From the NCBI RefSeq assembly GCF_050320075.1, contig NZ_CP190025.1: a stretch of 5,772 nt of DNA. The stretch is one strand, 5' to 3'. The notes under the pieces are model-generated. The model ran no database searches and was not told the origin of the DNA. It saw only the letters and a program-made list of their open reading frames with translations. Shown here in pieces: positions 1 to 5,772 of this stretch. The DNA comes from Escherichia coli (GTDB taxonomy: Bacteria > Pseudomonadota > Gammaproteobacteria > Enterobacterales > Enterobacteriaceae). The translations under genes were made by a program, and so were the position numbers. Each line of letters starts with the position of its first letter. Within the stretch, counting starts at the first letter, position 1.

Positions 1-1508
1 CGGTTGATTACCTGCTGGGGAGGGAGCGTAACCGCGAAGGCGCAACGGTGCTTCAGGGTAATCCGGAAGAAGTCCGGGAACTCATCGATGCCACGCCATT
101 TGCGAAGAAATACACGTCCGGTGTTCTGTCGTTCGCGGAGAAGGAACTGCCGCCGGGAGGACGTGAAAAAGTGATGGCGAGCTTTGAGCGTGTACTGATG
201 CCCGGTCTCGAAAAAAATCAGTACAGCATCCTGTGGGTGGAGCACCAGGACAAGGGACGGCTTGAGCTGAATTTTGTCATTCCGAACATGGAGCTACAGA
301 CCGGAAAACGCCTCCAGCCGTACTACGACCGCGCAGACAGGCCGAGAATTGATGCCTGGCAGACGCTGGTGAATCACCATTACGGACTGCATGACCCCAA
401 CGCCCCGGAGAACCGCCGGACGCTGACCCTTCCTGATAACCTGCCGGAAACGAAACAGGCACTTGCTGAGAGCGTTACACGCGGTATAGACGCACTTTAC
501 CATGCCGGAGAGATAAAAGGCCGTCAGGATGTGATTCAGGCGCTCACAGAGGCGGGGCTTGAAGTGGTCAGGGTGACGCGAAGCAGTATCAGCATTGCAG
601 ACCCGAACGGCGGGAGGAATATCAGGCTGAAAGGAGCATTTTATGAGCAATCTTTTACAGACGGGCGCGGAGTTCGAGAAAAAGCTGAAAGAGAGAGCCG
701 AATCTACAGAGAAAATGCTGAACGACGAGTTCAGGAAGCTCGGCGAGTCTGTCAGCGAGGCTGTGACCTCAAACGAGACGAAAATCAGAGACGCTATAGC
801 CCTGTTCACAGCCTCGACAGAGAAATCGCTGGAAAAACACCGGGAAGGGGTGAAAGAGGCGATGATGCAGCACAGGAAGGACGTGTTAAAGCTGGCAGGG
901 AATACGGGCATGATGTTACTGGGGATAGTCTTTCTCCTGTTTACCGCGAGTGGCGGGACGCTCTGGTATCTTGGCGGACGGATACAGACGAACCTGGAAG
1001 AAATCAGGAAGCAGGAAGAGACATTGCAGAAACTGAACGCGAAGACATGGGGCGTGGAGTTTGTGCAGGACGGGAACAGGAAATTCCTTGTCCTTCCGTA
1101 CGGGAAATCAGCGGAGGTGATTCCCTTTCAGGGGAAAGAGTGGGTACATCTGAAGGAGTGACACAGAGTGACAGAGCTGGAAATTCATTTGCTGAACGCC
1201 TTAGAGCAGCTGCAACAGGACTATATGCAGCGGCTGAGCGAATGGGAGAGCGCCTTCGTGGAATTGCAGAAGATGTTTTCGCTTACACAACGGGACAACG
1301 CGATGCTGAACGAGCGGGTCATGCAGTTGAGTCAGCAGGTGCAGCACTTGAGCGAGCAGACAGAACGCTTGAGCCAGTTATACAGCGAGAACTGGAGATA
1401 AGAGAGGAACGGTTGATACAGGAGCGCGAACATGTGTTATCCCTGGAACGGGAGCGTCAGCCGGAAATACAGGAACGCACGCTGGATGGCCCTTCGCTGG
1501 GATGGTGA
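1..1508 (+). CDS. mbeA: MbeA relaxase (ColE1-type, MOB_HEN family); 5' end cut by the window start, continues from 5727..5772
   Basis: The frame is open from nt 3 to TGA 1506..1508, with no stop upstream of the track's GTG at 48. Nt 3..47 translate VDYLLGRERNREGAT. The catalytic Tyr context VDY(19)LL (tac 9..11) and the HEN signature WVEH(97)QDKGRLE(104)LN(106)F match what I recall for ColE1 MbeA. Joined to 5727..5772 the gene is 1554 nt, which is 517 codons plus stop. Confidence 0.93.
   Translation, partial: VDYLLGRERNREGATVLQGNPEEVRELIDATPFAKKYTSGVLSFAEKELPPGGREKVMASFERVLMPGLEKNQYSILWVEHQDKGRLELNFVIPNMELQTGKRLQPYYDRADRPRIDAWQTLVNHHYGLHDPNAPENRRTLTLPDNLPETKQALAESVTRGIDALYHAGEIKGRQDVIQALTEAGLEVVRVTRSSISIADPNGGRNIRLKGAFYEQSFTDGRGVREKAERESRIYRENAERRVQEARRVCQRGCDLKRDENQRRYSPVHSLDREIAGKTPGRGERGDDAAQEGRVKAGREYGHDVTGDSLSPVYREWRDALVSWRTDTDEPGRNQEAGRDIAETEREDMGRGVCAGREQEIPCPSVREISGGDSLSGERVGTSEGVTQSDRAGNSFAERLRAAATGLYAAAERMGERLRGIAEDVFAYTTGQRDAERAGHAVESAGAALERADRTLEPVIQRELEIREERLIQEREHVLSLERERQPEIQERTLDGPSLGW
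643..1161 (+). CDS. mbeB: MbeB mobilization protein, nested inside mbeA in another frame
   Basis: ATG 643 is preceded by AAGGAG (631..636) with a 6-nt spacer, and the stop is TGA 1159..1161. The product is 172 aa with one hydrophobic span (MMLLGIVFLLFTASGGTLWYLG). The nested arrangement and the length are those described for ColE1 mbeB. Confidence 0.85.
   Translation: MSNLLQTGAEFEKKLKERAESTEKMLNDEFRKLGESVSEAVTSNETKIRDAIALFTASTEKSLEKHREGVKEAMMQHRKDVLKLAGNTGMMLLGIVFLLFTASGGTLWYLGGRIQTNLEEIRKQEETLQKLNAKTWGVEFVQDGNRKFLVLPYGKSAEVIPFQGKEWVHLKE
1168..1401 (+). CDS. mbeD: MbeD-like mobilization/entry-exclusion protein, nested inside mbeA in the same alternative frame as mbeB
   Basis: GTG 1168 lies 9 nt after AAGGAG (1153..1158). 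The 77-aa product is predicted helical and Gln/Leu-rich. Its position directly after mbeB matches the ColE1 mbeD arrangement. The exact start codon is uncertain. Confidence 0.65.
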   Translation: MTELEIHLLNALEQLQQDYMQRLSEWESAFVELQKMFSLTQRDNAMLNERVMQLSQQVQHLSEQTERLSQLYSENWR

Positions 1509-1509
1509 A

Positions 1510-1714
1510 ACCATGAAAAATGGCAGCTTCAGTGGATTAAGTGGGGGGAATGTGGCCTGTACCATCTGGTTGCATAGGTATTCATACGGTTAAAATTTAT
1601 CAGGCGCGATCGCGGCAGTTTTTCGGGTGGTTTGTTGCCATTTTTACCTGTCTGCTGCCGTGATCGCGCTGAACGCGTTTTAGCGGTGCGTACAATATTG
1701 TCGTTATGTTAAAT
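1510..1714 (+). other. cer: cer-type multimer-resolution site (accessory sequences plus XerC/XerD core)
   Basis: Nt ~1510..1695 match my memory of ColE1 cer (…ttgcataggtattcatacgg…cgggtggtttgttgccatttttacctgtctgctgccgtgatcgcgctgaacgcgttttagcggtgcgtacaa). An ARG-box-like tgcataggtattcata (1571..1586) lies ~100 bp upstream of the core. The core is XerC arm GGTGCGTACAA (1685..1695), an 8-bp central region TATTGTCG (1696..1703) and XerD arm TTATGTTAAAT (1704..1714). Confidence 0.85.
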
Positions 1715-1794
1715 GGTTTGGATGATCCCCCCATTTTCCACATTTGGTTGTGACGATTAAGATAAACTCGTCAGAATATTTGGGTGAGGAATAA

Positions 1795-2943
1795 TCATAA
1801 TATGATGGCTAGGAAGCATATTCCAATACCTATGAGCAGGTTCAACGTCATCATTATTTTTCTAAAAATACTGTTACAATTTGTTTTTAAAAAGAATGCT
1901 GATGGGATAATGAATACTGTTATTGCTATAATTGGGGTTGATAATGCAGCAATAACTTTTATAATTTCGAAATTGGCTTCGCCTGCTATAAATGTGATAA
2001 CAGATACGACAAAAACGATTAATGTTTTGTTTTTAAATCCAAGGGATACTATTGTATCAACAACGCCTGTTAGTGTACCTGTATATGCACCGCTGGTAAT
2101 TAAAATCATGGTTAATATGGAAATGTAAGCAACGAAACTATTTTTTGTTACGTTGGCGCTATATGATAATGCATCGCTGTTAATCTCGCGCATGTTTTTT
2201 ATGTCTGAAGGTGAGAATATATTGCTTAATGAGAACACGATGAATGAGATAAATATTAAAATTAATAGTATCCCAAACATGAAAAAACGTAAATCACCGG
2301 CTGTATCTTTTTTGTTTTGAGCAAAGCGTTGTATACATGGTGAAAAATTAAAACTAAATAAAACAACTGGAAATAGAGTAAGTAAATTACTTGTACTAAT
2401 ATTTTGTATTTCTGTAGAATGTGGATGTGCTGGATGTGAATAGAAATATATAGATAAGAACAGTACAATAAGCAAAGATGGAAATGCTATTCCTGATGCG
2501 AGATGCTCTATCTTTGAATTAAAAAAGATAAAAGAAGAACCAAGGGTTGCAGAAATAATCAGTGACACAAATATTCGCTCTGAACCATTTAGACTTAGGC
2601 TAAAGCAAATAATATTTATCATTGTTGTTATGTTTATAATTGCTATTAACAGCATTGATAATAGGAATGCAATACTGATAGCATTTGCGGCTTTTTTTCC
2701 GATAAATAATATGGCAGAACTAACGTATTCTTTTTTGTCTGTAATTAAAATGAATCTATAAAATGTAAATTGCCCTAATAAAGATACCAAAGATGATAAA
2801 ATCAGTATTGTTATTGTTCCGTGAGTTCCTATGACTTTGGGGCCTACAGTCTGGGGTAGGAAAAAAATCCCTGCCCCAAATGATGTTGCAAAGAATGTTA
2901 CTGGCCATTGGATGCTATTTATCTTCATTTTTGAACCTTTCAT
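1795..2943 (-). CDS. HAAAP-family (TC 2.A.42) amino-acid permease, SdaC/TdcC-like serine/threonine transporter homologue; substrate unknown
   Basis: The long ORF encodes a polytopic hydrophobic protein. Several segments align by eye to E. coli SdaC/TdcC. FGAGIFFLPQ matches IGAGVLFLPI. PVVLFSFNFSPCIQRFAQNKKD matches PVMVFSFNHSPIISSFAVAKREE. ALSYSAN matches ILSYLAN, and LSTPIIAITVFIIPSAFFLK matches LGGPIIAMILFLMPMYAIQK. I chose the start ATG 2943..2941 because it overlaps the upstream stop as ATGA. ATG 2928 (AAAGG 7 nt upstream) is an alternative. The track's 2979 start would overlap the upstream gene by 40 nt. Confidence 0.8.
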   Translation of the reverse strand: MKGSKMKINSIQWPVTFFATSFGAGIFFLPQTVGPKVIGTHGTITILILSSLVSLLGQFTFYRFILITDKKEYVSSAILFIGKKAANAISIAFLLSMLLIAIINITTMINIICFSLSLNGSERIFVSLIISATLGSSFIFFNSKIEHLASGIAFPSLLIVLFLSIYFYSHPAHPHSTEIQNISTSNLLTLFPVVLFSFNFSPCIQRFAQNKKDTAGDLRFFMFGILLILIFISFIVFSLSNIFSPSDIKNMREINSDALSYSANVTKNSFVAYISILTMILITSGAYTGTLTGVVDTIVSLGFKNKTLIVFVVSVITFIAGEANFEIIKVIAALSTPIIAITVFIIPSAFFLKTNCNSIFRKIMMTLNLLIGIGICFLAIIL

Positions 2944-3830
2944 TTGAAGCATGATGTTCCAAAGAAAATAAGTAAACATGGAAGATTAAAATTACTATAA
3001 AAAGATGCTGCTGCTTTATAGCCATTAATTACATTAGCCATTGAGCACAATGGGAATACACCTATGTGTGATGTGTAATTGTCAAATGTCTTGTTCGATG
3101 AAATTTTATATCGAATCGAGCGAAATGTAGCTGCGTTACCTGCTGCACAAGTCGGTTTGTTATTTTTTATCACTTCAAATGATGAACCATCGACATTCAT
3201 AAAAACAGAGTTGTTTTCTTTAAAAAATGGCTTTTCTTTTTCTTTTCTTTTAATGTGTCGTTTAAAACGATCTGCCATGTTTTTTTCACTAACATAGAAA
3301 CAATTTATTTTTATATTATGCTGATTCTGTTTCTCTATAATATAGTTATTTATTACTTCTGGTATTATATAGGGTGATGTGGCTAGTTTTCTATAAATAT
3401 TACCACCATCGATATCTTCGCCATTTGATTTTTCCATGTAGAAATCATTTATTTCCATGAGGAAATCAGGTTTTATATTTAGCTCATGTGTTGATTTTAT
3501 TATGTAGTCAATGCAAAATTTAGCCGATTTTTCAACCTCATTACTAACTGAAAAACGGTCATTCAAATTCACAACAGTATGTCCACCAGATATAATAATC
3601 TTGTCTGATGTGTATTTTTCGGCTAGTTTTATTACAGTATCTATGTTGTCATCTGATATTTCTGTGTTTATTATCTCATCGATTCCTGTGCAATCTGCTT
3701 TGTATACAACAAATCTGTCTTCTTTTTTCCAGTCTTTTGTACAATTACATTTATAGCCCTCGTATATTGCTCTTTTGTTTTTTTTATAAAAATCTGGACT
3801 TTGTAAGGGCATTATTTCTAGGTCTGGCAT
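2940..3830 (-). CDS. Hypothetical 296-aa soluble protein, Lys/Asn/Ile-rich, no family recognised; first gene of the cargo operon
   Basis: ATG 3830 is preceded by AAGGAAG (3844..3838) with a 7-nt spacer, and the stop is TGA 2942..2940. An uninterrupted 296 codons in ~25-30% G+C DNA is unlikely by chance. The only motif-level resemblance I see is DKIIISGGHTVVNL (strand followed by SGG), which is PP-loop-like but lacks the Asp/Ser of SGGxDS. There is also a Cys-containing PTCAAGNAATF segment. Confidence 0.75.
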   Translation of the reverse strand: MPDLEIMPLQSPDFYKKNKRAIYEGYKCNCTKDWKKEDRFVVYKADCTGIDEIINTEISDDNIDTVIKLAEKYTSDKIIISGGHTVVNLNDRFSVSNEVEKSAKFCIDYIIKSTHELNIKPDFLMEINDFYMEKSNGEDIDGGNIYRKLATSPYIIPEVINNYIIEKQNQHNIKINCFYVSEKNMADRFKRHIKRKEKEKPFFKENNSVFMNVDGSSFEVIKNNKPTCAAGNAATFRSIRYKISSNKTFDNYTSHIGVFPLCSMANVINGYKAAASFYSNFNLPCLLIFFGTSCFK

Positions 3831-3970
3831 AGTTATGCTTCCTTTGTCACAAAGAAAATATTTTGCTAATTATGACTTATACATATCAATGATAGAGATC
3901 ATGTTAGTGTTTGATCATTGATGTCTCCTTTATTTATGTGATGCGTCTCTATTTTTTCTCTTATAGTGTC

Positions 3971-3999
3971 TTGGATGTTATTTGTTAAATATGTATTGT
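3971..3999 (+). promoter_or_regulatory. Putative sigma70 promoter for the tRNA gene
   Basis: The elements are TTGGAT (3971..3976), a 17-nt spacer and TATTGT (3994..3999). The predicted start is ~4006, which is at the first tRNA nucleotide (4007). Both hexamers match the consensus at only 4/6 in an A+T-rich context, so this call is weak. Confidence 0.3.
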
Positions 4000-4006
4000 T
4001 TTTTGT

Positions 4007-4095
4007 GGAGAGGTGGGCGAGTGGTCTAAGTCAGGGCTCTCTTGAGGCCATATGCGACAAGCGTATCGTAGGTTCGAATCCTACCCTCTCCGCCA
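4007..4095 (+). tRNA. Type II (long variable arm) tRNA, Ser-like body with anticodon CUU; isotype ambiguous
   Basis: I folded the cloverleaf by hand. The acceptor stem is 4007-4013 GGAGAGG with 4085-4091 CCTCTCC, 7 Watson-Crick pairs. U8 is at 4014. The D stem is GGC (4016-4018) with GTC (4030-4032), and the D loop carries GG at 4023-4024. The anticodon stem is GGGCT (4034-4038) with GGCCA (4046-4050), giving a G-A mismatch on top, 3 GC pairs and 1 GU pair. The anticodon loop is CTCTTGA (4039-4045), placing anticodon CTT at 4041-4043. The variable arm is 17 nt (4051-4067), with stem TATGC/GCGTA and loop GACAA. The T arm is GTAGG-TTCGAAT-CCTAC (4068-4084). The discriminator is G4092 and CCA is encoded at 4093-4095. 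Confidence 0.85.
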
Positions 4096-4156
4096 TTTTG
4101 TTGATCGTTTCCCCCACCATTTGTTGAATTGAGAGGGGTTTTGAAAAAAGATCAAA

Positions 4157-4180
4157 GGATCCTCTTGAGATCCTTTTTTT
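4157..4180 (+). terminator. Weak intrinsic-terminator-like hairpin between the tRNA and RNA II; its 3' arm overlaps the RNA II -35
   Basis: The structure is GGATC (4157-4161), a 7-nt loop, GATCC (4169-4173) and then T7 (4174-4180). The equivalent element is present upstream of RNA II in pMB1-type origins. The stem is only 5 bp, so efficiency is probably low. Confidence 0.4.
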
Positions 4181-4193
4181 CTGCGCGTAATCT
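4165..4193 (+). promoter_or_regulatory. RNA II (replication primer) promoter
   Basis: The elements are TTGAGA (4165..4170), a 17-nt spacer and TAATCT (4188..4193), with +1 at about G4201. The layout is the same as the pMB1/ColE1 RNA II promoter as I recall it. Confidence 0.8.
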
Positions 4194-4202
4194 GCTGCCT
4201 GT

Positions 4203-4312
4203 AAACAAAAAAACCACCGCTACCAACGGTGGTTCGTTTGCCGGAATCAAGAGCTACCAACTCTTTTTCCCGAAGGTAACTGGCTTGGTGGAGCGCAGAT
4301 ACCAAATACTGT
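4203..4312 (-). ncRNA. RNAI: RNA I antisense copy-number regulator
   Basis: The bottom strand reads ACAGTATTTGGTATCTGCGCTCCACCAAGCCAGTTACCTTCGGGAAAAAGAGTTGGTAGCTCTTGATTCCGGCAAACGAACCACCGTTGGTAGCGGTGGTTTTTTTGTTTAC. This gives three hairpins and a terminal U-run, and it is fully complementary to the RNA II 5' end. Confidence 0.85.
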
Positions 4313-4318
4313 CCTTCT

Positions 4319-4348
4319 AGTGTAGCCTCAGTTAGGCCACCACTTCAA
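4319..4348 (-). promoter_or_regulatory. RNA I promoter
   Basis: On the bottom strand I read TTGAAG (4348..4343) and TACACT (4324..4319), with +1 at A (complement of 4312). The hexamers are the same as in pMB1. Confidence 0.7.
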
Positions 4349-4740
4349 GAACTCTTAATATCTCAATCCACCTTGTCCAGTTACCAATGGCTGCTGCCAG
4401 TGGCGTTAAGGCGTGTCTTACCGGGTTGGACTCAAGACGATAGTTACCGGATAAGGCGCAGCGGTCGGGCTGAACGGGGGGTTCGTGCACACAGCCCAGC
4501 TTGGAGCGAACGACCTACACCGAACTGAGATACCAACAGCGTGAGCTATGAGAAAGCGCCACGCTTCCCGAAGGGAGAAAGGCGGAGAGGTATCCGGTAA
4601 GCGGCAGGGTCGGAACAGGAGAGCGCACGAGGGAGCTTCCAGGGGGAAACGCCTGGTATCTTTATAGTCCTGTCGGGTTTCGCCACCTCTGACTTGAGCG
4701 TCGATTTTTGTGATGCTCGTCAGGGGGGCGGAGCCTATGG

Positions 4741-4746
4741 AAAAAC
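4741..4746 (+). other. ori: oriV: approximate RNA II to DNA transition point (RNase H processing site)
   Basis: The conserved context is ggagcctatggAAAAAcgcc. In ColE1-type origins, leading-strand synthesis starts in or next to this A-run. The exact nucleotide cannot be determined from sequence. Confidence 0.6.
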
Positions 4747-4959
4747 GCCACCGGCGCGGCCTTTTTTCGGGGCCTCTTTTTTGCTCACATGTTTTTTCCG
4801 GCGTTATCCCCTGATTCTGTGGATAACCGTATATCCGTCTTTGAGTGAGCTGATACCGCTCGCCGCAGCCGAACGACCGAGCGCAGCGAGTCAGTGAGCG
4901 AGGAAGCGGAAGAGCGCCTGATGCGGTATTTTCTCCTTACGCATCTGTGCGGTATTTCA

Positions 4960-5060
4960 CACCGCATATGGTGCACTCTCAGTACAATCTGCTCTGATGC
5001 CGCATAGTTAAGCCAGTATACACTCCGCTATCGCTACGTGACTGGGTCAGGGCTGCGCCC
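4960..5060 (-). other. oriT: bom/oriT region with nic motif
   Basis: The sequence is colinear with the pBR322 bom region (caccgcatatggtgcactctcagtacaatctgctctgatgccgcatagttaagccagtatacactccgctatcgctacgtgactggg). The bottom strand reads CTGG/CTTA at 5016..5009, which is the ColE1 nic sequence as I recall it. The predicted nick lies between 5013 and 5012. Confidence 0.7.
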
Positions 5061-5158
5061 CGACACCCGCTAAAACCTGCTGACGCGCCCTGACGGGCTT
5101 GTCAGCTCCCGGCATCCGCTCACAGACAAGCTGTGACCGTCTCCGGGAGCTGCATGTG

Positions 5159-5350
5159 TCAGAGGTTTTCACCGTCATCCCCGAAGCGTGCGAGGCAGCT
5201 GCGGTAAAGCTCATCGGCGTGGTCGTGAAGCGATTCACAGATGTCTGCCTGTTCATCCGCGTCCAGTTCGTTGAGCTTCTCCAGCAGCGTTAATGTCTGG
5301 CTTCTGATAAAGCGCGCCATGTTAAGGGCTGTTTTTTCCTGTTTAGTCAC
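5159..5350 (-). CDS. rom: Rom/Rop, RNA I-RNA II kissing-complex stabiliser
   Basis: The 63-aa product is VTKQEKTALNMARFIRSQTLTLLEKLNELDADEQADICESLHDHADELYRSCLARFGDDGENL, which matches the Rop sequence I know. The GTG start (5350..5348) is the same as in pBR322, and GGAGG (5360..5356) lies 5 nt upstream. The track's longer 95-aa ORF is only an upstream open extension. Confidence 0.95.
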   Translation of the reverse strand: MTKQEKTALNMARFIRSQTLTLLEKLNELDADEQADICESLHDHADELYRSCLARFGDDGENL

Positions 5351-5389
5351 TGATGCCTCCGTGTAAGGGGGATTTCTGTTCATGGGGTA

Positions 5390-5737
5390 ATGATACCGAT
5401 GAAACGCGAGAGGATGCTCACGATACGGGTTACTGATGATGAACATGCCCGGTTACTTGAACGCTGTGAGGGTAAACAACTGGCGGTATGGATGCGGCGG
5501 GTCTGCCTGGGGGAGCCGGTTGCCCGTTCCGGGAGGCTGCCGACACTGGCACCGCCGTTACTGCGTCAGCTGGCCGCCATCGGAAATAACCTGAATCAGA
5601 CAGCGAGGAAGGTGAACAGCGGGCAGTGGTCTTCCGGTGACCGGGTTCAGGTGGTGGCCGCACTGATGGCCATCGGGGATGAGCTGCGCCGGCTGCGTCT
5701 GGCCGTCAGGGAACAGGGGGCGCGGGATGATAGTTAA
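5390..5737 (+). CDS. mbeC: MbeC relaxosome accessory protein (ribbon-helix-helix N-terminus)
   Basis: The sequence MLTIRVTDDEHARLLERCEGKQLAVWMRRVCLG…NNLNQTARKVN matches ColE1 MbeC. The stop TAA 5735..5737 overlaps the mbeA start (ATG 5727). The start is ambiguous between ATG 5390, 5399 and 5414. ColE1 MbeC as I recall it begins at the MLTIRV Met, which is 5414. Confidence 0.9.
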   Translation: MIPMKRERMLTIRVTDDEHARLLERCEGKQLAVWMRRVCLGEPVARSGRLPTLAPPLLRQLAAIGNNLNQTARKVNSGQWSSGDRVQVVAALMAIGDELRRLRLAVREQGARDDS

Positions 5738-5772
5738 ATTTCATGCCAGGGGAAAAGGTGGTGGCAGTGGTC
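5727..5772 (+). CDS. mbeA: 5' end of mbeA (first 15 codons plus 1 nt), continuing at nt 1 of the window
   Basis: The sequence atg ata gtt aaa ttt cat gcc agg gga aaa ggt ggt ggc agt ggt c translates to MIVKFHARGKGGGSG plus the first base of a Pro codon. Window nt 1-2 (cg) complete CCG, and the frame continues VDYLL…. Confidence 0.9.
   Translation, partial: MIVKFHARGKGGGSG

Follow-up and report, generated by a model that had tools for sequence, protein, structure and literature searches.

The window, by which we mean the whole stretch of 5772 bp that was analyzed, is a complete circular ColE1-type plasmid, and the E. coli plasmid NZ_CP047007.1 matches it at 100% identity. Mobilization genes are followed by a cer site, a block of cargo DNA of low GC content and the replication region, with rop and mobC completing the circle (Table 1). 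RNAI is encoded by the minus strand, which puts RNAII on the plus strand. The closest backbone is that of an Eco29kI-type plasmid (L001) rather than a ColE1 or colicin plasmid, with an identity of 99.5% over positions 1-1400 and 100% over 4201-4400. The loss of a colicin module, raised in the initial annotation of this DNA, is therefore unlikely as worded.

Table 1. Positions of features in the window and, in the last rows, of related elements in other records.
Feature	Position	Strand	Evidence or remark
Relaxase gene 3' end, mbeB, mbeD	1-1401
cer	about 1530-1714
cer accessory sequences (left half), ColE1 haplotype	1530-1684	+	near-identity to colicin-E1 plasmid L002
Putative Pcer-like promoter, TTGCAT-15 nt-TAAAAT, overlapping presumed ARG-box-like TGCATAGGTATTCA	1570-1596	+	sequence reading
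Rcd-like long hairpin	1600-1672	+	folding; wholly left of the crossover
XerC-binding arm GGTGCGTACAA	1685-1695	+	same as the arm in L002
Crossover interval AA/T	1694-1696	+	L106 and both junctions of L016
Central region, 8 bp, TATTGTCG	1696-1703	+	core comparison; moves with the right side
XerD-binding arm TTATGTTAAAT, dif/consensus type	1704-1714	+	equals the XerD arm of E. coli dif (PMC2731167)
Right flank, 13 nt, ggtttggatgatc	1715-1727	+	part of the right-half allele; common to L005 and L014
Low-GC cargo	1715 to about 4143		between XerD arm and RNAII promoter region
Ser/Thr-transporter-like membrane protein, 394-aa ORF (relatives annotated as 377 aa)	1795-2979	-	TIGR00814 (stp)
Stand-alone class-I aminoacyl-tRNA-synthetase-like protein, 296 aa	2940-3830	-
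tRNA-Ser-like RNA, long variable arm	4007-4095	+	ARAGORN (anticodon CTT); Rfam tRNA, 46 bits
RNAI/RNAII region	from about 4200
RNAI (ColE1 replication control); backbone restarts	4205-4310	-	Rfam RF00106, 66.6 bits
rop	5159-5350	-
mobC	5390-5737
Syntenic tRNA-like element, L144	2785-2892
Syntenic tRNA-like element, L141	1879-1981
Second Xer site, L006	852	-
Second Xer site, L008	7071
Second Xer site, L048	3920
Second Xer site, L098	4488

The cargo begins close to the cer core, as had been proposed: the GC content falls from about 48% (1501-1700) to 33% (1701-1900), and homology to plasmids carrying other cargos ends at 1714/1715. It restarts at 4139-4146, a boundary as sharp as that on the left, with no Xer-like sequence. 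All the cargos examined, in 12 different plasmids, end immediately before AAAAGATCAAAGGATC(T/C)TCTTGAGATCC, a sequence that contains the -35 region of RNAII. No further Xer site was found in the window at the opposite edge of the cargo; the only other 11-mer resembling an XerD arm, at 3980-3990, has two mismatches, which is at chance level, and no adjoining XerC arm. With its single Xer core the window is thus not a two-site module.

Three genes occupy the cargo. The transporter-like protein matches TIGR00814 with E = 1.4e-23, under the curated cutoff. For the 296-aa synthetase-like protein no family assignment was found; it has only 56 homologues, every one annotated as hypothetical. Invariant in it are the GGH of ISGGHT and a stretch EK-MAD-F-R. 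PADLOC matched neither protein, and a search of the literature for a plasmid system of a synthetase-like protein and a tRNA-like RNA returned nothing relevant. The tRNA-Ser-like gene is divergent from the synthetase-like gene, with acceptor sequence GGAGAGG and G73, and its nearest phage matches are tRNA-Ser genes. It is retained with three structure-compatible changes in L005, a plasmid carrying a diverged copy of the cargo.

A syntenic tRNA-like element lies beside the homologous gene pair in the chromosome of Edwardsiella anguillarum and in Rahnella contigs of ~6.6 kb. In this element the acceptor, D and T arms are conserved for the most part (BLAST aligns tRNA positions 1-24 and 60-89 only), and the anticodon arm is exchanged for a longer, different hairpin. 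This replacement suggests that the tRNA-like RNA is not used for decoding. The transporter-like gene adjoins the synthetase-like gene wherever it occurs, among other places in the Rahnella and Edwardsiella loci and on a conjugative plasmid of 43 kb; the Pectobacterium locus (L140) showed no copy of it.

The tRNA-like gene is interrupted in one metagenome contig, L106. The plasmid is broken within the gene at contig positions 7891 and 13673, and the 9 bp corresponding to window 4064-4072 are duplicated at both ends. The neighboring DNA encodes an IS1 transposase along with lacI-lacZ-lacY, and the arrangement resembles a product of IS1, either an insertion or a replicon fusion.

The cer site and its core

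The left half of the site follows ColE1 cer, as the initial annotation had it. Identity to the 6647-bp colicin-E1 plasmid L002 is 99.2% over the 260 nt that end at the XerC arm, and there are only three mismatches in the 296 nt of 1401-1696. About 180 bp of accessory sequence lie on the XerC side and would include the region bound by ArgR and PepA; the sequence TGCATAGGTATTCA at 1571-1584 we take to be ARG-box-like. The putative promoter that overlaps it has a spacer of 15 nt, outside the 16-18 nt range of the promoter scanner; the Pcer promoter of ColE1 has a spacer of 15 bp (PMC5935869). Downstream, the sequence 1600-1684 folds with a minimum free energy of -43.8 kcal/mol (z = -6.3) to give an Rcd-like hairpin. 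Rfam contains no Rcd family, and gave only chance-level miRNA matches on the hairpin. Both the putative Pcer and the hairpin lie within the site and appear to point in the same direction as RNAII, and rcd and RNAII are oriented alike in ColE1-like plasmids (PMC2831885).

Direct reading of the window confirmed the letters given for the core at 1685-1714, which is GGTGCGTACAA-TATTGTCG-TTATGTTAAAT. It has the layout of a cer-type site: two arms of 11 bp, for XerC and XerD, on either side of a central region within the range of 6-8 bp. A search of the window with the composite pattern GGTGCGTACAA-N8-TTATGKTAAAT gives one match, with none expected (200 shuffles, up to three mismatches). In L002 the core is GGTGCGTACAA-TTAAGGGA-TTATGGTAAAT, so the central region and XerD arm of ColE1 cer had been given correctly. 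Compared with L002, six of the eight positions of the central region differ (1697-1699 and 1701-1703), one base of the XerD arm differs (1709), and beyond 1714 there is no alignment; identity to L002 stops at the junction of the XerC arm and the central region. The XerD arm has its counterpart in the chromosome, again as initially annotated, since the dif site of E. coli K-12, GGTGCGCATAATGTATATTATGTTAAAT, ends in TTATGTTAAAT (PMC2731167).

The site therefore resembles ColE1 cer in its identical XerC arm, accessory sequences of ~99% identity, Rcd-like hairpin, 15-bp promoter spacer and 8-bp central region, and also in its orientation relative to RNAII and its position between mob and cargo. 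It differs in having TATTGTCG in place of TTAAGGGA, TTATGTTAAAT in place of TTATGGTAAAT, and different DNA downstream. From its sequence, this appears to be a functional cer-type multimer-resolution site, the halves of which have different histories. The cer-specific parts are all in the ColE1-like left half and the 8-bp central region is kept, so that ordinary ArgR/PepA-dependent resolution of dimers would be expected of the hybrid. The hybrid junction leaves the Rcd-like hairpin unaltered.

Partners of the two half-sites

We compared the cores of 18 plasmids and several metagenome contigs. Right halves of the form TAYTGYCG-TTATGTTAAAT (T-type) usually pair with left halves of the pPCP1/ColJs type (P-type), and do so in four downstream contexts: the window cargo (L005 and L069), a cargo encoding a C39 peptidase (L014), a cargo-less deletion plasmid (L013), and pPCP1-like DNA (L008, L048, L098 and L111). 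As a cer allele, the right half is widespread, and it does not belong to the cargo DNA. The earlier view of the core as a hybrid is thus borne out as regards the left-right mosaic, but the right half is not a sequence specific to the cargo.

Two plasmids of mouse E. coli, L005 and L007, carry a 93%-diverged copy of the cargo behind the core GGTGCGTATAA-TACTGCCG-TTATGTTAAAT, in which TACTGCCG is related to TATTGTCG of the window. The flank of L005, agcttggatgatt, is the counterpart of ggtttggatgatc, and the nearest relatives of its left half (about 97% identity) lose their match at the XerC arm. The C39-peptidase plasmid shares the right half and 13 further nucleotides (agctaggatgatt) before its different cargo begins, and thus at least one change of cargo has taken place outside the core.

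Searched with 62 nt that span the central region and right flank, PLSDB gave 11 records and a set of 5426 complete E. coli genomes gave 14, each of them with the window cargo. In those genomes the core plus flank occurs at 16 places, all 16 on plasmids and none chromosomal. The window core with the same downstream DNA was absent from relatives with other cargo or none, in PLSDB and the 5426 E. coli genomes; the cargo-free relatives that would have made the core a simple backbone allele were thus not encountered. The search for a donor of the half-site, made by scanning metagenomes for TAYTGYYGTTATGTTAAAT, gave true matches that all lie in ColE1-type plasmids, and for the most part chance matches in AT-rich DNA.

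Some of the related records have features of their own. In the 3287-bp Shigella plasmid L013 (NZ_MW133289.1) the L005-type core is at 602 on the minus strand, and sequence of the RNAII region (window ~4380) follows directly after the XerD arm, placing the endpoint of the deletion at the outer edge of the arm. Some relatives, pPCP1 of Y. pestis among them, have a second Xer site whose central region is 6 bp long and whose sequence is GGTAC(C/T)GATAA-CGGGAG-TTATGGTAAAT; in L006 it is GGTGCTGATAA-CGGATG-TTATGGTAAAT. We take these second sites to resemble parB of CloDF13. In the metagenome contig L028 (1050 nt; relevant stretch 996-1050) a GC-rich Firmicutes-like ORF is joined to the plasmid at window position 1691, inside the XerC arm; this is probably an assembly chimera and was set aside.

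Four left halves, unrelated to one another, share a single right half, TATTGT(C/T)G-TTATGTTAAAT, with near-identical cargo behind it. The left halves are the ColE1 type (the window, L018 and L006), the type of the restriction-modification plasmids L004 and L001 (L106), the pPCP1/ColJs type (L069), and that of a 3003-bp plasmid (L016, junction 2); L069 and L106 are metagenome contigs. In all four the XerD arm and cargo keep the central region TATTGTCG or TATTGTTG. L106 provides a sharp view of the switch. It agrees with L004 at nine of nine diagnostic positions in 1413-1693, including the XerC arm GGTGCGTGTAA, and over 1697-4300 it differs from the window by four SNPs. L004 continues TGCGACG where the window has TATTGTCG, and the crossover is thereby confined to AA/T. 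This junction of XerC arm and central region is where XerC cuts the top strand. Hence the halves have incongruent relatives, and the switch between them falls at the position of XerC cleavage.

The pairing of a ColE1-type left half with a T-type right half is seen only with the window cargo. Since T-type right halves meet P-type left halves in four contexts, and the ColE1-type left half only with this cargo, the pairing in the window is probably the derived, recombinant one.

Origin of the hybrid core

The most informative relative is pEC3-6 (L016, NZ_CP060984.1), a plasmid of 8776 bp with two cer-like sites. In site 1, ColE1-type accessory DNA leads into GGTGCGTACAA-TGAGACG-TTATGGTAAAT and foreign DNA; in site 2, foreign accessory DNA leads into GGTGCGCGTAA-TATTGTTG-TTATGTTAAAT and the window cargo. 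When p779-6 (5773 bp), a sibling of the window, and p10-2080.3 (3003 bp) are joined in silico at the junction of XerC arm and central region, the result is pEC3-6 with three mismatches and no gaps over 8776 bp. Independent plasmids of 3003 bp contain, at 100% identity, the unrecombined site predicted for the partner. The exchange was reciprocal and conservative, both ori regions are parental, and at both junctions the central region follows the XerD arm. The position of the breakpoint, its reciprocity, the cointegrate and its parental sites can all be read from these sequences. We conclude that pEC3-6 is the product expected from a top-strand exchange by XerC that was fixed by replication. It is the only cointegrate record in PLSDB and the 5426 complete E. 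coli genomes. Recombination at cer is biased towards intramolecular resolution, and intermolecular events should be rare.

We consider it likely that the halves of the window site were joined by XerCD recombination between the cer-like sites of two small plasmids, with a subsequent swap of cargo. On this mechanism, heterologous cer-like sites on two co-resident ColE1-type plasmids would recombine via XerCD, the top strands being exchanged by XerC, which we infer to be the catalyst, at the junction of the XerC arm and central region. The non-identical central regions would block branch migration of the Holliday junction, and replication or another resolvase would convert it into a cointegrate with two reciprocal hybrid sites. 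The plasmids would presumably then be freed, with their cargos exchanged, by a second crossover, either homologous in conserved ori or mob DNA or at oriT. According to the literature, formation of the Holliday junction at cer needs XerC only, its processing, probably by replication, is independent of XerD, and Xer recombination has a part in the evolution of ColE1-type plasmids (PMC7399989, PMC8683028).

It might be supposed that the core is simply an allele of the backbone, its central region and XerD arm having been altered in place by point mutation without any recombination at the core. Central regions of cer-like sites do vary widely, and the XerD arm is one base away from that of ColE1. 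But such mutation would have to account for changes at six of eight central bases against three of 296 in the adjoining DNA, and for non-homologous DNA downstream. The same right half is moreover found on four unrelated left halves, and the window core in no relative with a different cargo, leaving this origin extremely improbable. Alternatively the mosaic could be real but have arisen by RecA-dependent homologous recombination or gene conversion, with the core junction merely marking the end of similarity. Such exchange has occurred in this family: L006 is identical to the window over 1327-4386 apart from two SNPs, and 82-90% identical elsewhere, including mob, so the whole block of cer plus cargo has also moved by homologous recombination. 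L069 and L106 share sequence from about 1607 on while their upstream haplotypes differ, and between the window and ColE1 alone the SNPs bracket the crossover only to 1565-1696. Yet three independent junctions, that of L106 and both of pEC3-6, are bracketed to the three nucleotides AA/T. The XerC arms differ just to the left and the central regions just to the right, so there is no homology to support RecA exchange, and the cointegrate is reciprocal and conservative with parental ori regions. We therefore regard homologous exchange as an unlikely source of the core junction.

The direction of the event can also be questioned. The ColE1-type left half and T-type right half could be the ancestral pairing for the cargo, and the others, including the TTAAGGGA site of ColE1, the recombinants. 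A reciprocal exchange carries no readable direction, and the window-type pairing is the commonest among cargo-bearing records. Against this, T-type right halves are joined to P-type left halves in four contexts (L005/L069, L014, L013 and the pPCP1-like plasmids), the ColE1-type left half is joined to a T-type right half in the plasmid family of the window only, and the diverged cargo copy in L005 has a P-type left half. We think it rather improbable that the pairing in the window is ancestral.

The initial annotation had proposed that the cargo was acquired by Xer-mediated recombination. For shuffling of cargo among ColE1 backbones this is upheld by the cointegrate and the switch at AA/T. It does not extend to the first capture. 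The homologous cargo units in Edwardsiella, Rahnella, Pectobacterium and the 43-kb plasmid (L139-L144) have no Xer-like site nearby, and it follows that Xer recombination would explain the shuffling among backbones and not the original capture, which was probably not Xer-mediated.

Elsewhere in the plasmid there are signs of other exchanges. Siblings such as L018 and L016, almost identical to the window in other respects, differ from it by ~45 substitutions densely packed at 4748-5330, between the replication origin and rop, which indicates a separate recombinational replacement. In L022 and L104, both metagenome contigs, DNA from other plasmids adjoins the cargo plasmid at window ~5008-5068, within the bom/oriT region, and L022 has a second, different cer-like site, GGTGCGCGCAA-TACGGGA-TTATGGTAAAT. 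Recombination at oriT sites, as envisaged by the published model discussed below, may lie behind these joins.

Relation to known Xer systems

A likeness to the pdif modules of Acinetobacter and to IMEX elements had been pointed out at the outset. It holds in that a Xer half-site marks the edge of the cargo, but there is one core only, and no chromosomal location in 5426 genomes. As in Acinetobacter pdif (dif) modules, the cargo is exchangeable and edged by a Xer half-site; those modules have two flanking XerC/D sites, whereas here there is one, the other edge being the RNAII promoter region. With IMEX such as CTXphi the site would share a single XerC-catalyzed strand exchange between non-identical sites and a junction fixed by replication. 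Unlike IMEX at chromosomal dif, the partners are cer-like sites of plasmids, with no chromosomal integration in the 5426 E. coli genomes. The identical XerD arm is a feature in common with chromosomal dif, which has a 6-bp central region, lacks accessory sequences and undergoes FtsK-dependent exchange initiated by XerD.

Closer precedents are found among ColE1-type plasmids. Zakharova et al. in 2002, with pECL18 and pKPN2, and Tran et al. in 2012, with qnrB19 plasmids, are said to have proposed that such plasmids evolve by recombination at Xer and oriT sites, and Summers reportedly described cer/parB hybrids. The present case agrees with that model in that heterologous cer-like sites recombine, cointegrates form and resolve, and cargo between cer and ori/oriT is reassorted. 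It differs from the model as summarized at second hand in part of the citing literature, where cointegration occurs at oriT and resolution by Xer, in that here the Xer cores themselves were the place of cointegration. That small ColE1-type plasmids evolve through Xer cer-like sites and oriT is accordingly a published proposal, cited in PMC7399989, PMC8683028 and PMC10454011. The window site adds a new allele and a well-documented example to this published Xer/oriT shuffling; neither the kind of element nor the mechanism is new.

A more speculative reading, which we hold only tentatively and think somewhat doubtful, is that the right half-site and cargo together make a one-ended cassette mobilized by Xer, moving by XerC-only exchange, cointegration and resolution at ori or oriT. 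If true, it would be a single-site enterobacterial counterpart of the Acinetobacter dif modules, and it would spread an undescribed unit consisting of a stand-alone class-I synthetase-like enzyme, its own tRNA-Ser-like RNA and an amino acid transporter.

With both parents, the reciprocal cointegrate and several resolved hybrids in hand, this family gives unusually clean natural evidence of XerC-side exchange between heterologous cer-like sites of small enterobacterial plasmids, and shows the cargo moving together with the central region and XerD arm. It supports the role of cer sites as module boundaries in ColE1-type plasmids, which are also carriers of qnr, aac(6')-Ib and restriction-modification genes. 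In typing and tracing such plasmids, cer cores should be treated as two halves that are inherited independently. The cargo spread by the hybrid site may be a more valuable lead than the site itself.

Follow-up and report, generated by a model that had tools for sequence, protein, structure and literature searches.

A tRNA-Ser-derived RNA linked to an enzyme of class I synthetase-like fold: a mobile module with a possible role outside translation on a ColE1-type plasmid of Escherichia coli

Why should a small Escherichia coli plasmid carry a tRNA gene beside the genes of a sequence-orphan enzyme and a permease? The window analysed here (5,772 nt, contig NZ_CP190025.1) is a complete ColE1-type plasmid of 5772 bp with 100% identity to pSM107_2 (NZ_CP130671.1); it has an RNAI/RNAII origin, a cer site and, by ORF calls and PGAP names, the backbone genes for Rom and MobC and the MobA/B/D ORFs. 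A preliminary description, made from the sequence alone, saw a low-GC, three-gene cargo in this plasmid and suggested that the genes form one functional unit around a dedicated tRNA, with hitch-hiking of unrelated genes as the null hypothesis. The features that bear on the question are as follows.

1685..1714, plus strand: cer-type XerCD recombination site, GGTGCGTACAA-TATTGTCG-TTATGTTAAAT (pattern match; homology to the Salmonella plasmid L050 stops at 1714)
1715..4144, no strand: low-GC cargo module, the sole accessory DNA of the plasmid (G+C content and L050 homology breaks)
1795..2928, minus strand: permease, 377 aa, distant HAAAP (TC 2.A.42) relative (PGAP start; TIGR00814)
2940..3830, minus strand: enzyme, 296 aa, stand-alone class I aaRS-like Rossmann (HUP) catalytic fold with no anticodon-binding domain
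3831..4006, no strand: divergent control region (promoter scan and sequence reading)
3889-3860, minus strand: promoter-like site, TTGATA-18-CAAAAT, putatively serving the enzyme operon (promoter scan)
3886-3893 and 3914-3921, no strand: inverted repeat TCAATGAT/ATCATTGA, a putative control element (sequence reading)
3971-3999: weak promoter-like site, TTGGAT-17-TATTGT, just upstream of the tRNA and putatively serving it (promoter scan)
4007..4095, plus strand: tRNA-Ser-derived type II tRNA with acceptor GGAGAGG, G73 and encoded CCA (ARAGORN; Rfam tRNA, 46.2 bits; covariance model R1, 94 bits)
4154..4176, plus strand: terminator-like hairpin followed by a T-run (terminator scan)
4205-4310, minus strand: RNAI (Rfam, 66.6 bits)

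The G+C content per 200-nt window is 0.25-0.37 from ~1700 to ~4000, against 0.45-0.66 in the backbone, and the match to L050, a cassette-free ColE1-type Salmonella plasmid, ends at 1714 and restarts at 4145. Between these breaks lie exactly three genes: the permease, the 296-aa ORF and, in divergent orientation, a long-variable-arm tRNA. The cargo is thus confirmed by composition, homology breaks and gene content, and its span, first given as 1715-4142, was essentially right, the comparison placing it at 1715-4144. The cer-type site, which resembles the cer/dif arms, is the left edge of the exchangeable cargo slot, and the cargo begins directly after it. In the backbone just past the cargo, the hairpin at 4154..4176 is likely the stop for tRNA transcription; it overlaps the RNA II promoter region known from pMB1/ColE1 origins. 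In the divergent control region, chromosomal relatives have a CRP-like TGTGA-N6-TCACA where the plasmid has its inverted repeat (alignment A3). The plasmid shares with ColE1 colicin plasmids the RNAI/RNAII origin, rom, mob, cer and one exchangeable slot adjoining cer, but its cargo is not the colicin/immunity/lysis set; no bacteriocin-like gene was found among the plasmid ORFs by the ORF list, Pfam or NCBIfam searches.

ARAGORN and PGAP both label the tRNA as tRNA-Lys(CUU), and its 7-nt loop, CUCUUGA, does place the lysine anticodon CUU at 34-36. E. coli tRNA-Lys, as recognized by LysRS, has a type I body with a short variable loop and A73, whereas the plasmid RNA is type II with G73, and the lysine identity was rejected. 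The RNA has a 6-bp variable stem, G73, CCA and Ser-type acceptor, D and T arms, and the closest E. coli tRNA is tRNA-Ser. The top non-member match of R1 is a genuine Edwardsiella tRNA-Ser (58.8 bits), and the 25-nt T-arm/acceptor/G73 signature matched 26 viral loci, 25 of which are bona fide tRNA-Ser. Hence, the Ser-type tRNA of the preliminary description is borne out, and judged by its sequence the "tRNA-Lys(CUU)" is a tRNA-Ser derivative. It has no serine anticodon (NGA or GCU), and its relatives share no common anticodon of any kind. C11:G24 is part of E. coli tRNA-Ser identity; in the tRNA-like family the D-stem pair 11:24 is G:U or G:C, and in the plasmid tRNA it is G:U, not C:G. The plasmid anticodon stem is weak (G27-A43 mismatch, U31-G39). 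In one metagenomic plasmid copy, an IS1 is inserted within the tRNA.

Across the family, which has a 7/5 geometry, conservation and covariation extend over the acceptor, D, variable and T arms. In the acceptor, D and T stems of 15 members, pairing holds in 99.6% of stem cells and 5 pairs are compensatory; sliding one strand out of register leaves ~50% paired. The variable-arm stems differ in sequence among members and always keep their pairing; GGAGAG in the acceptor stem and the discriminator G73 do not change from phylum to phylum. The exception is the anticodon arm, with stems of 5 to 12 bp and loops of 4 to 12 nt. The plasmid has a 5-bp stem and 7-nt loop, Serratia a 12-bp stem and 5-nt loop, a Veillonellaceae MAG a 6-nt loop and loci L021 and L011 loops of 10-12 nt; the canonical size occurs only in the E. 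coli plasmid form. Given that the anticodon arm varies so freely, the RNA is not a decoder in most lineages. Members of this same RNA family have elsewhere been annotated as tRNA-Lys, tRNA-Val, tRNA-Thr or 'tRNA-???'.

The 296-aa protein belongs to a family of ~280-340 aa and has a class I aaRS-like Rossmann/HUP catalytic fold, with CysRS and MshC as its second and third best fold matches. Cyclodipeptide synthase (CDPS) was considered as the closest fold and rejected, since ArgRS, CysRS and MshC are all nearer. The preliminary description had left the protein as an orphan whose relation to amino acids or tRNA would be telling, and the fold supplies that relation. The likeness is one of fold only: no Pfam, NCBIfam or PDB match was found for the protein or its profile, and hhalign against E. 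coli CysRS and ArgRS gave a probability below 1%. An anticodon-binding domain is absent, the protein stopping 7 residues past its last Rossmann strand. No KMSKS loop follows this strand in alignment A5, where the consensus C-terminus is FFGKSCF with a non-conserved lysine; the plasmid enzyme reads GTSCFK at its end, with GTS in place of FGKS. After strand 78-81 there is only GGH[TY], with no HxGH. Its histidine, H84, is invariant across the superfamily, as are N128/D129, R147, P157, C228, P260, C262 and C294. H84, C228, C262 and C294 each sit at a strand end or helix start, and H84 may be a metal ligand instead of a HIGH-type residue. This Cys3-His set recalls the Zn site of CysRS and MshC, and its sequence suggests that the enzyme is a metal-binding protein.

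The permease had been described as SdaC/TdcC-like. It matches TIGR00814 over its full length (E 1.2e-23), but with 84 bits against a cut-off of 526, and it matches no Pfam family and not the TdcC equivalog; a distant, superfamily-level HAAAP relation stands, while serine or threonine specificity cannot be read from it. The ATGA stop/start overlap once taken to couple it to the enzyme gene is present in the plasmid sequence, as an alternative ATG at 2943, but is not conserved: in a 94%-identical variant from mouse E. coli (L002), this start reads MKG*, with a stop after 3 codons. The conserved start, with which PGAP agrees, is the ATG at 2928, 11 nt past the upstream stop. The permease is 40% identical to its Serratia counterpart. 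Elsewhere the transporter type changes with the lineage, from HAAAP in enterics to EamA in the Veillonellaceae and Cetobacterium forms and MFS in a Lentisphaerae MAG. HAAAP permeases are usually importers, while EamA and MFS proteins are usually exporters. With these types interchanging, an importer of the serine family cannot be counted among the constant parts of the unit. The partner found most constantly elsewhere, an MBL-fold hydrolase, is missing from the plasmid.

The module is found in 20 PLSDB plasmids and in 19 of 5426 complete E. coli genomes, and the plasmid itself occurs in E. coli and Klebsiella. As the co-occurrence check called for at the outset reveals, tRNA, enzyme and HAAAP-like permease stand together in Serratia, Edwardsiella, a Proteobacteria MAG and large Salmonella and Enterobacter plasmids. 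The pair of tRNA and enzyme is also present in a Veillonellaceae MAG, in a Lentisphaerae MAG and on unassigned metagenome contigs. The enzyme gene and an R1-positive tRNA-like gene (70-102 bits) are no more than ~300 nt apart in at least 11 diverged lineages (enzyme identities 47-100%); in the Lentisphaerae MAG the two are ~3 kb apart, and the tRNA-like gene adjoins the MBL gene. Roughly half of the lineages carry the enzyme with no tRNA-like gene close by, among them alphaproteobacterial MAGs, Cetobacterium plasmids and locus L047, and their enzymes keep the same invariant residues, which fits an enzyme able to use housekeeping Ser-tRNA too. Between the plasmid and its 94% variant, dN/dS is 0.13 for the enzyme and 0.14 for the permease (dS 0.19), and both ORFs are under purifying selection; the tRNA differs at only 3 of 89 nt, each time in a loop or by a G-C to G-U change. 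The idea of a single unit therefore holds, since its genes recur together in other Enterobacterales and the pair in distant phyla. We found no published description of this gene set in the literature.

We favour, with a probability of 0.4, the reading that the plasmid carries a cut-down version of a conserved, mobile module whose tRNA-dependent chemistry lies outside translation. In this scheme the tRNA-Ser derivative keeps all the parts that SerRS reads (acceptor stem, G73, D/T elbow and long variable arm) and has been freed from decoding. Host SerRS would load serine onto it, the 296-aa enzyme would dock on the acceptor end and transfer or chemically convert the esterified residue, and the co-transcribed permease may supply a co-substrate or export the product. 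The MBL-fold hydrolase of most other hosts would complete the set, and it may release or mature the product. The enzyme fold, Ser-type RNA architecture, non-conserved anticodon arm, gene linkage and purifying selection are observed; expression of the RNA, its charging and its contact with the enzyme are predictions, and the charging agent, the enzyme's action on the RNA and the product are named here as our proposal. A fuller version, for which the odds are rather poorer, would be a new class of mobile, plasmid-borne on-tRNA pathway with a tRNA gene of its own. A dedicated, non-decoding RNA derived from tRNA-Ser would be the covalent carrier, on which the metal-dependent enzyme, with its minimal class I fold, would assemble or convert a small molecule such as an aminoacyl antimetabolite or a non-proteinogenic amino acid; an MBL hydrolase would then free the product and a transporter move it. 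Points counted against our preferred reading are the tRNA-like gene missing in about half of the lineages, the IS1-disrupted copy, the fold-only likeness to aaRS with no recognizable HIGH motif and no conserved FGKS, the 11:24 pair, the opposed transporter directions and the lack of an MBL gene on the plasmid.

The enzyme could also be the synthetase of the tRNA-like RNA, that is, a minimal class I aaRS reading the acceptor stem only and attaching an amino acid, possibly a thiol-bearing one in view of its Cys3-His site, with the charged RNA used outside translation or hydrolysed by the MBL partner. The class I catalytic fold stops exactly at the would-be KMSKS loop, the four invariant residues of the putative metal site and the invariant acceptor end fit such an enzyme, and the CysRS* that lacks an anticodon-binding domain and has a dedicated selC* tRNA is a precedent (PMC5389517). 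Nevertheless, we think it unlikely: an acceptor-stem reader has no need of the full SerRS recognition set, long variable arm included, which would invite double charging; the pair would not be orthogonal, because the acceptor/T signature is shared with genuine tRNA-Ser genes; HIGH and KMSKS motifs are not conserved; and the three-gene plasmid module has no consumer of the charged RNA. Less probable again is an MshC/BshC-like, ATP-dependent amino-acid ligase with a non-RNA acceptor, for which the tRNA-like gene would be accessory (a processing/stability element, a regulatory element or the relic of integration by a tRNA-Ser gene). The lineages with no tRNA-like gene nearby speak for it, as do one alphaproteobacterial locus with GT4 and PIG-L genes (MshA- and MshB-like) a few genes downstream and the Veillonellaceae MAG, where a duplicated promoter-tRNA-like-leader block precedes an unrelated rSAM-MFS-racemase operon. 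However, the sister locus L022 lacks GT4 and PIG-L, an integration relic would neither keep full cloverleaf pairing with compensatory changes nor adjoin the gene in either orientation across phyla, and what is conserved in the RNA is precisely the acceptor, T and variable arms rather than anything like a leader.

Codon-specific recoding, one of the roles first suggested, would have the plasmid tRNA, charged with serine or by the enzyme, put a non-lysine residue at AAG if EF-Tu accepts it. The loop has U33, anticodon CUU and a purine at 37, is of canonical size and is the same in the 94% variant, and SerRS ignores anticodons (PMC5389517). Recoding is nonetheless very improbable, and unlikely to be the role that is conserved, since every part of the RNA but the anticodon arm is kept among relatives: no relative keeps the loop or any common anticodon, and the plasmid arm, with its weak stem, resembles a deletion derivative of the long Serratia/Edwardsiella hairpin. 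The T-stem pairs U50-A64 and A51-U63 are of a kind linked to weak EF-Tu binding. Moreover, a high-copy plasmid that replaced Lys by Ser throughout the proteome should burden its host, yet this one is found in E. coli and Klebsiella. As to hitch-hiking of three unrelated genes from a low-GC donor, a common low G+C alone would permit it, but the recurrence of the set in other Enterobacterales and of the pair in distant phyla, the purifying selection on both ORFs and a Cetobacterium Rep3/Mob plasmid that independently has EamA-MBL-enzyme as its only cargo leave it scarcely credible, and we reject it. A functional unit around a dedicated tRNA is thereby retained, with tRNA-dependent small-molecule chemistry favoured over recoding and fixed serine import dropped.

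For tRNA-dependent chemistry outside translation there are several points of comparison. tRNA-Sec is a special tRNA charged by SerRS, on which serine is converted by SelA or by PSTK/SepSecS; SepRS/SepCysS is a related case. With the plasmid RNA it shares the SerRS type, the long variable arm and G73, and it serves as a scaffold for chemistry on the esterified residue, the role proposed here for the plasmid RNA, but it has 8/5 or 9/4 acceptor/T geometry rather than 7/5, a UCA anticodon and feeds the ribosome, and the 296-aa enzyme is unrelated to SelA, PSTK and SepCysS. The non-proteinogenic tRNA-Gly of Staphylococcus (used by FemXAB) and the tRNA-Other of Bacillus cereus are put to non-ribosomal use and escape translation; they have normal anticodon arms and do not lie beside the enzymes that use them, which are of GNAT/Fem and not aaRS fold. 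MshC and BshC act on sugars and GluQ-RS (YadB) modifies an anticodon base, and all three are detectable by sequence, unlike the 296-aa family.

The nearest arrangement is the deltaproteobacterial pair of selC* tRNA-Cys and CysRS* lacking the anticodon-binding domain (Mukai et al., PMC5389517). Each genetically links a Sec/Ser-shaped tRNA, long in its variable arm, to a class I-type enzyme that has no anticodon-binding domain and has to rely on the acceptor stem. CysRS*, however, is recognizable as CysRS, and its tRNA is a decoding one with U73 and a functional GCA or UCA anticodon, whereas the plasmid pair has no aaRS sequence similarity, G73 and an anticodon arm that is degenerate in most lineages. 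Enzymes of aaRS fold that take aminoacyl-tRNA as donor include CDPS, SbzA (IleRS-like) and AcmF (AlaRS-like) (PMC12945691); by analogy, the plasmid enzyme would be a further case of a class I (or II) synthetase fold put to making small molecules from aminoacyl-tRNA. The tRNAs that those enzymes use are housekeeping ones, and that review (PMC12945691) describes none of the enzymes with a tRNA gene of its own; they differ from the 296-aa family with its invariant Cys3-His set.

One RNA family is, at present, systematically mis-annotated as tRNA-Lys, tRNA-Val, tRNA-Thr or 'tRNA-???'. If our reading is confirmed, this would be, to our knowledge, the first family of tRNA-dependent enzymes to move together with a tRNA gene of its own, one visibly released from decoding, and a natural tRNA would have become a dedicated acyl carrier on small mobilisable plasmids of E. 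coli, Klebsiella and Cetobacterium. The known range of class I synthetase folds would also widen to take in a sequence-orphan metalloenzyme of 296 aa. The module may supply a natural, acceptor-stem-specific enzyme/tRNA pair for genetic-code engineering, and the E. coli plasmid is a tractable three-gene model for charging, carrier function and product.

The plasmid is a complete 5772-bp ColE1-type replicon, 100% identical to E. coli pSM107_2. Its match to the cassette-free Salmonella plasmid pN18S1602-3 (L050) breaks off at 1714 and picks up at 4145; hence, the cargo is assigned to 1715-4144, in close agreement with the 1715-4142 of the preliminary description. The abrupt low-GC region described there is also confirmed (G+C of 0.25-0.37 from ~1700 to ~4000, down from 0.45-0.66), as is the content of three genes, namely a permease, a 296-aa ORF (referred to here as the enzyme) and a divergent tRNA. 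The features are as follows.

Backbone: RNAI (Rfam, 66.6 bits)
Backbone: genes for Rom, MobC and MobA/B/D
1685-1714: cer-type XerCD site
1795-2928, minus strand: permease
2940-3830, minus strand: 296-aa ORF
4007-4095, plus strand, divergent from the enzyme gene: tRNA, 89 nt

Other plasmids with identical flanks carry different cargo in the same slot, for example a DUF1508 gene or a C39 peptidase gene, and no repeats of note flank the cargo. The exchangeable slot of the ColE1 lineage (window 1685-1714 and 4145) starts precisely at the outer end of the XerD-type arm of cer, suggesting that cargo is exchanged at cer in this lineage. The relaxase gene (mbeA/mobA; 1-1508 and 5727-5772) spans the start of the linearised record and therefore appears as a 486-aa GTG ORF, without annotation in the RefSeq record; this reflects how the circle was linearised, and the gene is not truncated.

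The permease had been described as coupled to the enzyme gene by an ATGA stop/start overlap. The overlap is present in the window, but the same frame in a 94%-identical variant from a mouse E. coli (L002) reads MKG-stop, so that the conserved permease start is the ATG at 2928, 11 nt past the upstream gene's stop codon. Elsewhere, the HAAAP-like permease looks broken in Pectobacterium parvum (L003, 7026-8069) and Edwardsiella (L013, 6944-8058), as judged by split gene calls or a two-piece tblastn match, and in P. parvum the tRNA-like gene is missing as well. This suggests that the module is decaying in some hosts.

Both ARAGORN and PGAP label the tRNA as tRNA-Lys(CUU). The molecule has a type II body, G73 and a CCA end that the gene encodes, and three tests tie it by sequence to tRNA-Ser, which upholds the proposal of a Ser-type tRNA: the nearest E. 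coli chromosomal tRNA is a tRNA-Ser; the best score outside the family with R1, a covariance model built on the tRNA-like RNAs, belongs to a genuine Edwardsiella tRNA-Ser(UGA) (58.8 bits); and a 25-nt T-arm/acceptor/G73 signature occurs at 26 loci in 2.9 million viral contigs, 25 of them bona fide tRNA-Ser genes. Sub-threshold Rfam matches to SNORD81 (3852-3930) and Plastid-psbl-rps4 (4049-4092) were set aside as matches by chance or to a tRNA arm. In a metagenome contig that carries this plasmid (L029, 1-120 and 5806-5922), an insertion element, which we take from its ends to be IS1, lies inside the tRNA T arm; as this natural knock-out shows, an intact tRNA is not needed for the plasmid to persist.

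Co-occurrence outside this plasmid was found to hold for the tRNA and the enzyme, which are linked across phyla. R1-positive tRNA-like genes (70-102 bits) are found ~300 nt or less from an enzyme homologue. Such pairs are present on small plasmids of E. coli and Klebsiella; in Serratia, Edwardsiella and a Proteobacteria MAG; on a 194-kb Salmonella plasmid (two tandem copies) and an 88-kb Enterobacter plasmid; in a Veillonellaceae MAG (two copies); and on metagenome contigs L021, L036 and L038. In the case of a Lentisphaerae MAG, ~3 kb separate the tRNA-like gene from the enzyme gene, and the former adjoins a gene for an MBL-fold hydrolase. The tRNA-like gene is divergent in enterics and co-directional upstream elsewhere.

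On the Salmonella plasmid, pRSE21 (L048), the tandem copies at 4560-4662 and 4709-4811 lie 5' of the enzyme gene, the weaker one scoring 69.7 bits. In the Veillonellaceae MAG (L004, 12426-12860), ~360 bp comprising the promoter, the tRNA-like gene, a terminator-like hairpin, the RBS and the enzyme's first ~26 codons are duplicated before a radical-SAM/SPASM, MFS and Asp/Glu-racemase operon, with a 43-aa remnant ORF left behind. Finally, two loci (L045, 2116-2623; L046, 6001-6508) have, after a radical-SAM gene, a fragment with weak similarity to the enzyme (27% identity) and then a tRNA-like gene of 83 nt, which is type II, scores 36.9 bits with R1 and has an 'anticodon' loop of 4 nt. No intact ORF was found at either locus, and the arrangement may represent a distant form of the tRNA-enzyme pairing.

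In a model-fitted alignment of 15 members of the RNA family, pairing in the acceptor, D and T stems reaches 99.6% and includes five compensatory pairs, as opposed to ~50% in out-of-register controls in which one strand was slid. The variable-arm stems differ in sequence between members and always keep their pairing, and G1-C72 is replaced by A1-U72 in only one of the 15. An integration-site relic was rejected, given the full and covarying cloverleaf. The anticodon arm is the sole unconstrained part of the RNA.

Anticodon arms of the tRNA-like family
This plasmid: stem 5 bp, loop 7 nt
Serratia: stem 12 bp, loop 5 nt
L036: stem 6 bp, loop 5 nt
L038: stem 8 bp, loop 5 nt
Edwardsiella-type: long, imperfect hairpin, loop 4 nt
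Veillonellaceae MAG: stem 5 bp, loop 6 nt
L021 and Lentisphaerae MAG: stems 5 bp and 8 bp, loops 10-12 nt

By alignment, the short arm of the plasmid form is a deletion derivative of the enteric hairpin. The pattern of the arms fits an RNA that is recognised through the acceptor, the elbow and the variable arm rather than by the decoding centre of the ribosome. To our knowledge, known non-proteinogenic tRNAs keep normal anticodon arms. The lack of conservation in the anticodon arm led us to reject a tRNA-Lys decoy against an anticodon nuclease.

The enzyme matches nothing in Pfam, NCBIfam, PADLOC or PDB sequences, singly or as a family profile, apart from a weak Pfam MptE-like match (E 0.023) dismissed as noise; ten distant superfamily members (P0084-P0107) have no Pfam domain either, and hhalign against E. 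coli CysRS and ArgRS gave nothing meaningful. The family is very small, with 56 clusters in a search of 5.8 billion proteins and 57 representatives in 1.84 billion proteins, every one of which was read. The AlphaFold2 model, built with 33 homologues as input, is confident (pLDDT 91, pTM 0.90), and the predicted fold is of the aaRS type. The last Rossmann strand is followed almost at once by the end of the protein, which therefore lacks an anticodon-binding domain. The family conserves neither HIGH nor KMSKS, and the residues invariant in the superfamily at large (17-50% identity) are only H84, N128/D129, R147, P157, C228, P260, C262 and C294. In the model, each of the three Cys and the one His of this set lies where a strand ends or a helix begins, and we infer a putative metal site on the face of the active site, of the kind that CysRS and MshC have. 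Against the 94% variant, the enzyme has a dN/dS of 0.13, which shows purifying selection. A defence-system reading was rejected, as there is no PADLOC match and no homologue in the 2.9 million viral contigs.

The wider module was surveyed with a tblastn matrix of ~40 loci plus gene tables. Nearly all loci outside E. coli combine the enzyme with an MBL-fold hydrolase of 236-281 aa. This hydrolase is a generic MBL whose N-terminus weakly resembles RNase Z, and its nearest PDB relatives, 2p4z and 3h3e, are uncharacterised entries. The E. coli plasmid carries a reduced form without MBL, and on a related 43-kb plasmid, whose enzyme is 84% identical, only the enzyme and permease are present. The transporter belongs to different families in different lineages: enterics have a HAAAP-like one, the Veillonellaceae, Cetobacterium and hydrothermal-vent forms an EamA one, and the Lentisphaerae MAG an MFS one. 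Radical-SAM genes adjoin the module in four lineages. On a ~6.9-kb Cetobacterium Rep3/relaxase/MobC plasmid (L023, L024), EamA-MBL-enzyme is the sole cargo and no tRNA-like gene was detected; this unrelated small mobilisable replicon is a parallel case to the E. coli plasmid, with the module as only cargo. Alphaproteobacterial MAGs have the order NUDIX-enzyme-MBL, and no tRNA-like gene turned up in their 6-8 kb flanks, even when the search filters were switched off. In one of them (L018, 9914-15811), radical-SAM, GT4 glycosyltransferase, PIG-L deacetylase, GDPD and class II aaRS-like (tRNA-synt_2b plus HGTP_anticodon) genes lie 3' of enzyme-MBL.

An alignment (A3) of the stretch that separates the tRNA from the enzyme gene reveals neither a T-box-like leader nor any other conserved RNA element. 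A CRP-like site, TGTGA-N6-TCACA, is present in the chromosomal enteric versions L020, L007 and L013 (A3 columns 84-100), ~110-130 nt upstream of the enzyme start, and is perfect in the Proteobacteria MAG. This putative site hints at catabolite control in chromosomal enterics. The E. coli plasmid has in its place an inverted repeat, TCAATGAT/ATCATTGA (3886-3921).

With the Ser-type tRNA-like partner, the cross-phylum linkage and the relaxed anticodon arm established, our tentative best model as a whole (probability roughly 0.4) combines a serylated carrier RNA, an enzyme acting on its acceptor end, a transporter and MBL. Host SerRS, which is blind to anticodons, would serylate the carrier RNA; the enzyme would dock at the acceptor end and then transfer or convert the esterified residue; the transporter would carry substrate or product; and MBL, where present, would finish or release the product. 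This model is favoured because the SerRS recognition set is retained and the signature is common to real tRNA-Ser genes, and because enzyme-only lineages exist, which could use housekeeping Ser-tRNA. The next candidate, a less probable one, is that the RNA is charged by the enzyme itself, acting as a dedicated minimal synthetase; the closest precedent is the ABD-less CysRS* with its selC* tRNA (PMC5389517).

An MshC-like ligase acting on a non-RNA acceptor is unlikely; the MshA/MshB-like neighbours (GT4, PIG-L) were discounted, being confined to the L018 locus, whose whole block is missing from the sister locus L022. Recoding of AAG by the plasmid form of the tRNA is very improbable, and what weight it keeps comes from the canonical-size CUU loop that the plasmid copy alone has. 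That the three genes simply hitch-hiked together has hardly any probability left, given that tRNA and enzyme are also paired in other Enterobacterales and in distant phyla. Full-text literature searches returned no description of the cassette, its protein accessions or its RNA, and none of the aaRS-fold enzymes in a review (PMC12945691) is described with a dedicated tRNA gene. As modelled, the cassette would pair an enzyme of aaRS fold with a linked carrier tRNA dedicated to it, and it may prove to be a new category once its chemistry is established.

Follow-up and report, generated by a model that had tools for sequence, protein, structure and literature searches.

The window analyzed here (the whole 5,772-nucleotide stretch of Escherichia coli plasmid DNA from contig NZ_CP190025.1, assembly GCF_050320075.1) harbors a three-gene, 2.3-kb cargo (1795..4100) that consists of a minus-strand pair of genes, encoding a protein of 296 amino acids (hereafter ORF296) and a permease, and a divergently oriented gene for a tRNA-like RNA (Table 1). 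The first-pass annotation, made from the DNA letters, had described a 296-codon open reading frame with a strong Shine-Dalgarno motif in very A+T-rich DNA, and all these features are in place: the AAGGAAG motif is found at the 7-nt spacing from the ATG, and the G+C content of the cargo is 30.9% compared to 54.0% in the remainder of the plasmid. ORF296 is a genuine gene under purifying selection: its pN/pS ratio is 0.14 when it is compared to a plasmid lineage that shares 94% of the DNA sequence, and 56 homologs, with identity down to 34%, were detected; the pN/pS ratio of the permease gene is 0.16.

The same annotation had inferred a translational overlap between the ORF296 stop codon and the permease start from an ATGA at 2943..2940. 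This sequence exists but does not contain the permease start, which in RefSeq is the ATG at 2928. In the relatives with 94% identity, the upstream ATG meets a TAA codon after three codons, and there is a 1-nt indel between the two ATGs; the overlap was therefore rejected. The junction consists of a TGA stop codon, an 11-nt spacer with AAGG, and the ATG, such that the two genes are tightly linked, not overlapping. In the divergent intergenic region, a consensus scan detected, for the operon, a pair of hexamers resembling a promoter (TTGATA-18-CAAAAT on the minus strand, 3889..3860) and a TTGGAT-17-TATTGT pair that stops about 7 nt ahead of the 5' end of the RNA, both of which are pattern matches only.

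Table 1. Features of the ORF296 locus, in window coordinates
Feature	Position	Strand	Description
Permease CDS, 377 aa	1795..2928	-	probable divergent transporter of the Ser/Thr (STP/HAAAP) family; ATG at 2928
ORF296 CDS, 296 aa	2940..3830	-	predicted stand-alone catalytic core with class I aaRS fold, without anticodon-binding domain
Invariant C294	2949..2951	-	two residues from the C-terminus, just past the fifth strand
PLC, invariant P260 and C262	3045..3053	-	right after the fourth Rossmann strand
KPTCAAGNAAT	3126..3158	-	contains invariant C228
Invariant C228	3147..3149	-	N-terminus of the helix after the inserted beta-meander
Invariant R147	3390..3392	-	conserved in relatives
Invariant D129	3444..3446	-	NDF motif, end of the second Rossmann strand
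SGGHTV	3573..3590	-	where the first Rossmann strand ends on its C-terminal side; matches neither the PP-loop nor the HIGH motif
Invariant H84	3579..3581	-	within SGGHTV
CNC motif (C28, C30)	3741..3749	-	N-terminal extension; C30 kept in nearly all relatives
Divergent intergenic region	3831..4006	.	between the ORF296-permease operon and the tRNA-like RNA gene
Shine-Dalgarno AAGGAAG	3838..3844	-	7 nt upstream of the ATG at 3830; direct sequence reading
tRNA-Ser-derived tRNA-like RNA	4007..4095	+	long variable arm, G73, encoded CCA; divergent from the ORF296-permease operon

The protein family of which ORF296 is the founding member in E. coli is small and lacks annotation. When 1.84 billion representatives were searched with a profile, only 57 proteins, all unannotated, were retrieved, and the homologs come from several bacterial phyla. 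The identical window protein is present on 928 public contigs, the cargo is plasmid-borne in 21 of the 5,426 complete E. coli genomes, and a homolog cluster is widespread on Serratia chromosomes, with the S. marcescens locus likewise chromosomal. The module is found on small multicopy mobilizable plasmids in two phyla, of the ColE1 type here and of the Rep3 type in Cetobacterium. The earlier statement that the protein belongs to no recognized family holds for the curated libraries: ORF296 showed no family match in Pfam, NCBIfam or PADLOC, and the family profile produced no hits among PDB sequences at E<=10. When ORF296 and all 34 aligned homologs were compared to Pfam, only noise was observed (for example, MptE-like at E values of 0.011-0.023 in 3 of the 34), and none of the 34 scanned family members matched a synthetase family. 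No homologs were found among the IMG/VR viral contigs. A known anti-phage defense system was considered and rejected given that the window proteins had no PADLOC match. A search of the literature for the accessions and for systems combining tRNA-like and synthetase-like components returned no description.

Comparison of the AlphaFold model of ORF296 to three structure libraries identified, as the best matches, the catalytic domains of class I aminoacyl-tRNA synthetases (subclass Ia/Ib: ArgRS, CysRS and MetRS), with ArgRS at the top. The model contains a five-stranded parallel Rossmann core with a CP1-type insertion between its two halves, so that the predicted fold is that of the Rossmann catalytic core of class I synthetases, nearest to ArgRS and CysRS, and ORF296 is, by this predicted fold, a pared-down relative of this core rather than a PP-loop enzyme. 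In the model, the chain stops with the catalytic core, and no anticodon-binding domain follows: the C-terminus, FGTSCFK, comprises the 7 residues past the last Rossmann strand (285-289). None of the 76 full-length relatives contains an HxGH, KMSKS-like or SGGxDS motif; the loop at the HIGH position reads NLxDRF, and the Lys of the C-terminal GKS that is present in most relatives is replaced by Thr in the window protein. Because an hhalign comparison of the ORF296 family with a five-species CysRS alignment found nothing (probability below 1%; the E. coli CysRS sequence was verified against 1LI5 beforehand), the fold call rests on predicted structure. Given the same low probability, a by-eye matching of H84, C228 and C262 to the zinc ligands of CysRS was set aside. 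In active sites of the CysRS/MshC type, the zinc ligands, Cys/Cys/His(/Glu), line the pocket for the amino acid.

The ORF296 family has its own set of conserved residues, with H84, D129, R147, P157, C228, P260, C262 and C294 invariant in relatives down to 18-20% identity. In the predicted model, the invariant His, Asp, Arg and three Cys residues map to the places where the parallel strands reach their C-terminal ends, which is where a Rossmann fold usually has its active site. In particular, H84, C228, C262 and C294 are at or right after strand ends, a placement taken from the AlphaFold model rather than from residue-level alignment to CysRS. The C294 region corresponds to the place where the KMSKS loop of a synthetase would come next.

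The RNA gene is labeled tRNA-Lys(CUU) by both ARAGORN and PGAP, and scores 46.2 bits against the Rfam tRNA model (gathering score 29), with a cloverleaf and conserved D and T loops. Across the RNA family, 99.1% of the cells are paired and compensatory changes are present in 12 of the 20 pairs, compared to 0 of 500 shuffles. The pairs G1-C72, G2-C71, A3-U70 and G4-C69 as well as G73 are invariant, and the long variable arm is conserved. Under the tRNA-Ser identity rules (PMC9976931), the features that specify serine (long variable arm, G73, G1-C72 and G2-C71) are all invariant or structurally kept. The RNA of the window belongs to a covarying family of tRNA-Ser-derived RNAs.

The anticodon arm is the variable part of these molecules. 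The window RNA and those of the relatives with 94% identity possess a canonical 7-nt anticodon loop, CUCUUGA, in which U33 is present and position 37 is a purine, and the L134 RNA has a 7-nt loop, UUUCAUA. In the RNAs of the remaining relatives, the anticodon arm is swapped for hairpins whose stems measure 5-12 bp and whose loops measure 4-14 nt; examples are a 12-bp hairpin in Serratia, GNRA-capped hairpins in Edwardsiella, L009 and L025, and a 6-nt loop in a Veillonellaceae metagenome-assembled genome (MAG). Because the arm is replaced by such assorted hairpins, anticodon chemistry is not the conserved function of the RNA family.

Homologous genes for tRNA-like RNAs are found beside ORF296 homologs in about 12 lineages from several phyla, at a distance of roughly 20-300 bp from the protein-coding gene. 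The pairing was observed on ColE1 plasmids of E. coli, in Serratia and Edwardsiella, and on plasmids of Enterobacter and Salmonella as well as in the Veillonellaceae MAG, L025, L030/31, L009 and L134; the distance between the RNA and the ORF296 homolog reaches 3 kb in a Lentisphaerae MAG. The RNA gene occurs in both orientations relative to the ORF296-family gene and, in Veillonellaceae, is duplicated along with the 5' end of that gene. In about half of the lineages, the dedicated RNA is missing: the closest homolog outside the ColE1 plasmids (L024, 84% identity) retains the permease and has no tRNA-like gene within 6 kb, and the alphaproteobacterial, Cetobacterium and Pectobacterium loci are also devoid of such a gene. 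Irregular tRNA-Ser-like genes are common in soil metagenomes without an ORF296 neighbor, and hence this RNA class is not exclusive to the ORF296 system. When metagenomes were scanned with the RNA motif alone as the seed, the ORF296 family tied for the largest cluster of neighbors and was the only top cluster not limited to near-identical contigs. The possibility that the tRNA gene is an integration-site remnant was rejected considering that it is full length, covarying, plasmid-borne, present in both orientations and duplicated with the 5' end of the gene.

The most constant gene neighbor of the ORF296 family is a transporter; a gene for an MBL-fold hydrolase is also common. The permease of the window aligns end-to-end with NCBIfam TIGR00814 (E value 1.3e-23) at a score of 83.8 bits, which is below the curated cut-off of 525.8, and had no match in Pfam; PGAP labels its orthologs 'threonine/serine transporter'. 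In other lineages, the transporters belong to the exporter-type families EamA or MFS. The earlier suggestion that the RNA gene, ORF296 and an amino-acid-type permease belong together is thus borne out by the recurrence of the RNA beside the homologs and by the constancy of the transporter. In a distant branch of the family, represented by two lineages only, the ORF296 homolog is part of a conserved gene string together with genes for serine dehydratase and a full SerRS; this SerRS may be the housekeeping one. One locus lies next to a radical SAM gene and LuxI/LuxR, and the alphaproteobacterial homologs have a pVip-like radical SAM gene as a neighbor.

The initial functional proposal made ORF296 an ATP pyrophosphatase of the PP-loop type (TilS/MnmA/TtcA-like) that would use an imported amino acid to modify C34 in the neighboring CUU tRNA. 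The layout on which this proposal was based is real: helix 62-73 of the AlphaFold model is followed by strand 78-86, which bears SGGH, and both SGGHTV and the Cys-bearing KPTCAAGNAAT segment are present. Furthermore, PP-loop enzymes and class I synthetases usually share one broad Rossmann-like (HUP) class, and some tRNA-thiolating PP-loop enzymes have conserved cysteines. However, neither SGG.DS nor the relaxed pattern [SA]GG.[DE][ST] occurs in any of the 76 full-length relatives (S81 is Ala in many of them), and the structure libraries pointed to class I synthetases, with the PP-loop enzymes (TilS, MnmA, TtcA, ThiI) not among the listed neighbors. The anticodon loop, the target of these enzymes, is part of the unconserved arm of the partner RNA, which speaks against a TilS-like action. 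Contradicted by the motif, fold and anticodon-arm results, the PP-loop identity was rejected, and its probability can be considered negligible. What survives of the broader idea is a nucleotide-binding-type, Rossmann-like architecture and a tie to tRNA biology, both of which are shared with PP-loop enzymes.

Considering that ORF296 often travels with a serine-tRNA-derived RNA and a small-molecule transporter, an undescribed non-ribosomal use of seryl-tRNA is suggested. Tentatively, we favor the view that ORF296 is an enzyme directed at the acceptor end and employs seryl-tRNA, or else the tRNA-like RNA, in making or processing a small molecule that is transported. Under this scenario, ORF296 would bind the acceptor end of seryl-tRNA, and the substrate in many lineages, including this plasmid, would be the dedicated tRNA-Ser-derived carrier RNA. 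Host SerRS, which should be able to charge such an RNA with no anticodon to read, would serylate the carrier, itself released from decoding, and ORF296 would transfer or chemically convert the RNA-bound seryl group in a manner resembling that of cyclodipeptide synthases. The co-encoded transporter, here the Ser/Thr-type permease, would import the amino acid substrate or export the product, and the MBL-fold hydrolase, where found, would act on the product or on the 3' end of the RNA. Serine recurs in the Ser/Thr-family match of the permease and in the SerRS and serine dehydratase genes of the distant branch, and the absence of the RNA from roughly half the lineages agrees with an enzyme able to use host Ser-tRNA as well. 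A more specific version, which we consider possible but doubtful, is a self-contained, horizontally mobile 'tRNA-templated' system in which host SerRS charges the private RNA with its degenerate anticodon arm, a new class-I-synthetase-fold enzyme with a Cys/His center converts or transfers the serine, and the linked transporter moves the product across the membrane; the product might be, for example, an amino-acid antimetabolite like those once described as small plasmid-encoded microcins.

It is rather unlikely that ORF296 is itself an ATP-dependent ligase, a minimal non-canonical synthetase charging the dedicated RNA with the amino acid imported by the permease, so that enzyme and RNA form a private synthetase/carrier pair outside translation with a carrier devoid of a working anticodon. 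The best structural matches are true synthetases, not enzymes that use aminoacyl-tRNA, and ArgRS, the top match, requires tRNA for amino acid activation. Moreover, the RNA keeps an unchanged acceptor stem and G73 from phylum to phylum, while a nearby ordinary tRNA-Ser (L015, 9705..9792) departs from them, which suggests recognition by the co-transferred protein; a truncated CysRS that lacks the anticodon-binding domain and serves a dedicated tRNA is a precedent (PMC7609411). Such chemistry is hard to reconcile with the lack of HIGH and KMSKS in all 76 relatives and with the Thr in place of the GKS lysine in the window protein; besides, in lineages without a private RNA, the enzyme would mischarge host tRNA-Ser, which should be harmful, and the SerRS linkage in the distant branch would be superfluous if the enzyme charged RNA itself. 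Less probable again is a tRNA-independent amino-acid ligase or thiol enzyme of the MshC/BshC kind that would have the transporter and the MBL hydrolase as partners, the tRNA-like gene being an unrelated passenger, for instance a decoy, a regulatory RNA or what is left of a mobile element. The position of the RNA, no more than a few hundred bases from the gene in some 12 lineages of several phyla and in both orientations, its duplication with the 5' end of the gene in Veillonellaceae, and the recovery of the ORF296 family as the joint-largest neighbor cluster in the RNA-seeded scan all argue against a passenger, and the SerRS linkage would be left unexplained.

We give still less weight to the notion that the module makes or resists an inhibitor of SerRS or tRNA-Ser, with the extra SerRS (in the distant branch) or the over-expressed tRNA-Ser-like RNA (in the branch of the window) conferring self-immunity and the transporter functioning as an exporter. 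Small multicopy mobilizable plasmids, here from two phyla, are a typical home of toxin-plus-immunity cargo, the EamA or MFS transporters of other lineages and the locus next to LuxI/LuxR and a radical SAM gene fit this scheme, and organisms that produce synthetase inhibitors are known for the resistant synthetase copies encoded in their gene clusters. Against it, the permease of the window appears to belong to an importer-type family, and we know of no precedent for a decoy RNA as an immunity factor; in any case, this scheme overlaps with seryl-tRNA use rather than excluding it. Finally, for the E. coli plasmid only, the RNA could be imagined as a serine-accepting CUU decoder that reads AAG as Ser, with ORF296 and the permease supporting or controlling this deliberate mistranslation, as the canonical loop with U33 and a purine at 37 would allow. 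G37 is unusual after a U36 anticodon, the anticodon stem contains a G27-A43 mismatch and a U31-G39 wobble pair, and a multicopy plasmid that replaced Lys by Ser throughout the proteome should impose a high cost. Even though anticodon variants of tRNA-Ser are known to stay serylated and to cause mistranslation (PMC9976931), the other members of the RNA family lack a usable anticodon loop, so that decoding cannot be the conserved function, and this explanation appears very improbable.

If the mobile 'tRNA-templated' version is correct, the enzyme family would be new, and so would the use in biosynthesis of a dedicated carrier tRNA that does not decode. Few synthetase-derived enzymes function beyond translation, and each of them (the cyclodipeptide synthases, MshC and BshC, and GluQRS) opened a field; the ORF296 family is predicted to be an unannotated family of this kind whose tRNA-shaped partner is recorded by annotation pipelines as an ordinary tRNA-Lys. 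Should the RNA prove to carry aminoacyl groups without decoding, nature would provide in it a clear case of a tRNA reserved for chemistry, not decoding. More generally, tRNA genes called on small plasmids may not decode, and the three-gene cargo is small enough for direct testing in E. coli.

Among known systems, the valanimycin pathway offers a parallel in which a pathway-linked SerRS, VlmL, feeds seryl-tRNA to the non-ribosomal transferase VlmA, and SerRS is found in the same gene string as ORF296 in the distant branch; we know of no similarity between VlmA and ORF296, nor of a dedicated anticodon-less carrier RNA in that system. GluQRS (YadB) and the truncated CysRS* that serves the selC* tRNA-Cys differ from ORF296 in keeping the signature motifs and homology to the parent enzymes, and their tRNAs have working anticodons. 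MshC and BshC are synthetase-fold cysteine ligases of mycothiol and bacillithiol synthesis that act on a small acceptor, without tRNA; MshC, which is recovered by phmmer with E. coli CysRS at an E value of 3e-70, keeps HIGH, KMSKS and a CysRS-like sequence, whereas ORF296 does not. With the class I synthetases themselves (ArgRS, CysRS, MetRS), ORF296 shares, according to the model, the five-stranded parallel Rossmann core with an insertion, as well as a genetic tie to a tRNA-shaped RNA, but it is only 296 residues long, lacks the anticodon-binding domain, HIGH, KMSKS and sequence-profile similarity, and has an invariant His/Asp/Arg/Cys3 set of its own.

The cyclodipeptide synthases use aminoacyl-tRNA rather than ATP. 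They resemble ORF296 in their small size, in standing alone, in a fold like that of the class I synthetases and in the lack of HIGH and KMSKS, and they require only the aminoacylated acceptor arm of the tRNA (PMC7672478). ORF296 had no match to the Pfam CDPS family and does not fit the signature of these enzymes, which includes a conserved catalytic Ser past the first strand; S81 in that region is unconserved. Given the linkage of the ORF296 family to the tRNA-like RNA and to SerRS, aminoacyl-tRNA may be the acyl donor, and the cyclodipeptide synthases may be the closest analogs for how ORF296 works.

The 5,772-base plasmid is complete, of the ColE1 type and mobilisable, and is 100% identical to plasmid p0 of E. 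coli J-8 (NZ_CP047007). Its A+T-rich insert (30.9% G+C vs 54.0% elsewhere on the plasmid) contains two minus-strand genes, and an RNA gene runs divergently from them. Among 5,426 complete E. coli genomes, 21 have this cargo, in each case on a plasmid and not in the chromosome; PGAP labels it as two hypothetical proteins and a 'tRNA-Lys'. The identical 296-residue protein (hereafter ORF296) is present in 928 public contigs. When compared with a plasmid lineage at 94% DNA identity, ORF296 and the adjacent permease show pN/pS ratios of 0.14 and 0.16, respectively. The sequence bears out the open reading frame described in the first-pass annotation, together with its ribosome-binding site (AAGGAAG, spaced 7 nt from the start) and its SGGHTV and KPTCAAGNAAT segments. 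The proposed stop-start overlap does not hold: the ATGA at 2943..2940 exists, yet RefSeq starts the permease at the ATG at 2928; in the 94% relatives, a frame opened at the upstream ATG closes at TAA after three codons, with a 1-nt indel between the two ATGs, and a gap of 60-135 nt separates the genes in Serratia and Pectobacterium.

Coordinates of the features in the plasmid and in related loci
Sequence	Feature	Coordinates	Strand	Remarks
Plasmid	A+T-rich insert	1795..4006		
Plasmid	Permease gene	1795..2928	-	
Plasmid	ORF296 gene	2940..3830	-	
Plasmid	tRNA-like RNA	4007..4095	+	ARAGORN: tRNA-Lys(CUU), 89 nt; Rfam tRNA model 46 bits
Plasmid	CUCUUGA loop	about 4038..4044		
Plasmid	Hairpin	4154..4176		T-runs on both strands
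Plasmid	RNAI	4205..4310		backbone
Plasmid	rop, mobC, mbeB, mbeD			backbone
L002	Duplicated segment, one copy	14400..14980	-	
L002	Duplicated segment, other copy	7740..8010		
L004	NUDIX-ORF-MBL-radical SAM	7430..10888		
L009, L015, L018	ORF296 homologue	about 6001..6890		frameshifted
L023	Homologue and neighbours	695..6675		hydrothermal-vent contig
L030	Homologue and neighbours	4901..7794		
L030	tRNA-like RNA	5887..5982		no encoded CCA
L033 (pRSE40)	Tandem RNAs	6086..6188; 6235..6337		

As the first-pass annotation stated, no family can be recognised for ORF296: Pfam, NCBIfam, PADLOC and a PDB profile search all gave no match. A search of 5.8 billion proteins yielded 56 homologues, from Enterobacterales, Veillonellaceae, Lentisphaerae, Alphaproteobacteria and Cetobacterium, and profile-searching 1.84 billion representatives exhaustively brought up only 57 proteins, so that the family is rare. 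Residues H84, D129, R147, P157, C228, P260, C262 and C294 are invariant down to 18-20% identity, and C30 is nearly invariant. In Cetobacterium, an EamA-MBL-ORF module resides on a ~6.9-kb Rep3/relaxase plasmid which, together with the E. coli carriage, makes the module a small-plasmid cargo in two phyla. Frameshifts that split the homologue in L009, L015 and L018, and the permease as well in Edwardsiella anguillarum, indicate that the module decays in some lineages.

The AlphaFold2 model of ORF296, built from a 34-sequence alignment (pLDDT 90.8, pTM 0.90), matched ArgRS (E 1.8e-7) and CysRS (E 1.2e-5) in a Foldseek search of the PDB, in agreement with a search of viral models that retrieved giant-virus ArgRS and CysRS. 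The five predicted parallel strands (78-86, 122-128, 177-181, 254-259 and 285-289), with a helix and beta-meander insert (182-250) separating the halves of the core, follow the order of the class I synthetase core in the model; the chain stops 7 residues past the last strand and thus lacks an anticodon-binding domain. The invariant residues are located at, or just past, the strand ends of the model, which would be where the active site of a Rossmann fold usually lies. Neither HxGH nor a KMSKS-like motif, the class I synthetase signatures, is present in the 76 full-length relatives, and profile methods produced no alignment of the family to CysRS, so the fold assignment derives entirely from the predicted structure. 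Because the class I fold comes here without the sequence features that define class I synthetases, PP-loop enzymes or cyclodipeptide synthases, ORF296 is assigned to no named family, and we file it as a putative synthetase-derived enzyme working outside canonical aminoacylation. The searchable literature yielded no description of ORF296, of its accessions or of an RNA paired with a protein in this way.

The RNA is of the class II tRNA type, having a variable arm of 6 bp, a G73 and a gene-encoded CCA; judging from its sequence, its body is tRNA-Ser-like despite the tRNA-Lys(CUU) call by PGAP and ARAGORN. Homologous RNAs adjoin ORF296 homologues in Serratia (L007, L029), Edwardsiella (L015), an Enterobacter plasmid (L034), the 194-kb Salmonella plasmid pRSE40 (L033), Veillonellaceae (L002) and Lentisphaerae (L013) MAGs, and L009, L134, L025 and L030/L031; pRSE40 has two copies in tandem, adjacent to a module of ORF, Ser/Thr transporter and MBL. 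Within 6-8 kb on either side (less on short contigs), no such RNA was found in Pectobacterium, alphaproteobacterial MAGs, Cetobacterium plasmids, L023, L026-28 or the distant branch of the family, nor by the 84%-identical homologue on plasmid contig L024. In an 11-sequence alignment fitted to the model, which takes in one ordinary tRNA-Ser, 99.1% of the cells pair and 12 of the 20 pairs show compensatory changes; none of 500 shuffles reached this level, and slid registers were 37-59% paired. G1-C72, G2-C71, A3-U70, G4-C69 and G73 are unvarying, and the variable part is the anticodon arm: in Serratia it forms a stem of 12 bp closed by a 5-nt loop, in Edwardsiella, L009 and L025 the hairpins carry GNRA caps, Veillonellaceae have a 6-nt loop and L030 a 7-bp stem, and loops of 7 nt occur in L134 (UUUCAUA) and in the E. 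coli plasmids (the canonical-looking CUCUUGA). The ORF296-linked RNAs are predicted to be serine acceptors.

Several local features of these RNA genes are worth recording. The symmetric hairpin between the tRNA-like 3' end and RNAI could be a terminator for transcription from either side; termination there would leave a roughly 60-80-nt 3' trailer requiring processing. The L030 RNA ends only ~20 nt ahead of the homologue start codon and was covered by a spurious 43-aa ORF by the gene caller. In L002, the promoter region, tRNA-like gene, terminator hairpin and first ~20 ORF codons are duplicated, one copy being joined to the front of an operon of radical SAM/SPASM, MFS and Asp/Glu-racemase genes, and both copies are near IS200-type (Y1) transposase genes. 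A metagenome scan for the T-arm/acceptor motif CGTAGGTTCGAATCCTRCYCTCTCCG detected at least 120 loci (L035-L154), ~42 of them being ordinary genes for tRNA-Ser; dozens, chiefly from soil, carry tRNA-Ser-like genes whose anticodon loops are irregular (8-12 nt). The contigs of these irregular genes encode no ORF296 homologue, and crude neighbour clustering revealed no conserved protein partner of the motif loci. These irregular genes may be related to the irregular 'allo-tRNA-like' genes mentioned previously (PMC7609411).

Across a limited number of loci, partly related to one another, the most constant partner of ORF296 is a transporter, the family of which differs by lineage: a Ser/Thr-type permease in Enterobacterales, EamA in Veillonellaceae, Cetobacterium, L023 and L026-28, MFS in Lentisphaerae and L025, and SSF in the distant branch. 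The permease matches TIGR00814 end to end (E 1.3e-23) with a score far under the curated cut-off, and its orthologues are named 'threonine/serine transporter' by PGAP. An MBL-fold hydrolase adjoins the homologue in most loci, the exceptions being the window plasmid, L024, L023, L026-28 and distant-branch L155-157; in L030, two MBL-fold genes flank it. The nearest solved relatives of this hydrolase are the uncharacterised structural-genomics proteins 2P4Z, closest to the L002 and L007 proteins, and TM1679. The generic PDB name of 2P4Z, 'Metal-dependent hydrolases of the beta-lactamase superfamily II', is also the name of COG1237, which includes an archaeal pterin-pathway enzyme. Residues 100-174 of ORF296 gave a faint Pfam match to MptE-like pterin diphosphokinase (E 0.011-0.023, in 3 of 34 family members). 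We take this pterin link as coincidence; the structure searches lend it no support.

In alphaproteobacterial MAGs (L004, L011, L012, L014, L016), the gene order is NUDIX, ORF, MBL, radical SAM, the last matching prokaryotic viperin (PADLOC pVip E 8.7e-19; NCBIfam viperin E 4e-14, under cut-off), a hint of nucleotide chemistry in this branch. In L023, the homologue has a radical SAM gene on one side and EamA and short-chain dehydrogenase genes on the other; directly upstream are a LuxI/LuxR pair and an ORF of 60 aa, a layout that looks like a quorum-regulated secondary-metabolite cluster.

Three independent links point to serine: the tRNA-Ser-derived RNA, the Ser/Thr-family enterobacterial permease, and the distant branch. 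The latter (P0084, P0138) is ~20% identical to ORF296 (P0084 vs the family profile, E 6e-19) and is encoded, in two genomes with ORFs 52% identical, in a conserved string of SSF transporter, ORF, orphan proteins, full SerRS (Seryl_tRNA_N E 3.5e-18, tRNA-synt_2b E 1e-43) and serine dehydratase. Our preferred, still tentative, reading is that ORF296 works on the Ser-tRNA acceptor end, transferring the seryl group or converting it, the private RNA providing a substrate pool insulated from the ribosome and the transporter carrying substrate or product. This reading draws on the invariance of the RNA acceptor end while the anticodon arm varies freely, on the private RNA being optional, and on the SerRS linkage.

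The main rival, that ORF296 is instead a non-canonical ligase that itself charges the private RNA, would fit its top structural matches, which are true synthetases, but is unlikely given the missing signature motifs and the SerRS linkage. Less likely again is a tRNA-independent, MshC-like ligase, and a producer-or-immunity system aimed at SerRS, which overlaps the seryl-transfer reading, appears improbable. If the window RNA carried serine and were accepted by the ribosome, AAG would be read as serine; the CUCUUGA loop is retained in 94%-identical mouse E. coli plasmids, but G37 following a U36 anticodon and the G27-A43 mismatch make this RNA an odd decoder, and serine-for-lysine decoding by the E. 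coli variant is highly improbable. The PP-loop enzyme acting on C34, proposed in the first-pass annotation, is barely credible: SGGxDS is present in none of the 76 full-length relatives, and no PP-loop enzyme is among the matches listed in three structure searches.

Cyclodipeptide synthases use aminoacyl-tRNAs, for which a charged acceptor arm suffices (PMC7672478), and share with ORF296 a synthetase-fold core devoid of the ATP signature motifs and the anticodon-binding domain.

Follow-up and report, generated by a model that had tools for sequence, protein, structure and literature searches.

A tRNA-Ser-derived, probably non-decoding RNA on a small Escherichia coli plasmid is linked to a stand-alone class I synthetase-like enzyme

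On balance, we believe that an 89-nt gene on a small Escherichia coli plasmid is a real, selected RNA, a tRNA-Ser-derived carrier that functions outside translation, is probably charged by SerRS, and is used by the enzyme encoded next to it. We analyzed a window of 5772 bp (the whole stretch of DNA under study), which is an entire natural, mobilizable plasmid of the ColE1 type. It is 100% identical to p0 of E. coli J-8 (NZ_CP047007.1), with RNAI at 4205-4310 on the minus strand, bearing out the first-pass annotation, which had described the gene as plasmid-borne. Our analysis established the linkage of the RNA to the enzyme, the pattern of its conservation, the fold, and the predicted closure of the anticodon loop. 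The features are listed in Table 1.

Table 1. Coordinates of the RNA gene, its parts, and the neighboring genes in the window.
Feature	Position	Strand	Evidence or comment
Permease, ~377 aa (RefSeq start; longest ORF to 2979), distant relative of Ser/Thr transporters	1795..2928	-	Match to TIGR00814 stp (E 1.4e-23) that does not reach the family cut-off
Stand-alone class I aminoacyl-tRNA synthetase (aaRS)-like catalytic domain, without anticodon-binding domain	2940..3830	-	296 aa; conserved partner of the RNA
Intergenic region separating the divergent RNA and aaRS-like genes; presumably both promoters	3831..4006		Arrangement recurs in relatives
tRNA-Ser-derived, probably non-decoding tRNA-like RNA	4007..4095	+	ARAGORN, Rfam tRNA model, covariance model R1
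Anticodon-arm equivalent	4034..4050	+	Nominal CUU 4041-4043; closed hairpin preferred (folding)
Long variable arm, 6-bp stem and 5-nt loop	4050..4066	+	Folding; compensatory changes in relatives

The RNA folds as a type II cloverleaf. The first-pass annotation had proposed ARAGORN and covariance-model scoring as checks, and both gave a tRNA. ARAGORN found one tRNA in the window, at 4007-4095 on the plus strand, and called it tRNA-Lys with anticodon ctt; the same 89 nt are annotated as tRNA-Lys in RefSeq (PGAP). The Rfam tRNA model matched 4007-4092 with 46.2 bits (E 1e-7), above the gathering score of 29, and the covariance model built in this analysis (R1) gave 89.7 bits. In the Rfam alignment the acceptor stem has 7 bp (GGAGAGG/CCUCUCC), the D loop contains GG, the T loop is GGUUCGAAUCC, the variable region is a long insertion, and one pair is flagged as non-standard, a G-A at the top of the anticodon stem. 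The D stem has 3 bp and the T arm is canonical. Direct reading of the sequence gave a 17-nt variable arm (AUAUGCGACAAGCGUAU), G73 followed by an encoded CCA, CTCTCT at 4037-4042, and the CUUGA motif, and the anticodon loop can be read as CUCUUGA. ARAGORN, Rfam, and direct reading together confirmed all of the earlier sequence statements (a clean cloverleaf, G73, CCA, the 17-nt arm, the G-A mismatch, the (CT)3 run, and CUUGA). Matches to the Rfam family 'Plastid-psbl-rps4' were artefacts that fell below threshold, on the opposite strand to the tRNA and overlapping its 3' half.

The body of the RNA is that of a tRNA-Ser. Serine identity is independent of the anticodon and is set by the variable arm, the main SerRS identity element, together with G73, G1-C72, and G2-C71 (PMC9976931). 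The window RNA has all of these elements and the 7/5 acceptor/T layout, and they are conserved in all 13 aligned versions of the RNA. Among relatives, the stem of the variable arm has compensatory changes between A-U and G-C at one pair and between U-A and C-G at another. The nearest genuine tRNAs are tRNA-Ser: two genuine tRNA-Ser(UGA) genes (L175 and L179) share its acceptor stem and are almost identical to it in the D arm, and the acceptor 3' strand and T arm recur in many genuine tRNA-Ser genes. We considered G11-C24 in the D stem as a signature specific to the family and dropped it because it is common to genuine tRNA-Ser(UGA) genes.

The RNA does not conform in full to any of the tRNA classes with which we compared it. 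A tRNA-Ser has anticodon NGA or GCU in a standard loop; the window RNA has a nominal CUU, and its relatives likewise deviate. A tRNA-Lys has A73, a type I body with a short variable region, and an open 7-nt loop with U33 and A37 (t6A); the window RNA has CUU and U33, but G73, the 17-nt arm, G37, and a loop that is predicted to be closed. A tRNA-Sec has an 8/5 layout and UCA; the acceptor stem here is 7 bp and the T stem 5 bp, and UCA occurs only in one relative (L115), with U37. Allo-tRNAs are defined by a 12-bp acceptor domain, 8/4 or 9/3 (PMC7609411), and every one of the 13 aligned versions is 7/5. The first-pass annotation had judged the body to be Ser-type and not Sec-like, and the gene to be something other than an ordinary tRNA-Lys; both views held up, and the RefSeq label is almost certainly wrong. 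Among the matches listed, every E. coli plasmid with the whole query carries that label; 21 of 5426 complete genomes matched.

Linkage of the RNA to a stand-alone class I aaRS-like enzyme extends across several phyla. Genes for homologues with 45-67% identity to the 296-aa protein lie 20-200 nt from the same RNA, or ~3 kb from it in a Lentisphaerae MAG. The linked pair is found in chromosomes of Serratia and Edwardsiella, in large plasmids of Enterobacter and Salmonella, in a Veillonellaceae MAG (two copies), in the Lentisphaerae MAG, and in six metagenome lineages, and the adjacency is fixed whatever the replicon. About half of the enzyme lineages (an alphaproteobacterial clade, Cetobacterium-type plasmids, Pectobacterium, L012, L020, and L164) had no tRNA-like gene within 5-6 kb when searched with a sensitive model and no filters, so the enzyme is not strictly dependent on a linked copy of the RNA. 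Motifs resembling an acceptor and T loop in the alphaproteobacterial lineages L005-L007 turned out not to be tRNA-like, and a calibrated model confirmed the absence. A tblastn search for the enzyme in phage genomes gave no match.

Covariation across the family supports the cloverleaf outside the anticodon arm. We found 15 distinct versions of the RNA; all 15 were folded and 13 were aligned. Across the 13 that were aligned, pairing stood at 98.1% in the acceptor, D, variable, and T stems, 7 pairs had changed on both sides, and none of 500 shuffles reached the observed score. G73 and the acceptor stem were strictly conserved, and CCA is encoded in most family members.

The anticodon arm is the hypervariable part of the family, differing in both length and form. 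It consists of 12 bp and a 5-nt loop in L002 and L168, the same with one internal mismatch in L171, and irregular hairpins of 28-30 nt in L004, L170, L010, and L008. L181 has a GAAA tetraloop and L003 a 6-nt loop. Loops of 7 nt are found in the window RNA (CUU), L166 (UUU, with A37), and L115 (UCA, with U37). Most relatives have no anticodon loop at all, and no anticodon is conserved in the family. Lysine anticodons (CUU in the window, UUU in L166) can be read in two of the four lineages with short arms. We set this link to lysine aside as probably due to chance: the loops are U-rich, and other versions have UCA, a 6-nt loop, a tetraloop, or long hairpins.

The anticodon loop of the window RNA is predicted to be closed. 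The preferred hairpin pairs 4034-4049, 4035-4048, 4037-4046, 4038-4045, and 4039-4044, with a G.G mismatch at 4036/4047 and a UCUU loop at 4040-4043. For the isolated arm, the predicted energy was -8.3 kcal/mol closed (97.5% of the ensemble) and -4.4 kcal/mol with the 7-nt loop; for the whole cloverleaf, the values were -33.6 and -28.8 kcal/mol, so that the UCUU tetraloop is favored by 3.9-4.8 kcal/mol. The first-pass annotation had stated that CUCUUGA is the only 7-nt loop that the stem allows. No other canonical loop is indeed available, but the 7-nt form is less stable than the UCUU hairpin, by ~4-5 kcal/mol. The UCUU hairpin also explains G37, which pairs with C32, A38, which pairs with U31, and the apparent G-A mismatch. 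By the same folding method, genuine Ser(UGA) and Lys arms gave 5 bp and a 7-nt loop, with the caveat that minimum-energy folding over-pairs one genuine anticodon loop.

The partner enzyme is a bare catalytic domain. The 296-aa protein has the Rossmann-type catalytic domain of a class I synthetase, nearest to ArgRS and CysRS by fold only. Its chain terminates directly behind that domain and lacks a domain for binding the anticodon or the tRNA body. All 58 family representatives are ~280-340 aa or fragments. Searches of Pfam (with the protein alone and with all 23 alignment members), NCBIfam, PADLOC, and PDB-sequence profiles gave nothing meaningful, and there was no sequence similarity to any aaRS family or to the tRNA-synt_1 family in Pfam, NCBIfam, or PDB sequences. 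We dismissed an MptE-like match (E 0.02) as weak. The protein has neither the fold nor the sequence family of cyclodipeptide synthases (CDPSs). Our candidates for the HIGH and KMSKS motifs are guesses: SGGH after the strand at 78-81, with G82 and H84 invariant, and a C-terminal GKSC (GTSC in the window protein) that follows the last strand. Five cysteines are also conserved.

The genes around the RNA and the enzyme look like those of small-molecule metabolism. The permease gene starts 11 nt downstream of the aaRS-like gene and has a dN/dS of 0.14; its orthologues adjoining the enzyme gene in Serratia, Enterobacter, and Salmonella are annotated as threonine/serine transporters. Across the loci, the contexts include EamA, MFS, or HAAAP transporters, an MBL-fold hydrolase, radical SAM enzymes, a racemase, an SDR, and LuxI/LuxR. 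The MBL-fold hydrolase is present in 12 of 16 loci and absent from the window module, which may therefore be a reduced form.

We propose that the RNA is a serine carrier kept away from the ribosome. The family RNAs appear to keep the parts that serve folding, 3' processing, and aminoacylation (acceptor stem, G73, CCA, D/T elbow, and long variable arm), and the anticodon arm seems to have been released from selection and usually to form a closed hairpin. The RNA travels as a module with the class I aaRS-like domain, an amino-acid-type transporter, and mostly also the MBL-fold hydrolase. Host SerRS, which reads the variable arm and acceptor stem and ignores the anticodon, would charge the RNA with serine, and the closed or degenerate anticodon arm, given its structure, would bar the charged RNA from the ribosome. 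The aaRS-like enzyme, to go by its fold and linkage, would then bind the acceptor end and use or modify the tRNA-bound aminoacyl group, and the linked transporter may move the product, which its context suggests is an amino-acid-like small molecule. Among the roles raised in the first-pass annotation, that of a dedicated aminoacyl donor outside translation is the best fit, the RNA being linked in several phyla to a class I aaRS-like enzyme without an anticodon-binding domain.

The 296-aa enzyme might instead charge the RNA itself. The two would then be an orthogonal pair in which the enzyme uses ATP to attach an amino acid other than serine, possibly a non-proteinogenic one, SerRS has no part, and the Ser-type body reflects ancestry only. 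We consider this unlikely. A bare Rossmann domain would have no use for a long variable arm, yet compensatory changes preserve the arm throughout the family, which is what a need for SerRS binding would predict. Furthermore, the acceptor and T-arm sequence is shared with many ordinary tRNA-Ser genes, the lysine of the KMSKS-like motif varies (the window protein reads GTSC), and the enzyme resembles no aaRS family in sequence.

The position of the RNA relative to the enzyme gene bears on a possible regulatory role. The two genes are divergent, with a spacer of 176-193 nt, in the window and in the Serratia, Edwardsiella, Enterobacter, and Salmonella loci. Six lineages have the RNA on the same strand as the enzyme gene, 20-120 nt ahead of its start codon, and the two are probably co-transcribed. 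In a consensus scan, the promoter-like sites of the window were all weak; L003 and L168 have clear boxes 5' of the RNA, TTGACA/TTAATA and TTGCCT/TATAAT, respectively. In L003, the promoter, RNA, and leader are duplicated as one unit that heads a second operon. The same-strand arrangement and the duplicated unit, and the frequency of toxin-antitoxin-like modules on small plasmids, are consistent with an RNA that carries no amino acid and serves as a leader or processing signal, or as a mimic by which the aaRS-like enzyme, SerRS, or a tRNA-targeting toxin is titrated or regulated. However, the RNA and enzyme genes of Enterobacterales, those of the window among them, are divergently transcribed, so a cis role is not general. 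The strictly conserved G73 and acceptor stem and the mostly encoded CCA indicate a 3' end that is in use, the transporters, radical SAM enzymes, and racemase suggest metabolism over addiction or defense, and there was no PADLOC match. Based on these considerations, we regard a regulatory, decoy, or processing element as improbable.

The first-pass annotation had suggested a Ser/Lys chimera that inserts serine at AAG codons. A Ser-charged tRNA with a working CUU anticodon would do this; the Ser identity elements are present, the 7-nt loop with U33 and CUU can still be drawn, and the loop is unchanged between two plasmid lineages. Allo-tRNAs provide a precedent, as Ser-identity tRNAs with non-Ser anticodons that are able to translate in E. 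coli (PMC7609411). However, the relatives that accompany this enzyme lack an anticodon loop or show other triplets, and the window loop is predicted to be closed by the C32-G37 and U31-A38 pairs. The unchanged loop is uninformative because only ~1 change is expected in 7 nt at the dS of 0.19 between the two lineages. In addition, G37 in place of A37 together with a weak stem makes a poor decoder of ANN codons. Some decoding of AAG could still occur, given that the 7-nt loop with U33 is drawable and that the folding method over-pairs one genuine loop, but we think it quite improbable that mistranslation is what the RNA is for.

Sequence comparison among E. coli plasmids indicates purifying selection on both the RNA and the proteins. 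At dS 0.19, the window RNA differs from that of the second plasmid lineage at 3 of 89 positions, all structure-preserving, and ~15 changes would be expected at neutral sites. These differences, the compensatory changes in four stems across phyla, and the fixed place beside the enzyme whatever the replicon make it highly unlikely that the gene is a decaying tRNA pseudogene or functionless integration-site relic, despite the aberrant anticodon arm, the location of the module on mobile elements, and the missing MBL gene in the window version. A tRNA-Lys isoacceptor, either ordinary, as ARAGORN and RefSeq have it, or nuclease-resistant, as the first-pass annotation had raised, has the automatic annotation and one relative with a UUU loop and A37 in its favor, but conflicts with G73 in place of A73, the type II body, G37, the tRNA-Ser genes as nearest genuine tRNAs, and the lack of an anticodon loop in most relatives, and can practically be dismissed.

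The proposed carrier RNA has likenesses to several known tRNAs. Like Allo-tRNAs (Mukai et al. 2017; PMC7609411), it has SerRS identity elements (long variable arm, G73) and an anticodon that does not match serine, and some irregular relatives of Allo-tRNAs are on mobile elements and unused in translation. Allo-tRNAs differ in having an 8/4 or 9/3 layout and mostly a proper anticodon loop, whereas the window family is 7/5, usually loopless, and linked to a specific aaRS-like enzyme. tRNA-Sec, whose partners are SelA or PSTK and SepSecS, is a dedicated type II G73 tRNA that is charged by SerRS, withheld from normal elongation, and handed to a specialized enzyme acting on tRNA-bound serine, as we propose for the window RNA. 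It differs in its 8/5 layout and conserved UCA, in that it does decode, and in its partners, which are PLP enzymes or kinases and not a class I aaRS-like domain; selenium genes are absent beside the window RNA. In Staphylococcus, extra tRNA genes encode non-proteinogenic tRNA-Gly isoacceptors that are aminoacyl donors for FemXAB and are disfavored by the translation machinery. These are chromosomal housekeeping genes served by the normal GlyRS, and the users of the tRNAs are Fem transferases with a GNAT-like fold. The donor role outside translation is the one that we propose here; the normal anticodon arm is a difference.

Several enzymes are comparable to the 296-aa protein. SbzA (IleRS-like), AcmF (AlaRS-like), and CDPSs are aaRS-like natural-product enzymes that use aminoacyl-tRNA (PMC12945691). 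In each, a synthetase-derived catalytic domain moves a tRNA-bound aminoacyl group onto a small molecule, and the clusters include exporters; the enzyme of the window module may act in a similar way. SbzA and AcmF are full-length paralogues that are recognizable by sequence and use housekeeping tRNAs, and CDPSs resemble TyrRS/TrpRS, whereas the window system has a bare Rossmann domain that is like ArgRS/CysRS by fold only and a tRNA-like RNA of its own. YadB/GluQRS, MshC, and BshC are truncated class I synthetase paralogues with known substrates (tRNA-Asp queuosine, GlcN-inositol, and GlcNAc-malate). Unlike the 296-aa protein, they are clearly similar in sequence to GluRS or CysRS, and none is known to have a dedicated tRNA-like gene linked to it.

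The system of RNA and enzyme appears to be undescribed; a literature search found no description of the RNA, the 296-aa protein, or the plasmid cargo. We tentatively suggest that it could be a mobile, translation-independent aminoacyl-carrier system in which an anticodon-less tRNA-Ser derivative is paired with a minimal class I synthetase-like enzyme of a family without sequence relatives. On the tRNA 3' end, the two would make or alter a compound derived from an amino acid, possibly an antibiotic or signal, and the compound would then be exported.

We also saw a second, larger family of anticodon-less tRNA-Ser-like genes in soil metagenomes, for which clustering of the neighboring genes gave no conserved partner. 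This family hints that carrier tRNAs are a wider, overlooked class.

Assignment of isotype from the anticodon alone mislabels RNAs of this type. If our interpretation is correct, the few tRNA-dependent reactions outside translation would gain both a new enzyme family and a new kind of tRNA derivative from the module, which is carried by a 5.8-kb E. coli plasmid on which it is easily tested. A Ser-chargeable tRNA body that is ignored by the ribosome, together with an anticodon-independent synthetase-like domain of ~300 aa, would then be a ready-made orthogonal scaffold, and the combination of a bare class I catalytic domain with an RNA defined by its acceptor arm resembles models of early synthetases.

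On balance, we favor the view that the RNA is a dedicated, non-decoding aminoacyl carrier. SerRS would charge it, its closed anticodon arm would hold the charged RNA off the ribosome, the anticodon-blind, class I-like enzyme encoded by the neighboring 296-aa ORF would use the tRNA-bound aminoacyl group, and the resulting product would then be transported.

The RNA gene has the features of a tRNA gene and is carried on a plasmid. ARAGORN called a single tRNA-like gene in the window, as tRNA-Lys(ctt), and the Rfam tRNA model scored it at 46.2 bits (gathering score 29), bearing out the first-pass annotation; RefSeq labels the identical 89 nt tRNA-Lys. The sequence and the Rfam alignment also agree with the features described there: the acceptor stem GGAGAGG/CCUCUCC, GG in the D loop, the T loop GGUUCGAAUCC, a 17-nt variable arm, G73 with an encoded CCA, a CTCTCT run, a G-A mismatch topping the anticodon stem, and a loop, C-U-CUU-G-A, that can be drawn. 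Rfam matches to the "Plastid-psbl-rps4 3'UTR" in the window, and at equivalent sites in L002, L003, L004, L008 and L010 (L numbers denote loci encoding enzyme homologues or related RNAs), were rejected. They scored 29-45 bits against a gathering score of 68, lie antisense to the tRNA over its 3' half, and are artefacts of tRNA-Ser-like sequence. The description "plasmid-borne" was also correct: the window is a complete natural plasmid (5772 bases, ColE1-type, mobilizable). It shows 100% identity to plasmid p0 of E. coli J-8 and has close relatives in E. coli and Klebsiella of human, poultry, mouse and wastewater origin. Its cargo is AT-rich and consists of the tRNA-like gene, the 296-aa ORF and a permease that matches the Ser/Thr transporter family TIGR00814 below threshold (E 1.4e-23). 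Of 5426 complete E. coli genomes, 21 carried the module, on a plasmid in every case. A terminator-like hairpin with a trailing T run, which we take to belong to the conserved leader of the ColE1 origin (AAAGGATC.TCTTGAGATCCTTTTTTTCTGCGCG), could be the end point of the tRNA-like transcript.

Coordinates of features in the window and in related loci
Feature	Locus	Position	Strand	Remark
tRNA-like gene	window	4007-4095	+	
CTCTCT run	window	4037-4042		
UCUU tetraloop (predicted)	window	4040-4043		
U predicted to pair with A43	window	4066		
Plastid-psbl-rps4 3'UTR match	window	4049-4092	-	rejected
Terminator-like hairpin	window	4154-4176	+	59 nt 3' of tRNA-like gene
RNAI	window	4205-4310	-	Rfam
296-aa ORF	window	2940-3830	-	divergent from tRNA-like gene
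Permease	window	1795-2928	-	start 11 nt past end of 296-aa ORF
Rop, MobC, MbeA/B/D	window			backbone genes; annotation
MBL	L002	8083-8883		
MBL	L168	1485-2252		
MBL	L003	7931-8773		
MBL	L006	6924-7685		
Duplicated, inverted segment	L003	5700-6050; 12350-12750		
Cluster with enzyme homologue	L020	695-6675		
Enzyme homologue P0002	L164	5001-5894		
RNA	L180	5887-5982		
RNA	L181	5882-5975		

The enzyme belongs to a small family and appears to be a bare catalytic domain. Searches of Pfam, NCBIfam, PADLOC and PDB sequences gave no match for it, and all 56 homologues are labelled hypothetical. Among 1.84 billion cluster representatives, searched exhaustively with a profile, only 58 relatives were found, each ~280-340 aa or a fragment and none fused to further domains. 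The class I-like fold was assigned from the predicted structure; because the chain ends directly past the last Rossmann strand in that model, the enzyme would have no anticodon-binding domain. Conserved motifs include SGGH(T/S) past the first strand, SEKNMADRFKRH, NKPxC..GNAAT, FPLCS, five cysteines and a C-terminal GKSC (GTSC in the window protein). SGGH and GKSC we only infer to be the counterparts of HIGH and KMSKS.

The body of the RNA is Ser-like, as had been proposed. Genuine tRNA-Ser(UGA) genes in two viral contigs (L175, L179) share its acceptor stem and nearly match it in the D arm (GUGGGCGAGUGGUU.AUGCC), and in a metagenome scan the 28 nt of the T arm and acceptor 3' strand were common to dozens of ordinary tRNA-Ser genes. 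Serine identity is anticodon-independent, with the variable arm as its main determinant; bacterial tRNA-Ser conserve the pairs G1-C72 and G2-C71, and G73 contributes to serine identity in vivo and blocks LeuRS and TyrRS (PMC9976931). The variable arm, both pairs and G73 are present in the window RNA and conserved in its relatives, which makes charging by SerRS the most economical inference from sequence. Direct charging of the RNA by the enzyme, with an amino acid other than serine, seems unlikely, given that the variable arm is maintained.

Soil and rhizosphere metagenomes also contain a second family of Ser-type tRNA-like genes, larger than the first (L022, L028-L032, L035, L038, L043, L051, L055, L056, L060, L061, L064, L071, L072, L081, L086, L112, L126 and others). 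The acceptor stem and T arm are those of the window RNA, the D arm differs (GCGAGAGYGGCYGAAUCG), and the anticodon arms are closed hairpins, for example GCGGCC-GCAA-GGCCGC, or a long AT hairpin in L112. None of these loci has the 296-aa enzyme nearby, and neighbor clustering found no conserved neighboring gene.

The RNA accompanies the enzyme gene in a sampled range of bacteria. Loci were fetched from genomes and metagenomes starting from the enzyme protein and scanned with ARAGORN, Rfam, motif searches and a purpose-built, calibrated covariance model.

RNAs found with the enzyme gene, and their anticodon arms
Locus	Source	RNA relative to enzyme gene	Anticodon arm
L002	Serratia chromosome	adjoining	12 bp + 5-nt loop
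L168	metagenome contig	adjoining	12 bp + 5-nt loop
L171	Salmonella 194-kb plasmid	adjoining	12 bp + 5-nt loop, one internal mismatch
L004	proteobacterial MAG	adjoining	irregular hairpin, 28-30 nt
L170	Enterobacter IncF plasmid	adjoining	irregular hairpin, 28-30 nt
L010	Edwardsiella chromosome	adjoining	irregular hairpin, 28-30 nt
L008	Lentisphaerae MAG	~3 kb away	irregular hairpin, 28-30 nt
L180	metagenome contig	adjoining	8 bp + 5-nt loop
L181	metagenome contig	adjoining	GAAA tetraloop hairpin
L003	Veillonellaceae MAG, two RNA copies	adjoining	5 bp + 6-nt loop
window			5 bp + drawable 7-nt loop, CUU
L172	E. coli plasmid lineage		5 bp + drawable 7-nt loop, CUU
L166	metagenome contig	adjoining	5 bp + drawable 7-nt loop, UUU
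L115	metagenome contig	adjoining	5 bp + drawable 7-nt loop, UCA

In the reverse direction, a metagenome scan with the 3' half of the RNA found window-type RNAs only in enzyme-encoding loci (L023, L042, L054, L092, L115, L124). The RNA is divergent from the enzyme gene in Enterobacterales, with a spacer of 176-193 nt, and elsewhere lies 20-120 nt upstream on the same strand, except in the Lentisphaerae MAG. A regulatory or decoy element is rather improbable in view of the divergent arrangement and the conserved 3' end. The L180 and L181 RNAs lack an encoded CCA (UGU or UUU comes after G73) and end only 20-25 nt from the enzyme start codon; therefore, processing must separate RNA from mRNA.

In about half of the enzyme lineages, no adjacent tRNA-like gene was found, even by filter-free covariance search; the enzyme there may use housekeeping tRNA-Ser or an unlinked copy. 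The closest homologue outside E. coli (P0002, 84% identity, on the 43-kb contig L164) keeps the permease among plasmid genes (RelB/YafQ, resolvase, ParA-like), with neither a tRNA-like gene nor an MBL-fold hydrolase (MBL) gene within 5 kb. In an alphaproteobacterial clade (L005, L006, L007, L009, L011, L013), the enzyme has a C-terminal extension of ~25 aa (321 aa in total) and the MBL partner is present; an adjacent tRNA-like gene was never found in these loci.

The neighboring genes are those of small-molecule, amino-acid-type metabolism with export, often on plasmids. Of 16 loci, 12 encode beside the enzyme an MBL-fold metallo-hydrolase (~240-300 aa; generic Lactamase_B matches only, plus weak RNase Z and Apyc1-like similarity). 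The E. coli ColE1 plasmids, the window among them, lack it, so the window module may be a reduced form. Linked transporters are of three types: HAAAP-type Ser/Thr-like in Enterobacterales, EamA (DMT) in most others, and MFS in some. In L003, the promoter, tRNA-like gene, leader and first ~30 enzyme codons are duplicated and inverted; a convergent operon that begins with the second copy carries genes for a radical SAM/SPASM enzyme, an MFS transporter and an Asp/Glu racemase. Among the homologues examined, the most divergent (34% identity) is on the hydrothermal-vent contig L020, where its gene is clustered with those for LuxI/LuxR, a ThiH/HydG-like radical SAM enzyme, EamA and an SDR; that contig has no tRNA-like gene.

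The cloverleaf is conserved everywhere except in the anticodon arm. In an alignment of 13 distinct RNA versions, the 5' and 3' regions were near-invariant and the acceptor, D, variable and T stems were 98.1% paired. Both sides had changed in 7 of 20 pairs (for example, A5-U68 to G-C and, in the T stem, G-C to U-A, U-A to C-G and G-C to A-U), a level of covariation reached by none of 500 shuffles, and pairing fell to 40-55% when the partners were shifted by one to three columns. The anticodon arm is conserved in neither length, sequence nor loop, and for this reason ARAGORN isotypes within the family vary (Lys, Val, Thr, Sec, Ser or undetermined). Judged from these alignments, this would not be the pattern of a family selected for decoding. 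We therefore give little credence to the main proposal of the first-pass annotation, a working CUU decoder that inserts Ser at AAG.

The window arm itself is predicted to be closed. Folded alone or in the full cloverleaf, it preferred a hairpin with a UCUU tetraloop and the pairs G-C, G-C, G.G mismatch, C-G, U-A and C-G. By nearest-neighbor energies, which leave out modifications and tertiary context, the closed and 7-nt-loop forms had -8.3 versus -4.4 kcal/mol for the isolated arm and -33.6 versus -28.8 kcal/mol for the whole molecule. The closed register would pair C32-G37 and U31-A38, with A43 extending the variable arm, and would thus account for G37 as well as for the G-A mismatch and the weak U-G pair. 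Under the same procedure, genuine tRNA-Ser(UGA) arms, and that of E. coli tRNA-Lys, folded to 5 bp and 7 nt. Because one genuine tRNA-Ser(GCU) arm over-paired, the energy argument is supportive, not decisive. The CUUGA pentamer recurs in a register that is not conserved: L180 has CUUGA itself, and in L004, L170 and L010 the long hairpins have CYUGA in their 3' strand. It may be a relic of a Ser(UGA) loop in an ancestor.

In E. coli, the module is maintained and not decaying. Between the window and L172, a mouse-E. coli plasmid lineage, dN/dS was 0.13 for the enzyme gene and 0.14 for the permease (dS 0.19). The RNA had 3 changes in 89 nt, versus ~15 expected at neutral sites, one a G-C to G-U in the arm stem and two within the variable-arm loop; divergence of the upstream spacer was ~8%, judged by eye. 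Given this purifying selection and the covariation, a pseudogene is highly improbable. An ordinary or nuclease-resistant tRNA-Lys, the latter also suggested earlier, is scarcely credible, since G73 and the type II body conflict with it.

The carrier that we propose resembles known systems and differs from each. The staphylococcal non-proteinogenic tRNA-Gly is a charged tRNA for a non-ribosomal user, and the RNA is likened to it in its proposed role as a tRNA reserved from the ribosome. tRNA-Sec is likewise a charged tRNA reserved for a non-ribosomal user, as is proposed for the RNA, but its defining 8/5 layout is absent here. Allo-tRNAs, like the RNA, combine Ser identity with non-Ser anticodons (PMC7609411); they are defined by an 8/4 or 9/3 layout, which the RNA lacks. 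RNAs of the family described here usually have no anticodon loop. SbzA, AcmF, CDPS, GluQRS and MshC re-use a synthetase fold (PMC12945691), as the enzyme does by predicted fold, whereas the enzyme is a bare Rossmann domain outside each of these families by sequence. We found no description of the RNA, the enzyme or the plasmid cargo in the literature. The RNA and the enzyme would join the dedicated tRNAs and synthetase-like enzymes that act outside translation.
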